In this document: positions 1-64,000 of the stretch, piece after piece
How the letters are laid out: every line of letters starts with the position of its first letter
Numbering within the stretch: position 1 is the stretch's first letter
Origin: a virus
Taxonomy: Duplodnaviria; Heunggongvirae; Uroviricota; Caudoviricetes
IMG/VR virus record: IMGVR_UViG_3300045988_004821
Length of the DNA stretch: 64,000 bases
Reading direction: 5' to 3' (one strand)
The notes under the pieces: generated by a model
Told to the model about the DNA's origin: nothing
Seen by the model: the letters and a program-made list of their open reading frames with translations, nothing else
Databases searched by the model: none
Program-made: the position numbers and the translations under genes

Positions 1-49
1 GCCCCAGATAAAGAGCTTTACCACTAAATCCTAAACTGGAGATTCAAAA
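1..49 (+). promoter_or_regulatory. Partial copy of conserved early-gene leader cassette (CACTAAAT..CCTAAACTGGAGATTC..ATG)
   Basis: Shares the CACTAAAT / CCTAAACTGGAG / SD-ATG leader with four full copies at 928, 1496, 2090 and 2422. Confidence 0.5.
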
Positions 50-613
50 ATGAAATGCTATCACGGCACTACTCTGAAAAACTTTGTAAACCTGCTGAAT
101 GGTGGCGACAAGCCGGAAGGAATCTGGAACTGCTCCTACATGGATGATTGTTTCTACGTTTACCCAATGAACAAGATTATCAAAACGGAATGTTTGGAAG
201 ATGAGGAAGATTCTTACATTCGTGAACGCTGCATTCAAAACGCTTTAGAATCTGGGCTTATCACGGCAGCTTTCCAAATGGAAACGCAGGACGTAATTGT
301 CATTGAGATGGATATCCCAGAGGAAGAGCTAGAGGATGATTATTCTTGTGACAACATGAGCGATATCGCCAGCTTTACCGGACACTTTGATAAAGATTGG
401 ATTATTGGCCTTCACTCGACGAAATTTAGTGCGATGTATGCACCTTTCTTTGTACCAGATGCAACTAACCGCAATTTAGGCTATGTTGACGATGATTTGT
501 TAAGTATGGCGAAAATTGTACAGAATAGCGGTGATAGTTCCGTGTTTTGTGACCTGCTGGATAAAATCACGGCAAACATCACAGAACGCAATTTAAAAGA
601 CTTTTTAGGTTAA
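50..613 (+). CDS. hypothetical early protein (187 aa)
   Basis: ORF directly after conserved leader with GGAG Shine-Dalgarno; no recognisable motif. Confidence 0.55.
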   Translation: MKCYHGTTLKNFVNLLNGGDKPEGIWNCSYMDDCFYVYPMNKIIKTECLEDEEDSYIRERCIQNALESGLITAAFQMETQDVIVIEMDIPEEELEDDYSCDNMSDIASFTGHFDKDWIIGLHSTKFSAMYAPFFVPDATNRNLGYVDDDLLSMAKIVQNSGDSSVFCDLLDKITANITERNLKDFLG

Positions 614-676
614 TCAGTACAAAGACACCAACTTCCAACTTAAGGCCCATACAGGGCCATTTAAAGGGCTTAAATC

Positions 677-910
677 ATGCTTACAACCGTTTATCTTATC
701 CTTTCTATTTGTAATGGTCATTCATGTGATTTTAAAGGGCTTGAGGAGTTTACAGGGAGTAAAGAAAATACTATTCAAGTTTGCCAGATAGCAAGACAAG
801 ACTATCCCGCCAGTGATGATATTCAATGCTACTTTAAGACAGAAGATGAAGACGGCGTCTATTTTGACAGTGTCGATGGTCAATATGAAATTATCATTGA
901 AAAAGACTAG
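677..910 (+). CDS. hypothetical protein (77 aa)
   Basis: Small ORF in same orientation; upstream hairpin GGCCCATACAGGGCC. Confidence 0.4.
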   Translation: MLTTVYLILSICNGHSCDFKGLEEFTGSKENTIQVCQIARQDYPASDDIQCYFKTEDEDGVYFDSVDGQYEIIIEKD

Positions 911-927
911 ACAAGCCTGATAAAAGT

Positions 928-1001
928 CTGTAAACTGTCAATCAACGGGGAGGGAATGACCTTCCCCACTAAATAAAGTCCTTAAACTAGGAGATTCTAA
1001 A
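928..1001 (+). promoter_or_regulatory. Conserved leader cassette copy (hairpin GGGGAGGG-AATGA-CCTTCCCC + ACTAAATAAAGTCCT + SD)
   Basis: Near-identical ~75-bp element ends at the ATG of the next ORF; 8-bp stem with one G-T wobble. Confidence 0.6.
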
Positions 1002-1343
1002 ATGGCTTATGTAACTGTAATTACCGATAAAGAAGATTCATCTTGGTCAACTCAAGTAAGTGATAAGATGTCACCTATGCAGTGCCTAAAATACTTTGAG
1101 CAGTGGAACAAAGGCGAGGATGTCAGCCCCTTTCAAGTGATGCAAATCATCCATACAGATAACGAAGGGCACAAAACGACACTTAATAGCGAGTATTATG
1201 CAAATCGTTTTGAGAGTCGAGTTGAAACGATGAAGGGGCTGCGTGAGGCCGGATATGGGCACATTGCCGCCTTGTTATGGGATAGCCTACTAAAAAATCA
1301 GCGTATCAGCTATGTAAAACCTGAAAAAATATTCATCAGTTAA
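1002..1343 (+). CDS. hypothetical early protein (113 aa)
   Basis: ORF immediately after leader cassette and SD. Confidence 0.55.
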   Translation: MAYVTVITDKEDSSWSTQVSDKMSPMQCLKYFEQWNKGEDVSPFQVMQIIHTDNEGHKTTLNSEYYANRFESRVETMKGLREAGYGHIAALLWDSLLKNQRISYVKPEKIFIS

Positions 1344-1375
1344 TCAATAACTTACAAAAAACTTTTAAAAAAGTG

Positions 1376-1404
1376 TTGACAATACCCCTTGACATTGGTA
1401 ACTT
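1376..1404 (+). promoter_or_regulatory. candidate sigma70-type promoter (TTGACA-17-TAACTT) with A-rich upstream tract
   Basis: TTGACA at 1376-1381, 17-bp spacer, TAACTT; a second TTGACA lies inside the spacer (tandem box). Confidence 0.35.
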
Positions 1405-1495
1405 TGTTCGAGGGGGTTTATCTAAAAGGGATTCACTTAAAAGATTCTTTATAGATAAGCTCAAAAAAATTACTTGCAATCAACTATCAAAACAA

Positions 1496-1564
1496 GTAAA
1501 TTACTAATCAACGGGAAGGCAATAACCTCCCCACTAAATAAAGTCCTAAACTGGAGATTCTAAA
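1496..1564 (+). promoter_or_regulatory. Conserved leader cassette copy (variant hairpin GGGAAGGC..CCTCCCC)
   Basis: Same leader architecture; stem sequence differs from the other copies but pairing is retained. Confidence 0.55.
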
Positions 1565-2095
1565 ATGAACAAATTTCAAGCTATCAACTTCATTCGTTCA
1601 AATGCTGTAATGTCTAAGCCTGTAAAAGACACATACGAATTCCGTTGTGATGGGGTACATTTCGCAACAATCACCAAATCAGAAAACGGGGCTTATTACG
1701 TTCATCGTCGTAATGTTTCAACCGTTGTAGTCTCTCACTTTATGCAAGCTGTAGCAGAATTATTACCGTTATTCTTAGAGATTTACTTAGATGAGTGTAA
1801 AAACGTTCACAACCACGTTAAAAACCTTTTAAACGGTTATAAAATGGCTTATGAACGTTCTATCAAGTCACTAAACAAGTTTTACAATGCACCTGCAAAT
1901 ACTGTTTCAATGGCTTATGATGTAAACGGTGAGTTAGTTAGTCTCTTTAAAGTGGAAGAAATTAAACTGTATAATCTACGTCCTAGTGGTTACTCTAAGA
2001 CTCTTGGTGAAGGTTTAACGTTCAATATCAAGAACTTAGAAAAAACTTTAAAAGATATTGAAAAAGATATTGACGAGACAATAAAAAGCCTGTAA
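1565..2095 (+). CDS. hypothetical early protein (176 aa)
   Basis: ORF after leader cassette. Confidence 0.55.
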   Translation: MNKFQAINFIRSNAVMSKPVKDTYEFRCDGVHFATITKSENGAYYVHRRNVSTVVVSHFMQAVAELLPLFLEIYLDECKNVHNHVKNLLNGYKMAYERSIKSLNKFYNAPANTVSMAYDVNGELVSLFKVEEIKLYNLRPSGYSKTLGEGLTFNIKNLEKTLKDIEKDIDETIKSL

Positions 2096-2161
2096 ATTGT
2101 CAATCAACGGGGAGGGAATGACCTTCCCCACTAAATAAAGTCCTAAACTGGAGTTATCAAG
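2090..2161 (+). promoter_or_regulatory. Conserved leader cassette copy
   Basis: TGTAAATTGTCAATCAACGGGGAGGGAATGACCTTCCCCACTAAATAAAGTCCTAAACTGGAG then ATG at 2162. Confidence 0.6.
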
Positions 2162-2425
2162 ATGGAAAACGTAGAATTAACCACACTTTTACAAATTGCA
2201 ACTGACAAAGAAGATGTAGCACTGTTTCACCGTATCGAAAGCGATTTATTCAATGGTGAAATCATCAAAGAATCTTATGAAGTTGTCGGATTCAAAGATG
2301 GTAAAGCGTTTGGCTTTTTTGACCTCGACAAAGGCAACGCTGTTACAAAATATGATGTTTTATCTTGTGAGATTCTTACAAGATACAACGAAAAAAGGCT
2401 TGCAACATACGCCAATATGCAGTAA
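2162..2425 (+). CDS. hypothetical early protein (87 aa)
   Basis: ORF after leader cassette. Confidence 0.5.
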   Translation: MENVELTTLLQIATDKEDVALFHRIESDLFNGEIIKESYEVVGFKDGKAFGFFDLDKGNAVTKYDVLSCEILTRYNEKRLATYANMQ

Positions 2426-2505
2426 ATTACTAATCAACGGGGAGGGAATGACCTTCCCCACTAAATAAAGTCCTTAAACTACTTCCTAAACTGGAGAATC
2501 TAAAA
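2422..2505 (+). promoter_or_regulatory. Conserved leader cassette copy (with internal CCTAAACT duplication)
   Basis: Same hairpin and leader; ATG at 2506. Confidence 0.6.
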
Positions 2506-2754
2506 ATGGCAACTATCCGCGCTACTGTTAACGAGTTCGGTTTTTCCTCTCTGGATGTTAAATTTGACATTGCAGGCACTGATAACGCCTTTGAAATGGT
2601 GAAAGGTCTTATCAGTCAGACCATCAAAGATTATAATCCTTCGGATGAGTTCTGGGAGGAAACAAAACAAGAAGTTCTCAAGGATGGTTATACTTATCAC
2701 TATTGGGGAGAAAAAATTGTCTCCCTGTACTACAACAAACAAGATTATAACTAA
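2506..2754 (+). CDS. hypothetical early protein (82 aa)
   Basis: ORF after leader cassette. Confidence 0.5.
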   Translation: MATIRATVNEFGFSSLDVKFDIAGTDNAFEMVKGLISQTIKDYNPSDEFWEETKQEVLKDGYTYHYWGEKIVSLYYNKQDYN

Positions 2755-2792
2755 TCGACGCAGCGGGGCTAAATAGCCCCAGATACCTGAAC

Positions 2793-2817
2793 AGCCCCTT
2801 TAAATAGGGGCTTTTTT
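2793..2817 (+). terminator. rho-independent terminator (AGCCCCT..AGGGGCT + TTTTTT)
   Basis: GC-rich hairpin followed by T-run just after the 2754 stop; a second hairpin GGGGCTAAATAGCCCC lies at 2765-2780. Confidence 0.7.
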
Positions 2818-2820
2818 ACG

Positions 2821-4400
2821 TCTATCCAATCCTTATACAATCCCTTTCCCTTTCCTTTCCAGAATCTTATCAGACCTTAAAAGCAATAACTCTATAGTCC
2901 ACTCTATAACCTTTTATCAAATCAACTTAAATATAAGCCCATAACCCGAAAGGGAAGGGCAACCCCTTAAACGCTCTATAACGCCCTATAACAGCCTTAT
3001 CAACCTAACTTAAGGGGTTGCATTAACTCACCCTAAAAAGCCCTTCCTAGAGCTTCCCAGAGACTTAAAAGAATCTTATAAGGGTGTAAGCTTTATCATC
3101 TCATTAGTATTCTTGTGAATATCTAAAAAGGGTTTGTTAGTGTCTTAAAAGTATGTTATAGGGGGCTATAAAGTTGCTTAAAAGTTACGTAAAAGAGGCT
3201 ATAAAGTTACGTAAATGCTAGCCCCCTTAACATTTTCTTAACAATTTCTTAACAATCCCTACATAGTTATGCTTGTTAGAGACTTGTTAGCCCCTTGTTA
3301 AATCTCTGTTAAGACCACGTAAAAGCCTTGTAAGAGTCTTTGACATAGCCTTAAAAGCTCCTGTAAAGCTCTATAAAGAGGTGTCTGTACAGTTGGGGGG
3401 ATAGATACTAGGAAGAGACTTAAAAGAGCTTATAAAGAGCTATAGAGAGCTTTTAAGAGGTATGTTTAAGAGTTCACTAAGAAGGGAAAGGGAACGATAA
3501 GAAAAGAGTAGTGACCATGTTAATAGCTTGTTAAAAAGATTAAACACTTGTTAGAAACTTGTTAATTACCTTAACAAAATAACTCTTTAAAATTAACTTG
3601 TTAGCTCTTGTTAGTCATCTGTTAAGATTCTGTAAAGCCCTATTAAGTCTTGTTAGAAAACTGTTACAACCTTGTTAGACTTGTTAAGAATCTGTTAAGA
3701 CCTTTGAAGAGTTGTTAAGAAGATGTGAGAACTGTTAAGAGATTGTTAAGGATATTTTAAAATTTTGCAAAGTACTTGTAAGGGAGCTGTTAAGGGCTAC
3801 CAAGCAGATATACATCTTCTACAGATATTTTTCAGTTCCTTCAAAGACCCTAAAAAATGACTTGATAGTCCTATTTTATAAAAATTTTAAGATTCTGAAT
3901 AATTACCTATACAGCCTTTTAAAAATACAGGTAGAAACAGGCTTATAAGATACCTTGTTAGTACCGTGTTAGACCTTGTGAGATAAGGTCTGTAAAGATA
4001 TTCCTGTTAAGTTTGTTAAAACAGTCTATATAGAGGCTTAGTAGTACCTAGTGAACACCTATAGAGAGTAACATAGCTAACCTAGAGATTAAGAGGTGTA
4101 TAGGAGCTTCTAAGAGGGTATAGAGAGATGGTTAAGATGATTGTATAGGTTGTTTAGAAGGCTTGTTAGAAGAGTGTTTAGATGGCTATTTAGAAGGGCT
4201 ATACAGAGGGCTATTAAGACCACTAGATAGTTACTAAGATACTATATAGTACTATATAACTATATAGAGAGTAAGATTAAGAAGGTTGTTAAGAAGGATA
4301 GATATTTTATTCACATATGATGGTGACCCAGAGGTTGGGACAACCGATAAAATTTTATAAAAATTAAAAAGCCCCCAATTAAGGAGGCTCTTAAGATATT
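2821..4400. repeat. ORF-free AT-rich region with dense arrays of short motifs (CTTGTTAG, CTGTTAAGA, CTTAAAAG, CTATAAAG, TTTAGAAGG), many at 11-12 bp spacing
   Basis: No ORF of 60 aa or more on either strand across 1.6 kb; more than 17 TTGTTA-type motifs in 3520-3790 alone. Confidence 0.6.
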
Positions 4401-5024
4401 TTAAATCAGTGTTTCCAGAACTGTCTTCAGTGATGACTTGGTTGTCTGATAAAAATGAGTAAATCCATTGTTGTTATCGAATATCTGCATCATGATATCA
4501 TCACCCTTGATTGGGTAAACTCGGATATCATAGTGAAAACCATTAAAGACACAAGAACCACTACAGAATGCTCTAAAGTCATCCACTGAGATGTACTCTT
4601 CATGACCTGTGATTTTTATACAAACACCTTTACTCGGTCTCTTAGGGTTGATATCTTCCATCACAGACATACTCTGTCCACCAAGAGATACCATAGTGAC
4701 CACTTTACGGTTCTTCTGTTTAAAGTACATCTTAACTTTCTGCAAAGTGTCTTCATAGAACGGATAAGACCTTTCTACAAAGATTCCTTCAAGTGGCTCT
4801 TTACCATTTTCAACTTCTCTGTTATGCCGTACTGCAAAGATAATTTGTTCGAACCAGTCAAGATTTTCTTCGGAGAGTGCTTCCCGAATATCACTCCAAT
4901 CAAGAACTAGATAGTTACCTTCAACTTCTTTTAAGTTATCTTTTTCCATATCTATCACACCATTATCGTAAAACTTGATATTCTGGTACTGCGAATTTAT
5001 TACTATTGTTCTTGATGAGGTCAT
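4401..5024 (-). CDS. hypothetical protein (207 aa; start may be the internal Met giving 4401-4949)
   Basis: Minus-strand ORF; overlaps upstream gene by 62 nt if the first ATG is used. Confidence 0.5.
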   Translation of the reverse strand: MTSSRTIVINSQYQNIKFYDNGVIDMEKDNLKEVEGNYLVLDWSDIREALSEENLDWFEQIIFAVRHNREVENGKEPLEGIFVERSYPFYEDTLQKVKMYFKQKNRKVVTMVSLGGQSMSVMEDINPKRPSKGVCIKITGHEEYISVDDFRAFCSGSCVFNGFHYDIRVYPIKGDDIMMQIFDNNNGFTHFYQTTKSSLKTVLETLI

Positions 5025-5427
5025 CCTCTGAAACTAAAAATGTAATACCACATAAGTGTCTGTAACGACTATCATACTCGAATATCTTAAACAGATATTT
5101 ACCATCATGATAAACCTGTTGCACTTCACCTTCTGCAACAATCTCACCTGTAATAAAATTTTTTAGTTTATACACATTACCAACTTTAGGTACTGTTTTC
5201 ATCTCAGGCTCTTTTAGTGCTACACCTATTTTTGCATCACCGAGTAAATGAGAACTTTCAAAAGCTACGTGTTTCATATAAGCTTCTGAGCATTCCCAGA
5301 TAAAACAATGTACAAGAACCTTAGCAGCATGTCTTGAACAGTTCAACTTATCACAAATTTCTGTGTACATCTCATCTTTAGTCGAGTTGTCAAGCATTGC
5401 TCTTTGCACTATCTCTTTTACTTTCAT
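4963..5427 (-). CDS. hypothetical protein (154 aa)
   Basis: Minus-strand ORF in tightly packed operon. Confidence 0.5.
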   Translation of the reverse strand: MKVKEIVQRAMLDNSTKDEMYTEICDKLNCSRHAAKVLVHCFIWECSEAYMKHVAFESSHLLGDAKIGVALKEPEMKTVPKVGNVYKLKNFITGEIVAEGEVQQVYHDGKYLFKIFEYDSRYRHLCGITFLVSEDDLIKNNSNKFAVPEYQVLR

Positions 5428-5845
5428 AAGCTCTCCGAATAACCCTATTAAGCATCTCTAAAGTCAGCTTTCCAGATTCTAAATGTGGCATAACAAGCTT
5501 TAAAGCTTTTTCAACATCATGCACAACATCTATTATACCTTCCGCGTAGGCTTCTACAAGGATATCTTTTACATTTTGTGATTTACCTTTTTGTGGTATC
5601 ACTAGACGCATATCAAACTCATTTGCTTGAGGATGGTTCTTACCACGCCAGAAACCGTCCTTATCAAAGCTTATAAAGTTATCCTCATTAAAATTAATAC
5701 CACAAACCTTAAACTTATCTAAAACTATGCAGTTGAGAGGGTAATCATCACTTGCATCATTCATTCCAAGAAACTTAACAGTAGCTATATACCTCTGTGT
5801 CTTTGAATCTACAATGTCAAGTTCTTTACCTATGTACTCTTTCAT
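5390..5845 (-). CDS. hypothetical protein (151 aa)
   Basis: Minus-strand ORF. Confidence 0.5.
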   Translation of the reverse strand: MKEYIGKELDIVDSKTQRYIATVKFLGMNDASDDYPLNCIVLDKFKVCGINFNEDNFISFDKDGFWRGKNHPQANEFDMRLVIPQKGKSQNVKDILVEAYAEGIIDVVHDVEKALKLVMPHLESGKLTLEMLNRVIRRAYESKRDSAKSNA

Positions 5846-5848
5846 CTC

Positions 5849-6121
5849 TTAAATCCTATCAATTTGAAACTCTTCAGGTAACTCAGCCACCACTTTTAAA
5901 TAGTAAGCATCAGAGATTGTATGCTTTGTCTCATAGCTACCATTCTTAATCCAGTTATAATTTTCTGGTATTCCATCATCATTACAAAAACCTGAGTACA
6001 TAATTGCTCTGTGGATTATATTTTTATTAGAGTATGCAACATCTACAATATAGTATGTTTTTTCTTTCCAACCACCTTCAGGTTTACAAATACCTGAGAT
6101 ACCCTCTAATTCTGGTGTCAT
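5849..6121 (-). CDS. hypothetical protein (90 aa)
   Basis: Minus-strand ORF. Confidence 0.45.
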   Translation of the reverse strand: MTPELEGISGICKPEGGWKEKTYYIVDVAYSNKNIIHRAIMYSGFCNDDGIPENYNWIKNGSYETKHTISDAYYLKVVAELPEEFQIDRI

Positions 6122-6174
6122 TTCACTACCTTCTAAGTTTCTACAAAGGGGCTATCAAGTAACCCCTTAATCTA

Positions 6175-6399
6175 TTACTCAGACTTTTCAGTCTTCTTAT
6201 CGGATTTCTTACTGGTCTTCTTCTCAGCTTTCTGTTCAGGTTCCTTCTCAGAAGTTGCCTTGATAAACATATCAAGAAGCTCTGATAAGTCACTTTTCAG
6301 CAAAGTAACAGGCTGCTCATTGTAGAAGTTTTTGTCAAGATAAACTTTGAACTCTTCTATAGAAGGAAATCCAAAAATTGGTACAGGTGTCTTAATCAT
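6175..6399 (-). CDS. hypothetical protein with lysine-rich C-terminal tail (74 aa)
   Basis: C-terminus KAEKKTSKKSDKKTEKSE. Confidence 0.4.
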   Translation of the reverse strand: MIKTPVPIFGFPSIEEFKVYLDKNFYNEQPVTLLKSDLSELLDMFIKATSEKEPEQKAEKKTSKKSDKKTEKSE

Positions 6400-6475
6400 T
6401 ACTTAGTCTCTCCATAGGCATCTTTCAAGATTGCCTTGTTAATCATTTCAGCGATTGCAAAACGAACACATACAG

Positions 6476-7009
6476 CTATAATTGTAGGTTGCATTCTTTA
6501 CTTACCTCTTCAAGTTTAATCTCCGAGTCCTTAAGTCGTTTCTTATGAACTCTGAATCTCATTAGTGAGATGATGATACCAACTAAAGGAACAGCATACA
6601 AGTACCAAACATCATATACCTTTGCAGTAATCTGTGTAATAGTCAAGTCTTGAGCTATGTAGCTGATTGCTGATACGGCTAGTAATGTTGCTAAGAAGAA
6701 AACCAGTATCATAACAATATTCAGACAACCTCTGGCATGGTATTCATGCTTAATGCACTTATTCTTTTCGTCAACAACCCTGTTGTAGTCATTTGTAAAG
6801 TCTCTGTAGAAAGCTTTCAAGTATTCTTGAGTGTAGCCTTCAAAGCAACCTGTACCGTACCAATAATCACCACCAAAGTGTGCTATGATACCGGTATCCC
6901 CATTCGGTTTGGTTACTCTCAAAGAGGTGTGATGACGAGTATCTTGATAGTCTATTTTGTATCTTTCTTCATAAATCATTTTCCAATCCCTCTCAGTCGT
7001 TTGTTCCAC
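6476..7009 (-). CDS. hypothetical membrane protein (177 aa)
   Basis: Hydrophobic segment LNIVMILVFFLATLLAVSAISYIA. Confidence 0.5.
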   Translation of the reverse strand: MEQTTERDWKMIYEERYKIDYQDTRHHTSLRVTKPNGDTGIIAHFGGDYWYGTGCFEGYTQEYLKAFYRDFTNDYNRVVDEKNKCIKHEYHARGCLNIVMILVFFLATLLAVSAISYIAQDLTITQITAKVYDVWYLYAVPLVGIIISLMRFRVHKKRLKDSEIKLEEVSKECNLQL

Positions 7010-7194
7010 TCAATGTCAACAAGTCTTTGCAGGACTTTCCCTCTAGGTGTTACACCTTTTAAATCTGCATCGTAGCAACGGTAAAAGTCACCTTCAGCGT
7101 GTTTACTATAGCATTTTCTGATATTCTGACTTCTACGATATTGCTCTAATAGGGACAGCTTGTAGTAATCTTCAACTGTAGTTAGTTTTTTCAT
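6976..7194 (-). CDS. hypothetical protein (72 aa)
   Basis: Small minus-strand ORF. Confidence 0.35.
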   Translation of the reverse strand: MKKLTTVEDYYKLSLLEQYRRSQNIRKCYSKHAEGDFYRCYDADLKGVTPRGKVLQRLVDIEWNKRLRGIGK

Positions 7195-7277
7195 TCTTTC
7201 ACCACGTATCTTCTCAAGAAACTAAAAAGGGAACTACCTCTCGATAGCTCCCATCATAGTTAATGTTGTATATTTGG

Positions 7278-7859
7278 TCAAGAGTATTTTTTAGGCAGTA
7301 ATGCACTGCGCTTGTTCCTCTCTTCACTCAATAGTGCGATAAATTCGTCGCCTTTACCTTTCCACGGGCTGAATGAAGGGATATGCTCACGAATAGCCTC
7401 AATAACCGTCTTAAGTGCTGTATTTTTCATCCACCAATCAGAATCTGCTGATGCCACTACGTAGAATCCACCTTCATCAGTCAGAATTGGCTCTGAGATA
7501 CATGGAGAAATCAAAGTTGTGACGATTGAACCATTGTTCATGTAGTATGTACGCTTAATAACCTTTTCAAGAAGCTTGTGGAGGTCACCAAACAGTGTGA
7601 CAAGCTCTTTATGGTCAATGTCTTTTTCGAGGCTTGCTCGATACTTCAATAGCGCAGCATCAACCTCTCTGTCATTAAACTTGAAGTATTGTACTTCATC
7701 AACAAGGCAAACACTGATATTGTTGACATTCATAGTCAACTTACAGACTTTTGCAGGAGAATTGATACTTGGTTGAAAAAGTGCAACACAACCTTCAATG
7801 TTCCCAAAATGTTGGACTAGTGTTACTTGTGGGGTAATATTCTGTTGCTCTTCGGACAT
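7278..7859 (-). CDS. hypothetical protein (193 aa)
   Basis: Minus-strand ORF. Confidence 0.5.
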   Translation of the reverse strand: MSEEQQNITPQVTLVQHFGNIEGCVALFQPSINSPAKVCKLTMNVNNISVCLVDEVQYFKFNDREVDAALLKYRASLEKDIDHKELVTLFGDLHKLLEKVIKRTYYMNNGSIVTTLISPCISEPILTDEGGFYVVASADSDWWMKNTALKTVIEAIREHIPSFSPWKGKGDEFIALLSEERNKRSALLPKKYS

Positions 7860-8203
7860 TACAGTTTCCTCATTAAATACTTTTTAAGTTGTGTGTTAGG
7901 TTTCTCAAAAACTTCTACAGAAGATATCTTGACAGCTTCACCACGCATACCTGTATGCTTGAATATATAGTACTCTAACATCCCTATGTACTTCGCTGGT
8001 AAATCATGTTTGACATACACCGTTACAGAATCTTCAAATTCAACAACCTTTGTACCATCCTTGTAGTTAAACTCTTTAGGATGGTCGTAGTTGTCGATAT
8101 CGTACATTAAAAAGAGTCTTTTCCGTTGCATGTCAAGCTTGTTGGTTAAAGACTCTTTGATATCTGAGAAGTTTTTGTAGACTACGACATGGAGCTTACT
8201 CAT
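7859..8203 (-). CDS. hypothetical protein (114 aa)
   Basis: Stop/start abutting neighbours. Confidence 0.5.
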   Translation of the reverse strand: MSKLHVVVYKNFSDIKESLTNKLDMQRKRLFLMYDIDNYDHPKEFNYKDGTKVVEFEDSVTVYVKHDLPAKYIGMLEYYIFKHTGMRGEAVKISSVEVFEKPNTQLKKYLMRKL

Positions 8204-8489
8204 CGTTAAACTCTCTGACGAAGAAATAGTTGACTTTGTTGTTACCTACCATAAGGTCAAAGCAGGTATTCTCAAAAGGCTTGTTGTAGGCATCGTATGA
8301 AGTGTACGTATCAGCTACTTGTTTAGTATTGAGCTTTTTACTTGATGGGTTTAAGAGGCCACCATACAGCTTCTTGATAGCCTCTTCTACAACAGACCAG
8401 ATAATTTCGTCAGTAATTTCTTCGTACAGGTCAAGTTCACGCTCTAGTGAGAAGTCACAAATAGGGAAGATAACCTGTACTTTACTCAT
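8196..8489 (-). CDS. hypothetical protein (97 aa)
   Basis: Overlapping start/stop with neighbours. Confidence 0.45.
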   Translation of the reverse strand: MSKVQVIFPICDFSLERELDLYEEITDEIIWSVVEEAIKKLYGGLLNPSSKKLNTKQVADTYTSYDAYNKPFENTCFDLMVGNNKVNYFFVREFNDE

Positions 8490-8884
8490 TAACGAATCAC
8501 CTGTGAGACTTGAATTGCTTCAGTTACTGACAAGTCACCTACCTTCTCTTCTTTAATAAAAGTGAAGGTAAGTTCAACAGGTTCTTGCTCTTCTTGCTCA
8601 ACTGGAACACCATTAAGCTCATCAAAGATTGATTGAGTTGTCCAGTCTTCTCCACCATCTGGATAGTGGATTGCATAAAGAGGAAACTCTAAATTATACC
8701 AAGCGAAAACAGGACAACCATCTGCATCATCTCGACATCTGTGGAGATATGTATTCGTACCTTCAAAATGCAAATGAAGATTACCATTCTTCTCAAAGAG
8801 AAGAGCATCTTGCAGGTCTAATTCTTCATTTTCACTGTAACGACTGACATCAACTTTAACGTGGATATGACTGCTATTATTCAT
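8489..8884 (-). CDS. hypothetical protein (131 aa)
   Basis: Minus-strand ORF. Confidence 0.5.
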   Translation of the reverse strand: MNNSSHIHVKVDVSRYSENEELDLQDALLFEKNGNLHLHFEGTNTYLHRCRDDADGCPVFAWYNLEFPLYAIHYPDGGEDWTTQSIFDELNGVPVEQEEQEPVELTFTFIKEEKVGDLSVTEAIQVSQVIR

Positions 8885-9275
8885 AAAAACCTCTCTCTGC
8901 TTGTTCGATTTTTGCTCTTAAAGCTTCACAATGTTGTAAATGATAGTTAGCTTCTTGTTCATGTGTTGCTAACTGCCTTTCAAGAACAGTTTTATAATAA
9001 CTTGCGAGTTGCTCTTTTGTCAATGGGTGCTCTGAAATAATATCAAGTCCACTTTCACCAAGAGGATTGAATTGTCCATGTTCGTTGACATTGTAAGTCT
9101 CAAACTTGAACAGGCCATTGTTCACAGACTCAATAGGTGACAATTCAACAAGCTCTACAGTAAACCGTGTATATACCTTGTCACCTCTTGAAACCACATT
9201 GTTTCCGACAATGCGTACAAGCGAGCCATTACGAGTGTACTTAAAAGTACCAAAGTCACTAGCCCAAAGTTTCAT
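8877..9275 (-). CDS. hypothetical protein (132 aa)
   Basis: Minus-strand ORF. Confidence 0.5.
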   Translation of the reverse strand: MKLWASDFGTFKYTRNGSLVRIVGNNVVSRGDKVYTRFTVELVELSPIESVNNGLFKFETYNVNEHGQFNPLGESGLDIISEHPLTKEQLASYYKTVLERQLATHEQEANYHLQHCEALRAKIEQAERGFYE

Positions 9276-9294
9276 GGTTTTCTCCTTAGAAAAT

Positions 9295-9324
9295 AAAAAA
9301 AAAAAAAAGGCTCCCGAAGGAGCC
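9295..9324 (-). terminator. rho-independent terminator on minus strand (GGCTCCTTCGGGAGCC + U-run)
   Basis: Plus strand shows A14 then GGCTCCCGAAGGAGCC just downstream of the lysozyme gene. Confidence 0.65.
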
Positions 9325-9334
9325 TATGAAGATA

Positions 9335-9799
9335 TTACTTTGGATATACACTGTCAAGATAAATGTTAGCTTCCATTCTACGTCTGTTTTTCAGGCCGTT
9401 TGAAGTGACCTTCTCACCTTTGACTGTAATCTTGTTCCACCACTGCATAGCTTCTGCACAACCTACCTTATTACCATCATTGTGGCGCTTGATAAATGTA
9501 GAGTCCTGCATAGCTGTGATGCCAATGTTGTATGTTTCACTTACAAGTGCATCAAACTCGTTCTGAGAAGTTGGAACCTTGATGGCTTTGTTCACTGCTG
9601 CAACGAACTTTTCAACATCTGCGAGAAGATACTGTTCAGCTTGTTCAGCGGTAATCTTCATACCCATCTTAACAGGTTTGCCAGCAATACGGATTGTCCC
9701 ATACCCAATTGTGGGGATTCCAGCAGAATCTTCGTAAGCCTCCAGCTTGAGACCTTCAAAGAACTTAATAGCTTCTAAACCTTTTCTTGAGAGTTGCAT
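9335..9799 (-). CDS. phage lysozyme / endolysin (GH24, T4-lysozyme type)
   Basis: N-terminal EGLKLEAYEDSAGIPTIGYG matches the catalytic Glu/Asp/Thr region of T4/P22-type lysozymes. Confidence 0.8.
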   Translation of the reverse strand: MQLSRKGLEAIKFFEGLKLEAYEDSAGIPTIGYGTIRIAGKPVKMGMKITAEQAEQYLLADVEKFVAAVNKAIKVPTSQNEFDALVSETYNIGITAMQDSTFIKRHNDGNKVGCAEAMQWWNKITVKGEKVTSNGLKNRRRMEANIYLDSVYPK

Positions 9800-10935
9800 T
9801 ATGCCCCTCCTGCTGGGTTAACTGTAACTGTTGCTGCATTAGATGTTACAGAGCCACCTGCACCAGTCACTACGCAAGTGTAGCTTCCTGTATCAGTAGT
9901 GGTTGCACCTTCTTTGGTGTAAGTTGCAGTTGTTGCGTCTGGGATGTCTTCCTCACCCTTCTTCCACTGATAACCTGTTGCACCTGTTGCTACAACGTTG
10001 AGTGTCAATGTCTCACCTTCGGTGATTTCCTGATTGGTTGGTTGTTGAGTGATTACCGGAAGAGCATTAACAGTAACTGTCGCTGCATTAGAAGTAACTG
10101 TTGTACCACCTGCACCAGTAACTACACAGGTATATGAACCAGCATCAGCAGGGGCTGCTTTAGCTTTCGTGTAAGTTGCACCAGTTGCACTAGGGATGTT
10201 CACATTGTCTTTCTTCCATTGGTAACCTGTTGCACCTGTTGCAGCCACTTCCAAGTTGATATTTCCACCCTCATTGATGGTCTGACTAGAAGGTTGCTGT
10301 GTAATCACAGGTAGTGCATTAACAGTAACTGTTGCCGCGTCTGAAGTAACACTTGTCCCAGCCTCTCCAGATACAACACAAGTATATGAACCAGCATCAG
10401 AAGGTACTACAGACTGTTTTGTGTAGGTTGCAGATGTGGCGCTAGTGATATCCTCACCATCTTTTTTCCATTGATATCCAGTGGCATTAGTTGCAATAAC
10501 GCTTAGGTTAAGTGTACCACCTTCATTTACTGTTTGATTGGTTGGTTGCTGAGTGATTGCTGGTGGCTTGATAGCATCCTTCAACTTAGCATTCAACATT
10601 GAGAATGGTTTAACTCTTGCCAACCATTCACAATAAACTGTATCAACGTCTTTACCATTGATAATTGCATATTGTAAGTCCATGAAGAAGTCAGAAGTTC
10701 TCATTTGAGCACCAACGCTGTAAAGCAACTCATCACTAAATGGGACTTTGTAGTCTGGTTTGTAGTCAAACTTCTCAACTTCTGCGATATCAGCTTCAGG
10801 CCAATATGAGCTATAGGTGAGTGGTAAAATAGCCTCTTGATATGTTCTAAAATCATATCTCTTACCAGCCTTTACATTTGCAACGAAGCCCTTCACAAAC
10901 TCTTTGAAGTCTGGGTAAGTCTTTGCTTTAATCAT
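9799..10935 (-). CDS. protein with N-terminal domain plus three tandem Ig-like repeats (378 aa)
   Basis: Three ~88-aa repeats each with YQWKK and GSYTCVV motifs; N-terminal 125 aa paralogous to the adjacent 123-aa protein. Confidence 0.6.
   Translation of the reverse strand: MIKAKTYPDFKEFVKGFVANVKAGKRYDFRTYQEAILPLTYSSYWPEADIAEVEKFDYKPDYKVPFSDELLYSVGAQMRTSDFFMDLQYAIINGKDVDTVYCEWLARVKPFSMLNAKLKDAIKPPAITQQPTNQTVNEGGTLNLSVIATNATGYQWKKDGEDITSATSATYTKQSVVPSDAGSYTCVVSGEAGTSVTSDAATVTVNALPVITQQPSSQTINEGGNINLEVAATGATGYQWKKDNVNIPSATGATYTKAKAAPADAGSYTCVVTGAGGTTVTSNAATVTVNALPVITQQPTNQEITEGETLTLNVVATGATGYQWKKGEEDIPDATTATYTKEGATTTDTGSYTCVVTGAGGSVTSNAATVTVNPAGGA
9805..10560 (-). repeat. three tandem ~250-bp coding repeats (Ig-like domain units)
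   Basis: Repeated PVITQQP..GYQWKK..GSYTCVV..ATVTVNA units in the translation. Confidence 0.6.
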
Positions 10936-11303
10936 TTCTTTTTAGCCTCTAAATGTGCGTTTAGTCTAAAATAACCTTTGTGATGCGGAGATACATCACC
11001 AACAACAATGCCTTTAACCTTATAACCTTTACCAATTACATACTGGATATCCATAAGGAATCTTCCAAGTCCAACAATATGGAACATTGGATATAATAGG
11101 TTCTCAGAATCTGGAATATTGATTTCAGGTTTGTAGGTGCGTTGTTCGATTGTTGGTGTAATATCTTCTTCAGGCCATTTACTGAGTCTCCATGTCAAAG
11201 GTGTTGGGATAACATCATTAAGGTTGTACCTTTCACCATTTTGCACGGAATTGATATAGGATTGTAGGAAGCAATAAAAGTCTTTTGCACTCTTAGCTTT
11301 CAT
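10932..11303 (-). CDS. hypothetical protein, paralogue of N-terminal domain of the Ig-repeat protein (123 aa)
   Basis: Shared motifs KAK, GxRY, PLT, WPExDI, YKP, LLY, FMDLQYxI, LNAxL. Confidence 0.55.
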   Translation of the reverse strand: MKAKSAKDFYCFLQSYINSVQNGERYNLNDVIPTPLTWRLSKWPEEDITPTIEQRTYKPEINIPDSENLLYPMFHIVGLGRFLMDIQYVIGKGYKVKGIVVGDVSPHHKGYFRLNAHLEAKKK

Positions 11304-11350
11304 TAAATATCCTTATAAATAGTTAAAGGGGCATCAGCCCCTATTCACAC

Positions 11351-11941
11351 TTAAGCTTTGGTCTTAAGTAGGTTCTTAAGTTTTTTAAGATTCATACTCT
11401 CATCAAACTTAAAACCAAATCCATTGACATAATCAATGAACTCGGATTTCTTACTGAGTGACAATGCGTAACTCATATCAAAGTTCTTACTTGTTTCTGC
11501 GTCTGGACTAGAGTTCACATCAAATGAAATTTCTGTAGGCTCTTGCTTACTTTTTCTCATATTATCAACCAACAAACATGTATAGTTTGCTGGATAGAAA
11601 TTTACACTACCATCAACGTAGCTGTACTTATTATTATGGATAAGGTTTGAAAATACCTTAAGGAATGTTTCTGAGTCGTGGCAAACAAGTTTGAATTGGC
11701 TGCTCTCTCCAAGCGCAACTAATGAGTACGGACTTTCACTATCAAAGTCATAATTTGGATTCGATGCCGTTACTGTTACACGCATCAAATTATTAGCAAT
11801 AGTCTTCTGTTTAAAAGAATTTTGAACATAGTGAAGACCTCTATCACACTGATTGACTAGCTCTTTAAGTAGGTCATTTGCATATGGCGAATTAATTGAT
11901 ACAGAGCCATCACTATTGTAATTAAAACTTACTGTTAACAT
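11351..11941 (-). CDS. hypothetical protein (196 aa)
   Basis: Minus-strand ORF. Confidence 0.5.
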   Translation of the reverse strand: MLTVSFNYNSDGSVSINSPYANDLLKELVNQCDRGLHYVQNSFKQKTIANNLMRVTVTASNPNYDFDSESPYSLVALGESSQFKLVCHDSETFLKVFSNLIHNNKYSYVDGSVNFYPANYTCLLVDNMRKSKQEPTEISFDVNSSPDAETSKNFDMSYALSLSKKSEFIDYVNGFGFKFDESMNLKKLKNLLKTKA

Positions 11942-12168
11942 TTTTCAGTTCTCCTGCGATTTATAATTTTGCTGCAATAGAGAAACGAAGTAAACTCACT
12001 GGAAGAAACCATTAAGTGTTGTTCACTAGATTGAGCCATTGCCCTGAAATACATTCCAGTCAAAGCATCATAGTGACTATTCTTTCCAATTGAGGTTATA
12101 TAGCCATGACTCTTTGCAGTTTGATATAAATCTATAATATCTGCGATTTCTAATTGGGAACTACACAT
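11935..12168 (-). CDS. hypothetical protein (77 aa)
   Basis: Minus-strand ORF. Confidence 0.4.
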   Translation of the reverse strand: MCSSQLEIADIIDLYQTAKSHGYITSIGKNSHYDALTGMYFRAMAQSSEQHLMVSSSEFTSFLYCSKIINRRRTEKC

Positions 12169-12332
12169 AGATAATCCTCTTGTCTTCTGTAATTTTGAAA
12201 GAACAGGTACAGACCAATTTCAGAGGACGAATAGTAGATTAATTCTACCCTTTTTGATTCCTTACAGTGATTGGTATTCTTACCTTTCTTCGGTTTATTT
12301 GATTTTCTCATTAAGTCTCCTTTGTAGGACAA
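12150..12332 (-). CDS. possible small basic protein (60 aa)
   Basis: Short ORF at head of operon; weak. Confidence 0.25.
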   Translation of the reverse strand: MSYKGDLMRKSNKPKKGKNTNHCKESKRVELIYYSSSEIGLYLFFQNYRRQEDYLCVVPN

Positions 12333-12410
12333 GGCAGACCTACAGCTTTAAGTAAGATGGTACAGTAATCCATACAACAAGTCAAGAACTATTGCAAGTT
12401 AAAAAAGTTG

Positions 12411-12445
12411 TTGACAAAGTACTTGACAAGGTGTAGGCTTATAAA
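12411..12445. promoter_or_regulatory. tandem TTGACA box (TTGACAAAGTACTTGACAAGGTG) in divergent intergenic region
   Basis: Same tandem box recurs at 54456-54478 and in similar form at 1376-1393; palindromes AGATATCT nearby. Confidence 0.4.
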
Positions 12446-12560
12446 TACTTAGAAGATAACTTAAAAGGTTCCTCTAAAAAGGCTATTTAAACAGATATCT
12501 TTCTGGATATCTATCTTTTATCTTAAAAGCCTTTTAAGAGGTCTTATAAGAGGCATACCA

Positions 12561-12932
12561 ATGAAAAACAGAACAAACAAAGGCCAGTTTAAAAAAGGCC
12601 AGTCTGGAAACCCATCTGGAAGACCAAAAGGCTCACGTAACAAAAGTTCACTTGTAAAAGCTCAACTGACCATTGATAATTCTGCTGAGTTTGCTGCAAA
12701 GTTGTTTGAGGCGGTTGTTACAAGGGATGCTGCTAAGCTTGCAGAGTTCGGTTTGACGACTGACGATGTAAACCTGAAGTCGATGATGGAGGCTGGTAAA
12801 ACCATCATGACTCACTCAGCAGGTGAGATGAAAGCGATTGCAGCAGACACTAAGAAGACCCCTGATAATGGTGGTCAGTCTCAGACAGATAACAAACCAA
12901 CGTTCTCTGCTGTTGCAACCCTCAAAAAATAA
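12561..12932 (+). CDS. hypothetical protein with AT-hook-like N-terminal motif (123 aa)
   Basis: N-terminus KGQSGNPSGRPKGSRNK (GRP core flanked by basic residues); SD AAGAGG upstream. Confidence 0.5.
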   Translation: MKNRTNKGQFKKGQSGNPSGRPKGSRNKSSLVKAQLTIDNSAEFAAKLFEAVVTRDAAKLAEFGLTTDDVNLKSMMEAGKTIMTHSAGEMKAIAADTKKTPDNGGQSQTDNKPTFSAVATLKK

Positions 12933-13013
12933 TTTTAAAAGATGTTGACAGGCTCTACAAAGTTGCTCTAAAGTCTGTCACATCAAACAACAAATGAGAG
13001 AAGAGAGTAAAAT

Positions 13014-14429
13014 ATGAGCGAATTATTTAAACATGCGCACCTTCATGCAGGTCGAACTGAAAATGGTGCTGTAAACCATACTTCATCAATGTCTGCTCTT
13101 GTGGACTTTTACAAAGCTGCTGGTTCCAGCCGTAGCAATGTAGAAATCTTACCAGACCTGTTCTACAAAGCTTTGCGTGAGGATGTTGATGTTGCAGTTC
13201 GTATTTTACTGCATATGCGAGATGTACGAGAAGGTATGGGTGAGCGTAAAGCCTTCAGAACTGTTTTGCTTCAAGCGATTGAAGACAAAGTTTTAGAACC
13301 TGTACAGGTTCTTCGCATTATGGATAAGATTGCAGAACTTGGTCGTTTTGATGACTTCAAAATCTTCGTAGGTACTCGTTTCGAGACAGATGCCTTCAAA
13401 CATTTAGAAGCAGCATTACTAGACCCTGCAACAGCAGGTTTGGCGGCTAAGTGGTTACCACGAGTCAAACCACGTCATAAGCAGTTTGTAAAACGTTTCT
13501 GCAAGTTTGCCAACTTAAGTGAGAAAGAGTACCGCACACTGTTGTCTGCACTATCTGATACAGTTGAGCAAAAAATCTCTGCTAATGAGTTTGGTAAGAT
13601 TGACTACAGTAAGATTCCTTCACTTGCTGCTGCACGTTACCAAAAACTGTTTAACCGTAAAGATGGAGAACGCTACAAAGCTTACATCGAGTCATTATCA
13701 AAGGGTGAGGCTAAGATTAATGCTGGTGCTGTTTACCCATACGATGTGATTAAATCTGTTAAGTATGGTAATGCAGATGTTGCTAATGAGCAGTGGAAAG
13801 CACTACCAAACTGGATGGCAGAGGGTGAGAACATTTTGTGTATGACTGATGTCTCAAGCTCAATGTCTTGGGTGAATTTCGGTTCAATCACTGCTCTTGA
13901 TATTGGTGTATCTCTTGCACTGTATGTAGCAGAACGCAATACTGGTTGTTTTAAAAATGAGTCAATGGTTTATTCAACAAACCCTCACTTCATCGAACTG
14001 AGTGGTGATTTACGAAACCGTCATCGTCAGGTAATGCGTTATACTGAATATGGTTCAACTAACTTACAAGCAGCTTTTGACCGTATTCTTGAGACAGGTA
14101 AAAGAAACAACTTGACTCAGAAAGATATGCCAAGTAAGCTTATCATCTTCTCCGATATGGAGTTCAATCAGGTTGATGGAGCTAACGGTCGTACAAACTT
14201 TGAAGCAATTCAGAGTAAGTACAAAAAAGCTGGATATGAGATGCCACAACTGGTATTCTGGTACTTAGCAAACCGTAATGGTACTTGCGAAGTATCTGTT
14301 AAGGATAACGGTGTAGCAATGGTATCAGGGTTCTCTCCAGCCACTTTAAAAGCTCTGCTTGGTGGTGAGAAGTTTGACCCAATCAGCGTAATGCTCAAAG
14401 CAGTAATGATTGACCGTTATATCTGGTAA
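13014..14429 (+). CDS. VWA-domain protein with N-terminal helical domain; Ro60 (TROVE-VWA) / DUF2828-like architecture
   Basis: Intact MIDAS motif DVSSSMS in the C-terminal half; N-terminal TENGA motif; 471 aa; sits directly upstream of the tRNA array. Confidence 0.5.
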   Translation: MSELFKHAHLHAGRTENGAVNHTSSMSALVDFYKAAGSSRSNVEILPDLFYKALREDVDVAVRILLHMRDVREGMGERKAFRTVLLQAIEDKVLEPVQVLRIMDKIAELGRFDDFKIFVGTRFETDAFKHLEAALLDPATAGLAAKWLPRVKPRHKQFVKRFCKFANLSEKEYRTLLSALSDTVEQKISANEFGKIDYSKIPSLAAARYQKLFNRKDGERYKAYIESLSKGEAKINAGAVYPYDVIKSVKYGNADVANEQWKALPNWMAEGENILCMTDVSSSMSWVNFGSITALDIGVSLALYVAERNTGCFKNESMVYSTNPHFIELSGDLRNRHRQVMRYTEYGSTNLQAAFDRILETGKRNNLTQKDMPSKLIIFSDMEFNQVDGANGRTNFEAIQSKYKKAGYEMPQLVFWYLANRNGTCEVSVKDNGVAMVSGFSPATLKALLGGEKFDPISVMLKAVMIDRYIW

Positions 14430-14447
14430 AAAGTTTTAAAAAGGGTA

Positions 14448-14476
14448 TTGACAATGTGTTTAATACCCTTTAATAT
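14448..14476 (+). promoter_or_regulatory. sigma70-type promoter (TTGACA-17-TAATAT) upstream of tRNA array
   Basis: Consensus -35, 17-bp spacer, near-consensus -10, A/T-rich upstream tract; a second TTGACA box at 14539. Confidence 0.6.
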
Positions 14477-14594
14477 GTTCTACATAGAAACGAAATGAGA
14501 GCTTTTCTAAGATACTGAAAAATATTTTAAAAAAGTTCTTGACAACCACTAAAAAATAATGTTAAAGTGGTTACATAGAGTTTGAAAAGTTTAT

Positions 14595-14671
14595 CTCTGT
14601 TTAGCTCAGCTTGGTAGAGCGTTCCGTTTGGGGCGGTAAGGCCGGAGGTTCAAGTCCTCCAACAGAGACCA
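14595..14671 (+). tRNA. tRNA-Pro (anticodon TGG)
   Basis: Cloverleaf by eye: acceptor CTCTGTT/AACAGAG, D-arm GCTC..GAGC, T-arm GGAGG-TTCAAGT-CCTCC, encoded CCA; one mismatch in anticodon stem. Confidence 0.6.
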
Positions 14672-14678
14672 AATTAAT

Positions 14679-14756
14679 GTTCCAGTAGACAAAATGGTAA
14701 AGTCACCACTCTTTCAAAGTGGATATTTGAGGGTTCAAATCCCTTCTGGAACGCCA
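14679..14756 (+). tRNA. tRNA-Glu (anticodon TTC)
   Basis: Acceptor GTTCCAG/CTGGAAC, anticodon arm CCACT-CTTTCAA-AGTGG, T-loop TTCAAAT, CCA encoded. Confidence 0.7.
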
Positions 14757-14762
14757 GTTTTG

Positions 14763-14837
14763 ACAGAAGACCAATTACAGCAAACTTAATCTACTCATCT
14801 GAAAGTTAATCGGACAAAGAAGATATTTGGTCTGGTC
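14763..14837 (+). ncRNA. stem-closed spacer element, copy a (AGACCAA..TTGGTCT arms, TTACAGCAA box)
   Basis: One of four copies with conserved ACAGAAGACC..TTACAGCAA 5' end and GGTCTGG 3' end; arm sequence covaries between copies. Confidence 0.4.
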
Positions 14838-14846
14838 ATTAAGAAT

Positions 14847-14923
14847 TGCGGGTATAGAGAAAGGGCGTCTCACATGTCTCATTAGCATGGTATCGGCAGG
14901 TTCGACTCCTGCACCCGCCTCCA
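14847..14923 (+). tRNA. tRNA with CAT anticodon (Met or Ile-lysidine), position 1:72 unpaired
   Basis: Anticodon arm CATGT-CTCATTA-GCATG, T-arm GCAGG-TTCGACT-CCTGC, CCA encoded; T1 opposite C72. Confidence 0.5.
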
Positions 14924-14928
14924 AATTT

Positions 14929-14996
14929 ACAGAAGACCGTTTACAGCAATATTTATTAAATTTTTAGCGGAAAAAATTGAAATATACGGTCTGGTA
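14929..14996 (+). ncRNA. stem-closed spacer element, copy b (AGACCGT..ACGGTCT arms)
   Basis: Same architecture as copy a with compensatory arm change CAA/TTG to CGT/ACG. Confidence 0.4.
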
Positions 14997-15007
14997 ATAC
15001 TAAACAT

Positions 15008-15084
15008 GGTTAGGAAGCACATAAGGTATGTGCGGTCGCCTGTTAAGCGAATGGCACAGGGTTCGAATCCCTGACTAACCGCCA
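15008..15084 (+). tRNA. tRNA-Asn (anticodon GTT)
   Basis: D-arm GCAC..GTGC, anticodon loop CTGTTAA, T-arm CAGGG-TTCGAAT-CCCTG, CCA encoded. Confidence 0.7.
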
Positions 15085-15093
15085 AATTTAAAT

Positions 15094-15181
15094 GTGTCGT
15101 TATCCCGTAGATGGTAGCGGTGGGGACTGTAAATCCCTTGTCATTGAGACTCGGTAGGTTCGACTCCTACACGGCACACCA
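15094..15181 (+). tRNA. tRNA-Tyr (anticodon GTA), long variable arm
   Basis: 88 nt; anticodon arm GGGGA-CTGTAAA-TCCCT; T-arm GTAGG-TTCGACT-CCTAC; CCA encoded. Confidence 0.7.
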
Positions 15182-15186
15182 ATAAA

Positions 15187-15264
15187 GGTTATGTAGTTTA
15201 ATTTGGTTAAAATACTCCCCTGTCACGGGAGATGATGAGGGTTCAAATCCCTTCGTAACCGCCA
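15187..15264 (+). tRNA. tRNA-Asp (anticodon GTC)
   Basis: Anticodon arm CTCCC-CTGTCAC-GGGAG; acceptor GGTTATG/CGTAACC; CCA encoded. Confidence 0.7.
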
Positions 15265-15292
15265 ATTTTGAGAGGGCTATTTAGCCCCTCCC

Positions 15293-15320
15293 TTAAAGGG
15301 TTCTTACGAGTATCCTTTAA
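15293..15320 (+). promoter_or_regulatory. conserved hairpin TTAAAGG-[GTTCTTACGAGTAT]-CCTTTAA
   Basis: Second copy at 18407-18430 has the same 14-nt loop (1-2 changes) and a covarying stem (TAAGG/CCTTA). Confidence 0.45.
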
Positions 15321-15325
15321 AGGAG

Positions 15326-15400
15326 CAGAAGACCAAATACAGCAAGTTACTTAAAATTTCAAGCCAATTTAATTTTGAAAAATTTAAAACTTGGTCTGGC
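15326..15400 (+). ncRNA. stem-closed spacer element, copy c (AGACCAA..TTGGTCT arms)
   Basis: Conserved 5' CAGAAGACC..ACAGCAA and 3' GGTCTGG ends. Confidence 0.4.
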
Positions 15401-15411
15401 TCAACAAATTT

Positions 15412-15545
15412 ACAGAAGACCGTTTACAGCAAAACTTAAACAATCTATTTCTCGGTAAAGAAAAGGCGAAGGTTCGATTCCTTCACTCGGCAGATGTCGA
15501 GTTGGTGTAATGGTAGCACTTAAGATGATAAACAACGGTCTGGTA
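15412..15545 (+). ncRNA. stem-closed element, copy d, containing a circularly permuted tRNA-like module (Y-RNA-like candidate)
   Basis: Outer arms AGACCGTT/AACGGTCT; inside, T-arm GAAGG-TTCGATT-CCTTC, then acceptor-like 7-bp stem ACTCGGC/GTCGAGT closed by loop AGAT, then TG and D-arm GTGT-AATGGTA-GCAC. Confidence 0.45.
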
Positions 15546-15688
15546 ATTATCTTTGTAGATAAGTTATTAAGCTTACCTGTGAGTATGCGACCACAAAGGG
15601 TGAAAGGGTAAATTCTAGATTTAAACCCAAAAAGGCACATCGCTACAGACCTTAAGCAAGTCTGGGTAGCTTATCTACAAAGATAATT
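15545..15688 (+). ncRNA. element bounded by a perfect 19-bp inverted repeat (AATTATCTTTGTAGATAAG / CTTATCTACAAAGATAATT) with 106-nt interior
   Basis: Perfect inverted repeat at 15545-15563 and 15670-15688; interior has a nested hairpin CTACAGAC..GTCTGGGTAG; abuts tRNA-Lys. Confidence 0.35.
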
Positions 15689-15692
15689 TAAT

Positions 15693-15768
15693 GGAAGTGT
15701 AGCAGAATGGTGATGCGGCAGACTTTTAATCTGACAGGCGATGGGTTCGAATCCCTCCACTTCTACCA
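15693..15768 (+). tRNA. tRNA-Lys (anticodon TTT)
   Basis: Acceptor GGAAGTG/CACTTCT, anticodon loop CTTTTAA, T-loop TTCGAAT, CCA encoded; T-stem has a bulge. Confidence 0.6.
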
Positions 15769-15772
15769 ATAT

Positions 15773-15849
15773 GGTTCAGTCGCAGATAAGGTAATGCAAG
15801 GGTCTCATAAGCCCTATGAATGTGGGTTCGATTCCCATCTGAACCTCCA
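15773..15849 (+). tRNA. tRNA with CAT anticodon (Met / Ile-lysidine / initiator-like GGG:CCC anticodon stem)
   Basis: Anticodon arm AGGGT-CTCATAA-GCCCT; acceptor GGTTCAG/CTGAACC; CCA encoded. Confidence 0.6.
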
Positions 15850-15850
15850 A

Positions 15851-15926
15851 GCTGGTATAGTTAAGAAGGTTATAACACTCCCCTGATAAGGGAACATCGG
15901 TGGTTCGATTCCACCTACCAGTACCA
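15851..15926 (+). tRNA. tRNA-Ile (anticodon GAT)
   Basis: D-arm GTTA..TAAC, anticodon loop CTGATAA, T-arm GGTGG-TTCGATT-CCACC, CCA encoded. Confidence 0.7.
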
Positions 15927-15941
15927 ATTTCAATAAAGTTG

Positions 15942-15970
15942 TTGACATTGAGATGTGACTACTTTATAGT
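15942..15970 (+). promoter_or_regulatory. sigma70-type promoter (TTGACA-17-TATAGT) inside tRNA array
   Basis: Consensus -35, 17-bp spacer, TATAGT -10, A/T-rich upstream. Confidence 0.6.
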
Positions 15971-16174
15971 AACCTTAGTTTTCGTTGCGTAGCGTCTATT
16001 TTGCAAATTTAAAATAAATGCAAACGACAATGTTTTTCTGGCAGTAGCTTGATAGGCTAAACACCAGTGAGGTCTTCCAATCCCTCATCAAAGAATTTGG
16101 CGTACTCGCCCACGGTATGATTAATAAGGTGGGCATCTTTAAGGGCTTTCTAAGAGAGTCTTTAAAGATAATTA

Positions 16175-16256
16175 CGGGGCGTATCTCAGCGGTCTTCTAA
16201 ACCGCCGTTAACCGAGTAAGTGGAGTATGCGGGTTCGAGTCCTGCCGCCTCGACCA
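16175..16256 (+). tRNA. atypical tRNA-like element (acceptor/T-arm minihelix; hairpin with TCT in a 7-nt loop where the D-arm should be; possibly degenerate tRNA-Arg)
   Basis: Acceptor CGGGGCG/CGCCTCG, T-arm GCGGG-TTCGAGT-CCTGC, CCA encoded, but no canonical D-arm and no anticodon arm at the expected position. Confidence 0.35.
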
Positions 16257-16399
16257 ATTTAGTTAGCAGATTACTTAGACGACCTTATCGGGTCTTCCTG
16301 TAGGGAGGTGGTCTGTATCTCATGTTTTCCAGAACATGTAAATAATCTGAGAAGGGGCTTTACAGTGTTGAGATAATACGGTAAGCTTCGAATTATAGT

Positions 16400-16482
16400 A
16401 TGGGACGATGTTAAGACTCTAAGGCATGAGCAACGGCTTCCAACACCGTTTCAAAGGGGTTCAACTCCTCCGTCCCATGCCA
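16400..16482 (+). tRNA. tRNA-Trp (anticodon CCA) with extended D region
   Basis: Perfect acceptor ATGGGAC/GTCCCAT, anticodon arm ACGGC-TTCCAAC-ACCGT, T-loop TTCAACT, CCA encoded; D region about 7 nt longer than canonical. Confidence 0.5.
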
Positions 16483-16495
16483 AAGTCTTATTAGG

Positions 16496-16583
16496 GGTAG
16501 GTAGCGGCTAATGGCAGCCAAACAGTCTTGAAAACTGTTGCCACTGTAGAGATACGGTGAGGGTTCGACTCCTTTACTTACCG
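16496..16583 (+). tRNA. tRNA-Ser (anticodon TGA), long variable arm; CCA not encoded
   Basis: Anticodon arm AACAGT-CTTGAAA-ACTGTT; acceptor GGTAGGT/ACTTACC; discriminator G. Confidence 0.65.
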
Positions 16584-16840
16584 CCTAATAAGATTTACAC
16601 CGTCCATGCTTGCTCGCATTTTCGGTTTATCCCTCGTGTATTGTCGTACACACTGATAAAGCACCTAGTAGGTGTCACGGAGAAGAGATAATATCAAGCT
16701 CTCCAAAGGTTCTAGTCACCGGATTAAACAAGACTATGCAAAGACCTTTTTAGGTCTTTTTAGAGGGCTTCTAAGGTTATTACAGCTTGTTGTGGAACCT
16801 TGTTGCTTAGGTTCTTAGAAGTTCTCTAAAAAGATTTAAT

Positions 16841-16918
16841 GGGAGATTGACGGTAATTGGTAAACCTACCATCCTTAGAAGTTGGTGTTTGAGGGTTCGA
16901 ATCCCTTGTCTCCCACCA
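16841..16918 (+). tRNA. tRNA with Leu anticodon TAG but short (class-I) variable region
   Basis: Acceptor GGGAGAT/GTCTCCC, Leu-like D-arm GGT-AATTGGTAA-ACC, anticodon loop CTTAGAA, discriminator A, CCA encoded; 78 nt. Confidence 0.5.
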
Positions 16919-16925
16919 AATTAAT

Positions 16926-17001
16926 GCAGGTGTAGCAAAATGGTTATGCGGCTGACTCTTAATCAGTAAGACGATGGGTTCAATTCCCTCCACCTGTACC
17001 A
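16926..17001 (+). tRNA. tRNA-Lys (anticodon CTT)
   Basis: Anticodon arm GCTGA-CTCTTAA-TCAGT; acceptor GCAGGTG/CACCTGT; CCA encoded. Confidence 0.6.
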
Positions 17002-17007
17002 AACAAT

Positions 17008-17083
17008 GGGGTCATAGTTTATATGGTTAAAATTCGAGTTTTGCAAACTTGGGAACTGAGTTCAATTCTCAGTGACTCCACCA
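17008..17083 (+). tRNA. tRNA-Ala (anticodon TGC)
   Basis: Anticodon arm CGAGT-TTTGCAA-ACTTG; T-arm CTGAG-TTCAATT-CTCAG; CCA encoded. Confidence 0.7.
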
Positions 17084-17089
17084 ATTAGT

Positions 17090-17164
17090 GCATCCATAGT
17101 TTAAACGGGAAAATTACAGTCTTCCAAACTGAGGTTGAGGGTTCGATTCCCTCTGGATGCTCCA
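17090..17164 (+). tRNA. tRNA-Gly (anticodon TCC)
   Basis: Perfect acceptor GCATCCA/TGGATGC; anticodon loop CTTCCAA; T-arm GAGGG-TTCGATT-CCCTC; CCA encoded. Confidence 0.65.
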
Positions 17165-17171
17165 AATTAAT

Positions 17172-17247
17172 GCTCCTATCGTATAATTGGCTATTACGGT
17201 TGCCTTGTAAGTAACTTATCAGGGTTCGAATCCTTGTTGGAGCACCA
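17172..17247 (+). tRNA. tRNA-Thr (anticodon TGT)
   Basis: D-stem CGTA/TACG; anticodon arm GTTGC-CTTGTAA-GTAAC; T-loop TTCGAAT; CCA encoded. Confidence 0.65.
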
Positions 17248-17344
17248 ATTTAGAGGTCAAGTGAAAGACCGCTTTGAGTCAACTGAAGACCGTAACAAAT
17301 CCCACGGAGTTGAGTTAGCGGCACAACTTCAGACCTCTTTTCAC

Positions 17345-17419
17345 ACTCGCTTAGTTTATATGGTAAAACATCACCCTTACAAGATGAAGAAGAAGGTTCA
17401 AGTCCTTTAGTGAGTACCA
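17345..17419 (+). tRNA. tRNA-Val (anticodon TAC)
   Basis: D-stem GTTT/AAAC; anticodon loop CTTACAA; T-arm GAAGG-TTCAAGT-CCTTT; CCA encoded. Confidence 0.65.
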
Positions 17420-17420
17420 T

Positions 17421-17498
17421 GTTCCAGTATCCCAATTGGTAGAGGATGCAAGCTCAAACCTTGTACTAGTGACGGTTCGAATCCGTCTTGGAACACCA
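17421..17498 (+). tRNA. tRNA with Leu anticodon CAA but short (class-I) variable region
   Basis: Leu-like D-arm TCC-CAATTGGTAGA-GGA; anticodon arm GCAAG-CTCAAAC-CTTGT; T-arm GACGG-TTCGAAT-CCGTC; discriminator A; 78 nt. Confidence 0.5.
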
Positions 17499-17503
17499 AT
17501 TTT

Positions 17504-17579
17504 GCAGGATTAGTTCAAATGGATAGAGCAACAGTCTACGAAGCTGTTAATAGGGGTTCGAATCCCTTATCCTGCGCCA
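17504..17579 (+). tRNA. tRNA-Arg (anticodon ACG)
   Basis: Perfect acceptor GCAGGAT/ATCCTGC; anticodon arm ACAGT-CTACGAA-GCTGT; CCA encoded. Confidence 0.7.
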
Positions 17580-17598
17580 ATTTAAAGAGGCTATTTAG

Positions 17599-18156
17599 AT
17601 GAGATATTTGAAGTATGCTTCATGGATTTTCTTAGCTTTGTTAGAGCCATTTGCAGCAATCTTAGCAGTTATCTTAGCACCTTTCGTAGTTCCATTCTAC
17701 AGTGAGAAGAAAGGACATCTGCCTTTCGGGTTCAGATGGATGGAAACTTATGACAACCCAATTGATGGTGATGAAGGTCACGTTAAAAGATGGGCTAATA
17801 TTAGATGGATTGGTAAACTAGGTGTCTACATGCAAAGAGTCGGATGGCTCTGGAGAAACAAAGCTTATAACTTCTCTTACCATGTATTAGGAAGAGATGT
17901 AAAAGATGTTACTAAGTGGAAAGGTAATATCAACGTAAGTTCTGACCCTGAAGATAATCAGACAGGTTATCTCCTAATGTGGAACAGTAATGCTTGGGGA
18001 TTATTCGCTTTTATCCCATCAATTAAAATCTTTGGTAAACAATTCTACTGGAGAATTTATGTTGGATGGAAGCTAAAAAGTGTTGTCCCAGAAGAAAGAG
18101 CATTCTCAAGGGAAAGAGTTATGTTGGCATTCTTTATTCACCCACTAAGAAAGTAA
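17599..18156 (+). CDS. hypothetical membrane protein encoded inside the tRNA array (185 aa)
   Basis: N-terminal hydrophobic stretch WIFLALLEPFAAILAVILAPFVVPF; flanked by tRNA genes. Confidence 0.5.
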   Translation: MRYLKYASWIFLALLEPFAAILAVILAPFVVPFYSEKKGHLPFGFRWMETYDNPIDGDEGHVKRWANIRWIGKLGVYMQRVGWLWRNKAYNFSYHVLGRDVKDVTKWKGNINVSSDPEDNQTGYLLMWNSNAWGLFAFIPSIKIFGKQFYWRIYVGWKLKSVVPEERAFSRERVMLAFFIHPLRK

Positions 18157-18164
18157 AGATTTAA

Positions 18165-18240
18165 AGGGGATTAGTTTACAAGGTTAAAACCTCGGTCTTT
18201 GAAATCGAAGAAGTTGGTTCAATTCCAACATCCCCCGCCA
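18165..18240 (+). tRNA. tRNA-Gln (anticodon TTG)
   Basis: Anticodon arm TCGGT-CTTTGAA-ATCGA; T-arm GTTGG-TTCAATT-CCAAC; CCA encoded; A1 opposite C72. Confidence 0.65.
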
Positions 18241-18242
18241 AT

Positions 18243-18321
18243 GCTCCATTACTCCAATTGGCAGAGAGGCCAGACTTAAAATCTGTGTTATGTATCGGTT
18301 CGAATCCGATATGGAGTACCA
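18243..18321 (+). tRNA. tRNA with Leu anticodon TAA, Leu-like D-arm but short variable region
   Basis: D-arm CTC-CAATTGGCAGA-GAG; anticodon loop CTTAAAA; T-arm ATCGG-TTCGAAT-CCGAT; discriminator A; 79 nt. Confidence 0.55.
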
Positions 18322-18326
18322 AATTT

Positions 18327-18402
18327 AGCGGTATAGCATAACTGGAAATGCAACAGTCTCTGAAGCTGTCCTATTAAGGTTCAAATCCTTATGCCGCTGC
18401 CA
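18327..18402 (+). tRNA. tRNA-Gln (anticodon CTG)
   Basis: D-stem GCAT/ATGC; anticodon arm ACAGT-CTCTGAA-GCTGT; T-arm TAAGG-TTCAAAT-CCTTA; CCA encoded. Confidence 0.6.
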
Positions 18403-18406
18403 CTTC

Positions 18407-18430
18407 TAAGGGTTCTTACGAGAGTCCTTA
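18407..18430 (+). promoter_or_regulatory. conserved hairpin TAAGG-[GTTCTTACGAGAGT]-CCTTA (second copy)
   Basis: Same loop as 15293-15320 with covarying stem. Confidence 0.45.
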
Positions 18431-18433
18431 AAT

Positions 18434-18509
18434 GTGGCCTTATCATAAATGGTAATGACCCATGCTGTGAACATGGTCTATACGGGTTCAAATCCCGTAG
18501 GTCACCCCA
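18434..18509 (+). tRNA. tRNA-His (anticodon GTG)
   Basis: D-stem TCAT/ATGA; perfect anticodon arm CCATG-CTGTGAA-CATGG; T-arm ACGGG-TTCAAAT-CCCGT; no encoded G-1. Confidence 0.7.
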
Positions 18510-18515
18510 ATTTAT

Positions 18516-18591
18516 AGTCCAAGTAGCTTATATGGTTAAAGCGCGTGTCTGAAAAACATGAGAAGAGGGTTCAAATCCCACTGGACTACCA
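18516..18591 (+). tRNA. tRNA-Phe (anticodon GAA)
   Basis: Anticodon arm CGTGT-CTGAAAA-ACATG; T-loop TTCAAAT; CCA encoded. Confidence 0.65.
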
Positions 18592-18607
18592 ATTTCAAAG
18601 GTGCTTA

Positions 18608-19342
18608 ATGAAAGAGATGACAGAACAAGGTAAGGAGATTTTTAATCTCTTAAAAACCGGTAAAGGGTTCTCTAACCCACTTATCACTGGTGCAGCAGTT
18701 CTCGGTGGAACCGTAGCTGCTTCTACATCACTTGTAAGCTCTATTAGTTCTGTAACAGACCCTACAATGAAGGAGAAACTTGTTGCTGCTGGACTTACAA
18801 CAGTCCTTCTAAACAGCTTTACAACAAGCCTTACAAGCACTACAGCAACTACTAAAACTCTGACAGACTACGGTCAAAAGTCTATTGATGAGTTTTCATC
18901 ACGTATGCAGGTAGCAAAGGGGTATTCCAATGTTATGGGTGCAGCAGGAGAACAAGTTGGTTGTACACCATTCAGTGGTATCATGGGTGTTGCTACAGAG
19001 TATGGTCAAAAAGCTATTGACATGATGAACAGTACACTAGATAGTGTTAATGGTGTGTTAAGTGACTTGCAAGATGCTATTGATAAGGGTCTTGATACTG
19101 TTTCTGATTTAGCTAATCAGGCTGTTAGTAAGATTAATGAGGGTATTTCAAAGATTACAGCTTATGCAGATGAAGTTGTGCAGATGATTGAAGAAGAAGC
19201 TGCCCTTATTGCAGAGTACCTTAAAACGAATATCAATGGGTTCTTAGCAGGTATCTTACCAGACTGGTTTGATGATGCCTGTAAAACTGGTGTAATTGAC
19301 ACTATTGCAACACCAGAAATGAAGAGCGCATTACAGAAATAA
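18608..19342 (+). CDS. hypothetical protein with hydrophobic and Ser/Thr-rich N-terminal region (244 aa)
   Basis: Start moved to the ATG at 18608 (SD AAGGTG upstream) because the track start at 18545 overlaps tRNA-Phe. Confidence 0.5.
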   Translation: MKEMTEQGKEIFNLLKTGKGFSNPLITGAAVLGGTVAASTSLVSSISSVTDPTMKEKLVAAGLTTVLLNSFTTSLTSTTATTKTLTDYGQKSIDEFSSRMQVAKGYSNVMGAAGEQVGCTPFSGIMGVATEYGQKAIDMMNSTLDSVNGVLSDLQDAIDKGLDTVSDLANQAVSKINEGISKITAYADEVVQMIEEEAALIAEYLKTNINGFLAGILPDWFDDACKTGVIDTIATPEMKSALQK

Positions 19343-19343
19343 T

Positions 19344-19436
19344 GGAAGATTAACCCTAAAAGGTAAGGGAGCAGTTTGCTAAACTGCCAGTAGCTGAGAA
19401 ATCGGTGTACCAGTTCAAGTCTGGTATCTTCCTCCA
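19344..19436 (+). tRNA. tRNA-Ser (anticodon GCT), long variable arm
   Basis: 93 nt; perfect anticodon arm GCAGT-TTGCTAA-ACTGC; T-arm ACCAG-TTCAAGT-CTGGT; CCA encoded. Confidence 0.7.
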
Positions 19437-19440
19437 ATTT

Positions 19441-19516
19441 GAATCCGTGACAGAAATGGCTATGTGCCTGTCTGCAAAACAGGTTTATAAGGGTTCGAGT
19501 CCCTTCGGATTCTCCA
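19441..19516 (+). tRNA. tRNA-Cys (anticodon GCA)
   Basis: Perfect acceptor GAATCCG/CGGATTC and anticodon arm CCTGT-CTGCAAA-ACAGG; CCA encoded. Confidence 0.7.
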
Positions 19517-19553
19517 AGTTATTTTACTCTCTCTCAATTAAAATAATAATAAT

Positions 19554-19613
19554 GCCCTGCTATCAGTATTCTTCCTTTCGCTACCGAAGAGTATTTTTAG
19601 ACAGGGCTTTTTT
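19554..19613 (+). terminator. rho-independent terminator closing the tRNA array (GCCCTG..CAGGGC + TTTTTT)
   Basis: Long GC-clamped hairpin followed by T6. Confidence 0.65.
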
Positions 19614-19688
19614 ACAGAGTTATACTTTATAAGAAGCCTTATACAGTATGTCTCTGACGTACATTGTGGTTTCTCCTTGACGGTCTCT

Positions 19689-19712
19689 GTACCGTCTTTT
19701 TTAAGGGGAAAC
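19689..19712 (+). terminator. second terminator-like hairpin (GACGGT-CTCTGT-ACCGTC + TTTTTT)
   Basis: 6-bp stem followed by T6, upstream of the packaging genes. Confidence 0.55.
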
Positions 19713-19738
19713 ATGATTAACTATTTGGAGAAAACATA

Positions 19739-19939
19739 ATGAGCGAGACCGTTTATAAAGAACTTTATGAAGCTAATAAGAAGCTAGAATTTATGCAGAA
19801 TACTATCATGGCAATTGCAGACAGATTGTCTGTAGCAACAGGTATTGATATTAAAGAAGCATCTATGGATGCACTTCTTGATGCTGTTGATGCAAAGTTC
19901 GAAGTTAAGAAAGAAGAGACTGCTACAGACTCTGAATAA
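19739..19939 (+). CDS. hypothetical small protein upstream of terminase (66 aa)
   Basis: SD GGAGAAAACATAATG; position only, too small to call terminase small subunit. Confidence 0.45.
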   Translation: MSETVYKELYEANKKLEFMQNTIMAIADRLSVATGIDIKEASMDALLDAVDAKFEVKKEETATDSE

Positions 19940-19960
19940 TTCTATTTGCGGAGGTGCTTA

Positions 19961-21562
19961 ATGGACTTAAATGCTGTTAAGCAGAAGCGAGTGGAAGATG
20001 TTAGGAAAGTCCTAGCTGGAGAGTTGGGGCTTTCTGATGAAGTAAAAGAAATTATCAAATCATTCGGTAAAGACCCCTCTAAATTCCTTCCAACTCAAAT
20101 TCTGACTTTATTAAGATACACACCAGACCAAGTTCGCCTTATCTTTAAATTGATGACTGATAAGAACTATGTAGCCCCTCAGCCGGGTTCTCAAGAGGTC
20201 TTTTTAAATACTAATGCTGACTTGGTTCTCTATGGTGGTGCTGCTGGTGCTGGTAAGACTGCTGCATTGTTAATGGACTCTTTAAGATTTATTGAAGACC
20301 CTAACTATAATGCTGTATATTTCCGTCGAAATACAACACAGTTACAAGGTGGTTTATGGCCTGCTGCAAAGAAACTGTTTGGTAAGTTTGGTGGGATTCC
20401 TCACGAGCAGAAAATGACTATCACATTCCCTTCTGGGGCGACTATCAAGTTTACCTACCTAGAACTTGAAAAGCACGCTGAAGGTCATCAGGGTATTGAA
20501 TACTCAGCTATTTACTTTGACGAAGGTACACACTTCTCTGCTTCACAGATTTCATACCTACAAACCCGTCTACGTTCTGGTGCTGAAGGCGATTCATACA
20601 TGAAGATTTCCATGAACCCAGACAGAGACCATTTTATTTATGATTGGGTAGAACCATTCTTAGATGAAGAAGGTTATCCAGACCCTGAAAAGTGTGGTCG
20701 TATTCGTTGGTATGTAATGAACGATGGTGTGATGGTTTCTGATTGGGAGAGAGACAAGATTCTTGAAATGTTCCCTCTTGAGATTCCTCAAACATACACC
20801 TTCATCTCTGGTACGATTGATGATAACCCAATTCTTGACTTCTTAGAACCAAAGTATCGCGGTAAGCTTGAAAACAACACTCCTGTAAACGTTGCAAGAC
20901 TTCGTTTCGGTAACTGGAAGGCTCGTGCAGAAGGTTCAAACTATTGGCAAAGACAATGGTGTGAAATTGTTGATTCACTCCCAGAAGATGTATTTGATGT
21001 TAGAGCATGGGACTTAGCAGCAACTTTACCATCTGAGATTAACCCTAATCCAGACTGGACAGCAGGTGTTAAGATGGGTAAATCTAAAAAAGACGGTTGC
21101 TATTATATCATTGATGTAGTAAGATTTAGAGATAGACCCTCTGGAGTCGAAACACAAATTAATTTGACTGCTGAAAGTGACGGTAAGCGAACTGGTATTT
21201 TTATCCCTCAAGACCCAGGCGCTGCTGGTAAATCCTACGCAACATCCCTCATCAGGAAACTTGCCGAGAAAGGCTATCGTGCAAGAGCTAAACCAACAAA
21301 TAAAGATAAAGTTACCCGCTTTGCGGGATTTTCTGCTGCTTCTGAAGCTGGACTTGTAAAAGTCTTGAGAGGTAGTTGGAACGAAGCTTACTTTCAAGAG
21401 CTTGAAGGCTTTTGTGGTGATGGCAAAACTAAAGATGACCAAGTGGATGCTACCAGTGATGCTTTCAACAGTCTTAACGAAGTTAAATTATTCAAGCCAC
21501 CATCAATGGGTGCTCACACAGACTTAGTGAGAGGAAACCCATATGAGGGGCTTAGACGTTGA
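19961..21562 (+). CDS. terL: terminase large subunit
   Basis: Walker A-like LYGGAAGAGKTAAL; about 530 aa; directly upstream of portal; start set at the ATG with SD GGAGGTG. Confidence 0.8.
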   Translation: MDLNAVKQKRVEDVRKVLAGELGLSDEVKEIIKSFGKDPSKFLPTQILTLLRYTPDQVRLIFKLMTDKNYVAPQPGSQEVFLNTNADLVLYGGAAGAGKTAALLMDSLRFIEDPNYNAVYFRRNTTQLQGGLWPAAKKLFGKFGGIPHEQKMTITFPSGATIKFTYLELEKHAEGHQGIEYSAIYFDEGTHFSASQISYLQTRLRSGAEGDSYMKISMNPDRDHFIYDWVEPFLDEEGYPDPEKCGRIRWYVMNDGVMVSDWERDKILEMFPLEIPQTYTFISGTIDDNPILDFLEPKYRGKLENNTPVNVARLRFGNWKARAEGSNYWQRQWCEIVDSLPEDVFDVRAWDLAATLPSEINPNPDWTAGVKMGKSKKDGCYYIIDVVRFRDRPSGVETQINLTAESDGKRTGIFIPQDPGAAGKSYATSLIRKLAEKGYRARAKPTNKDKVTRFAGFSAASEAGLVKVLRGSWNEAYFQELEGFCGDGKTKDDQVDATSDAFNSLNEVKLFKPPSMGAHTDLVRGNPYEGLRR

Positions 21563-21579
21563 TAGCTAGGTGAAGAAGA

Positions 21580-23046
21580 ATGGCAGATATTACAGAAACA
21601 CAAGAAAGCTTACCACCATTTAGAATGGGTGAAGTAGGTTCTTTGGGTCTGAAGGTTAAGAATGGAAGAATCTATGAAGAACCTCGTCAGGCACTAAGGT
21701 TCCCTGAAAGTATTAAAACTTTCCAATTAATGATGCGTGACCCTGCTGTAGCAGCATCTGTAAATATTATTAAGATGTTTGTCAGAAAAGTCAACTGGAG
21801 ATTTGTACCTCCAAAGGGAAAAGAGCAAGACCCTAAAATGCTTGAAAGAGCAGACTTCTTTAATTCTTTAATGGATGACATGGAGCATGATTGGGCAGAT
21901 TTTATTAACTCTGTAATGTCATTCTGCACTTATGGGTTCTGTGTTAACGAGAAAGTTTATAAGAAGCGTCAGGGTAAAAAAGGAAAGTACCAGTCAAAAT
22001 TTGATGATGGTCTAATTGGATGGGCTAAATTACCAATCAGAAACCAATCAACACTTGATAAGTGGTATTTTGACGAAGACTTTAGAAAAGTTACTGGTGT
22101 TAGACAGAATCTGAGAAATGTTTCACATATTGCTGGAGCAATTAATCTTGGAGAAAGACCACTAACAAGAAAACTTCCACGAGCTAAATTCATGCTGTTT
22201 AAGTATGATGATGAATATGGAAACCCAGAAGGTCGTTCACCATTACTTAATGCCTATGTACCGTGGAAGTATAAAGTTCAGATTGAAGAGTACGAAGCTG
22301 TTGGTGTTTCAAGAGACTTGGTAGGTATGCCAAAGATTGGTTTACCACCAGATTATCTGGATGAAAATGCAGAACCTGAAAAGAAAGCTTTCGTACAATA
22401 CTGCAAAACTGTTGTTAACGATATGATTGCTAATGATAGAGCAGGTTTAATCTGGCCTAGATATATCGACCCAGATACTAAAGAGGATATTTTCGAGTTC
22501 TCATTAGTTTCTAGACAGGGTGCTAAAGCATACGATACAGGTTCTATTATTGACAGATATTCCAAGCAGATTATGATGGCATTTATGTCAGATGTTCTTG
22601 CTATGGGTCAGTCAAAATATGGTTCATTCTCTCTTGCAGATTCTAAGACAAGCTTACTAGCAATGTCAGTAGATATTCTGCTGAAGCAAATTAAGAATGT
22701 AATTAACCGTGATTTAGTTGCACAGACTTATGCTCTTAATATGTGGGATGATGAAGAACATGTACAAATCACATATGATGATATCGAAACTCCAGACCTT
22801 GAAGCAATTGGTTCTTATATTCAGAAGACTGTTGCAGTAGGTGCTTTGGAAGTTGACAAAGAGCTATCTAACAAACTTAGAGAGCATATTGGTCTTCCTC
22901 CTGCTGATGAGTCTCAACCAGTATCTGAAAAGCTTTCTCCAAATAGCCAAAGCCGCTCAGGAGATGGTTATAAGACCGCTGGAGAAGGTACTGCAAAGAC
23001 ACCTTCAGCGAAAGACCCAAGCACAGCAAATAAGGCAAATAAATAA
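21580..23046 (+). CDS. portal protein (putative)
   Basis: 488 aa, immediately downstream of terminase large subunit and upstream of prohead protease. Confidence 0.65.
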   Translation: MADITETQESLPPFRMGEVGSLGLKVKNGRIYEEPRQALRFPESIKTFQLMMRDPAVAASVNIIKMFVRKVNWRFVPPKGKEQDPKMLERADFFNSLMDDMEHDWADFINSVMSFCTYGFCVNEKVYKKRQGKKGKYQSKFDDGLIGWAKLPIRNQSTLDKWYFDEDFRKVTGVRQNLRNVSHIAGAINLGERPLTRKLPRAKFMLFKYDDEYGNPEGRSPLLNAYVPWKYKVQIEEYEAVGVSRDLVGMPKIGLPPDYLDENAEPEKKAFVQYCKTVVNDMIANDRAGLIWPRYIDPDTKEDIFEFSLVSRQGAKAYDTGSIIDRYSKQIMMAFMSDVLAMGQSKYGSFSLADSKTSLLAMSVDILLKQIKNVINRDLVAQTYALNMWDDEEHVQITYDDIETPDLEAIGSYIQKTVAVGALEVDKELSNKLREHIGLPPADESQPVSEKLSPNSQSRSGDGYKTAGEGTAKTPSAKDPSTANKANK

Positions 23047-23070
23047 TGGCTGAAGTTATCTCTATTTCAA

Positions 23071-23547
23071 ATGCTACACGAGTGCATTCGTATAGGGGGT
23101 GTCCTTATCATTACTGATAAGTTATCTGTAGAGGCTGGCTCAAGGGTCAGCCTTTCAGGTTATGTTAGTGATGGTGGAATCTCTGACGTTTTCACTATTT
23201 GCAGGTTACTTGATGCACCAATGAGTGGAAAACCGTTTATTTTAGGAAATTGTAGTGAAATTGTTAAAATTCCATTTGACAGTTCATGCCTTTTGGGTGT
23301 AAAGTTATATAACTGCGAGAATAAACGTATCAATGTTAATAGCATTGAAGCCGCTTTCATTACCATCGACACTGCATTTCAATCTCCAATGACAGTTAAT
23401 AAAGAAACAAACAGACTTGAATACATTTTTTCACAAAATGATTACAAAGTACTTGTCAAAGGCAAAGTATATGATATGATTGTAAATGTGGTAGATGAAT
23501 CTGGTAACCATTCAACAGTCCTTAAACAAAAAGTAAGGTTTAATTAA
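23071..23547 (+). CDS. hypothetical head-morphogenesis-region protein (158 aa)
   Basis: ORF between portal and protease; start uncertain. Confidence 0.45.
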   Translation: MLHECIRIGGVLIITDKLSVEAGSRVSLSGYVSDGGISDVFTICRLLDAPMSGKPFILGNCSEIVKIPFDSSCLLGVKLYNCENKRINVNSIEAAFITIDTAFQSPMTVNKETNRLEYIFSQNDYKVLVKGKVYDMIVNVVDESGNHSTVLKQKVRFN

Positions 23548-23879
23548 TGGGAACATTAACTATTGATGGTAAGAATAAAATCCTCGCCACGCTAACCCCA
23601 ACGACTATTATTTTACACAATGTAGACCCAACGGCAGACCCTACAGCAAATAAGGTTACTCAGCCAGTGGCTATTTATTTTTCTGAACCGGATAATGGCT
23701 TAATTGCCTCAGAAGATACAGTTAATATTACTGTTCCAGCTTCTGCAACGGTCTCACACTATAGCTTGTGGGATGCTAACGATAAATGCGTGGCAACTGG
23801 TGCTCTTAGCAAACCTCAATTCTTTGCTGAAGAAGGTATCTATGTTATCTCTTCAGTCTCTGTAGATTTAAACAAATAG
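23547..23879 (+). CDS. hypothetical protein (110 aa)
   Basis: ORF between portal and protease. Confidence 0.45.
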   Translation: MGTLTIDGKNKILATLTPTTIILHNVDPTADPTANKVTQPVAIYFSEPDNGLIASEDTVNITVPASATVSHYSLWDANDKCVATGALSKPQFFAEEGIYVISSVSVDLNK

Positions 23880-23890
23880 GGTGAGTAAAA

Positions 23891-25237
23891 ATGAGTTCGA
23901 ATATCTTCAGACTTGCTGATAGATTATTCAACCAACCTTTACTAGCCACTGAATCATTAGCTCACTCAGCAGCAACTTATGTGAATAACAGATTGCTGGG
24001 TGATGTCCAAGCAGCAGTAAACTTTGATAAACCTAAAGGTGAAGCAAGAAGTCTTTTAAAAGTAAAAGATGATATTGCTATTATCCCTATTATGGGTGGC
24101 TTAACCCATCGTATGACATTCATTGATGCAATGTGCACAGGTGGTTTAAGTTCTTATGAAGGTTTACGCAGAGGCTTTGACGAAGCTTTAGCAGATGAGT
24201 CAATTAAGACTATTGTTCTGCACATTGATTCTGGTGGTGGTGAAGCTTCAGGTTGCTTTGAATTAGCACGTCACATTATGGCTTCAAGAGGCCAAAAGAA
24301 AATTATTGCTTATGTAGATGAGTTCGCTTGTTCCGCTGCATATGCTCTTGCATCTTCTGCTGAAGAAATTATTGCATCACCAGATGCAGATGTTGGTTCT
24401 ATTGGTGTAATCATGGTTCATCAGGAATTAACTAAGGCATTTGAAAAGAATGGCGTAACAATTAACGTCATCAAAGCTGGTGAGTTTAAAGGTATGGGTT
24501 CACCATTCCAAGCACTTTCAGAAGAAAGCAAAGAAAGACTTCAAAAGAGAATTAACGATACCTACGCAACCTTTACAGGTTTTGTAGCTGAATCTCGTAA
24601 TCTCTCTGAAGAAGCTGTAAAGAATACTGAGGCGAATGTTTATTCTGCTCAGGAAGCTCTTGAACTTGGTTTAATTAACTCAATCATGTCTCAAGATGAT
24701 TTCTTAAATTACTTACAAGGTTCTGAAGAGGCTCCTGTAAGTTTAAACGTTAACAATTCAGGTGAAGAAATGACTGAACAAGAAAAGCAAGAACTAGAAG
24801 CTTTGCGTCTTCAGGTTGCTCAAATGAAAGCTAAAGAACAGGAAGCTGCTTTGTCAGATTTGACTAATAAGATTTCTGCTTCTGCTGAAGCTTTTGGGTT
24901 TGATGCAAAAGAAGCTGCAACGACTATTTTAGGTGCTGGTCTTGACAACCCTCTGAGTGTTCTGTTTATGAATGCTATGGAAGGTGCTAACCAGAAACTT
25001 AATGAAACTATCGCGTCCCATGCTTCTGCAATGGAAGAAAAAGAATCAGAAATTACCAAGCTGAAAGAAACTGCTGGTGCTGTTCTTGAACATTCCAACG
25101 CTATGGAAGAAATGGGTAATGACGGCGAAGCTGATTTGGTTGAAGAAGAAAAAGAACCAGCTAAGAATGCTTCCGAAGACACCGCTGAACAACGCAAACT
25201 GGCTCTCCAGAATGCTCTAAAATCTCTTATCAAATAA
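23891..25237 (+). CDS. prohead protease (S49/ClpP-like) with C-terminal scaffold-like acidic coiled-coil region
   Basis: Motifs HIDSGGGEASGCFELARHI and AYVDEFACSAAYALASSAEEIIAS typical of S49 peptidases; lies between portal and capsid genes. Confidence 0.75.
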   Translation: MSSNIFRLADRLFNQPLLATESLAHSAATYVNNRLLGDVQAAVNFDKPKGEARSLLKVKDDIAIIPIMGGLTHRMTFIDAMCTGGLSSYEGLRRGFDEALADESIKTIVLHIDSGGGEASGCFELARHIMASRGQKKIIAYVDEFACSAAYALASSAEEIIASPDADVGSIGVIMVHQELTKAFEKNGVTINVIKAGEFKGMGSPFQALSEESKERLQKRINDTYATFTGFVAESRNLSEEAVKNTEANVYSAQEALELGLINSIMSQDDFLNYLQGSEEAPVSLNVNNSGEEMTEQEKQELEALRLQVAQMKAKEQEAALSDLTNKISASAEAFGFDAKEAATTILGAGLDNPLSVLFMNAMEGANQKLNETIASHASAMEEKESEITKLKETAGAVLEHSNAMEEMGNDGEADLVEEEKEPAKNASEDTAEQRKLALQNALKSLIK

Positions 25238-25248
25238 GGAACACAATA

Positions 25249-25626
25249 ATGGCATATGAAGGTTTTACTCACTTAGGTAAAAGAGAACCTCTGAATGATA
25301 TCATTCTTTGGGAACAGGTTACCCCAACAGGTCACTCTCGCAAAGAGTACACTCCAGTTGCTTCAACAGAATACCGTGTAGGTGAAGTCCTGAAAGCAGA
25401 TGGTACTAAAGTTGCAGCAGGGGAAGAAGCTCAGGCTGATTCTGTATGTATCGTTAACTTTTACGCAGACCTACAACTGTCTTATCACGGTCAGTTGAAA
25501 GTAGTTGGTATTCACCGTGACGCAGAACTGAAAGACCTGCTTACTCTTGAATCCGGTGTTAATGCTGAGAACGTCAAGAAAGCTCTGGCTGCTAAAGGTA
25601 TTGATTTCGTACCAACTGGCCTGTAA
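25249..25626 (+). CDS. putative head decoration protein (125 aa)
   Basis: Small ORF between protease and major capsid gene (lambda D-like position). Confidence 0.4.
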   Translation: MAYEGFTHLGKREPLNDIILWEQVTPTGHSRKEYTPVASTEYRVGEVLKADGTKVAAGEEAQADSVCIVNFYADLQLSYHGQLKVVGIHRDAELKDLLTLESGVNAENVKKALAAKGIDFVPTGL

Positions 25627-25659
25627 TAACAATAATAAGACATTCTGGAGAATTTTACA

Positions 25660-26763
25660 ATGTTGACTAATTCTGAAAAAAGCAGATTTTTCCTTGCTGA
25701 CCTGACTGGTGAAGTCCAGTCTATCCCAAATACTTATGGGTATATTTCCAACTTAGGTCTGTTCCGTTCAGCACCAATCACCCAAACTACTTTCCTTATG
25801 GACTTGACTGATTGGGATGTTAGCTTGCTTGATGCGGTAGACCGTGATAGCCGTAAAGCAGAGACTAGCGCACCTGAGCGTGTTCGTCAAATCAGCTTCC
25901 CAATGATGTATTTCAAAGAAGTTGAAAGCATTACTCCTGATGAGATTCAGGGTGTACGTCAGCCAGGCACTGCAAATGAACTGACTACCGAAGCTGTAGT
26001 CCGTGCTAAGAAGCTGATGAAGATTCGTACCAAGTTCGATATTACTCGTGAGTTCCTGTTTATGCAAGCTCTGAAGGGTAAAGTTGTTGATGCTCGTGGT
26101 ACTCTGTATGCTGACCTGTACAAGCAGTTTGATGTTCAGAAGAAGACTGTTTACTTCGACCTTGATAACCCTAATGCGGATATCGATGCTTCTATCGAAG
26201 AACTGCGTATGCACATGGAAGATGAAGCTAAGACTGGCACTGTAATCAACGGTGAAGAAATTCACGTAGTTGTTGACCGTGCATTCTTCAGCAAGCTGAC
26301 TAAACACCCTAAGATTCGTGATGCTTACCTTGCACAGCAGACTCCGCTGGCTTGGCAGCAGATTACTGGTTCTCTGAGAACTGGTGGTGCTGACGGCGTT
26401 CAGGCTCACATGAACACTTTCTACTACGGTGGCGTTAAGTTTGTCCAGTATAACGGTAAGTTTAAAGACAAGCGTGGTAAGGTTCATACTCTGGTTAGCA
26501 TTGATGGTGCTGGTGCAGACGTTGGTGTAGGGCACGCTTTCCCTAATGTATCTATGTTGGGTGAAGCTAACAACATCTTTGAAGTTGCATACGGCCCATG
26601 TCCTAAGATGGGTTATGCAAATACACTTGGTCAGGAACTATACGTATTCGAATACGAAAAAGACCGTGACGAAGGTATTGACTTCGAAGCTCACTCTTAC
26701 ATGCTGCCATACTGTACTCGCCCTCAGTTGCTGGTAGATGTTCGTGCTGACGCTCAAGGCTAA
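25660..26763 (+). CDS. major capsid protein (putative)
   Basis: 367 aa ORF after protease and decoration genes; SD GGAG upstream. Confidence 0.7.
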   Translation: MLTNSEKSRFFLADLTGEVQSIPNTYGYISNLGLFRSAPITQTTFLMDLTDWDVSLLDAVDRDSRKAETSAPERVRQISFPMMYFKEVESITPDEIQGVRQPGTANELTTEAVVRAKKLMKIRTKFDITREFLFMQALKGKVVDARGTLYADLYKQFDVQKKTVYFDLDNPNADIDASIEELRMHMEDEAKTGTVINGEEIHVVVDRAFFSKLTKHPKIRDAYLAQQTPLAWQQITGSLRTGGADGVQAHMNTFYYGGVKFVQYNGKFKDKRGKVHTLVSIDGAGADVGVGHAFPNVSMLGEANNIFEVAYGPCPKMGYANTLGQELYVFEYEKDRDEGIDFEAHSYMLPYCTRPQLLVDVRADAQG

Positions 26764-26784
26764 TATTCTTAAGGAGGGTTATGA

Positions 26785-27234
26785 ATGTGTTATACAGGCG
26801 ACCCAGCCAATAACCCTCTTGATAGAGTAAGAATCCTCTGCACAGACACCAATAATGATGAAATTCTTATTGAACAGTCTGTGCTAGAGTGGTTCTATCT
26901 AGAATCTGGAAAGGATGAAAAGAAAGCAGCCATCAAAGCTCTTAAATATTTACTCTTTCAAGTAGCCAAGATGGGAGATGAGAAGGTTGGTGGTGTTTAT
27001 TTACGTAACTCTTCCAGATTCAAATCTCTGAAAGCTGTTTATGACGACCTTGTTAAAAGCTCTGTTTCAGGACTACCCTATGCAGGTGGTATTAATCAGT
27101 GTGATATTGACATGCGTCGTCAGAATCCTTGCTCTGTCAAGAAATACACAGAATATGGTGATGCTGCCAGATACGAAGGCAGAGATTACTGCAACCGTGT
27201 TAATGGCGTATTTATTATCGAGCGAGATGAATAA
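26785..27234 (+). CDS. putative head-tail connector / completion protein (149 aa)
   Basis: Position after capsid gene. Confidence 0.4.
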   Translation: MCYTGDPANNPLDRVRILCTDTNNDEILIEQSVLEWFYLESGKDEKKAAIKALKYLLFQVAKMGDEKVGGVYLRNSSRFKSLKAVYDDLVKSSVSGLPYAGGINQCDIDMRRQNPCSVKKYTEYGDAARYEGRDYCNRVNGVFIIERDE

Positions 27235-27716
27235 TGGTTAAAAGGGTTATTCACCCCGCGAGAGCAAAATTAGTCGGGGCTATGAAGAACTTGCAAACGG
27301 CTAATGCTCAAGTTGGGTATTTTCAAGAACAAGGTCAACATAGCTCTGGTTTTTCTTATCCTGCTTTAATGTATTTACAAGAAGTTATTGGGGTTCCTTC
27401 AGCTTCTGGTAAAGTATATCGTAGGTTGTTTGAAATCACTATGATGCTAAACAAACAGACCTTGTTAGAGCAGACTAAGAAGAATCTATATAAGCAACTT
27501 AGCAGTCTCAACACAGACCCTTCAAATACCTTAGAAGCATTTGCAAAGAATGCTCAAAAGGCAATTAAAAGGGGTTTTGGTAATTCTGCTATCCTCCCTC
27601 CTAACGCACCTTCCACAGTCAAGAAAAAAGGCTTTAACGCACCTCTTGTTGAGACAGGTGACTTAAGAGATAACCTTGCTTATAAAATTTCTACTAAGAA
27701 GGGTATTAAGAAATGA
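27234..27716 (+). CDS. putative head-tail joining protein (160 aa)
   Basis: Translationally coupled ORF in structural operon. Confidence 0.4.
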   Translation: MVKRVIHPARAKLVGAMKNLQTANAQVGYFQEQGQHSSGFSYPALMYLQEVIGVPSASGKVYRRLFEITMMLNKQTLLEQTKKNLYKQLSSLNTDPSNTLEAFAKNAQKAIKRGFGNSAILPPNAPSTVKKKGFNAPLVETGDLRDNLAYKISTKKGIKK

Positions 27717-28114
27717 GACTCTTAAACAGACACAGCTTTGTAGTAAAGCGTAAAGTCTCTGAAGATGGTTATTATAATGATGATGGTGATTGGGTAGCTT
27801 CACAAGATATTGTAGAGGTTAACTGTAAAGGTAATATCCAGCCATATATCAAAGGTTCTGTAAAGAACGGTACACAGATTGCTTTACCGGAAGGTATTAG
27901 ACTAACCGATACAAGAATCCTGTATACTACATATAAACTTAGAACTTCAGATGATGTAGAGTGGAATGAGTCTGATATTGTTATGATTGATGGTCATGAG
28001 TATGAAGTATTTATGACTATGGATTGGTCACAGCAATTAGCCCATACATCCCATTATGAATATATCATTATTAGAAGGGATAAAATGAATGCAGTTAGAA
28101 ACAGCAGAACTTGA
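27713..28114 (+). CDS. hypothetical structural protein (133 aa)
   Basis: Overlapping start/stop in structural operon. Confidence 0.4.
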   Translation: MRLLNRHSFVVKRKVSEDGYYNDDGDWVASQDIVEVNCKGNIQPYIKGSVKNGTQIALPEGIRLTDTRILYTTYKLRTSDDVEWNESDIVMIDGHEYEVFMTMDWSQQLAHTSHYEYIIIRRDKMNAVRNSRT

Positions 28115-28688
28115 AAAAGGTCTAGTTAGAACCTTAGTGGATGTTATTGGTCACAGATTAGCTCGTGATAAAAATAATAGACCAAACGTAATTAGAGCTT
28201 ACCCTTCTGATAACTCAAATGACAAAGGTTTAAAACCTGACCAGCCATTTATTACCGTATATTGTCAAGATGCTGCAACACCTTATGGTTGGGTTCTTGA
28301 TAAGTTTGTTGAAGATGATGTAGTTTGTTACAGAATTGCTTTTCAGATTCCAGTATTAATTACGGTGAATGGTAAAGGTGCTCACAGTATTATGCTTGAG
28401 CTTAAACAAAGATTAGAGATGAGTTCAGTCAGAGATTTAATCCTTGAAGAAACAGGAGCTACAGTACTGGACACTGGAGCAATCCCAAATGATTACACTT
28501 ATCTCAATACAGATTTCGAAAATTCTGCACCTCTTGTTGTAACTCTTGTAAAAAACTCAGTCCTGAAAGATGAACGTGGAAGTATTATTGAGCGTGTCAT
28601 TGTTGATGGTGAGTTAGTTTATGAAGAAGGACAAGAGCCACCAGAATATATTATCCATCTAGATGTAGACTCCAAAGGGGTAAAATAA
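28089..28688 (+). CDS. hypothetical structural protein (199 aa)
   Basis: Structural operon. Confidence 0.4.
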   Translation: MQLETAELEKGLVRTLVDVIGHRLARDKNNRPNVIRAYPSDNSNDKGLKPDQPFITVYCQDAATPYGWVLDKFVEDDVVCYRIAFQIPVLITVNGKGAHSIMLELKQRLEMSSVRDLILEETGATVLDTGAIPNDYTYLNTDFENSAPLVVTLVKNSVLKDERGSIIERVIVDGELVYEEGQEPPEYIIHLDVDSKGVK

Positions 28689-30041
28689 ATGTGGAATCCA
28701 ATTGTTAATGTAGATATTACATTGAACACCGCAGGAACTACAAGAGAAGGTTTTGGTTTGCCACTATTCTTAGCTTCAACAGATAACTTTGAAGAAAGAG
28801 TCCGTGGTTACACTTCCTTAACTGAAGTTGCTGAAGATTTCGATGAAAACTCTGCTGCATATAAGGCTGCTAAACAACTTTGGAGTCAGACTCCTAAAGT
28901 AACTCAGCTTTATATTGGTAGACGCGCTATGCAGTACACTGTATCAATTCCTGATGAGGTTACTGAGAGCACGGACTACTCAATTACTGTAGCTGTCGGT
29001 GGGGGAATGTCACAACCATTCCAGTACACCTCACAAGGTGAAGATACTGCCGAGAATGTATTACAACAGTTTAAAACACAGATTGAAGCTGACCAATCAA
29101 TTAAAGATAAAGTTTCAGTCAATGTTACTGGTAGCAACGGTTCTGCCACAATGGTCATCTCCAAAGCTGGTGACAATGATTTCGTGAAGGTAACCACTAC
29201 AGCACAAACTGTGTCTATTGCAAGCACAACTGCTGATACAGCGTCAACTGCTCTGGCAGCTATTGAAGCTTATTCTACCGACTGGTATTTCATTGCAGCA
29301 GAAGACAGAACTCAACAGTTTGTTTTGGCAATGGCTTCTGAGATTCAGGCTCGTAAGAAAATCTTCTTCACAGCTAACTCTGATGTAGCAGCACTGCAAG
29401 GTACAGAATTAAATGGTGCAAATGATGTTCCAGCACAGCTTGCTAAGAGTATGTATACTCGCACAGTTTGCTTGTGGCATCACACAGCGGCAGAAGATTA
29501 TCCAGAGATGGCATATATTGCTTATGGCGCTCCATACGATGCAGGGTCAATTGCTTGGGGTAATGCTCAGTTGACTGGTGTAGCTGCTTCTTTACAGCCA
29601 GCTAATAAGAGACCTCTGACAAGCATTCAGAAGTCAGCTTTAGATGTACGTCACTGTAACTTTATCGACCTTGATGGTGGTGTTCCAGTGGTTCGTAGAG
29701 GGATTACTTCTGGTGGGGAATGGATTGATATCGTCCGTGGTGTTGACTGGTTAGAATCAGACCTGAAAACTTCTCTGAGAGACTTGCTAATTAACCAGAA
29801 GGGTGGTAAGATTACTTATGATGATACTGGTATTACCCGTATTCGTCAAGTCATTGAAACCTCTCTACAAAGAGCAGTCAACAGAAACTTCCTGTCATCT
29901 TACACAGTTAATGTTCCTAAAGCCTCTCAAGTTGCTTTGGCAGACAAGAAAGCTCGTATCCTGAAAGATGTTACCTTCGCAGGTATCTTAGCAGGGGCTA
30001 TCTTGGATGTTGACTTGAAAGGTACAGTGGCTTACGAATAA
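28689..30041 (+). CDS. putative tail sheath protein (450 aa)
   Basis: Large ORF followed by a ~150-aa ORF, two small ORFs and the tape measure gene: sheath-tube-chaperone-TMP order of contractile tails. Confidence 0.55.
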   Translation: MWNPIVNVDITLNTAGTTREGFGLPLFLASTDNFEERVRGYTSLTEVAEDFDENSAAYKAAKQLWSQTPKVTQLYIGRRAMQYTVSIPDEVTESTDYSITVAVGGGMSQPFQYTSQGEDTAENVLQQFKTQIEADQSIKDKVSVNVTGSNGSATMVISKAGDNDFVKVTTTAQTVSIASTTADTASTALAAIEAYSTDWYFIAAEDRTQQFVLAMASEIQARKKIFFTANSDVAALQGTELNGANDVPAQLAKSMYTRTVCLWHHTAAEDYPEMAYIAYGAPYDAGSIAWGNAQLTGVAASLQPANKRPLTSIQKSALDVRHCNFIDLDGGVPVVRRGITSGGEWIDIVRGVDWLESDLKTSLRDLLINQKGGKITYDDTGITRIRQVIETSLQRAVNRNFLSSYTVNVPKASQVALADKKARILKDVTFAGILAGAILDVDLKGTVAYE

Positions 30042-30056
30042 TAGAGGTAAATTGGA

Positions 30057-30503
30057 ATGGCTATGTATCAGCAATATTCCCCTAAAGACGTTGTATGTAG
30101 CTGGAATGGTATTGCCATTGAAGGCTTTGCCCCAGACTCATTTTTACGTCTACAGAGAACATCACCACTTATCACACCAGTTGTAGGTGCAGGTGGTCAG
30201 GTTGCTCTGACAAGAAATGCAGACAAGACAGGTACTATTGAGATTGAGCTAATGCAGACTTCTCTCTCTAACCAGATGCTTTCTGCAATTCAAGCTAAAC
30301 AAGACAACATGGAACTTGAAGAAGATATCTCTTCTAACTTCGTAATCTACGACCCATCAGGCTCTGTTCTGGCAACTGGTATTAATGCTTGGTTGCAGGA
30401 ATTACCACAGATTGAACTTGGGCGTGACCAGAACTCTAAAACTTGGATTTTTGGTTGTGAGAAGCTAGACTACACTTCTACAATTCCAGCGTCAAGTGTT
30501 TAA
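30057..30503 (+). CDS. putative tail tube protein (148 aa)
   Basis: Position after sheath candidate; terminator-like hairpin downstream. Confidence 0.5.
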   Translation: MAMYQQYSPKDVVCSWNGIAIEGFAPDSFLRLQRTSPLITPVVGAGGQVALTRNADKTGTIEIELMQTSLSNQMLSAIQAKQDNMELEEDISSNFVIYDPSGSVLATGINAWLQELPQIELGRDQNSKTWIFGCEKLDYTSTIPASSV

Positions 30504-30576
30504 TAAATCCTATAAGGGGGAGACTTTAAAAGGTCTTCCCCTTTTTTGTTTCTTTTAAAAGTATTAAGGAATCACA

Positions 30577-30975
30577 ATGAAAACAGAATCTAAAGTAATT
30601 AATGGTAAGAAAGTAAATATCGTTCTGCTTGGGGCAAGAGATGGGATTAAGATGTCTATGAAGCTGGGTAAAATTGTTGTTCCAACATTTGCACAGATGC
30701 TATCAAGTCTGACTGATAAAGATAAGAAAGAAGCTCCAATGGTTCCATTTAAAGACCTTGTTGAAGCTTGTTTTGACAGAATTGAAGAAATTAACCTTGA
30801 AGAAATGGCTACCCTGTTATTTCAAGGGGCAACTGTTGATGACTTCCCACTCAATATTGATACATACTTCCAAGCAAACTACGGTGAGTTTATTGATTAC
30901 TTAGCATTTGCGCTGGAGGCAAACTTCGGAAGTTTTTTCGAAGCAAGCATTTTCAAAAGCCTAACTTCTCAGTAA
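30577..30975 (+). CDS. putative tail assembly chaperone (132 aa)
   Basis: Small ORF immediately upstream of tape measure gene. Confidence 0.45.
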   Translation: MKTESKVINGKKVNIVLLGARDGIKMSMKLGKIVVPTFAQMLSSLTDKDKKEAPMVPFKDLVEACFDRIEEINLEEMATLLFQGATVDDFPLNIDTYFQANYGEFIDYLAFALEANFGSFFEASIFKSLTSQ

Positions 30976-30977
30976 AC

Positions 30978-31216
30978 ATGGGTAATACTCTACAGACACC
31001 ACTAACTGATGCTGCTGTAGAGGCAACCTATGAAGAAGCAGACGAGATGAAATTTGTGCTTGCTATTTATGGTATGGAAGGGTGTAAAGAAACACTTGAC
31101 CAACTCTTTGCTATGACATTCTCTGATTTATTATCATTGAGACAATTTCTTGAAATTCAGAGGTCGTATAAAGAGGAAATTGCTTACAACGAACTTAGAA
31201 GAGCAGGAAAAATGTA

Positions 31217-31217
<1 letters not shown>
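30978..31217 (+). CDS. putative tail assembly chaperone, second ORF (79 aa)
   Basis: Second small ORF before tape measure, in a different frame from the first. Confidence 0.4.
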
Positions 31218-39233
<8,016 letters not shown>

Positions 39234-39235
39234 TA

Positions 39236-40408
39236 ATGGCAGTAGGTGAAATTCAAATTAGTGCCTTGCCTCAAGCATCCTTACCAATTGACCTTAGTGA
39301 TATCTTCCATCTTAAGCAGGGTATTGAGGATAAGAGGTGTACTCTTGAGCAATTACTTGCTCCACACGCAAGCCTAAGAAATAACCCTCATGGTGTTACT
39401 AAAACACAAATTGGTTTAGATAATGTTATTAATGCTCTTCAGTTAGTCGCTGCAAATAACTTATCAGATATTGTTAATGTAGCTGAGGCAAGAGCAAATC
39501 TACAGATTATGTCTTCAGAAGAGGTTAATAACCTTGTCCAGCAACATATCAAGGACAAGAGTAACCCACACAATACAACTAAGGCACAGGTTGGTTTAAG
39601 TAATGTTCAGAACTGGACAACATCTAATCTGTATAACGAAGATGCAGATAAGTATGCTACAGCAAGAGCAGTAAATAACTTGTACAAGGCTGTTCAGGCT
39701 TCTTATCCAGTAGGTACTATCCATCTTTCTATGAACTCTGCAAACCCTTCCACATACTTAATTTGTGGAGGTACTTGGGAGTTAGTTTCAAAAGGCAGGG
39801 CATTGGTTGGCTATGACTCTGATACAAGACCAGCAGGTTCTGTATTTGGCGCTTCAACTGTCACTTTGTCAGTTAATAACATGCCTCAGCACTCCCACTC
39901 TGTGTCTCTTAGCGGTGGTGGTCACACTCATAATGCAACTGTGTCAATTTCAGCTTTTGATTATGGGACTAAGACTACAAACTCTTTTGACTATGGGACA
40001 AAAGCTACTAACACAACTGGTAACCATACACACAGTGTGTCAGGTAACACTAGCACCAATGGTACTCACAACCATGATGTGTATCCTAGAGAAAATGATG
40101 GCACTGGTAATGCTGTGGCTGACTCTGATGGTGGTGGTGCAAGAAGGACATCAAGGACTTCTAGTGATGGTGCGCACTCACACAGCTTTAACGTCACATC
40201 TGGTGCATCAGGTGACCACAGCCACACGGTTGGTATTGGTGCTCACAGTCATACAGTTGGTATTGGTTCACATACGCATAGTGGCACTGTAACAGTTTCT
40301 TCTTCTGAACATACACATAGTGGCAATACAAATAGTGTTGGTGGAGGTCAGGCAGTTAATATTGAACAGCCATCCTTCGTACTGTATGTATGGCAGAGAA
40401 CAGCTTAA
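39236..40408 (+). CDS. tail fibre protein with C-terminal His-box (HxH) repeats
   Basis: Repeated HTHS/HSHT/AHSHTVGIG motifs and FDYGTK repeats; C-terminus similar to the next ORF. Confidence 0.7.
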   Translation: MAVGEIQISALPQASLPIDLSDIFHLKQGIEDKRCTLEQLLAPHASLRNNPHGVTKTQIGLDNVINALQLVAANNLSDIVNVAEARANLQIMSSEEVNNLVQQHIKDKSNPHNTTKAQVGLSNVQNWTTSNLYNEDADKYATARAVNNLYKAVQASYPVGTIHLSMNSANPSTYLICGGTWELVSKGRALVGYDSDTRPAGSVFGASTVTLSVNNMPQHSHSVSLSGGGHTHNATVSISAFDYGTKTTNSFDYGTKATNTTGNHTHSVSGNTSTNGTHNHDVYPRENDGTGNAVADSDGGGARRTSRTSSDGAHSHSFNVTSGASGDHSHTVGIGAHSHTVGIGSHTHSGTVTVSSSEHTHSGNTNSVGGGQAVNIEQPSFVLYVWQRTA

Positions 40409-40454
40409 TTTCTTTACAGGGGCTTTATAGCCCCTTTTAAGAGGAAAATTTATA

Positions 40455-42809
40455 ATGGCAGATTACAAATTGAGTGAGCTAAACTCAATCGACACAATCC
40501 GTTCAGATGACCTTCTTCATGTCAGAGTTAAAAAGAGACCTGAAATGCTGGGTGATGAAGACCGTCGAATGACCTATCAAGATTTCTTAGCATCTTTTAA
40601 GCTTGAAAGATTTGTTCAGATTGCTGGTAGCACTATGACGGGTGACTTAGGAATTGTTAAGCTACTTTACGGTGGCAAGGCTGTATTCGACCCCACAGGC
40701 TCTTCTGAGATTACTGTTGGTGATGTTTTAAAGACTTTTAAAATCAACGCAAACGGCCTTAAACTAACTATTGCAGACGCTTCAAGGTCGGCAACTGTTT
40801 ATCATACTTTGAATAAGCCAAGCCCTAATGAACTTGGGATGAGAACTAATGAAGAGAATGACGCAAGGTATGCAAGACTAGCCGTGAATAATACCTTTAG
40901 AGGTACTCAAGCTATCCTCTCTGACAATGAAGCGCTCATTATTAAAAATATCACTCAAGGTGCTCCACTCTATCTTCGTGGTCAAGATGCAGATGGTACT
41001 AACAGATGGTATCTAGGTAATGATAATAGGGGTACAAATAATCTTGTATTGAAGAATGTAAAGTCTGACGTTTCAATTGCTATTTTAGAGAATTTGGTGA
41101 CAGTCAACAGAACTCTTCAAATTGCTGGCCAAGTTCAGCCTTCAAGTTTTGCTAACTTAGATGCTAGGTATTTTACCCAGACAGCAGCTAATCAGAGATT
41201 TGCGCAGTTAGCTGGTAATAACACTTTTACTGGTACTAACACTTTCTCTAATTTTGTTGCTAAGAAGAATGCTGAAGCCATCACTCTGCAAAATGTGGAC
41301 ACTGCTCCCTCTTTATATATCCGAGCAAGAAAGTCAGATGGGAATTATAAGTGGTACATTGGTAATGACGGTGATGAGAACATTTTAAAAATCTATAACT
41401 ATCTAACAAAAACACAAGTCTCACTAGGTAACACTATTGCCATGAGCAAAACAGTTCAAATTGATGGTCAAGTACAACCTTCTGATTGGACTAACATTGA
41501 TTCTAGATATATTCCGGCAGCCAATTTGAGTAATCTCCCTAAACTTAATGTGTCTAATACTTTTACAAATGTGCAAACTATTGTATCTAACAACGAGGGT
41601 TTGGTATTAAGGAACTTGACACAGGGGCAGCCACTATATATCCGTGGTGTTGATACTGAGAATGTTTCTAGATGGTGGTTAGGTGTAGGTGGTCCAAACT
41701 CTAATGTGGTAACACTTAACAACACCTATTCTGACACTAAAATCTCACTTGGTGGCTCATCAGTAATGACTAATAAGAGCTTAGCTATTACTGGTCAAGT
41801 ACAACCTTCTGACTTCTCTAACTTAGATGCTAGATACTATACCCAAGCTGCCGCAAACGCAAGATATATGCTTGCAAGCATCACTGGTTCGGCTTCTGAA
41901 GCAGATGGTGGTGATGGTGTTGCATGGGATGCAAAAACAGGTCTTTATAAGGTTACTAACACCACTGGACAGTCTTCTTCACTTGTATATAACATGTTTT
42001 TAGGGACTAGTTCTACACCATCTGCACAATTAAAGTTTTCGTTTAAAAATGGTGGGATGTGGTATAGAACATCAAGAGATGCCTATGGCTTCGAAGTTAA
42101 TTGGTCTAAAGTTTACACGGAAGCACAAAAACCAACCCCTTCAGAGATTGGTGCATACACTAAAGCTGAAACTGACCAGAAAATTGCAACAGCAATTAGT
42201 GACTCTACAGACCTTAACAAAATCTATCCAGTTGGTATTGTAACGTGGTTTAACAGTAATGTTAACCCTAATACAGCACTCCCTGGTCTAACTTGGACGT
42301 ACCTGAATAATGGTGTTGGTAGAACTATCAGAATCGCAGCAGCAAACGGTTCAGATGTTGCTACAACTGGTGGTTCAGATTCTGTGACATTAGCTGTTGG
42401 TAACTTACCATCACACACTCACAGTTTCTCTGCTACCACTTCATCTTTTGATTATGGTACGAAGAACACTAACAGTACTGGTGCACATACCCATTCAGTT
42501 AGTGGTACTGCTGCATCTGCTGGGCAACACGCACACAGAATTTCACAGGGTGACAACGCTAACGTTTCATCAGGTAGAGTCGCATCTTCAAACTCTGCTC
42601 AGACCCATGTTGGTTGGACTGAAAATGATGGTGTTCACACCCACTCAGTTAGTGGTACTGCTGCATCTGCTGGTGGACATGCTCACTCTGTAGGTATTGG
42701 TGCTCATAGCCACACAGTTAGTGGTAACACTGGTGGTACAGGTTCTGGTTCAGCATTTAGTGTTACTAACCAGTTCTACAAGTTAATGGCTTGGGTAAGA
42801 ACTGCTTAA
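40455..42809 (+). CDS. long tail fibre protein with C-terminal His-box repeats (784 aa)
   Basis: Internal repeated LxIxGQVQPSDxxNxDxRY segments; C-terminal HTHS/AHSH repeats; ends FYKLMAWVRTA (paralogous to SFVLYVWQRTA). Confidence 0.7.
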   Translation: MADYKLSELNSIDTIRSDDLLHVRVKKRPEMLGDEDRRMTYQDFLASFKLERFVQIAGSTMTGDLGIVKLLYGGKAVFDPTGSSEITVGDVLKTFKINANGLKLTIADASRSATVYHTLNKPSPNELGMRTNEENDARYARLAVNNTFRGTQAILSDNEALIIKNITQGAPLYLRGQDADGTNRWYLGNDNRGTNNLVLKNVKSDVSIAILENLVTVNRTLQIAGQVQPSSFANLDARYFTQTAANQRFAQLAGNNTFTGTNTFSNFVAKKNAEAITLQNVDTAPSLYIRARKSDGNYKWYIGNDGDENILKIYNYLTKTQVSLGNTIAMSKTVQIDGQVQPSDWTNIDSRYIPAANLSNLPKLNVSNTFTNVQTIVSNNEGLVLRNLTQGQPLYIRGVDTENVSRWWLGVGGPNSNVVTLNNTYSDTKISLGGSSVMTNKSLAITGQVQPSDFSNLDARYYTQAAANARYMLASITGSASEADGGDGVAWDAKTGLYKVTNTTGQSSSLVYNMFLGTSSTPSAQLKFSFKNGGMWYRTSRDAYGFEVNWSKVYTEAQKPTPSEIGAYTKAETDQKIATAISDSTDLNKIYPVGIVTWFNSNVNPNTALPGLTWTYLNNGVGRTIRIAAANGSDVATTGGSDSVTLAVGNLPSHTHSFSATTSSFDYGTKNTNSTGAHTHSVSGTAASAGQHAHRISQGDNANVSSGRVASSNSAQTHVGWTENDGVHTHSVSGTAASAGGHAHSVGIGAHSHTVSGNTGGTGSGSAFSVTNQFYKLMAWVRTA

Positions 42810-42888
42810 TCCCTTGTTGACTGATTGTTAAGATGGTGTTAATATTCTTTATGGGTATTCTCACCATCTTGGCTGATGAGGTGATTAA

Positions 42889-43086
42889 ATGCCTACAATC
42901 CTAGCAATTCTTCTAAAAAATCTAGGTAGCTTCTTCTGGAAACTCATTTTATCCCTTCTAAGTGAATACATGATTGAGAAAGTGTTCTTTAAGCTTGCAA
43001 GATATCTTGCGAGTAAGACAGACACACCTATTGATGATGAGTTCGTAGATAACTTAGAAAAAGCTTTTAAGGGGGAGAATAAATGA
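42889..43086 (+). CDS. small membrane protein, possible holin (65 aa)
   Basis: Hydrophobic N-terminal half, charged C-terminus, after the fibre genes. Confidence 0.35.
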   Translation: MPTILAILLKNLGSFFWKLILSLLSEYMIEKVFFKLARYLASKTDTPIDDEFVDNLEKAFKGENK

Positions 43087-43454
43087 AGTGGCTAGAGGAA
43101 GCTTTTAAAAATAATATTGGTGCAATTGTAGTTGGTATTTTTAGTGTTATTGGGATGTATACCACCATGCAAGTTTCGGATGGTAAGCAAGAAGTGTCTG
43201 TCACAACAAAGTTACAGCAGCTAGATAATTACAGCAAAGCTAATTACTCAGCTATTCGTGATTTACAGTCTGACATGAGACTGATTCAGCTAGGGATGGA
43301 GAACCAGAAAGTTCAGTTAGAGAATGTTAAGGGCGAGAACGCAAAACTTACTAAAACCCTTGATAAATTCTCTGACAGCGTGAACAATCTGGCTCAATCA
43401 GTATCAGCCTTGCAAGCTATTACTGAAAAGAACACAAAGAATACTGAAAAATAA
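43083..43454 (+). CDS. membrane-anchored coiled-coil protein, possible spanin-like (123 aa)
   Basis: N-terminal transmembrane segment IGAIVVGIFSVIGMYTT followed by predicted coiled coil. Confidence 0.35.
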   Translation: MKWLEEAFKNNIGAIVVGIFSVIGMYTTMQVSDGKQEVSVTTKLQQLDNYSKANYSAIRDLQSDMRLIQLGMENQKVQLENVKGENAKLTKTLDKFSDSVNNLAQSVSALQAITEKNTKNTEK

Positions 43455-43462
43455 AATTTAAG

Positions 43463-43488
43463 GCTCCTTTTTTACGGGAGCCTTTTTT
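43463..43488. terminator. bidirectional terminator between convergent operons (GGCTCC..GGGAGCC flanked by A and T runs)
   Basis: Hairpin with poly-T on both strands between the 43454 and 43493 gene ends. Confidence 0.7.
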
Positions 43489-43492
43489 GTTT

Positions 43493-44392
43493 TTACTTGC
43501 CTACTGACAGAGGTGCTTCAATCTTTCCTGCATGTTGGTAGTTGTTAATGCCACCAATAAAATCACTTGCAGTAAGATGTTTCAGGTCACTTAAAGTATT
43601 AAGTGGTAGACCAATCTCAAAAGTTGGTGCATGGAACTCTTCATTGTTCAGTAGTTCATAAACCTGTTTCATGTGGTTCTGATAAATCTGAGTATCTCCA
43701 AAGACACCTATCAAGTACCGTGGAGTGTATCCAGTCATCTTACAAAGAACTTCCAGAATAAAACCATAAGATGCAATATTAAACGGGAGTCCTAAAAAGG
43801 TGTCTACTGAACGCTGATACCATTGTAAGTCAACTTCACCCTCGTTAGTGATATAAATCTGAAACAGAACATGACAAGGTGCTAAAGCCATTGAGTTTGC
43901 TGCAATATCTGCTGCATTCCAAGCATTAACAAGCATGTAACGGTCTGTGATATCACCCTTCATCTTCGTTACTAAGGTCTCTAGTTGGTCTACAACACAA
44001 CCATTATGACCTTCAAAGTTTCTCCACTGAACCCCATAAATCCTTCCACCTGCATCATCTAACCAATCTTGTTCAGAAGAATAATTAGAGCTTAACCAGC
44101 GTTTAAAATCATCTGACCAGATAGTCCAGCGTTCTCCGTCATTTTCACCCCAAGTACGGTAACGAAGTTCGCCCAACTTATTCTCGCCATTCAGGAACCA
44201 TAAAGCCTCCCCAATAACTTGCCGTGTAAACACCTGTTTAGATGTTAAGAGTGGGAAACCAGTTCGCATATCAAAGCGAAACTTAGGTGGAGCAAATGCA
44301 GAGATAACATCTCCAGTTCGTGTAGTACGCAGTTCACCAACTGATAAAACATGGTTCAGGATATTTTTGTAACTTGTATCTGCTTGTGACAT
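43493..44392 (-). CDS. thyA: thymidylate synthase
   Basis: Catalytic-site motif ALAPCHVLFQ and overall ThyA-like sequence; adjacent to DHFR. Confidence 0.9.
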   Translation of the reverse strand: MSQADTSYKNILNHVLSVGELRTTRTGDVISAFAPPKFRFDMRTGFPLLTSKQVFTRQVIGEALWFLNGENKLGELRYRTWGENDGERWTIWSDDFKRWLSSNYSSEQDWLDDAGGRIYGVQWRNFEGHNGCVVDQLETLVTKMKGDITDRYMLVNAWNAADIAANSMALAPCHVLFQIYITNEGEVDLQWYQRSVDTFLGLPFNIASYGFILEVLCKMTGYTPRYLIGVFGDTQIYQNHMKQVYELLNNEEFHAPTFEIGLPLNTLSDLKHLTASDFIGGINNYQHAGKIEAPLSVGK

Positions 44393-44393
44393 A

Positions 44394-44939
44394 TCAAAAG
44401 TGTCCTTTCACTTGTGGAACATAAATTTCAAAAGTTGCTTTACCATCCTCTGATGGTTTTGACTGTACCTTTGTAAATACACGGTTATCATACAGCTTCT
44501 CAAAGAAGTTTTCAAAAGGTAAATGCACAGTGGCCTCTTCAGTAACTTTATGGAAAACTGTATGGAAAACTACACCAGCATACGGTAAAGCATTGACAAG
44601 GACACCTGCACCACCAATTACAAAGACATCTTCATCAATAGAGCTATCAAGATACTTCAAAAATGCTCCAAAGGATTCTTTGCTGGCCTTAGCATACATT
44701 ACCTCATCTTTGCCAAAGTCTATGCCTAAGTATGGTACAGAATTTGTTAAGATGAGGTTTGCACGTTCTGGTAAAGGTTTACTACCCAGAGTCTTAAAAG
44801 TCTCATTACCCATGACTACTAAGTTATTTTTAGTGAGTCTCTTAAACTCTTGCATGTCCTGTTTATGTCGAGGCCACGGCATACCAGTTGGAGTACCAAA
44901 TTCACCGTTTTCACCACTTGCAAATATTAGCTTAATCAT
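44394..44939 (-). CDS. folA: dihydrofolate reductase
   Basis: N-terminal MIKLIFASGENGEFG..MPW and LVVMGNETFKTLG match DHFR; immediately upstream of thyA. Confidence 0.85.
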   Translation of the reverse strand: MIKLIFASGENGEFGTPTGMPWPRHKQDMQEFKRLTKNNLVVMGNETFKTLGSKPLPERANLILTNSVPYLGIDFGKDEVMYAKASKESFGAFLKYLDSSIDEDVFVIGGAGVLVNALPYAGVVFHTVFHKVTEEATVHLPFENFFEKLYDNRVFTKVQSKPSEDGKATFEIYVPQVKGHF

Positions 44940-45196
44940 TTTGTAAACCCTTTCTTAATGAACCAGTTGATGACACTCTTCACAGCTTTATTGCTATGGT
45001 AGACTAAGTGTGGTGTAGGTTGGTATGAACCATAAGCCCAGAAAGCAATGATTTCATTACATCCTGTACACCTTGTACTCTCTTCAGCAATATGACCGTT
45101 GACTATTTCACTTACCTCACCTTGTAAGTCTGTACACCCACAATGTGGACATCGGATAGGTGTTCCATCAGACTCATAGCAGTGTTCAATTTTCAT
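44936..45196 (-). CDS. small Cys-rich zinc-ribbon-like protein (86 aa)
   Basis: CPHCGC..CTGC motifs. Confidence 0.45.
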   Translation of the reverse strand: MKIEHCYESDGTPIRCPHCGCTDLQGEVSEIVNGHIAEESTRCTGCNEIIAFWAYGSYQPTPHLVYHSNKAVKSVINWFIKKGFTK

Positions 45197-45712
45197 CTAT
45201 TTAACCTCAAAAACTGGCTCAAGAACCAATATAAAGTCTACACAGTCATCTTCTTCATCCAGAATACCATCAAAGTTCTTAGGAACGAAGTCGAAGAGGC
45301 TCATCACAAAGCAGTCAGAAGTGACCCTGATAGTTCCTCCCATGTTCTCTACAGTTAACACTGTACGACTTTCTTTTACCTCCCTCAGAAGATTACCCAC
45401 AAAGTCATCTAAGAAGTACTTCATCAGTGACTTAAAACCTTTAGGATAATCTGTACCAGAGTATGTTTCAATCTGAGGCACAAGCTTAACATTTATACTA
45501 GTCTTTGTTAAGAACGTGTTAGAGAACATACTATCAGGTAACTTACAAACACTCTTTCCAGTACCTTCATGTTCAATCTCAACAAAACCAGCTTCGTCGC
45601 CACATGTAACTATTTTAAAAGATGCTTCATTCTCATACTGTGAAGCCATAAACTTTTTAAGCATCTCTTTAAGGAAATCTGCATGAGCATCTTGTAAGTA
45701 GATATCAATCAT
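45197..45712 (-). CDS. hypothetical protein (171 aa)
   Basis: Minus-strand ORF. Confidence 0.5.
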   Translation of the reverse strand: MIDIYLQDAHADFLKEMLKKFMASQYENEASFKIVTCGDEAGFVEIEHEGTGKSVCKLPDSMFSNTFLTKTSINVKLVPQIETYSGTDYPKGFKSLMKYFLDDFVGNLLREVKESRTVLTVENMGGTIRVTSDCFVMSLFDFVPKNFDGILDEEDDCVDFILVLEPVFEVK

Positions 45713-45725
45713 AGTTAATCACCTA

Positions 45726-46085
45726 TTATGGGAACAAACACTTAATGTCATCGTTTTTGAAAACGAAACTTGTGTAGTTATGACCATCAACATCCAACCA
45801 AACAGCCTGAACATCTACACCATCAAGATTCTGGTAAAGCTCTTTGATGAAGTGGTCTTTCACAATCTGGCTACTAGTGGTTTCCAGCTTGATGTTTGAG
45901 ATTGCTGAACCTACAGCCATATAGCCCATGACACGTTTCTTCTCAGTATGCTTAATCTTACCATCTTTGTAAGCCATAATGAGATTGGAGAGAATCTTCA
46001 CACCATAATACTTTTCAAGGTGAGTGGGTACGCCATAAAAGCCTAATGCGAAGTTTTCAGAGTGGATAATGTTTTCACGTTTCAT
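45726..46085 (-). CDS. hypothetical protein (119 aa)
   Basis: Minus-strand ORF. Confidence 0.5.
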   Translation of the reverse strand: MKRENIIHSENFALGFYGVPTHLEKYYGVKILSNLIMAYKDGKIKHTEKKRVMGYMAVGSAISNIKLETTSSQIVKDHFIKELYQNLDGVDVQAVWLDVDGHNYTSFVFKNDDIKCLFP

Positions 46086-46086
46086 A

Positions 46087-46416
46087 TTAATCTGCCAACC
46101 TTAAATTGAAATTAACACCAAATTTTTCACATACTTCCAACATATACTCAAGGGAAACATTACCAGTGAGGTGGATTATGTTGGATACACGAGCCTGAGA
46201 GATACCACAAATTTTAGCAACTTGCTCTTGAGAAAGACCTCTGGATTTAATCTCTCTCTTAAAACGATGTGCAACGAAGTCTCTCATTTCGTCTACATCC
46301 ATTGGACAAATATAACTCTCCATTTCAGCCTCTCTATCAGCCTCCCAATCATCTTGTGGGGCATAAGGGTCAAAAACCTCATTCATCTTTCTTCTTCCGT
46401 TTGCGTGAAGTGTCAA
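46087..46416 (-). CDS. helix-turn-helix DNA-binding protein (XRE/Cro-like)
   Basis: LSQEQVAKICGISQARVSNI helix-turn-helix pattern. Confidence 0.6.
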   Translation of the reverse strand: MTLHANGRRKMNEVFDPYAPQDDWEADREAEMESYICPMDVDEMRDFVAHRFKREIKSRGLSQEQVAKICGISQARVSNIIHLTGNVSLEYMLEVCEKFGVNFNLRLAD

Positions 46417-46591
46417 TCAATGAATCTATGTTTGTAGCCCTAACCTTTTCACGTTCATCATTAAGATAATCATCAAGAGCCTTTTCAATCTGTGAATCAT
46501 CTTGACAGATGACTGTAAAGACTGTAAAGCCGTCTGTATCGTCAATTATCTTACCATAACCGCTTCTGGGATGTAACTTTTTAAGAGCCAT
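46379..46591 (-). CDS. hypothetical small protein (70 aa)
   Basis: ORF with basic C-terminus; overlaps neighbour start. Confidence 0.35.
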   Translation of the reverse strand: MALKKLHPRSGYGKIIDDTDGFTVFTVICQDDSQIEKALDDYLNDEREKVRATNIDSLIDTSRKRKKKDE

Positions 46592-46592
46592 A

Positions 46593-46976
46593 TCAAATAC
46601 CTGTGCAGCTTCTGTTTTCTAAGAAATACTCAACACCATACATAGCTTTTTGCATCAAATCTTCTTTAAACTGAATACGATGATTGAGCATAGCCTGTAC
46701 ATCAATATCATTAGGGTGCTTCTCTTTAATGTTTGCAGATTGCAGGAAATACTCTGCAAGAACACGATATTGGTAGTCAGTTACCTTATCAGTCATCTCT
46801 GTCAAAGACTCTTCAGAGATTGGTTTAAGTAGCTCACCATTCGCTAGAGCAACACCTTTAACAATCTGGCAAGTGTCTTCTGGAACACCTGATAAGTCCA
46901 CATTTGGAAGTTCTGTTGCATTGACTGGTAAATTCATTGCCATAACCATTGCAGCAGCTAATAAAATCTTTTTCAT
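46593..46976 (-). CDS. secreted/periplasmic protein with signal peptide (127 aa)
   Basis: N-terminus MKKILLAAAMVMAMNLPVNA; two Cys in mature part. Confidence 0.55.
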   Translation of the reverse strand: MKKILLAAAMVMAMNLPVNATELPNVDLSGVPEDTCQIVKGVALANGELLKPISEESLTEMTDKVTDYQYRVLAEYFLQSANIKEKHPNDIDVQAMLNHRIQFKEDLMQKAMYGVEYFLENRSCTGI

Positions 46977-47089
46977 AATGACCTCAAAGTTATATTAAAT
47001 TTTGTATTACATTGAGTATAAAAATAAGCTATAACACCTGACTTGTCAACAGACTTTATAGCTTATTTGGCAGATTTTTTATAAGGTTA

Positions 47090-47470
47090 CTGCCATCCTT
47101 CCATACCTTACCTTACCACACCTAACCATACCTAACCAAACTACACCATACAATACCTTATTAAAAGACCCTCTTAAAGACCTTTTAAAAAGGTAAGTCT
47201 CATTTTAATGTAGCTGAGACTAACTACCCATACCTCACCCTACCAGACCCTACCAGACCAGACCTTACCCTACCAGACCCTACCGAACATCACTTAAAAA
47301 CCCTCTTAGAAGACTCTTAAGTGATGTAATCGAATTTTAATGTAGCTCCGATTAACTACCCATACCTCACCTCACCCAACCATACCATGCCTTGCCAGAC
47401 CGCACCTTACCTCATTAAAAGACCCTCTTAAAAGACCTTTTAAAAAGGAGCCTCCGAAGAGGCTACCTAG
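47090..47470. repeat. complex repeat region R1: ACC-rich degenerate short tandem repeats plus conserved hairpin modules
   Basis: Paralogous to 48595-48880; contains modules TTAAAAGACCCTCTTAAAGACCTTTTAAAAAGG, hairpin AGTCTCA..TGAGACT and hairpin CATCACTTAA..TTAAGTGATG. Confidence 0.65.
47442..47464 (-). terminator. rho-independent terminator on minus strand (GGAGCCTC-TTCG-GAGGCTCC + U-run)
   Basis: Plus strand shows AAAAA then GAGCCTCCGAAGAGGCT just downstream of the 47476 gene end. Confidence 0.6.
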
Positions 47471-47475
47471 TCAAC

Positions 47476-47916
47476 TTAGAAAGGTTTTCTACGTTGCTTG
47501 TTAATGTTAGCTTTCATAGCAGCTAAATGGTTTTGCTGTTCAATCAGTCGTGAACGTTCTTGATGACTAAGCGCCATAGTGTTCACATTCTCAATTGCTT
47601 GAGTGGCTTGCTTTAAAGCTCGACCAATCTTACCAGACATTTTGCGTTTTGCAATAGTTGCTTGATGCTTAGGTTCAACCACACGATAACCAACACCCAT
47701 TGAAGCAACCAGATAAATCTTCTCTTCTTTAAGAAGCTTTTCAATAAACTTCTCAAGTCGGTTTAGACGTGTAAGTGCATAAGCCTTCATTTCATCTTCG
47801 TACTTAACAATGTCACCTTGATAAGTTGGCTTCACAATACCTAAGAAGGTGTCCATCTCGGAATGTGATACAGTGTCGCCGTAACTAAACTTTGCTGCTA
47901 ATGCTTTTGTATTCAT
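47476..47916 (-). CDS. hypothetical protein (146 aa), in repeat-flanked two-gene cassette
   Basis: Minus-strand ORF; no recognised motif. Confidence 0.5.
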   Translation of the reverse strand: MNTKALAAKFSYGDTVSHSEMDTFLGIVKPTYQGDIVKYEDEMKAYALTRLNRLEKFIEKLLKEEKIYLVASMGVGYRVVEPKHQATIAKRKMSGKIGRALKQATQAIENVNTMALSHQERSRLIEQQNHLAAMKANINKQRRKPF

Positions 47917-47918
47917 AA

Positions 47919-48524
<606 letters not shown>

Positions 48525-48594
48525 TTAGTTGATTGTTAAATTGTTTGTAAAGAACCCTCAACAGAAGACTCTTTAGAAACTTGGTAGATTTTTA

Positions 48595-48880
48595 ACGTGG
48601 CTACTACCATCCACCCATACCATGCCACACCACACCGGACCTTACCTAACCCGACCTTACCATACCTGACCTAACCCTACCATACCTTATTAAAAGACCC
48701 TGTTTAAAGACCTTTTAAAAAGGTAAGTCTCATTTTTATGTAGCTGAGACTAACTACCCACACCAAACCATAGCATACATCGCATTACCGGACAGAACCA
48801 TACTTTACCAAACATCACTTAAAAACCCTCTTAGAAGACTCTTAAGTGATGCTGGTGAGTACCCGTTGGTTTATGCTGCT
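48595..48880. repeat. complex repeat region R2 (paralogue of R1)
   Basis: Same ACC-rich tract and the same three hairpin modules as R1, in the same order. Confidence 0.65.
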
Positions 48881-48905
48881 CAGTATACTCACCAAATTTT
48901 CTATG

Positions 48906-49094
48906 TCAACAACTTTCTAATAAAGTTTTATGAAGATTTTGCTTAACGACCCGCCTAACATGCCTATGCTCTTTCTTAATAAAGAGTGACCTCTTCTTGA
49001 TAGAGCGCCTATTCTTGTAAGTGTTGCTAGGATACTTATCATGAACCGGACAACAACTCCCCGGTTTTACAAACTTGATAATCTCTCTTTTCAC
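48906..49094 (-). CDS. possible small basic protein (62 aa)
   Basis: Short ORF, lysine/arginine-rich; weak. Confidence 0.3.
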   Translation of the reverse strand: MKREIIKFVKPGSCCPVHDKYPSNTYKNRRSIKKRSLFIKKEHRHVRRVVKQNLHKTLLESC

Positions 49095-50194
49095 TATTCA
49101 TAATCCCTAATAACGAGACCAACAGGGAACTGTAAAGAACCCTTACGAGTCATCTTCTGGAACTGAACCGTTAAAGGCTTCCCGATAAACTCTTCAGGGT
49201 GCTCAGCAAGATACTGTTTCTTCTCGTGTGTAGTTTTCCATGAGACATCTACAAAGACGTTAGGAAGAGTCTCTACAACGAACTTGCCATGACCACGTTT
49301 ATCGGTCTTTACACCAGTCACTTTAAACTCTTCAGTGTGCATCTTCTTATGCTTAATCAAGAAGTATGAACGGTGACAACACTCATAGAAGGAGTCTTTA
49401 GAGATTGAACGGTACATTGCACCTTCAAACTTAGCTTCAACCCACTTATCATGGGCTTCATCAAACTCTTCCCAAGAATTTACACGGATAGTCTGTACAG
49501 GAACCACTCTACAGGTATCCCCAAGCTGAACGATAGGTGAACTATCAATAACTTCACGACGCTCAGGCCAAGATTTTGAATTGTCACAGATATCATACCA
49601 GTAGAATTTAAGAAGGTGACGGTCTGGATTGTCAGCATTCTTAATCATGGATACAATATCTTCTAAGTCCCAACCATGAGCATAAATCTCTCCATCAAAG
49701 TCTTCAACTTGTGGATGTAATTTAAGCAACAAAAGCAAATCTGGAATTAGTTCTGCTGGAACGTTGTAAACAGTATTCTCACGAGAATAAGCCGTGAAGC
49801 TAACTGAATCATCATCTCTTGAAATTCTACAACGGACACCATCAAGTTTTGGTTGAGCATCAGCAGGGAACTTCAGATACTTTGCATGGCTAACCTTTGC
49901 AGCATCATGAGCAAGCTGTACACCTACCTTCTCAGTATTCTGTGCAGATTCTTTTGTGTAAGCATAACCTTTACGGTCAACTTGCTTTTTATACTTAGCA
50001 GTAACTTCAAAGAGAGCTTGCTGTTCAGCGTTACGCTCATTCTTTTTACCGATGTTCTTAGGCTCTGCTGTATACTCTTCAAACATCATCTTGCCATTCT
50101 CTTTACCATAGGTTGTAATAACTTTGTCACCTACAGCAACACATGACCAGACGTTGAAGGAACCATCTTTATTTTGTTTGTACAGAATTGTCAT
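49094..50194 (-). CDS. ATP-dependent DNA ligase
   Basis: Adenylation motif I KLDGVR; about 366 aa; start set at the second ATG, which has a GAGG Shine-Dalgarno. Confidence 0.8.
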   Translation of the reverse strand: MTILYKQNKDGSFNVWSCVAVGDKVITTYGKENGKMMFEEYTAEPKNIGKKNERNAEQQALFEVTAKYKKQVDRKGYAYTKESAQNTEKVGVQLAHDAAKVSHAKYLKFPADAQPKLDGVRCRISRDDDSVSFTAYSRENTVYNVPAELIPDLLLLLKLHPQVEDFDGEIYAHGWDLEDIVSMIKNADNPDRHLLKFYWYDICDNSKSWPERREVIDSSPIVQLGDTCRVVPVQTIRVNSWEEFDEAHDKWVEAKFEGAMYRSISKDSFYECCHRSYFLIKHKKMHTEEFKVTGVKTDKRGHGKFVVETLPNVFVDVSWKTTHEKKQYLAEHPEEFIGKPLTVQFQKMTRKGSLQFPVGLVIRDYE

Positions 50195-50387
50195 TTTTAA
50201 CCTCTGAGTGATACCAAGTATTGCAAGCATTACATGCGTAAAGCTCTAAGTCATTTTTATCTGGTTTGTGGAAACAGTTTGACCCACAACGACACCGGAA
50301 TAGCTTACCATCAACACGAAGAATGAATGTTTCAAGCTCACCATCTTCTGTAAGAACTGCGTTCTTAAATTTATCTTCTACAGTCAT
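50169..50387 (-). CDS. small zinc-ribbon protein (72 aa)
   Basis: CRCGSNC..CNACNTW motifs. Confidence 0.45.
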   Translation of the reverse strand: MTVEDKFKNAVLTEDGELETFILRVDGKLFRCRCGSNCFHKPDKNDLELYACNACNTWYHSEVKNDNSVQTK

Positions 50388-50590
50388 TTTCTCTTACCAC
50401 CAATCTCTACGTCGATAACTTGAACATCGCCAGCAACATCAAACTTATGAATGATGCTTTCCACAGTGTAAGTCCAACCCTCAATGCGAACCAACTCACC
50501 TTCTCGTGGGACGATTGGATTACGTTGAGCTACGGTTGTAGTGGAGTGAACAACATCATAACAATAGATATAGTTTACTAGGACTTCCAT
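50384..50590 (-). CDS. hypothetical protein (start uncertain; track ORF 50384-50689 overlaps the lipoprotein gene)
   Basis: Internal Met chosen to avoid an 89-nt overlap with the strongly supported lipoprotein ORF. Confidence 0.3.
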   Translation of the reverse strand: MEVLVNYIYCYDVVHSTTTVAQRNPIVPREGELVRIEGWTYTVESIIHKFDVAGDVQVIDVEIGGKRK

Positions 50591-50600
50591 CGTGAAAACC

Positions 50601-50837
50601 TCACTCAATAACCGTAGTGTGTGATTGACCATTTTTTCCATAACTATAAGATGTTGTTGTTTGAGAGTTTGGACATCTGACAACAACAATATCTCTGCTT
50701 ATGGCATCACCATGCAACTTATAGACTTTACAATCTTGCATCTCTGGTGGGAGACTATAAGAAGCATTTTTATCTTCATAAGAAGGGTTGCAGCCAGCTA
50801 GAAAAATAACACCAAGCACAATTACTGGTTTCCACAT
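50601..50837 (-). CDS. small lipoprotein (78 aa), candidate Llp-like superinfection-exclusion protein
   Basis: Lipoprotein signal MWKPVIVLGVIFLAGC (lipobox LAGC); mature part about 60 aa with two Cys. Confidence 0.55.
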   Translation of the reverse strand: MWKPVIVLGVIFLAGCNPSYEDKNASYSLPPEMQDCKVYKLHGDAISRDIVVVRCPNSQTTTSYSYGKNGQSHTTVIE

Positions 50838-50994
50838 AATACTTCTCCTGTCTGTTGTTCACGATACTCAAGCTCTCTGAAAGTTTTGTAGTAATGAGCT
50901 TTGTAGTACGCTATCTCATTACTTTTTACGTTTGTTTTTAGTAGGTTCCAATCAGAGTCTTTACCCATCCTTCCCCAGAGACTATACAACCTAT

Positions 50995-51228
50995 TCATAA
51001 CAATTCCAAAATATCAATACGTTCACCCTTAAGAACACCTGTGCGGTCTCTTGCAATCTTACCGTCAACAATAAGGATATGCACACTCCTTAAAGTGTCC
51101 CGATTAAAACCTTTTACGAACTTACAAGGCATTACCACAATAGACATCTCCTGAATCAACTCTGGAGTATAGCAATTGTCGTGAAGTTGCTGAATAACGT
51201 CTGCAAGTGTCATTTTTGATGTCTCCAA
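50995..51228 (-). CDS. small protein, tandem paralogue A (77 aa)
   Basis: Shares IVDGKIARDRTGVLKGERIDILELL with the 51416-51634 product (IAGGKIAKDKTGYLKGERVNIESLL). Confidence 0.5.
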   Translation of the reverse strand: METSKMTLADVIQQLHDNCYTPELIQEMSIVVMPCKFVKGFNRDTLRSVHILIVDGKIARDRTGVLKGERIDILELL

Positions 51229-51419
51229 TACTCAATATCAATAAGTTCTTGTGCAATGCTTTTCAGATTGCCTTTCAAGAAAACCTTCTCAGAACCTGAA
51301 AGAGATGAATTGTCAATTAACCTGTTCATTCTCTCAAACAACTTCTGCTTACGATTCTTGATAGTTTCCTTTGAAGCACCTTTCATCATCGCTGCATGGG
51401 TTCTTCCACGGTGGCTCAT
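51210..51419 (-). CDS. hypothetical basic protein (69 aa)
   Basis: ORF between the two paralogues. Confidence 0.35.
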   Translation of the reverse strand: MSHRGRTHAAMMKGASKETIKNRKQKLFERMNRLIDNSSLSGSEKVFLKGNLKSIAQELIDIEYWRHQK

Positions 51420-51634
51420 AGTAAACTCTCAATATTTACACGCTCACCTTTCAAGTATCCTGTCTTATCTTTTGCGATTTTGCCTCCAGCGATAAAGATA
51501 TCTACTCTACGTAGAACTTCAGGGTTTACCTTCAAATTCCTACAGCTACTGCAAAGAACAATAAACAGCCCTTCAATCTCTTTTTGAGAGTAACCAGCAC
51601 ATTGCAACTGGACTTCAATTTCTGAAAGTGTCAT
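51416..51634 (-). CDS. small protein, tandem paralogue B (72 aa)
   Basis: Paralogous to the 50995-51228 product. Confidence 0.5.
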   Translation of the reverse strand: MTLSEIEVQLQCAGYSQKEIEGLFIVLCSSCRNLKVNPEVLRRVDIFIAGGKIAKDKTGYLKGERVNIESLL

Positions 51635-51695
51635 GTGACCTCCTATACAAGATACAGTATAAGGTACTCTTCCATGAGCACCTTGTCAATACTAA

Positions 51696-54395
51696 TTAGT
51701 GTACTTCAAGCCAGCTTTTACCAACCTTACCAGTACCTGTTACAAGTGTTTCTTTCTTAAGACCTAAGTTCTTAGAAGCTTGTCCATAATACCAGTCAGT
51801 AACTGCTTTCACTTCTGCCGTCATACTCTCTGGACATTCCCAGCTTGTTTCATCGTGATATGCACAGAGTAAACGAGCACCAATAGCTGGTTGACGACCA
51901 TTTAACTTCATCAAACCTTCGTCAATCATACGACGACAAGCAAGGTTAATTGCCTCATTTTGAATCTGAGCCTCTGAACCCATCAAAAGATAGTTCAACA
52001 GCTTGTGTGGAGATTTACACCACAACCAAGCTCCAGCAACCTTTACAAATCCCCCTTTAGAGATTGCAGCAGTCTTACCAAACACCTCTTCAAGTGCCTT
52101 TTTAGTTGCTTTGTAGTCAGCTTCCAAGTTATCTAATAGTTTCTTAATCTTTGGCAAACGCACAAAGTAAGTCTGTTTAGTTAATGCACCTTCCTGAGTA
52201 GTGGCTGCCTTAATAGTTTTAGCAAACTTCTCATCACCTGCACCAAACAGTAGTGCATAGATACCATTCTTAGCTTTCTTACGACCTTTGCTAATCTCAT
52301 GAAGAAGATTCTCATCCTGAGTAGCTCGACAAGTCAAGATGTCCTGCTCATCGTTCAAGCTAAAGTAGATACTGTTCAGTGTATGTGCATCAGTCCCTGA
52401 ATAGACAACGTACAGGTCATTCTCAGAGTCATAGCGAAGGTACTTATCAATCTCTGGGTTGAGGTACTCATCAAAATGTTTGCAGTAATAGCGTCCATCT
52501 TCTTGACGAATGAACTCAATTTCCTCTTTACCTTGCGTTACCGCTTTGGTGAAGTCTTTATCACCCATAAAGTTACAAAGAAGAACTAGCTGGGCTGAGT
52601 TCATATCTACAGAGACAACGTTAGTGCCTTCCTCACAAATCCACACTGCCCTCATTGGTTCCCCATAGACAGCAGCACCAGACGGTACGTTTACAATACC
52701 ATATTGTGTCATACGTCCAGTTGAAGTACCAAACACCATTGCACCAGCACTAAGGCGACCATCTGGACGAATCTGGTTCAACCAGCCTTTTTCATCGTCC
52801 TTTGAGTTCTCAATAGTTCTGCGTCGGTGCATCAAAGTGTAGTATTTCGCAATCTTCTGTCCAAGCTCACCTTCAATCGTATCATAAGATGATTCAGTAA
52901 GTTTTGGTGAAGTACGGATTAAGCAAGGCTCAAGCAAATCTGTGTACTTCTTCACAGACCAGTTATGTTCAATGTACTGTACACCTTCATGTTCAACATA
53001 ACTCAAACCACACCGCTCAACCATTTCCTGCCACTTAGGATGTTTTGTAATCATCTTTTTATTGTCTTTGAAACGACAAACTTTGACAGGGCGACCATCA
53101 GAGTCTTTCTTGTAGTTCCAGTCATCTGGAATCCAACCAACTGATTTCAAGTAGTCTTTAACAACTGCTACCTGAGTCATACGAGAAACTTCAAACTCAA
53201 TTGGTGTATATGGTGCATCAATCAAACCTGTGTAGCGACTTGACTCAAGTTCAAAGTGGTTAACAACGTGGCTGTTATAATACTTCACAGTCTTAACTGT
53301 TTTTACTGGCTTCCAGTCTTTGCATTTCTTACCAATCTTTGCGTTCAACTCGTTGCAAATTGCACGAGCATCCTTCATTGCTACAAAACCTTCCTTGTAC
53401 TCTTCACCAGTTACAGAGTTGGTTGGTGTATAGCAATTTCTCTTTTCAATGTTAAAAATCTTTGTAGTTGGCTTACCAAATGGCTTGATTTCATATGTCT
53501 GCATCTCACCGTTACGTACCTGCTGACGGTACTTCGTCTTAGGGTACTTGGTAATTCTCTTCAGTCCATCTGCATGACCGAACGCTTCAACATACTCATT
53601 CCAAGCTTTTGCAAACTCTTCTCCAGTAACTTTACCTTTAGTCTTAATAGTTGGAGGAAGATGTGGTTCAACTTCTGAAGCAAGCTCATTAGTCAACTTG
53701 TCAAGTTCCTTCACATGGAACTCCATAAGCTCTTTATCAGCTTTCCAACCATTGATAGCTTGTTGACTCATCCAGAAAGATGTTTCTTTAGCTCGCATAT
53801 AGGTTTCATAAGTGTCTATACCACACTTCTTTAACTTCAGGTATTCATTATCCAGTGCACGTTTAGTTTTGGCGTTAATACGGATATCTTCTACAACACG
53901 AGTGAAGATTTCTGCATTCCACACACCCCAATGTTCAATCTCTGGTTTACGTACACCAACACGAGCACCCCATGCTGCCAAGCCATGAGCACCTTTATAG
54001 CCTTTTGGAGTTGGTCTATCCATCCACTGAACACGAGATTGGATAAGAGAATCCTGAAAGAAATTACTCCACGGCTTACACTTTGGATTATCAAAGTTCC
54101 ATAAATCAGGTGCAATGTGATTGAAAACCCACCAGTCATAACCCAGACCATTATGGATGCAAAGTCGTTTCGCCTTTAGTGCAAACTCAATACCTTCACG
54201 CAAACCACCCTTAATGTACTTGGTGTACTTGTGACCGAGGATAGGCTCATCTGTAAAAACCCATACAGGTGGCTCTTCATCATCAGATTTATAGTCTGCG
54301 AAAGCCATTACGTGCACTTTAGTGAACTCAAGGAGTAAACCATCAGTTTCTGTATCACCAACTAAATGTAAGTTTTTAAAATCTACGTTTTCCAT
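51696..54395 (-). CDS. DNA polymerase, family A, with 3'-5' exonuclease domain
   Basis: Exo I motif LVGDTETDGL; Pol A motifs VSVDMNSAQL, RKKAKNGIYALLFGAG and YHDE; start set at MENVDF with SD GAGGGAG. Confidence 0.85.
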   Translation of the reverse strand: MENVDFKNLHLVGDTETDGLLLEFTKVHVMAFADYKSDDEEPPVWVFTDEPILGHKYTKYIKGGLREGIEFALKAKRLCIHNGLGYDWWVFNHIAPDLWNFDNPKCKPWSNFFQDSLIQSRVQWMDRPTPKGYKGAHGLAAWGARVGVRKPEIEHWGVWNAEIFTRVVEDIRINAKTKRALDNEYLKLKKCGIDTYETYMRAKETSFWMSQQAINGWKADKELMEFHVKELDKLTNELASEVEPHLPPTIKTKGKVTGEEFAKAWNEYVEAFGHADGLKRITKYPKTKYRQQVRNGEMQTYEIKPFGKPTTKIFNIEKRNCYTPTNSVTGEEYKEGFVAMKDARAICNELNAKIGKKCKDWKPVKTVKTVKYYNSHVVNHFELESSRYTGLIDAPYTPIEFEVSRMTQVAVVKDYLKSVGWIPDDWNYKKDSDGRPVKVCRFKDNKKMITKHPKWQEMVERCGLSYVEHEGVQYIEHNWSVKKYTDLLEPCLIRTSPKLTESSYDTIEGELGQKIAKYYTLMHRRRTIENSKDDEKGWLNQIRPDGRLSAGAMVFGTSTGRMTQYGIVNVPSGAAVYGEPMRAVWICEEGTNVVSVDMNSAQLVLLCNFMGDKDFTKAVTQGKEEIEFIRQEDGRYYCKHFDEYLNPEIDKYLRYDSENDLYVVYSGTDAHTLNSIYFSLNDEQDILTCRATQDENLLHEISKGRKKAKNGIYALLFGAGDEKFAKTIKAATTQEGALTKQTYFVRLPKIKKLLDNLEADYKATKKALEEVFGKTAAISKGGFVKVAGAWLWCKSPHKLLNYLLMGSEAQIQNEAINLACRRMIDEGLMKLNGRQPAIGARLLCAYHDETSWECPESMTAEVKAVTDWYYGQASKNLGLKKETLVTGTGKVGKSWLEVH

Positions 54396-54455
54396 TTTTA
54401 CTCCCTCTAAAATCATTAACCTCATACATTACTGCAAAAAATTATAAAAAGCAAG

Positions 54456-54478
54456 TTGACAATGTACTTGACAAGGTG
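54456..54478. promoter_or_regulatory. tandem TTGACA box (TTGACAATGTACTTGACAAGGTG), second copy
   Basis: Near-identical to 12411-12433; divergent intergenic region; palindrome AACGTATAGAATACGTT at 54588-54605. Confidence 0.4.
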
Positions 54479-54652
54479 TTAATCTTTGCGAAGTGGGTTT
54501 TTACTTAAAAGGTTACTTAACAGTTTAACTATACAGATACTTTAAAACTCTTAAAAGATTATTTAATAGCTTTTAAAAAGCTTTAAAGTATAACGTATAG
54601 AATACGTTAAGATAAAAGATTAAAACTTAATAGTTACTTAAAAGAGGCTTAC

Positions 54653-55075
54653 ATGCAGAAAATGTTTGTTCACCCAGACATAGCTGACTTTGTTAGAGCT
54701 TTGCAGAAGTTGGAAGAACTTGACATTGCTGCTCAACGGGAATATGCTCACCATCACAGGAGAATGGTTGATATACAACATGAAATAGAGTTGTCTGAAA
54801 ACTATGAAGATGACTTAAAATGCTCTGTATTTGAGCATATGAAAGATGTTGCTACAGCTAGACGTAAAGCTAAAGACACAGTTGCTTTACTAGATTCTCT
54901 TAAAAAGAGGTTGCAAAGTGGTACAGACCTGTGTAATCTAGCGTCACTGATTAATGATGTTGAAACTTCTTGGGATAGACATTACTATCCACGTTCTGAA
55001 AAGACACTTGACTTTTCTTCATCCGAAAACTTAAAATGTTCTAGAAAGAAACTTAACCAACTGAGAGAGAAATAA
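54653..55075 (+). CDS. hypothetical protein (140 aa)
   Basis: Plus-strand ORF. Confidence 0.5.
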   Translation: MQKMFVHPDIADFVRALQKLEELDIAAQREYAHHHRRMVDIQHEIELSENYEDDLKCSVFEHMKDVATARRKAKDTVALLDSLKKRLQSGTDLCNLASLINDVETSWDRHYYPRSEKTLDFSSSENLKCSRKKLNQLREK

Positions 55076-55076
55076 T

Positions 55077-55889
55077 ATGAATATCAATGTAGAACAAATG
55101 CTTGAAGAAAAAGGTATTGACGAAGCATTCTTAATCAATGCCGTAGAAAGCATGGCTATGATTCTTCGTGGAAACAACTATACAGAACAGTTTATGCCTG
55201 CAAGCTATAACCTGCCTAAAGACAAGTCTGATAACGGTGCTTTTGCAGAACAGGTTAATATGATGCTGTGTGACAAAACACTTGCTTTAGCATCTATTGT
55301 TGTAGGTGTTGATGCTCTTGCAGAGTTCATTTTTTATGAGATGCAGAAAAATGACTATATTGCCATGACCTCTGAAGAAAAAGACTCGCTACTGCTCTTA
55401 GGTTATGATGAGCTAGTTAACCTATTAATTTCGTCAACGAGTGCTGTTATGGCTGCTCTTGAGAAGCGCATGGAAGAGAAGCTTTCACGATATGAAAAAC
55501 TTGATTGGGGTGTAGAGGAATTAAACCCACGAATCAAAGAGATTATCCAGCAAACCAAAGATTCTTTGGAAGAAGCTGTAAAAAATGATTCTGTAGCTGA
55601 CATAGAGCCACTTCAGGTGAAAGTTGCATTGATGATTCCAGCCATCTCCACGATGATGAATATCGTTGCACTAATCCAGCTTTCACAGATGATGGGCACA
55701 AGCATTGAGTTCATTGAGAGTATGACTGGTGGTGTGAGTATGCAAGCAATCAATGATGTTCTGGTGAGTATTGGTGCTTCAATCATTGAAGAGAAGCTGC
55801 GCATTAACTTTGGTGATGATTTTGTGAAGCAAATCTCAGCTATGGCTGAAAAAGAGTATTCACAGACTAATACTGACCAACTGCACTAA
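55077..55889 (+). CDS. hypothetical protein (270 aa)
   Basis: Plus-strand ORF; hairpin plus T-run downstream. Confidence 0.5.
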   Translation: MNINVEQMLEEKGIDEAFLINAVESMAMILRGNNYTEQFMPASYNLPKDKSDNGAFAEQVNMMLCDKTLALASIVVGVDALAEFIFYEMQKNDYIAMTSEEKDSLLLLGYDELVNLLISSTSAVMAALEKRMEEKLSRYEKLDWGVEELNPRIKEIIQQTKDSLEEAVKNDSVADIEPLQVKVALMIPAISTMMNIVALIQLSQMMGTSIEFIESMTGGVSMQAINDVLVSIGASIIEEKLRINFGDDFVKQISAMAEKEYSQTNTDQLH

Positions 55890-55950
55890 GTCTTTATAAA
55901 CCTTACAAGCCTCCTTAGTTGGGGGCTTTTTAGTAATTAAGGGAGATAGA

Positions 55951-56694
55951 ATGAGTAATATTATCGCATTTACTGGAAAGGCACGTTCTGGAAAAGACAC
56001 CTCATGTTCTATTGTTAAGAATATCCTAGAAGATGAGTATGGCTACAATGTTGCAGTAATGGCCTATGCAGACAACCTTAAACTCTCTGCATCAAGGATA
56101 TTTGACTTGACTTGGAATGACCTGTACGGTGAAACTAAAGAGACTCCACAGGTTTTTGATTTATCATACTCTGAACTGATGTTCAAGGTCACAGAAGCTA
56201 TGGAGTTTACCTTCAGAGGCGAACGTTATCATACGGACTTCAAACTCATGTCAGAGTTAACCGGACGATTAATTATGGAACTAAAGAAGGTTGCTAAACC
56301 GACTCTATTAACACGTCTGGGATTTAGTAAAAAGTATAAATTTTCATCAAGACAGATTCAACAGATTTGGGGTACTGAAGTTATCCGTAAAGTTATGGGT
56401 GACAAATTCTGGGCTAAAGACCTCGAAAAACGAATGGTAAATTTCTTTGACGTTTGCTCACTTAAGAATCAGGACGGTGTTGTTTTAATCAGTGACTTAA
56501 GGTTTGACTCTGAAGCTGAGTGGCTGAGCAGATTTGCACACCAAACTATTGAAGTAAAAAGAGACAATGTGGATAAGGTTTCGTCACATGTTTCAGAAAA
56601 TGGGATTTCTACCAAATATGCGCGTGACATTATTCATAATAATGGTACTCTTGCAGACCTTGAAAGCAAGTTAAGAGCTATCCTGAAAATTTAA
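55951..56694 (+). CDS. P-loop kinase, deoxynucleoside monophosphate kinase-like
   Basis: N-terminal FTGKARSGKDT P-loop resembling phage dNMP kinases. Confidence 0.5.
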   Translation: MSNIIAFTGKARSGKDTSCSIVKNILEDEYGYNVAVMAYADNLKLSASRIFDLTWNDLYGETKETPQVFDLSYSELMFKVTEAMEFTFRGERYHTDFKLMSELTGRLIMELKKVAKPTLLTRLGFSKKYKFSSRQIQQIWGTEVIRKVMGDKFWAKDLEKRMVNFFDVCSLKNQDGVVLISDLRFDSEAEWLSRFAHQTIEVKRDNVDKVSSHVSENGISTKYARDIIHNNGTLADLESKLRAILKI

Positions 56695-56702
56695 AAGAGA
56701 GA

Positions 56703-56903
56703 ATGAAGATGAGAGTAAAAGATAATTTTAAAGTTATTGACCATCGTTTAGTGGAACTCTCATCTCTTTCCAATGAGGTAATGATTGAACGTCTTAAGAG
56801 AGTTGAATCACGAAGGAAAGAGATTGCAGATGAGATTCATGAACTGGACAAGATTGAAAATGGATTGAAGGCAGAACTACAACGAAGAGGTGCTAATGTC
56901 TAA
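56703..56903 (+). CDS. hypothetical small coiled-coil protein (66 aa)
   Basis: Short ORF immediately upstream of primase-helicase. Confidence 0.4.
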   Translation: MKMRVKDNFKVIDHRLVELSSLSNEVMIERLKRVESRRKEIADEIHELDKIENGLKAELQRRGANV

Positions 56904-58881
56904 AGGTCGTAAATTGAAAGAGGCTGGTCAGTTTGTTGGTCATTGTGCATGTCCACGTTGTGGTTCATCAGATGCTGGTTCAATCTACCATCACGACGAT
57001 GATTCTTATTCAATGACTTGCTTTAGTTGTAATAAAGGTTTCCCAGAGTGGGATTTTGATAAAGGACAAATTGTGAGCACTTATTCTACTGGTTCAGATA
57101 ATAAAAACCGTACTTTCCGTGGAATGGATTTAGACGATGTAAAAGAAAACCTTGAAGCAATGGACTTGAAAGACAGGAAGATTCCTGCAAAAGTTCTTGA
57201 ACGCTTAGGTATCAAGGTTGACATTGACAGTGATGGTGAAATTGATGCACATTTCTATCCGACTTACAAACGTAATGAAGATGGCAAACTAGAACATGTT
57301 GGCTACCGTGTTCGTCACCGTTACCCAGAGGACCATCCAAAAGAACACCTACGTGGTAAGCTAAAAGACTTTTCAGGTGGTGTTGGAGACATTAAAGGTG
57401 AACTGGCAATGTTCGGTTCATGGATTGCTCCAGAAGGTGGCAACCGTCTATTCATCTGGGAAGGTGAGATGGAATGTGCTACGGCAATCTACATGACTTC
57501 TCTGGCAATTAAAGATAAGTCTCGTCGTAAGAACTACTGTCACGTATCTGTTCCATCAGGTGCAAACATTAAGTCTATCAAAGACAACTATCAGTACATT
57601 ACATCATTTGATGAGATTTACTTGTGCTTTGATAACGATGAAGCAGGTGCTAAAGCAACAAAAGAGGCTGCTGGCATCCTACCTATTGAGAAGGTTCGTT
57701 TATTCCAGTATCCAGAAGGTGTAAAAGACCTTAATGAATGGTGGACAAAGTTCTATAAAGAGAAAGATACAGTTCTGGAAGGGTTTAAGCAGCGTATCTA
57801 CAATGCACCTCGTTACTGCCCTGCTGGTATCAAGAACTTTGCAGACGGTTTTGAGGCAATGAAGAATCGTGGTCAGATTCCATTGATTCCTTTTCCAGAA
57901 TCTTTCGGAGACTTGAACAGGCTAACTTACGGTGGTTACGGTTTAGGTGAGATTACGACTATTGCAGCACCATCTTCAGTAGGTAAGTCAGCTTACACTC
58001 GTGAGATGATTTATTCAGCTTGGAAAGAAACTGATTATAATATCGGTGTAATTCCTGTAGAAGATACCTATGAAGAGTTGATGGAAATGCTCTGTGCAAT
58101 CCACCTGAGCAAACAGATTTCTGAGATTCCTTATGATGAACGGGATTGGGATGAATTAAAGGGAGCACACGCAGAGCTTTCAAAAGGTCGTCGCATCCAT
58201 ATCGTTGACCATCAAGGGGCGATTGACCAAGATAACCTGCTGGAGTTTGTTGACTATCTTGTTAACAGTTTAGACTGTAAGATTATTATTCTTGACCCTA
58301 TTACATTGGCTCTGTCACGTTCTGATACGGATGAAGAGGAAGTCTTGTCTGAACTATTGCGTCGTTGCAAACGCTACCAGTATGCACAGGTAAACGTTTG
58401 TCACGTTCGTAAGAGTGCAGGTGGTCAGAAAGCTAACTCTGAAGGTGGAGATATCTCTGAAGAGGATATTAAGGGTTCTGGTGCGTATTTCCAGATTTCC
58501 ATGAACAACATTCTGTTAATGCGTAACAAGGTTGACCCAGACCCTGTTAAGAAAAACTTGACAAAAATCAAGTTAACTAAGTGTCGTCGTCATGGTAAGT
58601 CAACAGGTATTGCTGGTCATACTTGGTACAATCCAGACACAGGACGTCTTATCAAAGCTTCTGGATGTGGTGTTGACATTGATGGTGCAGCAGAAAATAT
58701 TCGTCAACAGTTTGGTATTGGTGAAGCTGAAGACCATTATGACGACTCTTTACCTCATTATGAGGATGAAGTGTTTGACCGTGAGACTGGTGAAGTCTAT
58801 ACTGAAGAACAGCGTCAAAGCTCAACGATTCCACCTGTATTAAGTGAGGATGCAGATGACTGCCCGTTTGAAACTGAGTGA
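56890..58881 (+). CDS. bifunctional DNA primase / DnaB-like helicase
   Basis: N-terminal zinc-binding CPRCGS..CFSCNKGF; TOPRIM-like EGEMECATA and CFDNDEAGAKAT; Walker A APSSVGKSAYT. Confidence 0.8.
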   Translation: MLMSKGRKLKEAGQFVGHCACPRCGSSDAGSIYHHDDDSYSMTCFSCNKGFPEWDFDKGQIVSTYSTGSDNKNRTFRGMDLDDVKENLEAMDLKDRKIPAKVLERLGIKVDIDSDGEIDAHFYPTYKRNEDGKLEHVGYRVRHRYPEDHPKEHLRGKLKDFSGGVGDIKGELAMFGSWIAPEGGNRLFIWEGEMECATAIYMTSLAIKDKSRRKNYCHVSVPSGANIKSIKDNYQYITSFDEIYLCFDNDEAGAKATKEAAGILPIEKVRLFQYPEGVKDLNEWWTKFYKEKDTVLEGFKQRIYNAPRYCPAGIKNFADGFEAMKNRGQIPLIPFPESFGDLNRLTYGGYGLGEITTIAAPSSVGKSAYTREMIYSAWKETDYNIGVIPVEDTYEELMEMLCAIHLSKQISEIPYDERDWDELKGAHAELSKGRRIHIVDHQGAIDQDNLLEFVDYLVNSLDCKIIILDPITLALSRSDTDEEEVLSELLRRCKRYQYAQVNVCHVRKSAGGQKANSEGGDISEEDIKGSGAYFQISMNNILLMRNKVDPDPVKKNLTKIKLTKCRRHGKSTGIAGHTWYNPDTGRLIKASGCGVDIDGAAENIRQQFGIGEAEDHYDDSLPHYEDEVFDRETGEVYTEEQRQSSTIPPVLSEDADDCPFETE

Positions 58882-59137
58882 TAGTTACAAAAGAGAGGGG
58901 TTCATACCCTTCTTTGAAGAAAAAAGTTTAAATGAATTTCAGGAAGAGTGTTTGACAAAGGTTGATAGGTTCTATAGAATGCTCTACATGAAATGTGATG
59001 GAGGCGTTGAGGTAGAAGAAAAGTTCCATCACAGTATGATAACAGTCACTATTACTATACCTCGACATAATATTGGTTGGCTGTTTATAATTAAAGAAAA
59101 TGTGTTTGAATATCAAGTATATCGGAGAATATCATGA
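58844..59137 (+). CDS. hypothetical protein (97 aa)
   Basis: ORF overlapping the primase-helicase 3' end. Confidence 0.35.
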   Translation: MRMQMTARLKLSDSYKREGFIPFFEEKSLNEFQEECLTKVDRFYRMLYMKCDGGVEVEEKFHHSMITVTITIPRHNIGWLFIIKENVFEYQVYRRIS

Positions 59138-59290
59138 AACACTCTAAAGCATTTGAACAAGTTTTTGGGGATTCCTTAAAAGCCACTGCTGGTAAACCAG
59201 CAAAATACTATGAAGAGAAGCGTGTAAGAACTGGAAAAACTGCACGTAAAGCAGCTTCTAAAGATAAGCACAACTTCCAGTAATTAATGT

Positions 59291-59319
59291 TTGACAATAG
59301 AGTATCAACAAATTAGAAT
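59291..59319 (+). promoter_or_regulatory. sigma70-type promoter (TTGACA-17-TAGAAT)
   Basis: Consensus -35, 17-bp spacer, TAGAAT -10, about 35 nt upstream of the 59356 gene. Confidence 0.55.
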
Positions 59320-59355
59320 TGGTACTCTTCATAAATTGAGATAGAGGTTTAAATA

Positions 59356-60213
59356 ATGTCTAAAGTTGTTAAAATGAAAGCTCCGGTAGAGAAGTACAAT
59401 GGTACTGAACGTCAAACTCTGCGTTACCTTCTGAAAGATGTTTGGTTTTATTACCTGAACACTTCACCACGTCCGGGTAAAGGTAAATCTATTGACAAGA
59501 AATTCCCAGGAAAAGATTGTAACTACAGCGTATCAATTCTGGCAGAAGACGGTAACAAACTCTTTAAAGAGTTTACTAAGTCTAAGAAGAACCCAGAAGG
59601 TTGGGATAAAGTTACTACTGAAGCAGTTGATGCAGATGACTTCGAAGAGAAGTTTGGTTGTAAACCACCTTTTGAAGCAGACACTTACTACATCTTGAAA
59701 GTAAGTCGTGCAGCAGCTTATAAAGATGGTGCTGTATGGACAGCTAAACAGTCATTCCCTGTAATGCTGATTGAAGAAGTAAATGGTAAGCGTGTAGCTG
59801 TTAAACAGCCGATGAAGAAAATCAAAGCTCAAGCATCCGATAAGCATGAAGATGACAAGAACTATGATGTAATTCATCCAGATATTGCAGTTGGTAACGG
59901 TTCTTTTGGTAGTGTGATTCTTTCTACTCACTTCTACACTTTTGAGAACAATGTTCTGACAAAACCTATTCAGGAACAGTTTATCATTGATACTCTTGTA
60001 CCTTACACTGGTGGTAACGGTGCTAACGGTGAACCTGAACTGGATGAAGACGAACTGGCTATGCTTGGTCTTGATGGTGTTGAAGATAATGGTGAAATCA
60101 CTGAAGAAGACGCAACAGACCACAAACCTTCGAACAATTCTGATGATGGTGACGATGAAGACTTGCCAGACCCAGATGACGAAGAAGATGAAGACTTCGA
60201 TACAGAAGACTAA
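59356..60213 (+). CDS. putative ssDNA-binding protein with acidic C-terminal tail (285 aa)
   Basis: C-terminus DDGDDEDLPDPDDEEDEDFDTED resembles the acidic tails of phage SSBs; sits in the replication block. Confidence 0.35.
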   Translation: MSKVVKMKAPVEKYNGTERQTLRYLLKDVWFYYLNTSPRPGKGKSIDKKFPGKDCNYSVSILAEDGNKLFKEFTKSKKNPEGWDKVTTEAVDADDFEEKFGCKPPFEADTYYILKVSRAAAYKDGAVWTAKQSFPVMLIEEVNGKRVAVKQPMKKIKAQASDKHEDDKNYDVIHPDIAVGNGSFGSVILSTHFYTFENNVLTKPIQEQFIIDTLVPYTGGNGANGEPELDEDELAMLGLDGVEDNGEITEEDATDHKPSNNSDDGDDEDLPDPDDEEDEDFDTED

Positions 60214-60275
60214 TCTCTAAAAGTTACTTTAAAGCCCTGTACTTAGTATGGGGCTTTTTCATATGGAGAGTCACA

Positions 60276-61316
60276 ATGGAGAAGTATACACTAACAAAAC
60301 TTCCCGATTCAGTTACACATGTCTTTATTGACTCTGATAGCATTGCCTATAAAGGTGCTTGTGTAGTTGAGAAAGCAAAATATAAATATGTCAATAAACT
60401 CACAGCAGAAGAATCTGAACCATTTGATAATGCAAAAGATGCTGCAAGATGGTTAGCAGACCAGAGAATCCTTGTGGAAGAGCTTGGCCTGACATTTGAT
60501 GAAGATGAATGGGAAAGACAGACTTGGAAAGAAGCTAAGAGTGAAAAAGAAGCTATCATGGCTACTCAGCAGGTTCTTCAGGAATGGCTTAAGGTTGTTG
60601 GTAAAGAAAGAACTTGGGTAGGCTACTTAACAGAGAAGGGTGTACATAAACATAAAGACATTAAAGGTCTTGAGCACCAATATCAAGGTAACCGTAAAGA
60701 TGCTGTCACACCAACACACTTAGTTGCTTGTCGTGAATATCTTCTGTCAAGACCAGAGTTCAAGCTCTTAAAGGGAGGCTTCGAAGCCGATTCCATCGTA
60801 ATTGCTAAAGCTGAAAAGATGGGTAAGAAGGCTGCTCTTATGAGTATTGATAAAGACCTTCGACAAGCTGAAGGGACTTATTGTATTGATATGACTTATG
60901 AAAAGTCACCACTAATTTTTATTGCTGATAATAATGTTGGTGATATCTGGGATTGTCCTATCAAATCAAAACCAAAAGCTGCAAAAACAGTTGGTGTAGG
61001 TTTTAAATTTTTGTGTTATCAGGCTGTTGCTGGAGATAATGCAGACAACTACTTCGGCCTTAAAGGTGCTGGCAAAGTAGCTGTGATGAATGCTTTAGAT
61101 GGTAAAGAGACCTATAAAGAGTGTCTTGATGCTATCTATGAACTCTATGCTAAAAAAGAGTCTTACACCTATGTGTCATGGGATGGACAGACTGTTACCA
61201 AAACACCATTAGAGTTAATGGAACAACATTTCTGGGTAGCATATCAAGAGAGAAATCCAAAAGATAATTTCTCTTTTAAGAAATATAATTGGGAGCCGTG
61301 TATGAATGAAGATTAA
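60276..61316 (+). CDS. 5'-3' exonuclease / flap endonuclease (FEN family)
   Basis: N-terminal VFIDSDSIAYKG, GFEADSIVI and helix-3-turn-helix region AGDNADNYFGLKGAGKVA. Confidence 0.7.
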   Translation: MEKYTLTKLPDSVTHVFIDSDSIAYKGACVVEKAKYKYVNKLTAEESEPFDNAKDAARWLADQRILVEELGLTFDEDEWERQTWKEAKSEKEAIMATQQVLQEWLKVVGKERTWVGYLTEKGVHKHKDIKGLEHQYQGNRKDAVTPTHLVACREYLLSRPEFKLLKGGFEADSIVIAKAEKMGKKAALMSIDKDLRQAEGTYCIDMTYEKSPLIFIADNNVGDIWDCPIKSKPKAAKTVGVGFKFLCYQAVAGDNADNYFGLKGAGKVAVMNALDGKETYKECLDAIYELYAKKESYTYVSWDGQTVTKTPLELMEQHFWVAYQERNPKDNFSFKKYNWEPCMNED

Positions 61317-61803
61317 AGGATTTGGCAATTGCCCCACCTATGGTCATTGGGTATCTTTGTGTGGGGAAGTTGACCCCACTAAACATTTTGGCTTTGTCTA
61401 TTTAGTATACTGTAAGAAAACCGGACAATATTATATCGGAAAGAAACAGCTTAATAGTGTGACCAAAAGAAAAGTTGCTGGCAAGACTCGGAAGAAGGTA
61501 GTCACTAAGGAAAGTGATTGGATGACTTATGAGACTTCTTCTGAGTATATTAAAAAAGATATTGAGAGCTTTGGAAAAGAATTTTTTGACTTTTATATTA
61601 TTCAAACCTACCACACAAAAGGTGGTCTAGTTTATGGTGAAGCAAACCTTCAACATAAATTCGATGTAATGACAAAAAGGATTGACTCTAAGCTCAGACT
61701 CTTCTACAATGCCAATATTGCAGCAATTAAGTTTATTACTAAAGAAACTTATGAAGATGCTGAAAAAAGAATCCATAAGGTAATGAAAGCAAACTGTGCT
61801 TGA
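61306..61803 (+). CDS. GIY-YIG homing endonuclease-like protein
   Basis: GFVYLVYCKKTGQYYIGK matches the GIY-(10-11)-YIG motif; overlaps the 3' end of the FEN gene. Confidence 0.6.
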   Translation: MKIKGFGNCPTYGHWVSLCGEVDPTKHFGFVYLVYCKKTGQYYIGKKQLNSVTKRKVAGKTRKKVVTKESDWMTYETSSEYIKKDIESFGKEFFDFYIIQTYHTKGGLVYGEANLQHKFDVMTKRIDSKLRLFYNANIAAIKFITKETYEDAEKRIHKVMKANCA

Positions 61804-61809
61804 TAACTA

Positions 61810-62073
61810 TTGAGAGAGAATAAAATGTTTAACAAAAGTAAAGCTGTGAGTCATGTAGCAAAAGTTGACAGCAAGATTGAAGAACTTGAGCGCATTCTTG
61901 CAAATGCCAGAGAGTCAATAATTAAAGAGGTTGAAGCTGTTGAATCTCAAATGCAGCACCTAATGCTTAAACGTCAAGAGCTACGTGAGCATCTGGAATA
62001 TATTGAAACACGAGAGCTAAAGGTTAACAGATATTTTAAGGAGTCAGAATGTTTAACTCAAGAGAATCAGTAA
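61810..62073 (+). CDS. hypothetical coiled-coil protein (87 aa)
   Basis: Plus-strand ORF. Confidence 0.4.
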   Translation: MRENKMFNKSKAVSHVAKVDSKIEELERILANARESIIKEVEAVESQMQHLMLKRQELREHLEYIETRELKVNRYFKESECLTQENQ

Positions 62074-62804
62074 AAAACTGGAATCTTCGTTGTGGAAACA
62101 CTCAAAAGCAACCCTACAGCAATGAGTATTGGGAATCTTTGAAATCTCAATCTCTATGTATGCTTGAAGAAGCAAAAGAGCTTGTAAAAGCAATTGAAGA
62201 GAAAGACCCCATTGAGACACTGGATGCTCAGGCAGATTTGCAATATGTTCTTGACGGTTTGATTTACCTGTCACAACATGACCATAATGGTGCTATGGAA
62301 GCTGTTTGCCATAACAATGACCTAAAATACACAGACAACTATGAAGAAGCTTTAAAACGTCTTGCAGATATTGAGAAGCGTACTGGTCAAGAGTGTATCA
62401 TCAGAATGTCAGTAGTTGATGGCAAAGAATGGTATGCAATTGTTCGTGCAGCCGATGGGAAGATTATGAAGCAATCTAATCTCCCTAAAGTTCAGCTTGG
62501 TGAATACATTGTAGAACTTGAAAGCCAAGAACTTTTTGTGGTAGTATCTGAGACATGCGTTATCTGCAAAGGTATTGTATGTAGCTTAAAGGATTTGGGT
62601 GTAGATGGTTTTGTAGAAGTTAATCCAATTACCTCTAAAGCAGATAAAGATTTCTGTAAAGAGAATGGACTATGGATTGCAGATATTGTCTACTATGATG
62701 GTGAGCAGTTCCATGTAACCTCATACCCAAAACTGAATTATGATGCTAATAACCTGAAGTGCTGGTTAAAAGGGGTTGGTTATAATGGATTCACAGAACA
62801 TTAA
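62049..62804 (+). CDS. protein with MazG-like NTP pyrophosphohydrolase-type N-terminal region (251 aa)
   Basis: LEEAKELVKAIEEKD..LDAQADLQYVLDGL resembles the MazG EExxE..D helix pair. Confidence 0.4.
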   Translation: MFNSRESVKNWNLRCGNTQKQPYSNEYWESLKSQSLCMLEEAKELVKAIEEKDPIETLDAQADLQYVLDGLIYLSQHDHNGAMEAVCHNNDLKYTDNYEEALKRLADIEKRTGQECIIRMSVVDGKEWYAIVRAADGKIMKQSNLPKVQLGEYIVELESQELFVVVSETCVICKGIVCSLKDLGVDGFVEVNPITSKADKDFCKENGLWIADIVYYDGEQFHVTSYPKLNYDANNLKCWLKGVGYNGFTEH

Positions 62805-63108
62805 TAAAGAAGGTGTGGCTCAGAAGAGCCACTTCTCAAACTACAATATCTCTATGACGGTGTTTATGAATGACCCGTTACTTGAGAAGTATGGTGAGAC
62901 TCCAGATACACTTCTGGATAATGAACAAGTTTTAAAAGCAGTTCTGTACAAATACGGGATTGATATTGAGAAAGAGTATTCTTTTGAAATCTGTCAACAC
63001 AGGAATACTTTTGGTAAAGTTGTAATGGCTCCACTCTTCATGGGTGTAGAAAGAACTGACTATGGTTGGTTATATCTAAAAAGAAACTTGGAGAAATACC
63101 GTGTCTAA
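62776..63108 (+). CDS. hypothetical protein (110 aa)
   Basis: Plus-strand ORF. Confidence 0.4.
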   Translation: MVIMDSQNINKEGVAQKSHFSNYNISMTVFMNDPLLEKYGETPDTLLDNEQVLKAVLYKYGIDIEKEYSFEICQHRNTFGKVVMAPLFMGVERTDYGWLYLKRNLEKYRV

Positions 63109-63436
63109 AGCAAAAAAGCTATCTTATGATGACATTATCTCAGGTGCTAAATTAGGTGTTGATAGTATCGGACAAGATGTTAAGCACGGTGACACAGTTA
63201 TGTACTGTGACGACCGAAGAGGCAGAAGTGCAATCTTGTTTGGAAGAATTGTTTGCAAGATGCGAGGTAATTACGTTGTTGCAGACATGGATGTGAATGT
63301 CACACAAAAACTTGAAACAATTATGGATGCTAGTGCACCGTCATGGTTCCTGAATTGTATGCACACCTCTTCAGTCACAAAAGTAAGTGATAAGTTTTAC
63401 GATATGTGGCAGAATGAGCAAATTTTCAAGATTTAA
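63101..63436 (+). CDS. hypothetical protein (111 aa)
   Basis: Plus-strand ORF followed by terminator. Confidence 0.45.
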   Translation: MSKAKKLSYDDIISGAKLGVDSIGQDVKHGDTVMYCDDRRGRSAILFGRIVCKMRGNYVVADMDVNVTQKLETIMDASAPSWFLNCMHTSSVTKVSDKFYDMWQNEQIFKI

Positions 63437-63441
63437 ACTAG

Positions 63442-63464
63442 GGAGCCTCTTCGGAGGCTCTTTT
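63442..63464 (+). terminator. rho-independent terminator (GGAGCCTC-TTCG-GAGGCTC + TTTT)
   Basis: GC hairpin plus T-run between the 63436 stop and the nrdA start. Confidence 0.65.
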
Positions 63465-63482
63465 CATCTGTAGGATTCAAAA

Positions 63483-64000
63483 ATGATTAAGACAATTAAA
63501 AAATCAAACGGTACAGTAGTAAGCTTTGACCCAGAAAGACTGAATAAGTGGGCATCATGGGCAGACAAGCGTGGAATCATCTGGTCAGAAGTCACTATGG
63601 AAGCCATGAAACGTGTCTATGAAGGTTGCACCACAAAAGAGATGCACCAAGCCATGATTGATGTTTGTGTTGATAAACAAACTCAAGAGTACTCAGACAT
63701 GGCTGGACGGCTACTTCTGGGGATTATCTACAAAGAAGCCTTTGGAGGCTTTACTAAGGTTCCTACGCTGGTTACCTTCGTTAAAAATATGGAGAGAGCA
63801 GGACTTTGGGAGAAGATGGACTATTCTCAGGAAGAGCTTGAATATCTGCAAGGGTACATTGTGCACTCAAAAGATATCTCTTACGGCTATGCAGTGTTGA
63901 AACAGTTCAGAGATAAATATGGAATCCGTGATATTAAAACGGGAAGACTTTTTGAGTCACCACAATTTATGTTTATGGGTATGGCTATGAAAGCCTTCGA
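63483..64000 (+). CDS. nrdA: ribonucleotide reductase large subunit, 5' partial (continues past window end)
   Basis: N-terminal ATP-cone-like MIKTIKKSNGTVVSFDPERLNKWASWA; reading frame open to the window edge. Confidence 0.7.
   Translation, partial: MIKTIKKSNGTVVSFDPERLNKWASWADKRGIIWSEVTMEAMKRVYEGCTTKEMHQAMIDVCVDKQTQEYSDMAGRLLLGIIYKEAFGGFTKVPTLVTFVKNMERAGLWEKMDYSQEELEYLQGYIVHSKDISYGYAVLKQFRDKYGIRDIKTGRLFESPQFMFMGMAMKAF

Follow-up and report, generated by a model that had tools for sequence, protein, structure and literature searches.

What does a long, perfectly paired inverted repeat do in the middle of a phage tRNA array? The window, that is, the whole 64,000-nucleotide stretch of DNA analysed here, belongs to a Felix O1-like phage (Felixounavirus), and the repeat, together with the interior that it encloses (hereafter, the unit), sits in a plus-strand array of 25 tRNA genes. 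It starts within 1-2 nt of the end of a small RNA gene, element d, and ends 4 nt 5′ of tRNA-Lys(UUU). A preliminary description made from the sequence alone had noted a perfect 19-bp inverted repeat between these two genes. This repeat was confirmed, with positions 15545-15563 (AATTATCTTTGTAGATAAG) being the exact reverse complement of 15670-15688. As RNA, the pairing extends to 22 bp (15545-15566 with 15667-15688) with one U.G pair, and to 24 bp in the minimum-energy fold with two further U.G pairs; this closing stem is designated P1. Among inverted repeats with loops of up to ~380 nt, it is the longest perfect one in the 64-kb window, the runner-up being 13 bp long. Since the longest inverted repeats in 100 first-order Markov resamples of the window ranged from 11 to 15 bp, the earlier judgement that its length is beyond chance stands. 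No second copy of the arm sequence was found in the window, even when 3 mismatches were allowed.

The RNA spanning 15540-15692 has a predicted fold energy of -48.3 kcal/mol, with a z-score of -5.9 relative to dinucleotide shuffles. P1 provides the uninterrupted double-stranded RNA of at least 20 bp (~two helical turns) that is a feature of RNase III substrates, and it does not have the features of an intrinsic terminator, the stem being A+U-rich and followed by UAAUGGAAG. Rfam scans were performed on 7 kb and then on 396 nt, both at E values up to 10; in the scan of 15545-15688 against Rfam 15, no family was matched, Y RNA and YrlA included. The unit is thus absent from Rfam, and it is either unannotated in phage records or mis-annotated as a coding sequence, as in the record of phage Bas63, where its RNA is annotated as a minus-strand CDS. 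The features of the locus are listed in Table 1.

Table 1. Positions of the unit, its predicted substructures and neighbouring features in the window
Feature	Position	Strand	Remarks
Ro60-like protein gene	13014..14429	+	471 aa; Pfam DUF2828 + DUF7788; orthologue of Bas63 gp130
Two sigma-70-like promoters	14448..14568	+	TTGACA-17-TAATAT and TTGACA-18-TAAAGT; ahead of the tRNA/ncRNA array
Element a	14768..14833	+	Short-form Y-RNA-like gene
Element b	14934..14992	+	Short-form Y-RNA-like gene
Element c	15330..15397	+	Short-form Y-RNA-like gene; AGACCAA-AUACAGCAA-45 nt-UUGGUCU-G
Element d	15410..15546	+	Long-form Y-RNA-like gene; also delimited as 15417-15541; its P0 helix overlaps the first 2 nt of P1
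P1, 5′ strand	15545..15568	+	19 perfect bp; 22 bp including one U.G pair; 24 bp including three such pairs
H1, 5′ domain hairpin	15573..15603	+	Predicted from minimum-energy folds; weakest part of the model
H2, central hairpin	15606..15628	+	4-bp base, 2-nt 3′ bulge, 5-bp top
H3, small 3-bp hairpin	15634..15644	+	Predicted, weak
H4	15646..15664	+	CAGAC-CUUAAGCAA-GUCUG; stacked on the P1 3′ strand
P1, 3′ strand	15665..15688	+	Partner of 15545..15568
4-nt leader UAAU	15689..15692	+	Between P1 and tRNA-Lys
tRNA-Lys(UUU)	15693..15768	+	Kept as downstream neighbour in Ounavirinae and Yersinia phage P778
Second long-stem element	16750..16836	+	~26 bp with G.U; just 5′ of tRNA-Leu(UAG)

The unit is a stable feature of this phage group. 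Escherichia phages VpaE1_ev035 and adrianh have this region with 100% identity, Felix O1 with 99.2%. A total of 253 phage records match the flanks, of which 190 carry the same form of the unit (allele A) and 60 a second form (allele B) whose interior is largely different (~250/253 with a unit); allele B occurs in Mooglevirus, Suspvirus and some Felixounavirus. No empty site was found among these 253 records. The preliminary description had proposed presence or absence in relatives as a check for a neutral palindrome, and this distribution speaks against one. In a scan of IMG/VR with GAAGACCNNNNACAGCAA, mostly chance matches in coding DNA were obtained, and the closing helix was found in Felix-like contigs only.

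The predicted fold consists of P1 (24 bp) carrying a multiloop of ~96 nt with H1, H2 and the weak H3, plus H4. The sequence of H1 is wholly different among allele A, allele B and the counterpart in Yersinia phage P778 described below, whereas the loop region of H2, AUUCUAGAUU, is invariant across alleles A and B; in allele B, H2 has an additional 7-bp lower helix with 3 covarying pairs. H4 is the nested hairpin with an AGAC/GTCT core to which the preliminary description had drawn attention; it is real, and its likeness to the elements in the neighbouring spacers, also pointed out there, became the main lead of this study. Its 9-nt loop ends in an invariant AGCAA (conserved loop pattern UU.AGCAA), and in allele B the hairpin reads CAGACC-CUUUAGCAA-GGUCUG or, with a G-C to A-U covariation, CAAACC..GGUUUG.

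Across 16 Ounavirinae sequences, 98% of the alignment cells pair as predicted, compared with 26-47% when the partners are slid by 1-3 columns, and the observed covariation score was reached by none of 500 shuffles. Five pairs are changed on both sides, four in P1 (U-A to C-G twice, G-C to C-G, U.G to G-C) and one in H4 (G-C to A-U). For P1 alone, 4 of 24 pairs in alignment A3 are changed on both sides and 97% of the cells are paired; P1 of allele B is 23 bp long and, in the Moogle type, contains a single C.U mismatch. Within allele B, five compensatory pairs were found, three of them in H2 and one in H4. Several A-to-G changes on one arm produce G.U pairs. In 8/8 representatives, the predicted fold of the plus strand is more stable than that of the minus strand, by 0.7 to 11 kcal/mol; both observations speak against a cruciform in DNA and against an RNA made from the minus strand. 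The unit thus folds as a plus-strand RNA, and this fold is under selection. The earlier suggestion of a second structured RNA therefore gains support from covariation of the stem and the interior, from the plus-strand G.U pairs and folding energies, and from the P778 fold. Two small ORFs that overlap the unit, one on the minus strand (15410-15640) and one on the plus strand (15510-15611), were considered and rejected, given 1-nt indels and the total replacement of the sequence in allele B; because such indels occur inside the unit among close relatives, it is not coding.

A counterpart was found in Yersinia phage vB_YenM_P778, whose gene order matches that of the window, with a Ro-like gene followed by a tRNA array, and whose Ro-like protein is 53% identical to the one encoded here. 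The P778 unit (~165 nt, L139:9493-9657) lies directly 5′ of tRNA-Lys(UUU), and its sequence is unrelated to that of the window unit. Its closing stem of 16+8 bp has no sequence similarity to P1 (fold z = -3.4), its H2 has the shape seen in the window (4-bp base, 2-nt 3′ bulge, 6-bp top and triloop), and its H4, AAAGUC-CCUUAGCAA-GACUUU, is again stacked on the closing stem. A covariance model built from Ounavirinae only finds this unit in full length (27.8 bits, E 0.0017, 1.4 Mb searched), as the best match outside Felix-like phages among 84 loci with Ro-like genes. This score is no higher than that of the model on the reverse strand of Felix units and thus mostly reflects the long stem, so that position and fold carry the argument. 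Common to the three lineages (allele A, allele B and P778) are the two-turn stem, the branch pattern and an H4 loop ending in AGCAA. Covariance model R1 detected no homologue of the unit beside the Ro-like genes of the other phage groups in the 84 loci; a search of IMG/VR gave no close relatives of P778, and the metagenome scan yielded no intermediate lineages. Because no such element was found beside other phages' Ro-like genes, the link between the unit and the Ro-like protein rests on location and a short motif.

The Ro60-like gene stands directly upstream of the tRNA array, and the unit follows 1.1 kb downstream of it on the same strand. Proteins of this kind were found by tblastn in ~710 phage records and are annotated in mycobacteriophages as 'Ro-like RNA binding protein'. 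The best PDB matches of a profile of five such proteins are TROVE/Ro60 structures (9L5Y, 9KOP, 1YVP), which are weak matches with E values of 0.14-0.31, and an AlphaFold model predicted for the Ro-like protein from its sequence alone was unusable, with a pLDDT of 44. The orthologue in Bas63 (JohannRWettstein) is gp130, with the locus tag bas63_0130. In the PhageMaP preprint (PMC11482910), this protein is reported to be structurally very similar to Ro60 and to act against the ppl defence system; the same authors guessed that some of the downstream 'tRNAs' might be Y RNAs, naming none. In bacteria and phages, Y RNA genes adjoin Ro60 genes (PMC4201824, PMC12135203).

With respect to transcription, no strong promoter-like site was found between the two promoters listed in Table 1 and the unit, a single weak 9-of-12 match being present at 14926. 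A scan of 14300-17000 revealed no plus-strand terminator-like sites except a stem at 14440-14471, which overlaps the first promoter and has no T-run. No Felixounavirus transcriptome data were found in the literature. Further along the array, the 3′ strand of the second long-stem element ends in AAAGAUUUAAUG, like that of P1, and an AGACC-UUUUUA-GGUCU hairpin precedes this element. A kissing loop between the AAGCAA of H4 and a UUGCUU at ~16803 was considered and set aside as speculation, as the Moogle type (UAGCAA) keeps UUGCUU and there is no covariation.

The lead provided by H4 is best followed through elements a-d. In all four, a covarying 4-bp outer helix (UGAC/GUCA, UUAC/GUAA or GAGC/GCUC) is followed by an AGA/G internal loop and a helix AGACCNN/NNGGUCU, with UUACAGCAA placed directly after the 5′ strand and a variable insert thereafter. 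In element d, P0 (UUAC/GUAA) and the AGA/G internal loop lead to the helix AGACCGUU/AACGGUCU, then to UACAGCAA and an insert with a T arm, a closed acceptor hairpin and a D arm, which is a circular permutation of a tRNA-like domain and has the layout of YrlA; the YrlA covariance model gave no match to the element in 15300-15695 at E up to 10. We performed a scan for the general pattern, namely a helix of at least 7 bp, 0-4 nt, CAGCAA, up to 170 nt and the complement of the helix, in 84 Ro-like loci totalling 717 kb: that of P778 (L139), three from other GenBank phages (L140-L142) and 80 from IMG/VR. The scan yielded 149 matches on the gene strand, compared with 15 on the other strand and 13 in shuffled sequence, and a replicate on 78 independent metagenome loci yielded 100, 14 and 11, respectively. 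Among the 100 plus-strand matches of the replicate, the helix starts with AGG, AGA or UGG in 76, and a G follows it in 88. The family is thus enriched ~tenfold beside Ro-like genes in ~160 phage loci.

Members of this family have the layout helix, UUACAGCAA, insert, helix, GU, and were defined by a helix start of (A/U)G(G/A), an insert of 30-170 nt and a 3′ strand ending in (C/U)C(U) followed by G(U). Elements a-d have all of these features. In the window they are the only carriers of the signature, the five other matches of the scan lying in coding sequence and lacking it; these Y-like RNAs are linked to the Ro-like gene. The P778 members use other helices (GGACUGU, GGAUUC and GGACUC), and tRNA genes occur within 4 kb, always on the same strand, in ~35 of the 80 IMG/VR loci. 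Long forms of the family give sub-threshold, often full-length matches to YrlA (Finnry, 39.5 bits; L151, 39.1; L192, 38.9; L210, 30.8), and the Rfam model of Dictyostelium Class I RNAs covers short forms over their whole length at 24-30 bits, which is below its gathering score of 41.5. Class I RNAs are ~60 nt long, with a covarying terminal stem, a conserved 5′ G, (CC)UUACAGCAA by the 5′ strand and a 3′ CUGU (PMC7919456); the short form of the phage family has the same layout. One member, at locus L148, sits on a 22-bp stem a few nucleotides 5′ of tRNA-Pro, so long terminal stems do occur in the family.

How does the unit relate to this family? H4 likewise has an AGAC(C)/(G)GUCU helix followed by G, its loop, which begins directly behind the 5′ strand, has AGCAA at its end, its stacking on the terminal stem parallels that of the family helix on P0, and H4 belongs to the same operon. 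In contrast, the H4 loop (UUAAGCAA or UUUAGCAA) lacks the C of CAGCAA, its helix has 5-6 bp, and it carries no variable insert; the extra hairpins of the unit are instead placed in the 5′ internal loop, where family members have the small AGA loop. The terminal stem has 24 bp, compared with 4-7 bp in the family, save for the 22-bp stem of the L148 member. The H4 helix of P778 likewise lacks that phage's own family signature. Tested against the family definition, the unit falls outside it; because three family features fail, it is to be regarded as a derived relative or lineage-specific companion rather than a member. Hairpins of the H4 type (helix of at least 5 bp, loop of 8-10 nt ending in AGCAA) were not enriched beside other phages' Ro-like genes: the plus strand had 15, of which 6 belong to Felix-like phages or P778, and the minus strand had 10.

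Compared with known Y RNAs, including YrlA and YrlB of Salmonella and Yrl1 and Yrl2 of Thermus phage phiLo, the unit fits the size range of ~80-150 nt (PMC4201824, PMC12135203). Its ends likewise form a long stem carrying a large internal loop or multiloop, it lies within a few kilobases of a Ro60-type gene on the same strand (~4 kb being the criterion for Y RNAs), and it is located among tRNA-like noncoding RNAs. It differs in that its stem is perfect, where theirs are bulged, and in that the putative partner is of the DUF2828 type rather than a canonical Pfam TROVE protein. Neither allele A nor P778 contains the Ro-binding motif, which is GGUCCGA in animals and GNCGAAN0-1G or CGAA in bacterial and phage RNAs. 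Two allele-B phages, Sf18 and KPS64, have GCCGAAG, the other allele-B phages having GCCGAUG, and because GCCGAAG is confined to these two phages we did not count it as evidence. The unit has no T arm or tRNA-like domain, and no match to YrlA (RF02553) was obtained in 15300-15695 at E up to 10.

Two other systems invite comparison. As with the RNase III stems of rRNA operons and of the T7 early region, a long duplex of ~two turns flanks a structured RNA within a polycistronic transcript of stable RNAs; T7-type sites have internal loops, whereas the stem of the unit is perfect, and in contrast to rRNA-type stems, the RNA enclosed here is small and is not a known functional RNA. The species 1 and 2 RNAs of phage T4 are small stable RNAs of unknown function that are encoded in a tRNA cluster and released by tRNA-processing enzymes. 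By this general description, the unit resembles them as a small non-tRNA RNA among phage tRNA genes; to our knowledge, T4 has no Ro-like protein gene beside its tRNA genes.

Several explanations of the unit were weighed. Its 19-bp terminal inverted repeats around a short noncoding interior have the outward form of a miniature inserted element, as the preliminary description had suggested, yet the probability of a MITE or other recent insertion is negligible: the unit is present in a single copy in the window, no copies were found in 5,426 complete E. coli genomes, it is fixed at one site in the relatives without an empty counterpart, no target-site duplication was found around it (the flanks being GGT upstream and TAAT downstream), and its arms change by compensatory substitutions. 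A palindrome acting at the DNA level, as a cruciform, a recombination or replication signal or the target of a homing endonuclease, could account for the perfect repeat in the DNA, and homing endonuclease genes are present in the tRNA region of some relatives. This is very improbable, as several G.U pairs in the stems of other alleles would be mismatches in DNA and on the minus strand, the internal helices covary, and the plus-strand RNA always folds better than the minus-strand RNA. A structured RNA that acts independently of the Ro-like protein and is tied to tRNA-Lys(UUU), as a decoy or inhibitor for a host nuclease or defence system directed at tRNA-Lys or as a regulator of tRNA-Lys supply, deserves more weight and is still rather improbable. 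Anticodon nucleases often target tRNA-Lys(UUU), and tRNAs encoded by phages can counter such nucleases; moreover, this tRNA is the sole neighbour that the unit keeps in both Ounavirinae and P778, the remaining tRNAs being differently ordered. Against such a role, the unit has no similarity to an anticodon stem-loop or to a known decoy, and the AGCAA motif ties it to the Y-like family.

The main task of the unit might instead be RNase III processing and insulation within the tRNA precursor, its core being a functionless passenger. Cleavage of P1 would then split the upstream noncoding RNA cluster from tRNA-Lys-Met-Ile and leave a short leader for RNase P. A stem of at least 22 bp, or ~two turns, is kept in three lineages with different sequences, which is more than closure of the fold needs, and a 24-bp helix is an expected RNase III target, fitting a processing role at least as well as that of a protein-binding stem. 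Elements c and d and the unit are three consecutive non-tRNA elements, which implies a need for endonucleolytic cuts beyond those of the tRNA-processing enzymes. In addition, hairpins at 16750-16836 and 16135-16169 precede tRNA-Leu(UAG) and tRNA-Arg(UCU), respectively, both of which follow long spacers, and both hairpins have the 3′-strand sequence AAAGAU(AA)UU in common with P1. However, a multi-hairpin core with covarying helices is kept in alleles A and B and in P778, as are the invariant loop motifs AUUCUAGAUU and UU.AGCAA, which is not expected of a passenger. Because the core is conserved, processing is not the whole story; as the sole explanation we regard it as unlikely, though deserving serious attention, and as one function among others it is compatible with a Y-RNA-like role.

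We therefore favour, tentatively and at somewhat less than an even chance, the reading that the unit is a stable, Y-RNA-like noncoding RNA cut from the tRNA precursor, and it is probably part of the phage's Ro60-like RNA-protein system. An RNA of ~148 nt (15545 to ~15692, plus strand) would be transcribed within the tRNA/ncRNA polycistron from the promoters near 14.45-14.57 kb. Its 3′ end would be set by an RNase P cut at 15692/15693, 4 nt past P1, and its 5′ end by the cleavage that sets element d free; P1 may also be trimmed by RNase III, which would be compatible with the Y-RNA-like reading. The fully paired ends would shield the RNA from exonucleases. In descent, it may be a derived relative of the Y-RNA-like set a-d that accompanies the Ro60-like protein: the AGAC(C)/(G)GUCU-G helix with its AGCAA loop would correspond to the module that a-d carry beside the terminal stem, and the variable 'effector' part would lie in the internal loop of the unit rather than in the apical loop. 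Through this H4/P1 module, the RNA may bind either the Ro60-like protein or some partner that it has in common with a-d; H1-H3 would form a lineage-specific effector surface, and the RNA would act in the RNA-handling and anti-defence role of the protein.

A bolder extension can be formulated, which we consider unlikely in its entirety. The 144-nt RNA would represent a new architecture of Ro60 partner, with a double-stranded RNA 'handle', a minimal AGCAA module and effector hairpins in the internal loop, and together with a-d it would make up a five-RNA set that equips the DUF2828 protein to counter defence or to control the quality of tRNAs. RNAs with the layout 'stem-UUACAGCAA-insert-stem-GU' at ~160 loci would then be a large unrecognised Y-RNA family, and its short form would correspond, in viruses of prokaryotes, to the Dictyostelium Class I RNAs, currently held to be unique to dictyostelids and to have no known mechanism.

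The unit is best described as a new variant among phage Ro60/Y-RNA systems. Phage tRNA arrays are usually annotated as tRNAs with meaningless spacers or spurious small ORFs, and here the spacers contain conserved structured RNAs. They are candidates for the RNA partners of the Ro60-like protein, and for the orthologue of this protein in Bas63 an anti-defence phenotype against ppl has been shown experimentally; with the exact coordinates supplied here, such partners make the mechanism of the protein testable. The conserved two-turn duplex abutting tRNA-Lys(UUU) offers a clean model for how phages may punctuate and protect polycistrons of stable RNAs. Beyond Felix O1-like phages, an unannotated noncoding RNA family with hundreds of phage members is added to the world of Y RNAs, and the CAGCAA family provides an unexpected lead on the function of the Dictyostelium Class I RNAs.

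Elements a-d, which occupy spacers of the tRNA array (a-c in a short form, d in a long form), are part of a widespread phage RNA family. Its layout runs from a covarying helix beginning (A/U)G(G/A), through UUACAGCAA and a variable insert, to the 3′ strand of the helix and a final GU. Beside DUF2828 Ro60-like genes, 149 family matches were found on the gene strand, versus 15 on the opposite strand and 13 in shuffles (an approximately tenfold enrichment), and a replication gave 100, 14 and 11, respectively. The family is absent from Rfam 15. In about 35 of 80 IMG/VR loci, tRNA genes lie at most 4 kb from the DUF2828/DUF7788 gene, on the same strand in all. The product of the corresponding window gene is orthologous to Bas63 gp130, a ppl counter-defence factor (PMC11482910).

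Short-form elements in the window, L140, L202, L192 and L210 align end to end with RF01414, the Rfam model of Dictyostelium Class I RNA, on the gene strand in every case, at 15-30 bits, which is below the gathering score of 41.5. As published (PMC7919456), Class I RNAs are ~60 nt long and have a terminal stem that covaries, a 5′ G that does not vary, CCUUACAGCAA adjoining the 5′ strand, and CUGU on the 3′ side; the phage family has these same features. The reported occurrence of Class I RNAs is restricted to dictyostelids. The insert of element d forms a circularly permuted tRNA-like domain: GAAGG-UUCGAUU-CCUUC makes up its T arm, ACUCGGC-AGAU-GUCGAGU its closed acceptor hairpin and GUGU-AAUGGUA-GCAC its D arm. 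YrlA has this same layout; despite it, element d gave no match to the Rfam YrlA model, and long-form relatives in L142, L151, L192 and L210 gave sub-threshold matches.

Coordinates of the RNA elements, genes and other features
Feature	Locus	Position	Strand	Details
Elements a, b, c, d	window	14768-14833; 14934-14992; 15330-15397; 15417-15541		family loci L139-L304
RF01414 matches	window	14935-14993; 15331-15398	gene strand
RF01414 matches	L140	3140-3193; 3598-3660; 3844-3898	gene strand
RF01414 match	L202	1658-1720	gene strand
RF01414 match	L192	5937-5991	gene strand
RF01414 match	L210	3427-3483	gene strand
DUF2828/DUF7788 Ro60-like protein gene	window	13014-14429		directly upstream of tRNA array
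Near-consensus sigma-70 promoter	window	15942-15970		TTGACA-17-TATAGT, 11/12 matches
Hairpin	window	16135-16169		directly 5′ of tRNA-Arg(UCU)
tRNA-Arg(UCU) gene	window	16175-16253		Rfam tRNA model, 31.7 bits; annotated in relatives
Hairpin	window	16750-16836		~26 bp; directly 5′ of tRNA-Leu(UAG)
tRNA-Ser(GCU) gene	window	19344-19436		anticodon loop 19376-19382
Two odd tRNA-like genes	L139 (Yersinia phage P778)	8990-9400		between tRNA-Ala and P778 unit
bas63_0137, bas63_0138 (GenBank "hypothetical protein")	L224 (Bas63)	2844-2996; 3008-3118	minus

Hairpins also precede tRNA-Arg(UCU), a gene not called by ARAGORN, and tRNA-Leu(UAG). Their 3′ strands share AAAGAU(AA)UU with that of P1, the closing stem of the 144-nt unit, a predicted structured RNA directly 5′ of tRNA-Lys(UUU); the tRNA-Leu hairpin then runs on as UUUAAUG, as in P1, and the tRNA-Arg hairpin reads AAAGAUAAUUAC. 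The tRNA-Leu hairpin is preceded by an AGACC-UUUUUA-GGUCU hairpin and contains UUACAGCUU and a loop, UGUUGCUU, which is complementary to AAGCAA of H4, the 3′ hairpin of the unit; no covariation for this pairing was detected in Moogle. The tRNA-Ser(GCU) anticodon loop, UUGCUAA, is the exact complement of UUAGCAA, the H4 loop in P778 and in the divergent allele B of the unit, and the AGC codon is contained in AGCAA, invariant across all the elements. This complementarity may be a coincidence. The two odd P778 genes have an acceptor stem and a T arm together with large internal insertions (~70-90 extra nt), and one gives a weak tmRNA match.

The promoter-like site lies within the array, directly after tRNA-Ile; its presence suggests two or more transcription units there. 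In Bas63, element d and the 144-nt unit are overlain by the coding sequences bas63_0137 and bas63_0138, both of which are almost certainly spurious. Knock-outs of these two annotated genes in genome-wide screens would actually reflect the element d and 144-nt non-coding RNAs.

Follow-up and report, generated by a model that had tools for sequence, protein, structure and literature searches.

A predicted non-cloverleaf tRNA-Arg(UCU) with a re-threaded D domain in a Felix O1-like phage

The window analysed here, a stretch of 64,000 nucleotides, is DNA of a Felix O1-like phage and carries an 82-nt tRNA-like element at 16175-16256 (+). On comparative sequence grounds, this element is probably a functional elongator tRNA-Arg(UCU) that does not adopt the cloverleaf: its D domain is re-threaded, and it is predicted to be charged by the host ArgRS and to decode AGA. 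According to recent literature, every bacterial tRNA known so far is a canonical cloverleaf, and arm size is the sole structural variable of cytosolic tRNAs (PMC11551756). This view would not hold if the reading is true, for there would then be a natural and abundant tRNA, specific for arginine, whose strands are connected differently. Related elements make up a family that is widespread in phages of Proteobacteria and Actinobacteria. The chances are about even that this family is the first natural non-cloverleaf elongator tRNA of bacterial cytosolic translation, i.e., a topological isomer that is specific for arginine across all arginine anticodon families and was maybe selected to escape tRNA-directed host defence while staying a substrate of ArgRS, EF-Tu and the ribosome. 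A search of the full-text literature outside subscription journals, which took in a dedicated 2020 review, yielded no account of a tRNA of this kind.

Architecture of the element

All the concrete features named by the initial annotation are present in place, and its 7-bp acceptor stem, good T arm and encoded CCA stand. The 5′ strand of the acceptor stem, CGGGGCG (positions 1-7, 16175-16181), pairs with the 3′ strand CGCCTCG (16246-16252) with one G-U pair, and all seven pairs show compensatory changes across homologues. The discriminator A73 (16253) and the encoded CCA (16254-16256) follow on the same strand. The T arm, GCGGG-TTCGAGT-CCTGC (16229-16245), is canonical in the Rfam alignment, with G53-C61, T54 T55 C56 and A58; three to four of its five pairs covary, the G59-C67 pair (element numbering) is invariant, and the loop consensus TTCRA holds. 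The resulting 7/5 acceptor/T arrangement is thus backed by covariation. The initial annotation was mistaken, on the other hand, in reporting no anticodon arm. The hairpin GCGGT-CTTCTAA-ACCGC (16189-16205) does exist, but it is no substitute for a missing arm, since Rfam aligns it as a fully canonical anticodon arm with a 5-bp stem and a 7-nt loop (16194-16200) that reads C32 U33 UCU A37 A38 and so includes U33 and a purine at position 37. Four of its five stem pairs covary, the loop is invariant, and the anticodon TCT (16196-16198) reads AGA.

What differs from a cloverleaf is the route of the strand around this arm. No D-arm hairpin lies between position 9 and the anticodon arm; the spacing between acceptor and anticodon arms is 7 nt, and the Rfam alignment shrinks 15 model positions to 4 nt where the D-arm would stand. 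The connector begins with U8 A9 U10 (16182-16184), of which the alignment columns T8 and A9 are invariant in every family member; both were left unconstrained in the scans, so this invariance was not imposed by the search, and the two bases may stand in for U8 and A21 of the canonical U8-A14-A21 layer. Next come C11 U12 C13 (16185-16187), the 5′ strand of a putative D-stem surrogate, and A14 (16188), the single, position-26-like base that separates this strand from the anticodon stem, which is invariant in the window's subfamily and mostly unpaired with its possible partner.

The initial annotation regarded the 23 nt downstream of the hairpin as unstructured and the D domain as missing. Both statements have to be revised: one side of a covarying helix (its 3′ strand) lies in this region, as does a motif that resembles a D-loop and is invariant, so that a D domain exists with different strand connectivity and only the D hairpin itself is absent. 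An 8-nt bulge, CGTTAACC (16206-16213), separates the anticodon stem from G40 A41 G42 (16214-16216), which covary with 16185-16187; in the bulge, CGTTAA is invariant in the window's subfamily, and other subfamilies have 4-8 nt of different sequence. The segment 16214-16217 is closed by U43, invariant in all 90 sequences of the family alignment. It leads into AAGTGGA (positions 44-50, 16218-16224), which matches A14 A15 N16 Y17 G18 G19 A20 of canonical phage tRNA-Arg, and a GTAT linker (16225-16228) then joins the T stem. The last U of this linker (16228; alignment column 47, T) is invariant in 90/90 sequences, the A before it is found in at least 90%, and this U is a candidate for the U48 partner of A15 in a Levitt pair.

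Gene finders respond weakly to this arrangement. The initial annotation left room for a conventional cloverleaf that a program might find; none was found, and ARAGORN run on the window makes no call at 16175-16256. The Rfam tRNA model RF00005 does call the element, at 31.7 bits against a gathering score of 29, over model positions 1-71 and with an E-value of 6.7e-5 locally or 1.1e-3 over 6 kb. When the element is folded as a single sequence, its stability equals that of shuffles (z = 0.04), and thermodynamics alone is uninformative. The silence of ARAGORN, the marginal Rfam score and a fold no better than shuffles all count against a functional tRNA. In Felix O1 and others, an HNH gene appeared to split the match, but an HNH insertion or intron in the element was rejected: the element is intact there and the HNH ORF begins about 20 nt downstream.

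Covariation and the D-stem surrogate

The case that the element is real is made by comparative data and not by single-sequence thermodynamics. In 25 distinct homologues, 99.4% of the stem cells are paired and 14 of the 20 pairs show compensatory changes; none of 500 shuffles reached the observed stem score, and sliding the partners lowers pairing to 31-51%. In the wider class obtained with looser scans, linker bases 11-13 pair with the three bases that precede U-AAUUGGA. All 90 sequences form Watson-Crick pairs at 11/-2 and 12/-3, with four pair types at each, and 70 of the 90 form pair 13/-4, in a helix that the parser that collected the sequences never demanded. The flanking pairs 10/-1 and 14/-5 are paired in 12% and 11% of cases and therefore generally lie outside the helix. 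Within the window's own length class, i.e., 16 natural ungapped 82-nt sequences, the surrogate is 100% paired. The CUC/GAG helix is invariant in the window's own subfamily, and its covariation support thus comes from sister subfamilies. De novo RNAalifold on the same 16 natural 82-nt sequences did not recover the surrogate, which counts against the proposed architecture; the helix rests on pair counts, not on energy models. Altogether, the covariation demonstrates a helix that encloses the anticodon arm, and the D-loop-like AAUUGGA that continues from it into the T arm would supply the equivalents of G18 G19 A20.

A different use of the same nucleotides has to be weighed here. The element could be D-armless in the way of mitochondrial tRNAs, or resemble class II tRNAs; the 23 nt would then form a small variable-arm hairpin (38-40/47-49) or stay unstructured, and nothing would correspond to a D-surrogate or D-loop. 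The minimum free energy fold of the window sequence does draw the 38-40/47-49 hairpin, whose three pairs can always form in the window's subfamily, and RNAalifold proposes another, 2-bp hairpin (32-33/39-40). Yet the variation in 38-40/47-49 is one-sided (C-G/U-G or G-U/G-C), neither hairpin shows a double compensatory change, and both are missing from other subfamilies, in which the bulge has 4 nt and a different sequence, e.g., AGAAAGCU-AAUUGGA. Both hairpins were rejected on these grounds. Furthermore, 38-40/47-49 would lock G48 G49, part of the invariant Arg-type AAnnGGA motif, while the competing 11-13/40-42 helix is backed by all four Watson-Crick pair types. A D-armless or class II-like tRNA is accordingly improbable.

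Arginine identity

The scaffold follows arginine. When the anticodon was left free in searches with the window-type scaffold, only UCU and one CCU were recovered, and the looser scaffold returned UCU 103 times, ACG 14, CCU 7, UCG 2 and GCG 1. A topology-only scan of 2.1 Mb, which covered phage DNA fetched for holding Arg-type elements only, gave arginine anticodons (UCU, CCU, ACG, UCG, GCG) in 94 of 98 matches. Three of the four non-Arg matches are misparsed canonical tRNAs. The sole exception to the rule is a single copy of the Arg scaffold with the anticodon GAU (L181), an observation that counts against the arginine reading; apart from this variant, the topology-only scan contained no re-wired tRNA for another amino acid. 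The initial annotation had offered a tRNA mimic as its alternative, and a pure mimic fits poorly with a scaffold that tracks arginine identity over five anticodons.

The anticodon and discriminator bases expected by a bacterial ArgRS are also present, together with a candidate for A20. A20 is the main determinant for the E. coli enzyme, and the bacterial set comprises A20, C35, U36 or G36 and A or G at position 73 (PMC9976931). C35 and U36 or G36 are found in all copies except the GAU variant, UCU being the anticodon of the window. The discriminator is G in 52, A in 35 and U in 3 of 90 family members (G/A in 87/90; A in the window), and 46/90 encode CCA. Positions A44 A45 G48 G49 A50 are invariant although the search left them free, and the invariant A directly after the invariant GG completes an AAnnGGA motif identical to that of canonical phage tRNA-Arg D-loops; the D-loop of the canonical tRNA-Arg of phage dune, for example, is AAUUGGAUA. 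In these loci, AA..GGA is found in 33% of the canonical tRNA-Arg, against 3.9% of the other canonical tRNAs. A50 may be the spatial equivalent of A20, and AAGTGGA may both make the elbow contact with the T loop and offer the A20 identity base to ArgRS. The C35, U36/G36, N73 and GGA of the family match the bacterial arginine determinants, with the A20 equivalent as a candidate.

Locus, sister phages and codon demand

Comparison of the homologous locus in related phages, suggested by the initial annotation, proved informative: the sister phages dune and Mordin carry a canonical 76-77-nt tRNA-Arg(UCU) at the exact locus of the 82-nt form, and the flanks are identical up to the gene boundaries. 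The cluster of dune lacks a re-wired copy, and the window lacks a canonical tRNA-Arg(UCU). In PBECO4, the anticodon arm of the re-wired copy is identical to that of dune's canonical tRNA-Arg(UCU).

AGA is the most used arginine codon in 44 long ORFs of the phage, accounting for 39.9% of arginine codons (AGG, 10.2%). It is rare in enterobacterial hosts. Besides the element, ARAGORN detects no AGA reader encoded in the window. The suggestion of a highly derived tRNA-Arg(TCT) is therefore supported by the canonical gene at the same locus, the Arg-only anticodons, the use of AGA and the lack of another AGA reader. The accompanying remark that this was the only arginine isoacceptor otherwise missing is incorrect, since Arg(ACG) alone is present and UCU is not the sole absentee. 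The authors of the Felix O1 paper had expected an Arg[AGA] tRNA and did not find one (PMC3185647), and the element would explain this tRNA noted as "missing" in 2010.

Approximately 205 nt upstream of the element, a consensus scan alone identifies a sigma-70-like site, TTGACA-17-TATAGT (11/12 matches; 15942-15970, +), a candidate promoter for the nearby part of the tRNA cluster. The annotation of two related records, AYO145A and ASO1A, places a "promoter" between the tRNA-Ile and tRNA-Ser genes.

More generally, another tRNA lies in the locus of 161 of 185 re-wired copies (median distance, 140 nt), while a canonical tRNA-Arg with the same anticodon is present in the fetched locus of only 3/185. 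In these three loci, re-wired and canonical tRNA-Arg(UCU) lie side by side, which indicates that the two forms are not strictly redundant; such coexistence counts against the proposed reading of the element.

The same RNA with the same fold could have an anti-defence purpose, either as a tRNA-Arg that escapes a tRNA-Arg-directed nuclease of the host or a competitor through its re-threaded D/variable region, or as a non-decoding decoy that absorbs such a nuclease. Of these, escape is compatible with a functional tRNA-Arg(UCU), and a pure decoy is not. All tRNA-Arg isoacceptors are substrates of colicin D, which would suit an Arg-wide scaffold, but colicin D cuts the anticodon loop, and this loop is canonical here (CUUCUAA). 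The replacement of canonical tRNA-Arg genes in many unrelated phage lineages suggests an advantage beyond codon supply, and keeping both forms side by side in three loci points the same way. A role against tRNA-cleaving defences has also been proposed for phage tRNAs and demonstrated for some of them; colicin D is listed among the tRNases of E. coli (PMC10264068, PMC11464382). Nevertheless, the re-wired RNA is not known to be linked to any nuclease, recognition rule or resistance phenotype. As for a pure decoy, it would need neither the full arginine identity set, the canonical acceptor/T minihelix and CCA, nor the status of sole AGA reader in clusters of 20-25 tRNAs. An anti-defence purpose is thus rather unlikely as the main account of the element. 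If it did apply, the family could become a new case in which anti-tRNA defences of the host have shaped the tRNAs of phages.

Distribution and annotation

GenBank holds approximately 265 full-length copies in phages of unrelated groups, and many IMG/VR contigs carry the same element. None of 5,426 E. coli genomes gave a match, and the window-type motif was found on one MAG contig among 185,579 species genomes. No more than 4 of 185 copies overlap an ARAGORN call. In GenBank, the labels given to copies include "tRNA-OTHER Nd_NNN", tRNA-Leu(taa) in phage 121Q and tRNA-Val(aac) in Streptomyces phage Yaboi.

Taken at face value, the two latter labels would mean a tRNA-Leu(UAA) or tRNA-Val(AAC) in which the CUUCUAA hairpin is an aberrant D-arm and CGUUAAC is the anticodon loop, as annotated in 121Q and Yaboi. 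This is almost certainly wrong. CGUUAAC is not flanked by a 5-bp stem and is absent or different in most subfamilies; the hairpin loop is always Y32-U33-NNN-R37 with an arginine anticodon, and the canonical tRNA-Arg found at the same locus has a matching anticodon arm. The Leu(taa) and Val(aac) readings were rejected for want of a stem around CGUUAAC and because of the Arg-type hairpin loop; some GenBank records mistake the bulge for an anticodon loop. Arginine entries in phage tRNA inventories would then be systematically wrong.

That gene finders skip the element or label it "tRNA-OTHER Nd_NNN", and that "pseudo" tRNAs were described for these clusters in the papers on Felix O1 and UAB_Phi87, could also suggest that the element is the remnant of a tRNA gene or has a tRNA-like but non-translational role, for instance to mark processing sites in a polycistronic tRNA transcript. 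Decay cannot generate four helices with compensatory changes, an anticodon loop that is invariant and limited to arginine anticodons, and a spread across unrelated phage families, and the covariation already refutes the remnant version. A processing signal would have no need for an anticodon loop, an A20-like base, C35 or A/G73. Neither version is at all probable, and the known pseudo-tRNA remnant envisaged by the initial annotation does not apply, the gene being conserved, covarying and widely distributed.

Proposed fold and function

These findings lead to a model for a functional tRNA-Arg(UCU) in which the acceptor stem, T arm and anticodon arm are canonical and the D hairpin is replaced by a long-range 3-bp helix, C11-U12-C13/G40-A41-G42, that encloses and coaxially extends the anticodon arm. 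The 3′ strand of this helix leads directly into AAGUGGA, which meets the T arm where a variable loop is normally found; in effect, the module formed by the D-stem 5′ strand and the D-loop has been shifted 3′ of the anticodon arm. One can reasonably presume that the element is transcribed together with the tRNA cluster and that host enzymes reading the acceptor/T minihelix trim it at 16175 and past the encoded CCA. The mature RNA may then adopt an L-shaped fold with a normal elbow, the G18 G19-like bases contacting the T loop, with equivalents of the U8-A14 and A15-U48 pairs; the L shape, like the equation of A50 with A20, is predicted by sequence analogy. Host ArgRS would charge it through the A20-like base, C35, U36 and A73, and the charged tRNA would decode AGA and possibly AGG. 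A non-cloverleaf element is feasible in this setting because the EF-Tu, the ribosome and a synthetase of E. coli accept even a D-armless tRNA (PMC11551756).

If this model is true, the family would provide a natural test of what ArgRS, RNase P, EF-Tu, modification enzymes and the ribosome need from the tRNA core. The scaffold would also be a candidate orthogonal-looking chassis for tRNA engineering.

Comparison with known tRNA types

The closest relative is the canonical tRNA-Arg(UCU), of which E. coli argU and the T4 tRNA-Arg are further examples. The 76-nt gene of Escherichia phage dune and Citrobacter phage Mordin occupies the same slot with the same flanks and shares with the element the loop CUUCUAA, the 7/5 branch, an AAUUGGA-type D-loop sequence (G18 G19 A20), A/G73 and the encoded CCA; the presumed role, AGA reader for an AT-rich phage, is also the same. 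Unlike this gene, the element has no D hairpin, and its D-stem strands flank the anticodon arm; its D-loop is open-ended and joins the T arm without a separate variable loop, it measures 82 instead of 76 nt, and the usual gene finders overlook it or give it a wrong label.

D-armless mitochondrial tRNAs, such as mammalian mt-tRNA-Ser(AGY), similarly lack a D hairpin and have a short 5′ connector and an extended anticodon helix, yet they are truncated, are described as flexible or Y-shaped for lack of the D-loop/T-loop interaction, and depend on partners that have co-evolved with them (PMC9427863, PMC4013460, PMC7609411). Although it lacks the D hairpin, the element shows neither the loss or erosion of elbow nucleotides nor the smaller size of that type: at 82 nt, it is longer than a normal tRNA and has an invariant GG(A) and a canonical T loop. 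The phage family further differs in its U8-, A14- and A15/U48-like bases, and it must use unmodified bacterial host machinery. The synthetic "mini HisT" evolved in E. coli also has no D hairpin and is tolerated by the ribosome, EF-Tu and a synthetase, but it is artificial, with bases 11-25 deleted and a predicted Y-shape (PMC11551756), whereas the phage family is natural and its D domain is re-wired.

The allo-tRNAs, i.e., 8/4 or 9/3 tRNAs of bacteria and phages, are likewise non-standard and sequence-mined, and some lie in phage tRNA clusters; they keep a four-arm cloverleaf with a D-arm and alter the split of the 12-bp branch (PMC5389517). The element instead has the 7/5 split, not 8/4 or 9/3, and an altered D topology. 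Nor does it belong with class II tRNAs, given that it has no D hairpin and that 38-40/47-49 lacks compensatory support. Finally, the red alga Cyanidioschyzon merolae has circularly permuted tRNA genes in which the order of segments is altered and which are processed back to a normal cloverleaf. The segment order is non-cloverleaf in both cases, but the phage gene is not permuted in this sense: its acceptor strands lie at the gene ends and its CCA is 3′-terminal. Because the rearrangement is internal and no circular permutation restores a cloverleaf, the new connectivity must persist in the mature RNA.

Sequence features and detection of the element

The 82-nt element at 16175-16256 (+ strand) reads CGGGGCG-TATCTCA-GCGGT-CTTCTAA-ACCGC-CGTTAACCGAGTAAGTGGAGTAT-GCGGG-TTCGAGT-CCTGC-CGCCTCG-A-CCA, and the acceptor stem, T arm, encoded CCA and TCT-bearing hairpin described in the initial annotation are all found at their places in the sequence. 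ARAGORN, proposed there as a check, calls no conventional tRNA at this position (0 calls), versus 25 tRNAs called on the + strand between 14595 and 19516. The Rfam tRNA model matches 16175-16253 with 31.7 bits, above its gathering score of 29; in the alignment, the hairpin falls on the anticodon arm of the model, the D-arm is missing (15 model positions shrink to 4 nt) and ~20 nt are inserted ahead of the T arm. The single-sequence fold shows no excess stability over shuffles (z = 0.04). Because the element is marginal by ARAGORN, Rfam score and fold, the case hangs on cross-sequence comparison.

A near-consensus sigma-70 promoter (TTGACA-17-TATAGT, by sequence match) lies on the same strand at 15942-15970, and the region contains no substantial ORF. 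The ~200 nt that separate this strong promoter-like site from the tRNA (15975-16174, +) are conserved in the window and in the Escherichia phage dune and the Citrobacter phage Mordin. This interval has no sizeable ORF on the + strand, its Rfam matches are weak and at chance level (tmRNA, 16 bits), and it is possibly a leader or a small RNA.

Distribution among phages

The window derives from a Felix O1-like phage (Felixounavirus), with 99.3% identity to Escherichia phage humlepung across the region of the element. The same 82 nt are annotated as an undetermined tRNA in at least two relatives, REP8 ('tRNA-OTHER Nd_NNN') and VpaE1_ev035 (unnamed tRNA). In the original Felix O1 paper, the locus is missing from the tRNA table, while AGA is noted as over-represented and a matching tRNA 'might have been expected' (PMC3185647).

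BLAST retrieves full-length copies at 84-97% identity from ~265 GenBank phage records, including unrelated groups such as the Asteriusvirus jumbo phages (121Q, PBECO4), Stephanstirmvirinae (phi92, JohannJBalmer), Mydovirus (KB57) and Sugarland-like Klebsiella phages, among others. A pattern scan of IMG/VR adds 42 loci, and re-wired tRNA-Arg(UCU) is also found in a Vibrio phage, a Kuravirus and Streptomyces phage Yaboi. The Yaboi and 121Q copies are annotated as tRNA-Val(aac) and tRNA-Leu(taa), respectively, because the CGUUAAC bulge was taken for an anticodon loop. Cellular genomes hardly ever carry the motif: in 185,579 species genomes, it occurs on a single MAG contig, which also bears a tRNA cluster, and 5,426 complete E. 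coli genomes give 0 matches. Two IMG/VR contigs named GVMAG-M-... (L102, L117), from bins labelled giant-virus MAGs, also carry re-wired tRNA-Arg; either they are misbinned phage contigs or the architecture reaches viruses of eukaryotes.

Exchange with canonical tRNA-Arg(UCU)

An annotated canonical tRNA-Arg occupies this slot in further Felixounaviruses and Mooglevirus phages (dune, Mordin, UAB_Phi87 and others). In the alignment, the flanks match fully up to ...AAAGATAAT on the 5′ side and again directly after CCA, and between them lies either a 76-77-nt canonical gene or the 82-nt form. The anticodon loops of the two forms are identical, and the anticodon arm of the PBECO4 re-wired copy is that of dune's canonical gene. 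No re-wired copy is present in the entire tRNA cluster of dune, nor any canonical Arg(UCU) in the window, whose sole canonical Arg tRNA is Arg(ACG). AGA is the top Arg codon in the window's ORFs of at least 150 aa (39.9%, n = 44), followed by CGT (35.2%); AGG makes up 10.2%. Across 185 re-wired copies in 177 fetched loci, 161 have another tRNA within the locus (median distance 140 nt), only 3 sit in a locus that also has a canonical tRNA-Arg with that anticodon, and only 4 are overlapped by ARAGORN calls. The element stands in for tRNA-Arg(UCU), and its initial reading as a derived tRNA-Arg(TCT) is supported by the related phages, which carry the canonical gene in the same slot. In three viral contigs (L030, L142, L153), re-wired and canonical tRNA-Arg(UCU) adjoin, ~10-20 nt apart, which suggests that one form does not always make the other redundant.

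Covariation and the displaced D domain

Among 25 distinct sequences, the bases of the acceptor, anticodon and T stems are wholly replaced, yet pairing is kept: 99.4% of stem cells are paired and 14 of the 20 pairs show double compensatory changes. None of 500 shuffles reaches the observed covariation score, and sliding the partners by 1-3 columns leaves 31-51% paired. Unlike the stems, the two 'linkers' are nearly invariant, including GAGTAANYGGAGTAT, which the search pattern left free. The element is a conserved gene, also beyond Felixounavirus.

A looser scan (CTTCTAA, 13-17 nt, AATTGGA, 8-12 nt, GTTCRA) yields at least 120 loci and at least 91 distinct RNAs. All 91 RNAs listed share one layout, 5′ to 3′: acceptor stem, 7-nt linker (U8 A9 N10-N14), anticodon arm, 4-8-nt bulge, 3-4-nt strand, U, AAUUGGA, 3-8 nt and T arm. 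Among the matches listed, positions 11-13 of the linker covary with the trinucleotide immediately 5′ of U-AAUUGGA, although the parser did not require this helix. Pairings include CUC/GAG, CCC/GGG, CGG/CCG, CAC/GUG, CAUC/GAUG, CUUC/GAAG, CAG/CUG, CGC/GCG and ACC/GGU. Pairs 11/-2 (CG 69, UA 13, GC 7, AU 1) and 12/-3 (GC 36, UA 27, CG 14, AU 13) are both Watson-Crick in 90/90 of these matches, and 13/-4 is paired in 70/90 (CG 36, GC 27, UA 5, AU 2). Among 16 natural 82-nt sequences without gaps, the length class to which the window's element belongs, the 11-13/40-42 helix is 100% paired, with A-U, U-A or G-C at 12-41 and C-G, U-A or G-C at 13-40.

By this covariation the element keeps a D domain, with a different connectivity: the D stem is a long-range helix around the anticodon arm, whose 3′ strand runs straight into the D-loop-like AAUUGGA and then the T arm. 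The initial annotation was thus right that no D hairpin exists, but a D stem does, by covariation, and the 23 nt it regarded as unstructured hold the covarying D-stem 3′ strand and the D-loop-like motif. AAUUGGA agrees with the D-loop (AAUUGGAUA) of the canonical tRNA-Arg from this locus. Among canonical tRNAs of these loci, the D region contains AA..GGA in 33% of tRNA-Arg versus 3.9% of the others, which points to an Arg-type motif. The invariant positions are U8, A9, the two As and the GGA within the motif, and the U directly 5′ of the T stem; the T loop is canonical. The tertiary layers U8-A14(-A21), A15-U48 and G18/G19 with the T loop could still form, giving a near-normal L shape along a different backbone path.

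One IMG/VR contig with 28 tRNAs (L057), including canonical Arg(ACG) and Arg(CCG), carries two re-wired copies from different subfamilies (12999-13080 and ~13342-13423). One has the window-type scaffold with anticodon CCU; the second, divergent copy has TATGCCG in place of TATCTCA and the 3′ segment AGAAAGCT-AATTGGATAGAACAT. ARAGORN reports the UCU copy as a 98-nt tRNA-Arg whose 5′ end is misplaced.

Arginine specificity

With the anticodon left free, the window-type scaffold is found at 49 loci, all UCU (loops CUUCUAA or CUUCUAC) but one CCU, and the looser scaffold gives UCU 103, ACG 14, CCU 7, UCG 2, GCG 1, GAU 1 and a few misparses. A topology-only scan of all 2.14 Mb fetched, requiring no D-loop sequence, gave 98 distinct matches, of which 94 carry Arg anticodons, three are canonical tRNAs with a misparsed D-arm and one is a GAU variant; as this DNA was fetched for its Arg-type elements, the Arg shares apply to that set and not to re-wired tRNAs elsewhere. 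Every Arg-anticodon copy has C35 with U36 or G36, and N73 is G or A in 87/90 of the matches listed. Together with the A after GG, a candidate A20, these positions appear to reproduce the set by which bacterial arginine tRNAs are recognised: A20, C35, U/G36 and A/G73. E. coli ArgRS relies mainly on A20, which is unique among tRNA families (PMC9976931). The scaffold tracks amino-acid identity over five anticodons, as expected of a real ArgRS substrate; an anticodon-specific mimic would not do so.

The GAU (Ile) copy, on the - strand of L181 at ~1532, keeps a re-wired Arg-type scaffold (TATCCCC ... AAGGT-AATTGGA, loop CTGATAT), lacks C35 and may either be decaying or have switched identity.

Other unusual tRNA-like elements

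Flanked by the re-wired tRNA-Arg and tRNA-Ser(TGA), a second unannotated tRNA-like element lies at 16400-16483 (+). Its fold has an 8/4-like layout, with 8 bp in the acceptor stem (AUGGGACG/CGUCCCAU) and 4 bp in the T stem, and it ends in discriminator G and encoded CCA. The loop of its internal hairpin holds CCA, the anticodon of Trp, the only amino acid without a tRNA among the window's 25 called, and the hairpin stem shows a compensatory change in Mordin (AACGG/CCGTT to GTAAG/CTTAC). The element is conserved in 236 Ounavirinae records, none of which annotates it as a tRNA; its only Rfam match is a weak one to tRNA-Sec (16.9 bits). A non-canonical tRNA-Trp is a possible reading. These phages carry other unusual tRNAs as well: several ARAGORN 'tRNA-???' genes whose anticodons have 2 bases (ga, gt, tg), in Mydovirus-like clusters and two unclassified viral contigs (L009 1063-1137 and 2739-2808; L012; L043; L014 262-337; L052 1770-1845), and a second 'tRNA-OTHER' in Roth50 (L007 120-204).

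Proposed function and spread

In the most likely route, each step of which is inferred, the re-wired tRNA would be transcribed together with the tRNA cluster, and host enzymes reading the canonical acceptor/T minihelix would trim it to mature ends at 16175 and the encoded CCA. It would then be charged by host ArgRS, delivered by EF-Tu and used to decode AGA, and perhaps AGG as well. The phage is AT-rich, and its hosts rarely use AGA. Such a tRNA is feasible, since the E. coli translation apparatus accepts a tRNA entirely lacking the D-arm (PMC11551756).

As to what drove the displacement of canonical genes in many lineages, escape from a tRNA-directed nuclease is an attractive hypothesis (cf. 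PMC10264068). HNH homing-endonuclease genes lie directly 3′ of re-wired tRNA-Arg in at least three unrelated lineages: Felix O1 (L006, ~516-862), Roth50 (L007, 1598-2107) and SSBI34 (L064, 401 onward). They also lie inside the split match of other Felixounaviruses (Alf5, ECML-1, heid, mio, D4), are variably present across otherwise near-identical Felixounaviruses, and may contribute to horizontal transfer of the tRNA cassette. Felix O1 ORF45, with its annotated start at position 470 of the locus, overlaps the re-wired tRNA; this start was probably set too far upstream, and the ATG at ~516 fits better.

Comparison with known tRNA types

A 2024 paper holds that all known bacterial tRNAs are canonical (PMC11551756), and no earlier description of such a tRNA was found in full-text searches of literature outside subscription journals or in a dedicated review of non-canonical tRNAs. 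Given this, and since the element fits none of the unusual tRNA classes compared below, we rate it a new structural variant of tRNA-Arg, of which an earlier description is possible. It passes the Rfam tRNA threshold but lacks the D hairpin that defines the cloverleaf. It is not a D-armless tRNA of the mitochondrial type, because it retains the elbow nucleotides and is longer than standard. It differs from class II tRNAs in having neither a D hairpin nor a supported variable stem, from 8/4 or 9/3 allo-tRNAs in being 7/5, and from permuted genes restored by processing in that its acceptor ends lie at the gene ends.

What the first reader, a model, noticed from the sequence alone, without database searches (positions are those of the whole stretch)
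16841..18321. Three Leu-anticodon tRNAs (TAG, CAA, TAA) that lack the long variable arm
All three have a Leu-type D-arm (3-bp stem with an AATTGGTAGA-like loop) and discriminator A73, but are only 78-79 nt with a 6-7 nt variable region. Bacterial tRNA-Leu is normally class II with a long variable arm, and the Ser and Tyr tRNAs in this same array do have long arms. Either this phage encodes unusual compact tRNA-Leu or these tRNAs have a different identity.
Basis: partly seen in the sequence, partly recalled or inferred. Interest (0 to 1): 0.55.

Follow-up and report, generated by a model that had tools for sequence, protein, structure and literature searches.

The report
Short-armed leucine tRNAs in a coliphage
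This Felix O1-like E. coli phage carries three real leucine tRNA genes that lack the long extra arm of normal bacterial leucine tRNAs; this short form proves to be common in phages and in Actinobacteria, but nobody has shown that the E. coli charging enzyme accepts it.

Summary
ARAGORN and the Rfam tRNA model both call three tRNA-Leu genes (UAG, CAA, UAA) at the stated coordinates. Each is 75-76 nt plus an encoded CCA, with a variable region of 5, 6 and 7 nt. The Tyr and both Ser tRNAs in the same array keep long arms.

The window is a Felixounavirus. All three tRNAs keep the elements E. coli LeuRS is reported to need: A73, U8:A14, A15:U48, and G18G19/A20a in an E. coli-like 11-nt D-loop (one nucleotide longer in UAG). 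Their anticodons match AT-rich Leu codons that the phage uses more than E. coli does.

They are not a one-off. The same type I tRNA-Leu occurs in T5-like, PVP-SE1, Erwinia, Pectobacterium, Streptomyces, Aeromonas, Xanthomonas and Lactobacillus phages. It also occurs in at least 120 IMG/VR loci and as a chromosomal gene in many Actinomycetota.

Type I tRNA-Leu has been described once, in Streptomyces coelicolor (Fan et al. 2019). That paper reports that E. coli LeuRS did not charge the Streptomyces tRNA, which has C48 rather than U48. Leucine identity is therefore well supported by sequence, but charging by the enterobacterial enzyme is inferred and untested. I rate it a new member of a known kind, of moderate interest.

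The parts
16841..16918 (+). Type I (short variable loop) tRNA-Leu(UAG). The body is 75 nt plus an encoded CCA, with variable region TGTTT and A73. The D region is irregular, one nucleotide longer than in the other two. There is a U30.U40 mismatch in the anticodon stem, and A37 instead of the host's G37.
   Evidence: ARAGORN. RF00005 scores 38.9 bits. 355 phage records match, including T5-like and PVP-SE1 phages at 82-85% identity. The allele in phages momo and VpaE1_ev78 has a fully compensated, different anticodon stem, tctcg/cgaga versus ccatc/gttgg.
17421..17498 (+). Type I tRNA-Leu(CAA). The body is 75 nt plus CCA, with a 3-bp D-stem (TCC/GGA), D-loop CAATTGGTAGA, variable region ACTAGT and A73.
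   Evidence: ARAGORN. RF00005 scores 46.1 bits. 299 phage records match. VpaE1_ev78 carries a compensated T-stem change, GACGG/CCGTC to GATGG/CCATC. There is no match in 5,426 complete E. coli genomes.
18243..18321 (+). Type I tRNA-Leu(UAA). The body is 76 nt plus CCA, with G1.U72, a 3-bp D-stem (CTC/GAG), D-loop CAATTGGCAGA, variable region GTTATGT and A73.
   Evidence: ARAGORN. RF00005 scores 47.5 bits. 264 phage records match, 216 of them at 99% identity or more.
14595..19516 (+). The surrounding array of 25 tRNA genes, which gives the context. Tyr (15094-15181) and Ser (16496-16585, 19344-19436) are the internal class II controls that keep long variable arms. The window holds no class II tRNA-Leu.
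   Evidence: ARAGORN. Single-sequence folds of Tyr and Ser show the extra hairpin. The array is 96-98% identical to Felixounavirus genomes, where these genes are annotated as tRNAs.

Best explanation
The three genes are functional phage-encoded leucine isoacceptors of the type I (class I-like, short variable loop) kind.

Shown:
- They fold as standard cloverleaves with a 5-7 nt variable region.
- They carry anticodons UAG, CAA and UAA.
- They retain A73, U8:A14, the A15:U48 Levitt pair, G18G19 and A20a. In CAA and UAA the D-loop has the same length and nearly the same sequence as in E. coli tRNA-Leu.
- They belong to a large, covarying family of type I tRNA-Leu found in many unrelated phages and in actinobacterial chromosomes.

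Inferred:
- The host LeuRS charges them with leucine. The enterobacterial enzyme reads the discriminator and the D/T-loop elbow rather than the anticodon or the long arm.
- They then decode UUA/UUG and CUA (and other CUN) codons, which this 39% G+C phage uses far more than E. coli does.

One pattern fits bacterial identity rules: Leu has lost the arm while Ser and Tyr in the same arrays never do. SerRS needs the long arm (PMC9976931), and bacterial TyrRS binds it (from my own knowledge, not read here). For E. coli LeuRS the arm is dispensable (PMC9976931).
For: Structure and identity:
- ARAGORN and RF00005 agree.
- The D-loop motif AAYYGGYAKA occurs in 26 of 32 Leu tRNAs, including all E. coli ones, against 3 of roughly 200 non-Leu tRNAs.
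- In 126 distinct 74-nt viral type I tRNA-Leu, the class I cloverleaf is 98.4% canonically paired, with 90 pair types over 20 pairs. Controls with the 3' partner shifted give 43-46%. RNAalifold predicts the same structure.
- U48, A73 and U8 are invariant in that set, and none of them was part of the search pattern.
- A15+U48 occurs in 98% of type I Leu against 7-64% of other isotypes.
- All 132 compact IMG/VR matches have Leu anticodons.

Function:
- Compensatory changes occur between alleles within the genus.
- The genes are conserved in 264-355 phage genomes.
- Leu codon use in the window is UUA 25.7%, CUA 11.4% and CUG 15.2%. E. coli is about 13%, 4% and 50%; those figures are established knowledge, not computed here.

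Literature:
- In E. coli, A73, A15-U48, G18G19 and A20a are essential. The long arm and the anticodon are not, and truncated tRNA-Leu lacking both arms remain active (review PMC9976931).
- Chromosomal type I tRNA-Leu is a genuine leucine acceptor in S. coelicolor (PMC6614811).
- M. tuberculosis has five tRNA-Leu, and only tRNA-Leu-2, -3 and -5 are described as having long loops (PMC11541572).
Against: - No aminoacylation or expression data were found for any phage type I tRNA-Leu.
- The one published cross-test is negative. E. coli LeuRS did not leucylate the S. coelicolor type I tRNA-Leu(CAA), and the authors describe EcLeuRS as charging only type II (PMC6614811). That tRNA has C48 (variable loop ACAGC), whereas the phage tRNAs have U48. 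The result may therefore not transfer, but this is my inference.
- Single-sequence MFE folds do not recover the cloverleaf, with z-scores of only -1.1 to -2.1. This is common for unmodified tRNA sequences.
- The UAG tRNA has an irregular D-arm, a U.U mismatch in the anticodon stem and the lowest CM score.
Confidence: 0.78

Rival explanations
1. These are leucine tRNAs as above, but the arm was lost as a counter-defence adaptation rather than through relaxed constraint. Without a variable arm, the phage copies would escape host nucleases or toxins that recognise or cut the long arm of class II tRNAs, and would keep Leu decoding going when host tRNA-Leu is attacked. This does not exclude the main explanation; it is a different account of why the form exists.
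For: [quoted passage not shown] - Type I tRNA-Leu is enriched in viral sequence: 26 of 120 IMG/VR loci holding a Leu-type D-loop tRNA are of this type. It recurs in three unrelated families of enterobacterial phages, whose host genomes lack it.
- The phage UAG tRNA also differs from host leuW in the anticodon loop, with A37 instead of G37 and C32 instead of U32.
Against: - I found no defence system that targets the variable arm of tRNA-Leu.
- The bacterial Schlafen studied so far cuts tRNA-Lys and T5 tRNA-Ala in the anticodon arm, not class II tRNAs specifically (PMC13056530).
- Actinobacteria use type I tRNA-Leu as housekeeping genes, so the form does not need a defence rationale.
Confidence: 0.2
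2. The tRNAs are made but are not, or only poorly, charged by enterobacterial LeuRS. They would act outside decoding, for example as decoys or sponges for tRNA-binding host factors or as regulators.
For: - EcLeuRS failed on a heterologous type I tRNA-Leu and is described as type II-only (PMC6614811).
- The UAG tRNA has a non-standard D-arm and a U.U mismatch in the anticodon stem.
Against: - A73, U48 and A15 are invariant, which is what selection by LeuRS would maintain.
- All four helices covary, including the anticodon stem.
- The anticodon set complements the phage's codon bias.
- These are the phage's only Leu tRNAs, sitting in an otherwise ordinary near-complete decoding set.
- Arm-less E. 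coli tRNA-Leu variants are reported to remain active (PMC9976931).
Confidence: 0.1
3. Despite their Leu anticodons, the tRNAs are charged with a different amino acid, giving a recoding or identity switch.
For: Only the formal point that a class I body with A73 is shared with several other isoacceptor families (Ala, Ile, Lys, Met, Phe, Pro, Thr, Val).
Against: - There is no G3:U70. Positions 3:70 are G-C, U-A and U-A.
- The anticodons UAG, CAA and UAA do not match the anticodon determinants of the anticodon-reading synthetases.
- The D-loop and A15:U48 signature is specific to Leu.
- The homologous type I tRNA in S. coelicolor accepts leucine (PMC6614811).
Confidence: 0.03

Closest known systems
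Type I tRNA-Leu(CAA) of Streptomyces coelicolor (Fan et al., NAR 2019, PMC6614811), with related chromosomal type I tRNA-Leu of other Actinomycetota
   Same: It is a bacterial-type tRNA-Leu with a 5-nt variable loop, A73 and U8:A14. Actinobacterial relatives share the 3-bp D-stem and the cCAATTGGyAGAgg D-arm with the window's CAA and UAA tRNAs. It coexists with class II Ser and Tyr tRNAs.
   Different: It is chromosomal and housekeeping, with a LeuRS shown to accept it through an adapted leucine-specific domain. The Sco tRNA has C48, and ScoLeuRS does not use A73. The phage tRNAs have U48 and A15, variable regions of 5-7 nt, and must work with an enterobacterial LeuRS that failed on the Sco tRNA.
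E. coli class II tRNA-Leu isoacceptors leuW (UAG), leuX (CAA) and leuZ (UAA)
   Same: They carry the same anticodons, A73, A15:U48 and G1.U72 (in leuZ and the phage UAA tRNA). The 11-nt D-loop is nearly the same: gAATTGGTAGA or aAATyGGTAGA in the host against cAATTGGyAGA in the phage.
   Different: The host tRNAs have a 13-15 nt variable arm with a hairpin and are 85-87 nt long. Host leuW has G37 and U32, whereas the phage UAG tRNA has A37 and C32.
Animal mitochondrial tRNA-Leu(UUR) and tRNA-Leu(CUN)
   Same: These are leucine tRNAs without a long variable arm, whose identity rests on A73 and A14 (PMC9976931).
   Different: They are organellar, charged by a dedicated mitochondrial LeuRS, and have degenerate elbows and a floppy anticodon arm. 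The phage tRNAs have a canonical T-loop (GTTCGAAT) and G18G19.
Minimalist E. coli tRNA-Leu lacking the variable and anticodon arms (Larkin et al. 2002, as summarised in PMC9976931)
   Same: It shows that EcLeuRS can charge a tRNA-Leu without the long arm, provided A73 and the D/T-loop interactions are intact. The phage tRNAs keep exactly those features.
   Different: These are engineered deletions of a host tRNA, not natural genes. I did not have the efficiencies relative to wild type, because the paper itself could not be read.
Phage tRNAs that evade tRNA-targeting defences, such as T5 tRNA-Tyr against retron-Eco7 and Septu
   Same: These are phage copies of a class II tRNA that differ from the host copy in the variable region. 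They are encoded in the same kind of tRNA array and in some of the same phage families.
   Different: T5 tRNA-Tyr keeps a long but altered arm (91 nt in SP15), and its protective role has been shown experimentally. No such role has been shown for tRNA-Leu.

Membership tests
tRNA (Rfam RF00005) | A cloverleaf that scores at or above the gathering threshold of 29 bits | tested here: met
   The scores are 38.9, 46.1 and 47.5 bits over the full-length model 1-71. ARAGORN also calls all three.
Leucine isoacceptor for E. coli-type LeuRS | Discriminator A73 | tested here: met
   All three have A immediately before the encoded CCA. A73 is present in 126 of 126 viral type I tRNA-Leu.
Leucine isoacceptor for E. 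coli-type LeuRS | The A15:U48 Levitt pair and the U8:A14 pair | tested here: met
   U8, A14 and A15 are present, and the last variable nucleotide is U in all three. All are invariant in the 126-sequence set; A14 and A15 were fixed by the search pattern, but U8 and U48 were not. A15+U48 occurs in 98% of type I Leu against 7-64% of other isotypes.
Leucine isoacceptor for E. coli-type LeuRS | G18G19 and A20a placed in an 11-nt D-loop on a 3-bp D-stem | tested here: met
   CAA has CAATTGGTAGA and UAA has CAATTGGCAGA, against gAATTGGTAGA in E. coli. The UAG tRNA has the same AATTGGTAA core, but its D region is one nucleotide longer and its pairing register is ambiguous.
Leucine isoacceptor for E. 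coli-type LeuRS | Leucylation by LeuRS | not testable with these tools
   This needs biochemistry. The only related published test, EcLeuRS on S. coelicolor type I tRNA-Leu(CAA), was negative (PMC6614811).
Class II (type II) tRNA | A long variable arm of more than 10 nt forming a hairpin | tested here: not met
   The variable regions are 5, 6 and 7 nt. Neither ARAGORN nor the covariance model produces an extra arm. In IMG/VR the gap lengths are bimodal, 16-18 against 20-29, and these tRNAs fall in the short mode.
Type I tRNA-Leu (as defined by Fan et al. 2019) | A Leu anticodon on a class I body whose variable loop is at least 5 nt including nucleotide 48 | tested here: met
   The anticodons are UAG, CAA and UAA, and the variable regions are 5-7 nt ending in U48. 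Five nucleotides is the minimum length for good activity in the Sco system.
Type I tRNA-Leu (as defined by Fan et al. 2019) | A cognate LeuRS able to charge type I substrates (in S. coelicolor, an adapted leucine-specific domain) | not tested
   The host LeuRS is outside the window. The literature describes EcLeuRS as type II-only for the Sco substrate. I did not scan the window's ORFs for a synthetase.

The most novel reading that the evidence does not exclude
Enterobacterial LeuRS does charge natural type I tRNA-Leu efficiently when A15:U48 and A73 are present. That would overturn the published view that it handles only type II.

In addition, loss of the arm in phage tRNA-Leu would be a selected trait of a phage-borne lineage exchanged across phage families. 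It would give phages Leu decoders that are invisible to host factors which recognise or cut the class II arm. That lineage may share ancestry with the chromosomal type I tRNA-Leu of Actinomycetota.
Probability: 0.2. Interest if true: 0.7.

Novelty: new member of a known kind. Interest (0 to 1): 0.5.

Why it matters
[quoted passage not shown] The one paper on a bacterial exception treats it as a Streptomyces rarity and reports that E. coli LeuRS cannot use it (PMC6614811).

The data here show the arm-less form is common:
- It is found in phages of Proteobacteria, Firmicutes and Actinobacteria.
- It makes up about a fifth of viral loci that carry a Leu-type D-loop tRNA.
- It is chromosomal across Actinomycetota.
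- Three families of E. coli and Salmonella phages rely on it for some or all of their own Leu tRNAs.

This provides natural substrates to test what LeuRS really needs. It acts as a natural experiment that matches known identity rules, since Leu loses the arm while Ser and Tyr never do. It also gives a concrete hypothesis about evasion of tRNA-targeting defences.

On the practical side, length-based or class II-based filters would mis-flag these genes. Several GenBank records label the UAG gene 'tRNA-OTHER' or 'pseudo'.

Tried and rejected
- Single-sequence MFE folding of the three tRNAs gave non-cloverleaf structures with weak z-scores. I rejected it as uninformative and used the covariance model and comparative analysis instead.
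- The Rfam register for Leu(UAG) starts at 16842, deletes a base in the 3' acceptor strand and makes C the discriminator. I rejected it in favour of ARAGORN's 7-bp acceptor with A73 and CCA, which matches the homologues.
- A MAFFT alignment of 181 compact sequences was gappy in the anticodon arm. I replaced it with the ungapped 74-nt subset.
- Seven of the ten literature searches looked for a description of arm-less tRNA-Leu in phages and found none. One search call failed on term length. Larkin et al. 2002 could not be read.
- I checked the bacterial Schlafen paper for class II-specific cleavage. Its targets are tRNA-Lys and T5 tRNA-Ala, so it gives no support.
- I looked for the CAA tRNA in 5,426 complete E. 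coli genomes and found no match, so it is neither a host nor a prophage gene there.
- Pseudogene or chance match was considered and rejected on conservation and covariation.
- Global identity comparisons between type I and type II tRNAs are dominated by the length difference. I did not use them to infer ancestry.
Full report
**What the window is**

The tRNA region (14400-19700) is 96-98% identical over its full length to many Felixounavirus genomes: VpaE1, momo, wV8, Alf5 and Felix O1 relatives that infect E. coli, Salmonella and Shigella. In those records the three genes in question are annotated tRNA-Leu, and occasionally 'tRNA-OTHER' or 'pseudo'.

**Checking the observation**

ARAGORN finds 25 tRNA genes on the + strand between 14595 and 19516. 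They include Leu(tag) at 16841-16918, Leu(caa) at 17421-17498 and Leu(taa) at 18243-18321. The Rfam tRNA covariance model matches all three above its gathering score (38.9, 46.1 and 47.5 bits). It puts the anticodon in the same place and models only a few inserted bases in the variable region.

The stated lengths of 78-79 nt include an encoded CCA, so the tRNA bodies are 75, 75 and 76 nt. The variable regions are TGTTT, ACTAGT and GTTATGT, that is 5, 6 and 7 nt. All three have A73.

CAA and UAA have a 3-bp D-stem and an 11-nt loop, CAATTGGTAGA and CAATTGGCAGA. The UAG tRNA has the same AATTGGTAA core but one extra base in the D region, and the two programs pair it differently. Tyr (88 nt) and the two Ser tRNAs (90 and 93 nt) in the same array have clear extra hairpins.

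**Are they really leucine tRNAs?**

I fetched the five E. coli K-12 tRNA-Leu species. Their D-loops are gAATTGGTAGA, aAATTGGTAGA or gAATCGGTAGA on a 3-bp stem, with A73 and a variable arm of 13-15 nt ending in U48. Apart from the arm, the phage tRNAs keep this signature.

- Across 245 tRNAs from the window, nine phage loci and E. coli, the motif AAYYGGYAKA occurs in 26 of 32 Leu tRNAs and in 3 of roughly 200 others.
- According to the 2023 identity review, E. coli LeuRS depends on A73, the A15-U48 pair, G18G19 and A20a. It does not depend on the anticodon or the long arm, and variants lacking both arms remain active (PMC9976931).
- None of the three has G3:U70, and no other identity signature stands out.
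- Within the genus, the UAG gene exists as two alleles whose anticodon stems differ at every pair yet stay paired (ccatc/gttgg against tctcg/cgaga). The CAA gene shows a compensated T-stem change.

These are genes under selection for tRNA structure.

**How widespread is the form?**

BLAST of each tRNA against 50,697 phage records gave 355, 299 and 264 records. The UAG tRNA matches T5-like Demerecviridae and PVP-SE1 at 82-85% identity. The CAA tRNA matches Erwinia Ounavirinae and Streptomyces phages. The UAA tRNA matches an Aeromonas and a Lactobacillus phage.

ARAGORN on the fetched loci gave:

| Phage | tRNA-Leu found |
|---|---|
| T5-like SP15 | taa and tag, both 77 nt with CCA |
| PVP-SE1 | tag short (77 nt), taa long (86 nt) |
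| Erwinia Hena2 | three short |
| Pectobacterium Wc4-1 | tag short, taa long |
| Streptomyces Vorvolakos | tag, 75 nt |
| Aeromonas AhP_Mru1 | taa, 77 nt |
| Xanthomonas X1 | cag short, tag long |
| Lactobacillus LpeD | three short |

In every array, Ser and Tyr are long.

In that 1.03 Mb, ARAGORN finds 212 tRNA-Leu, of which 173 have a variable region of 7 nt or less. All 96 Ser and all 41 Tyr tRNAs are long.

When the spacing was opened to both forms, 26 of 120 loci held the short form. The spacing is bimodal, 16-18 against 20-29 nt. All 132 short matches carry Leu anticodons, although the Phe anticodons GAA and AAA were allowed.

**Comparative structure**

I took 126 distinct viral type I tRNA-Leu of exactly 74 nt and laid them on the class I cloverleaf.

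- 98.4% of cells are canonical pairs, with 90 pair types over 20 pairs. Sliding the 3' partner gives 43-46%.
- RNAalifold returns the same structure.
- U8, U48 and A73 are invariant, and none of them was in the search pattern.
- A15+U48 occurs in 98% of type I Leu against 7-64% of other class I isotypes in the same loci.

**Cellular genomes and the literature**

- 88 of the 120 loci hold a single tRNA: 56 taa, 21 caa, 10 tag and 1 cag.
- The taa gene is syntenic with a Ppx/GppA phosphatase gene in at least 16 loci, so it is a chromosomal housekeeping gene.

This led to the key paper, Fan et al. 2019 (PMC6614811). S. coelicolor has one type I tRNA-Leu(CAA), which its single LeuRS charges. E. 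coli LeuRS did not charge it, and EcLeuRS is described as type II-only. Its variable loop is ACAGC, so position 48 is C.

M. tuberculosis has five tRNA-Leu, of which only tRNA-Leu-2, -3 and -5 are described as having long loops (PMC11541572).

No paper in the searchable library describes the type I form in phages. The 2023 review states that tRNA-Leu is long-armed everywhere except animal mitochondria.

**How it most likely works**

Shown: the structure, the identity-element content, the conservation and covariation, the family membership, and the codon context.

Inferred: charging by host LeuRS and use in decoding.

Leu codon use in 44 ORFs of 150 aa or more in the window is UUA 25.7%, CUU 27.7%, CUG 15.2%, UUG 13.5%, CUA 11.4% and CUC 6.5%. 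E. coli is CUG-dominated (established knowledge, not computed here). So the UAA, CAA and UAG anticodons cover the codons for which the phage's demand most exceeds the host's supply.

Leu loses the arm while Ser and Tyr never do. That is what one expects if a phage tRNA retains only what the host synthetase reads: SerRS measures the long arm, bacterial TyrRS binds it (my own knowledge), and E. coli LeuRS does not require it.

The main uncertainty is the negative EcLeuRS result with the Streptomyces tRNA. The phage tRNAs differ from that substrate at position 48 (U rather than C), an element reported as essential for E. coli LeuRS. That offers a plausible reason for the discrepancy, but it remains untested.

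**Why the arm was lost**

Relaxed constraint is sufficient as an explanation. A counter-defence role is conceivable. [quoted passage not shown] MenT3 reads the Ser variable loop. However, I found no system that targets the tRNA-Leu arm, and the bacterial Schlafen studied is not class II-specific. The CAA tRNA is absent from 5,426 complete E. coli genomes.

**Verdict**

These are genuine type I tRNA-Leu genes: a new, phage-borne and widespread set of members of a kind characterised once in Streptomyces. The leucine assignment is well supported by sequence evidence. Charging by the enterobacterial enzyme is the step that still needs an experiment.

Noticed in passing
window 15405-15552 (+): A conserved, unannotated structured element that looks like a circularly permuted tRNA. 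A T-arm (GAAGG-TTCGATT-CCTTC) and a 3' acceptor strand come first, then a 4-nt cap, then a 5' acceptor strand and a D-arm. The whole is enclosed by a long helix (AGACCGTT/AACGGTCT plus TTAC/GTAA). It is present in 251 phage records of Felixounavirus, Suspvirus and Mooglevirus at 74-100% identity. The acceptor-like helix shows compensatory changes across five genomes. In phage Michonne the 3' strand is followed by GCCA. No Rfam family matches it. ARAGORN does not call it.
   Followed up: partly
window 14764-14840, 14930-14998, 15326-15400, 15413-15546 (+): Four copies of an inter-tRNA unit that begins CAGAAGACCnnTTACAGCAA and ends nnGGTCTGG. The closing helix (AGACCnnn/nnnGGTCT) varies in a compensated way between copies. 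The fourth copy encloses the permuted tRNA-like element; the other three enclose AT-rich sequence. Function unknown; it could be a processing signal or a small mobile or stable RNA.
   Followed up: partly
window 16175-16253 and 16395-16487 (+): Two tRNA-like sequences that ARAGORN does not call. The first scores 31.7 bits with RF00005 and has a CTTCTAA loop (anticodon TCT?) but a rudimentary D region. The second has a 7-bp acceptor (ATGGGAC/GTCCCAT) followed by G-CCA and a 9-nt loop containing CCA. VpaE1_ev78 has a 71-nt tRNA-Trp(cca) call and an inserted endonuclease gene in this part of the array.
   Followed up: no
window 16841-16918; homologues in L002, L003, L005: The U30.U40 mismatch in the anticodon stem of Leu(UAG) is conserved in the Felix-like, T5-like, PVP-SE1 and Pectobacterium versions, while the flanking pairs covary. 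This tRNA has A37 where E. coli leuW has G37, the m1G37 site. Across the data sets, type I NAG-anticodon tRNA-Leu have A37 in about 60% of cases, against 28% for viral type II.
   Followed up: partly
genome loci L230-L349 (for example L234, L236, L241, L268): Chromosomal type I tRNA-Leu, mostly UAA but also CAA and UAG, occurs in many Actinomycetota: Nocardia, Rhodococcus, Gordonia, Mycobacterium, Corynebacterium, Arthrobacter, Bifidobacterium and Rothia. The UAA gene sits next to a Ppx/GppA phosphatase gene. This is much broader than the single Streptomyces case in the literature. Sixteen of the 120 loci, mostly MAG contigs, hold arrays of 5-26 tRNAs and may be phage or prophage DNA.
   Followed up: partly
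window 15868-16173 (+): Weak matches below threshold to permuted tmRNA (RF04321, 29.2 bits against a gathering score of 47) and to tmRNA (RF00023, 16 bits), in the gap after tRNA-Ile. Probably chance or tRNA-like fragments.
   Followed up: no
window 17600-18156 and 18609-19342 (+): Two protein-coding genes are embedded in the tRNA array: a conserved phage protein and a putative membrane protein, as annotated in phage momo. A segment of the first (window about 17653-17892) also matches T4-like Klebsiella, Enterobacter and Escherichia phage genomes at about 70% DNA identity.
   Followed up: no

Follow-up and report, generated by a model that had tools for sequence, protein, structure and literature searches.

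What role a small lipoprotein gene plays within the replication region of a virulent phage, and whether its product belongs with the Llp-type superinfection-exclusion factors among which a first-pass annotation had placed it, is the question raised by the open reading frame at positions 50601..50837 (minus strand) of the 64,000-nucleotide stretch of viral DNA analysed here (hereafter the window). The window derives from a Felixounavirus, a Felix O1/wV8-like myovirus, and the 3 kb around the gene are 92-95% identical to the corresponding regions of Escherichia phages EcF-vB and mio and of Salmonella phage UAB_Phi87. The reading frame starts with ATG, includes the stop codon in its coordinates, and encodes a prolipoprotein of 78 aa (MWKPVIVLGVIFLAGCNPSYEDKNASYSLPPEMQDCKVYKLHGDAISRDIVVVRCPNSQTTTSYSYGKNGQSHTTVIE, that is, MWKPVIVLGVIFLAGC followed by NPSYEDKNASYSLPPEMQDCKVYKLHGDAISRDIVVVRCPNSQTTTSYSYGKNGQSHTTVIE). 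The copy of wV8 is 99% identical to it, and copies that are 94-99% identical are found in E. coli and Salmonella Felixounaviruses.

The signal peptide (residues 1-15, MWKPVIVLGVIFLAG; 50793..50837, minus strand as for all features of the gene) begins with a short, positively charged n-region (MWK), continues with a hydrophobic core of 10 residues, and ends with the L-A-G of the lipobox L-A-G-C. The lipobox cysteine, Cys16 (codon at 50790..50792), is predicted from the sequence to be lipid-modified and to become residue 1 of a mature part of 63 aa. Residues 17-78 (50604..50789) form a predicted periplasmic domain, marked by conserved cysteines and by two motifs, SYSLPPEMQDC (residues 26-36) and VVVRCPNSQTTT (residues 51-62), with the two further cysteines of the protein, Cys36 and Cys55, encoded at 50730..50732 and 50673..50675, respectively. 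The residue at position +2 is Asn, which according to the +2 rule of E. coli points to outer-membrane sorting, and this destination is predicted for the window protein. A Shine-Dalgarno-like AGGAG (50845..50849) precedes the ATG by 7 nt and falls within the 3' end of the preceding gene (50822..50998); in phage Moogle, a ribosome-binding site is annotated at this position for gene 40. The first 16 nt of the lipoprotein gene are shared with its upstream neighbour, stop codon included, an overlap compatible with translational coupling.

When a lipobox filter was applied to the window, a single ORF passed out of the 161 with a length of 60 aa or more, and the product of 50601..50837 is the only convincing lipoprotein candidate within the 64 kb. 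The same filter returned at least one lipobox ORF in approximately 10% of shuffled windows; the lipobox alone is for this reason weak evidence, and the case for a lipoprotein therefore rests on conservation. This conservation is extensive. Cys16, Cys36 and Cys55 are invariant in 149 aligned homologues (31-92% identical), with P30, P56, T60 and K68 being near-invariant, and the consensus of the 149 members reads Y-x-LPxELxDCKxY ... VVRCPNSxTTT ... GK. The spacing of the cysteines is fixed within the family (about 20 residues from the lipid-bearing cysteine to the second, and about 18 from the second to the third), and nearly all members carry a lipobox signal peptide. Asp is present at position +2 in about 11% of the parsed members, and outer-membrane localisation may therefore not hold family-wide. 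Within the Felixounaviruses the gene displays a dN/dS of approximately 0.10, the same as the ligase gene, which indicates purifying selection. The gene is a real, conserved small-lipoprotein gene, and the first-pass description of a 78-aa lipoprotein with lipobox LAGC and two cysteines in a mature part of about 60 aa was borne out.

A profile search placed the window protein in phrog_902, a family without assigned function (E = 2e-16), and all full-length homologues carry precomputed Pfam matches to PF16225 (DUF4884), one of which is displayed at an E of at most 1e-5. Scans of the window protein itself against NCBIfam, PADLOC and a Pfam copy that lacks PF16225 gave nothing meaningful. Judged by these sequence matches, the gene is a member of the uncharacterised family catalogued as DUF4884 (PF16225) and phrog_902, and it has been on record in GenBank from the Felix O1 genome onwards, where its counterpart is ORF91. 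The family is large: a HMMER search of 1.84 billion cluster representatives recovered at least 645 clusters at 50% identity (E < 1e-3), and tblastn identified homologues in 587 GenBank phage records. The members that were fetched come from Felixounavirus and Mooglevirus among the Ounavirinae, a Straboviridae Aeromonas phage, Demerecviridae Vibrio phages, a Vequintavirinae phage and an Acinetobacter Saclayvirus, and include jumbo phages of 218-370 kb, the conserved motifs being common to phages of different families and of hosts from several genera. The GenBank homologues examined are labelled "hypothetical" or just "lipoprotein", and a search of the literature on the function of the DUF4884 family or on Felixounavirus lipoproteins found no functional work.

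An AlphaFold2 model built from the 149-sequence alignment has moderate confidence (pLDDT 70, pTM 0.47) and shows a four-stranded beta meander preceded by one short strand. Two of the modelled strands (residues 37-42 and 50-54) form the first hairpin, and Cys36 and Cys55 are located at its open end, a position that fits a disulfide; in the model, a Cys36-Cys55 disulfide is probable. A fold search with the model among solved structures revealed no resembling structure, and a profile search of the PDB by sequence gave a chance match only (E = 0.5). The conservation of the motifs could be purely structural.

The gene is located between those for DNA ligase (49094..50230) and DNA polymerase (51696..54425), which agrees with the replication block in which it had initially been placed. 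Small zinc-ribbon proteins had also been noted as neighbours, and this holds for one candidate only, the product of 50169..50387 (72 aa, CxCx3C...CxxC, with a sub-threshold PHD match); the others are no obvious zinc ribbons. This cysteine-rich ORF (minus strand) reaches into the 5' end of the long ORF for DNA ligase, and its counterpart in phage mio (mio_68) is annotated as "DNA ligase", so that it may be either a separate zinc-ribbon protein or a mis-annotation. Two further ORFs on the minus strand, 50995..51228 and 51416..51634, are small paralogues that both belong to phrog_4230, a family without assigned function; they lie on either side of a 69-aa gene, immediately downstream of the gene for DNA polymerase.

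Comparison with related phages revealed that the lipoprotein gene is accessory. It is absent from the syntenic site in EC6, SUSP1 and Meda, its slot being occupied by unrelated small genes in EC6 (1876..2130 of the extracted locus) and SUSP1 (1717..1944) and by nothing in Meda, and in several relatives an HNH endonuclease gene has been inserted behind that for the polymerase; this part of the genome is a hotspot of accessory-gene exchange. Two frameshifted copies of 64 aa (P0012 and P0013, on metagenomic contigs of 36.8 and 6.6 kb) diverge after approximately residue 43-47 and have lost the VVRCPNS motif. In Felixounaviruses the gene is thus dispensable, though under purifying selection. Viral contigs were scanned for further loci with a 25-sequence subset of the alignment, and an all-against-all BLAST of the ORFs from 28 loci, representing 21 divergent groups, revealed no recurring neighbour gene family besides the lipoprotein itself, which therefore appears as a self-contained cassette that works without a dedicated phage partner. 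Its surroundings generally consist of small genes of the early or replication region. In Felix O1, transcription of the flanking ORFs 90, 93 and 96 reaches its maximum at 25 min (PMC3185647, Table 3), while ORF91 is marked "NT" in the RT-PCR data. The gene is probably co-transcribed with the polymerase-ligase (early/middle) unit, and expression in the middle phase is predicted.

The family is mostly phage-borne, and when 185,579 bacterial species genomes were scanned, its most conserved motif was found at one locus. This locus, in Hylemonella gracilis ATCC 19624 (NZ_AEGR01000062.1; 7980..8258 of the extracted locus), encodes a 92-aa DUF4884 lipoprotein downstream of a ComM-like Mg-chelatase gene, in the vicinity of genes for an Exo_endo_phos (secreted nuclease/phosphatase-family) protein with a hydrophobic, signal-like N-terminus and for two ABC-3C conflict-system (CTD10/DUF2326) proteins, a setting that looks like a defence island and not like a prophage. 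A further member was found in a P22-like phage (GCA_000438925.2, AUSC02000007.1; 6437..6697 of the extracted locus), where it lies in the nin region between DnaB and YbcO/RusA, with the genes for terminase and for the P22 portal and coat proteins downstream of it. The family thus extends beyond virulent phages.

The comparison with T5 Llp, whose sequence was verified against the T5 record (100% identity), was scrutinized at the level of sequence, structure, gene location and receptor. Both proteins are small lipoproteins of virulent phages with nearly the same length (77 aa for Llp versus 78 aa), the lipobox cysteine at position 16, and two further cysteines. The likeness in size and organisation that had suggested an Llp-type factor stands as far as an exported lipoprotein of about Llp size is concerned. 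The two further cysteines are spaced differently, being 47 residues apart in Llp (C26...C73) and 19 apart in the window protein (C36...C55). An hhalign comparison of the 149-sequence profile with Llp and with gp84 of phage pSf-1, a Cor-like lipoprotein encoded beside tail genes, aligned only the signal peptide (residues 1-19), and BLASTP of the window protein against Llp was insignificant (E = 0.25). The PHROG assigned to Llp is phrog_1119, "Cor superinfection exclusion protein" (E = 1e-19). The window protein, in contrast, matches phrog_902 only, and four of its distant homologues belong to phrog_902 as well. The fold search with the model found no Llp-like fold among solved structures, which presumably include FhuA-Llp.

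Gene location and receptor use differ as well. The genes for Llp, Cor and Rtp45 neighbour the receptor-binding gene, and they encode proteins that jam the outer-membrane protein serving the phage as receptor (PMC9586334, PMC12685063), which for T5 Llp and Cor is FhuA (PMC9586334). The window gene, in contrast, is not adjacent to a receptor-binding gene: the tail-fibre gene (40455..42809, plus strand) is approximately 8 kb away on the opposite strand. Across 16 Felixounavirus contigs, the identity of the lipoprotein (83-99%) did not correlate with that of the tail fibre (63-84%), based on rough identity values (rho = 0.22, p = 0.40). The receptor reported for Felix O1 is LPS (PMC3185647), phage Bas63 depends on the LPS core (PMC8594841), and in genome-wide screens the Felixounaviruses are without receptor assignment and are attributed to clades recognising OPS/LPS (bioRxiv 10.64898/2026.04.02.716166). 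Because these phages are reported to use LPS and have no outer-membrane protein receptor assigned, the target that an Llp-type protein would need is removed. Unlike Llp and Cor, the lipoprotein of the window comes from a phage with no reported protein receptor, and its family is conserved across phages of many hosts. The Llp-type identity is not supported on these combined grounds, and the Llp label should not be transferred to the window gene.

Other small phage lipoproteins offer further parallels. As is predicted for the window protein, the superinfection-exclusion lipoproteins of Rtp45 and Oekolampad type are small periplasmic lipoproteins of the outer membrane (about 6 kDa); they bind LptDE, which demonstrates that envelope machines outside the TonB group, the LPS translocon included, can be targeted (PMC12685063). 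This precedent is relevant to an LPS-dependent phage. Rtp45 is, however, encoded beside the receptor-binding protein and blocks LptD, the phage's own receptor (PMC12685063), and no similarity to it was detected in the PDB sequence and fold searches, which may not have covered an Rtp45 entry. The o-spanin (Rz1-like; Moogle gp121) is likewise a small outer-membrane lipoprotein of the same phage group, but its gene overlaps that of the i-spanin and is located in a different region, beyond this window. The annotated, overlapping o-/i-spanin pair of Moogle (121/122, near rIIB) is conserved in 307 records, among them the close relatives UAB_69 and JN01 as well as wV8, and has no match in the 64-kb window. 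BLASTP of Moogle gp121 against the window lipoprotein gave no alignment even at E = 100, and inspection of the two neighbouring genes revealed no hydrophobic transmembrane stretch in either. The CPT annotators named the spanins of Moogle and left gene 40, the homologue of the window protein, as hypothetical (PMC4319497). With a separate i-/o-spanin pair present in relatives, identity with a spanin was rejected. In the T1-like phage Henu8, a DUF4884 gene is annotated alongside a gene for Cor and one for a spanin (PMC12210894), a co-occurrence which, based on the annotation in that paper, suggests that the role of DUF4884 is distinct from both. A profile check of the related phage pSf-1 found no DUF4884 member.

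The explanation that we tentatively prefer is that the window protein would be an outer-membrane-anchored periplasmic effector which acts on a conserved envelope component, possibly with receptor-independent exclusion as a consequence. The precursor would be exported, lipid-modified at Cys16 and cleaved, and the beta-rich domain of about 60 residues, stapled by the Cys36-Cys55 disulfide, would face the periplasm. There, the conserved RCPNSxTTT loop and the LPxELxDC segment would bind a conserved component of the host envelope and not the phage's own receptor, and the envelope of the infected cell would be altered as a result. The most likely pay-off would be that the infected cell is protected, independently of the receptor, from a second attack (by superinfection, injection, or lysis from without), for instance through exclusion at a post-adsorption step or resistance to lysis from without. 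The protein would share its compartment with Llp, act on a different kind of target, and stand outside the Llp family. Both the target and the benefit are predicted. The motifs shared across hosts and phage families, combined with the low dN/dS, fit a conserved target better than an arms-race surface, and the defence-island-like and nin-region settings of two members, which are typical of exclusion or defence cargo, make us lean to a protective role, each of them being a single case. The T4 proteins Spackle (Sp) and Imm are an example of envelope-located, receptor-independent exclusion in a virulent myovirus; they are made before the late genes and are not lipoproteins. They provide a functional and purely conceptual analogy, for which homology is not expected (for the T4 context see bioRxiv 10.64898/2026.03.06.709160). 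Extended to the family as a whole, which is a rather doubtful step, the proposal would make DUF4884 a hitherto unrecognised phage-borne class of receptor-independent envelope effectors, exchanged between virulent and also some temperate phages of Gram-negatives. Its members would bind a conserved machine of the periplasm or outer membrane and leave the infected cell resistant to a second phage attack or to an envelope-based defence.

Several other explanations were weighed against this proposal. Were the protein an exclusion factor of the Llp/Cor/Rtp45 type, it would bind the phage's own receptor, an outer-membrane protein, from the periplasmic side, alter the surface loops of this receptor, and block docking of the receptor-binding protein. 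The accessory status of the gene and the general organisation shared with T5 Llp are in line with such a role, but the alignment limited to the signal peptide, the different PHROG, the missing fold match, the distance and strand relative to the tail-fibre gene together with the lack of co-variation, and the reported use of LPS by Felixounaviruses all argue against it. So do the shared motifs in phages of hosts from several genera, purifying selection where diversification was not seen, and the annotation of both a Cor and a DUF4884 gene in Henu8, and we regard this role as improbable. A function in lysis, as an o-spanin-like or lysis-timing lipoprotein that disrupts or stabilises the outer membrane as infection comes to its end, has similarly poor prospects. 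Most small outer-membrane lipoproteins of phages are indeed o-spanins (PMC6139136), lysis genes are scattered in Felix O1-like phages (PMC4319497), and the N-terminal 43-60 residues of one distant member weakly match Rz-like spanin PHROGs (E = 6e-4 and 9e-4). This is opposed by the dedicated spanin pair that the relatives carry elsewhere, the lack of an adjacent gene for a membrane-protein partner, the predicted compact beta sheet with an internal disulfide, the viability of some relatives without the gene, and flanking genes that peak at 25 min and not late.

Harder to separate from the preferred explanation is a role in host takeover or counter-defence, in which the lipoprotein would inhibit a periplasmic or outer-membrane function of the host (envelope-stress signalling, vesiculation, a murein enzyme, or an envelope defence sensor) to the benefit of the current infection and not for exclusion. 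A location in an early/middle block among small host-directed genes, motifs conserved across hosts, the dispensability of the gene and the absence of an evident phage partner would all suit such an inhibitor. Searches of the family libraries and of PDB sequences and folds, however, revealed no similarity to any known inhibitor, and the defence-like island of Hylemonella gracilis and the nin-region copy of a temperate phage fit protective cargo better than an anti-host weapon, so that we consider this role unlikely. That the gene does not encode a functional lipoprotein at all, the lipobox being due to chance or the gene being in decay, is very improbable: the rate of lipobox-like N-termini in shuffled windows, the frameshifted 64-aa copies and the relatives without the gene would be expected in that case, but the lipobox cysteine and both other cysteines are kept in hundreds of homologues, the dN/dS is that of a constrained gene, and translation is provided for by a good ribosome-binding site and by the overlap with the upstream gene. 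The remaining probability is assigned to functions other than these.

As it stands, the window gene is an ordinary conserved hypothetical gene, and the locus alone is of moderate to low significance. The family is of somewhat more interest, being widespread, motif-rich and easy to test. Among the small genes of large virulent phages that lack an explanation, DUF4884 is one of the more frequent, and it combines a sharply conserved motif with a simple, testable architecture. Its target would show whether phages possess a general means of altering the Gram-negative envelope independently of the receptor and from the periplasmic side, a route that would complement the receptor-specific mechanisms of Llp, Cor and Rtp45. 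Felix O1-like phages serve in the typing, biocontrol and therapy of Salmonella and E. coli, and a gene for exclusion or envelope modification, if this is indeed its role, would affect the design of phage cocktails.

Two minor observations concern the wider family. A homologue is encoded at 10001..10255 of the locus extracted from contig Ga0495683_0000001 (JGI 3300047323; 2,230,803 bp), where the neighbouring genes are almost without Pfam matches, the exceptions being ankyrin repeats, a Cys-tRNA synthetase and a dUTPase; this contig could be a giant virus, a megaphage-like genome, or a very unusual genome. Many homologues possess C-terminal extensions that are absent from the window copy, consisting of one or two V(V/I)DGVxY hairpin-like repeats, of a conserved helical tail (...LKLxALxKLTxEERKALGL), or of an extra cysteine-containing module (members noted for extensions are P0036, P0043 and P0085; P0034, P0082 and P0105; and many others).
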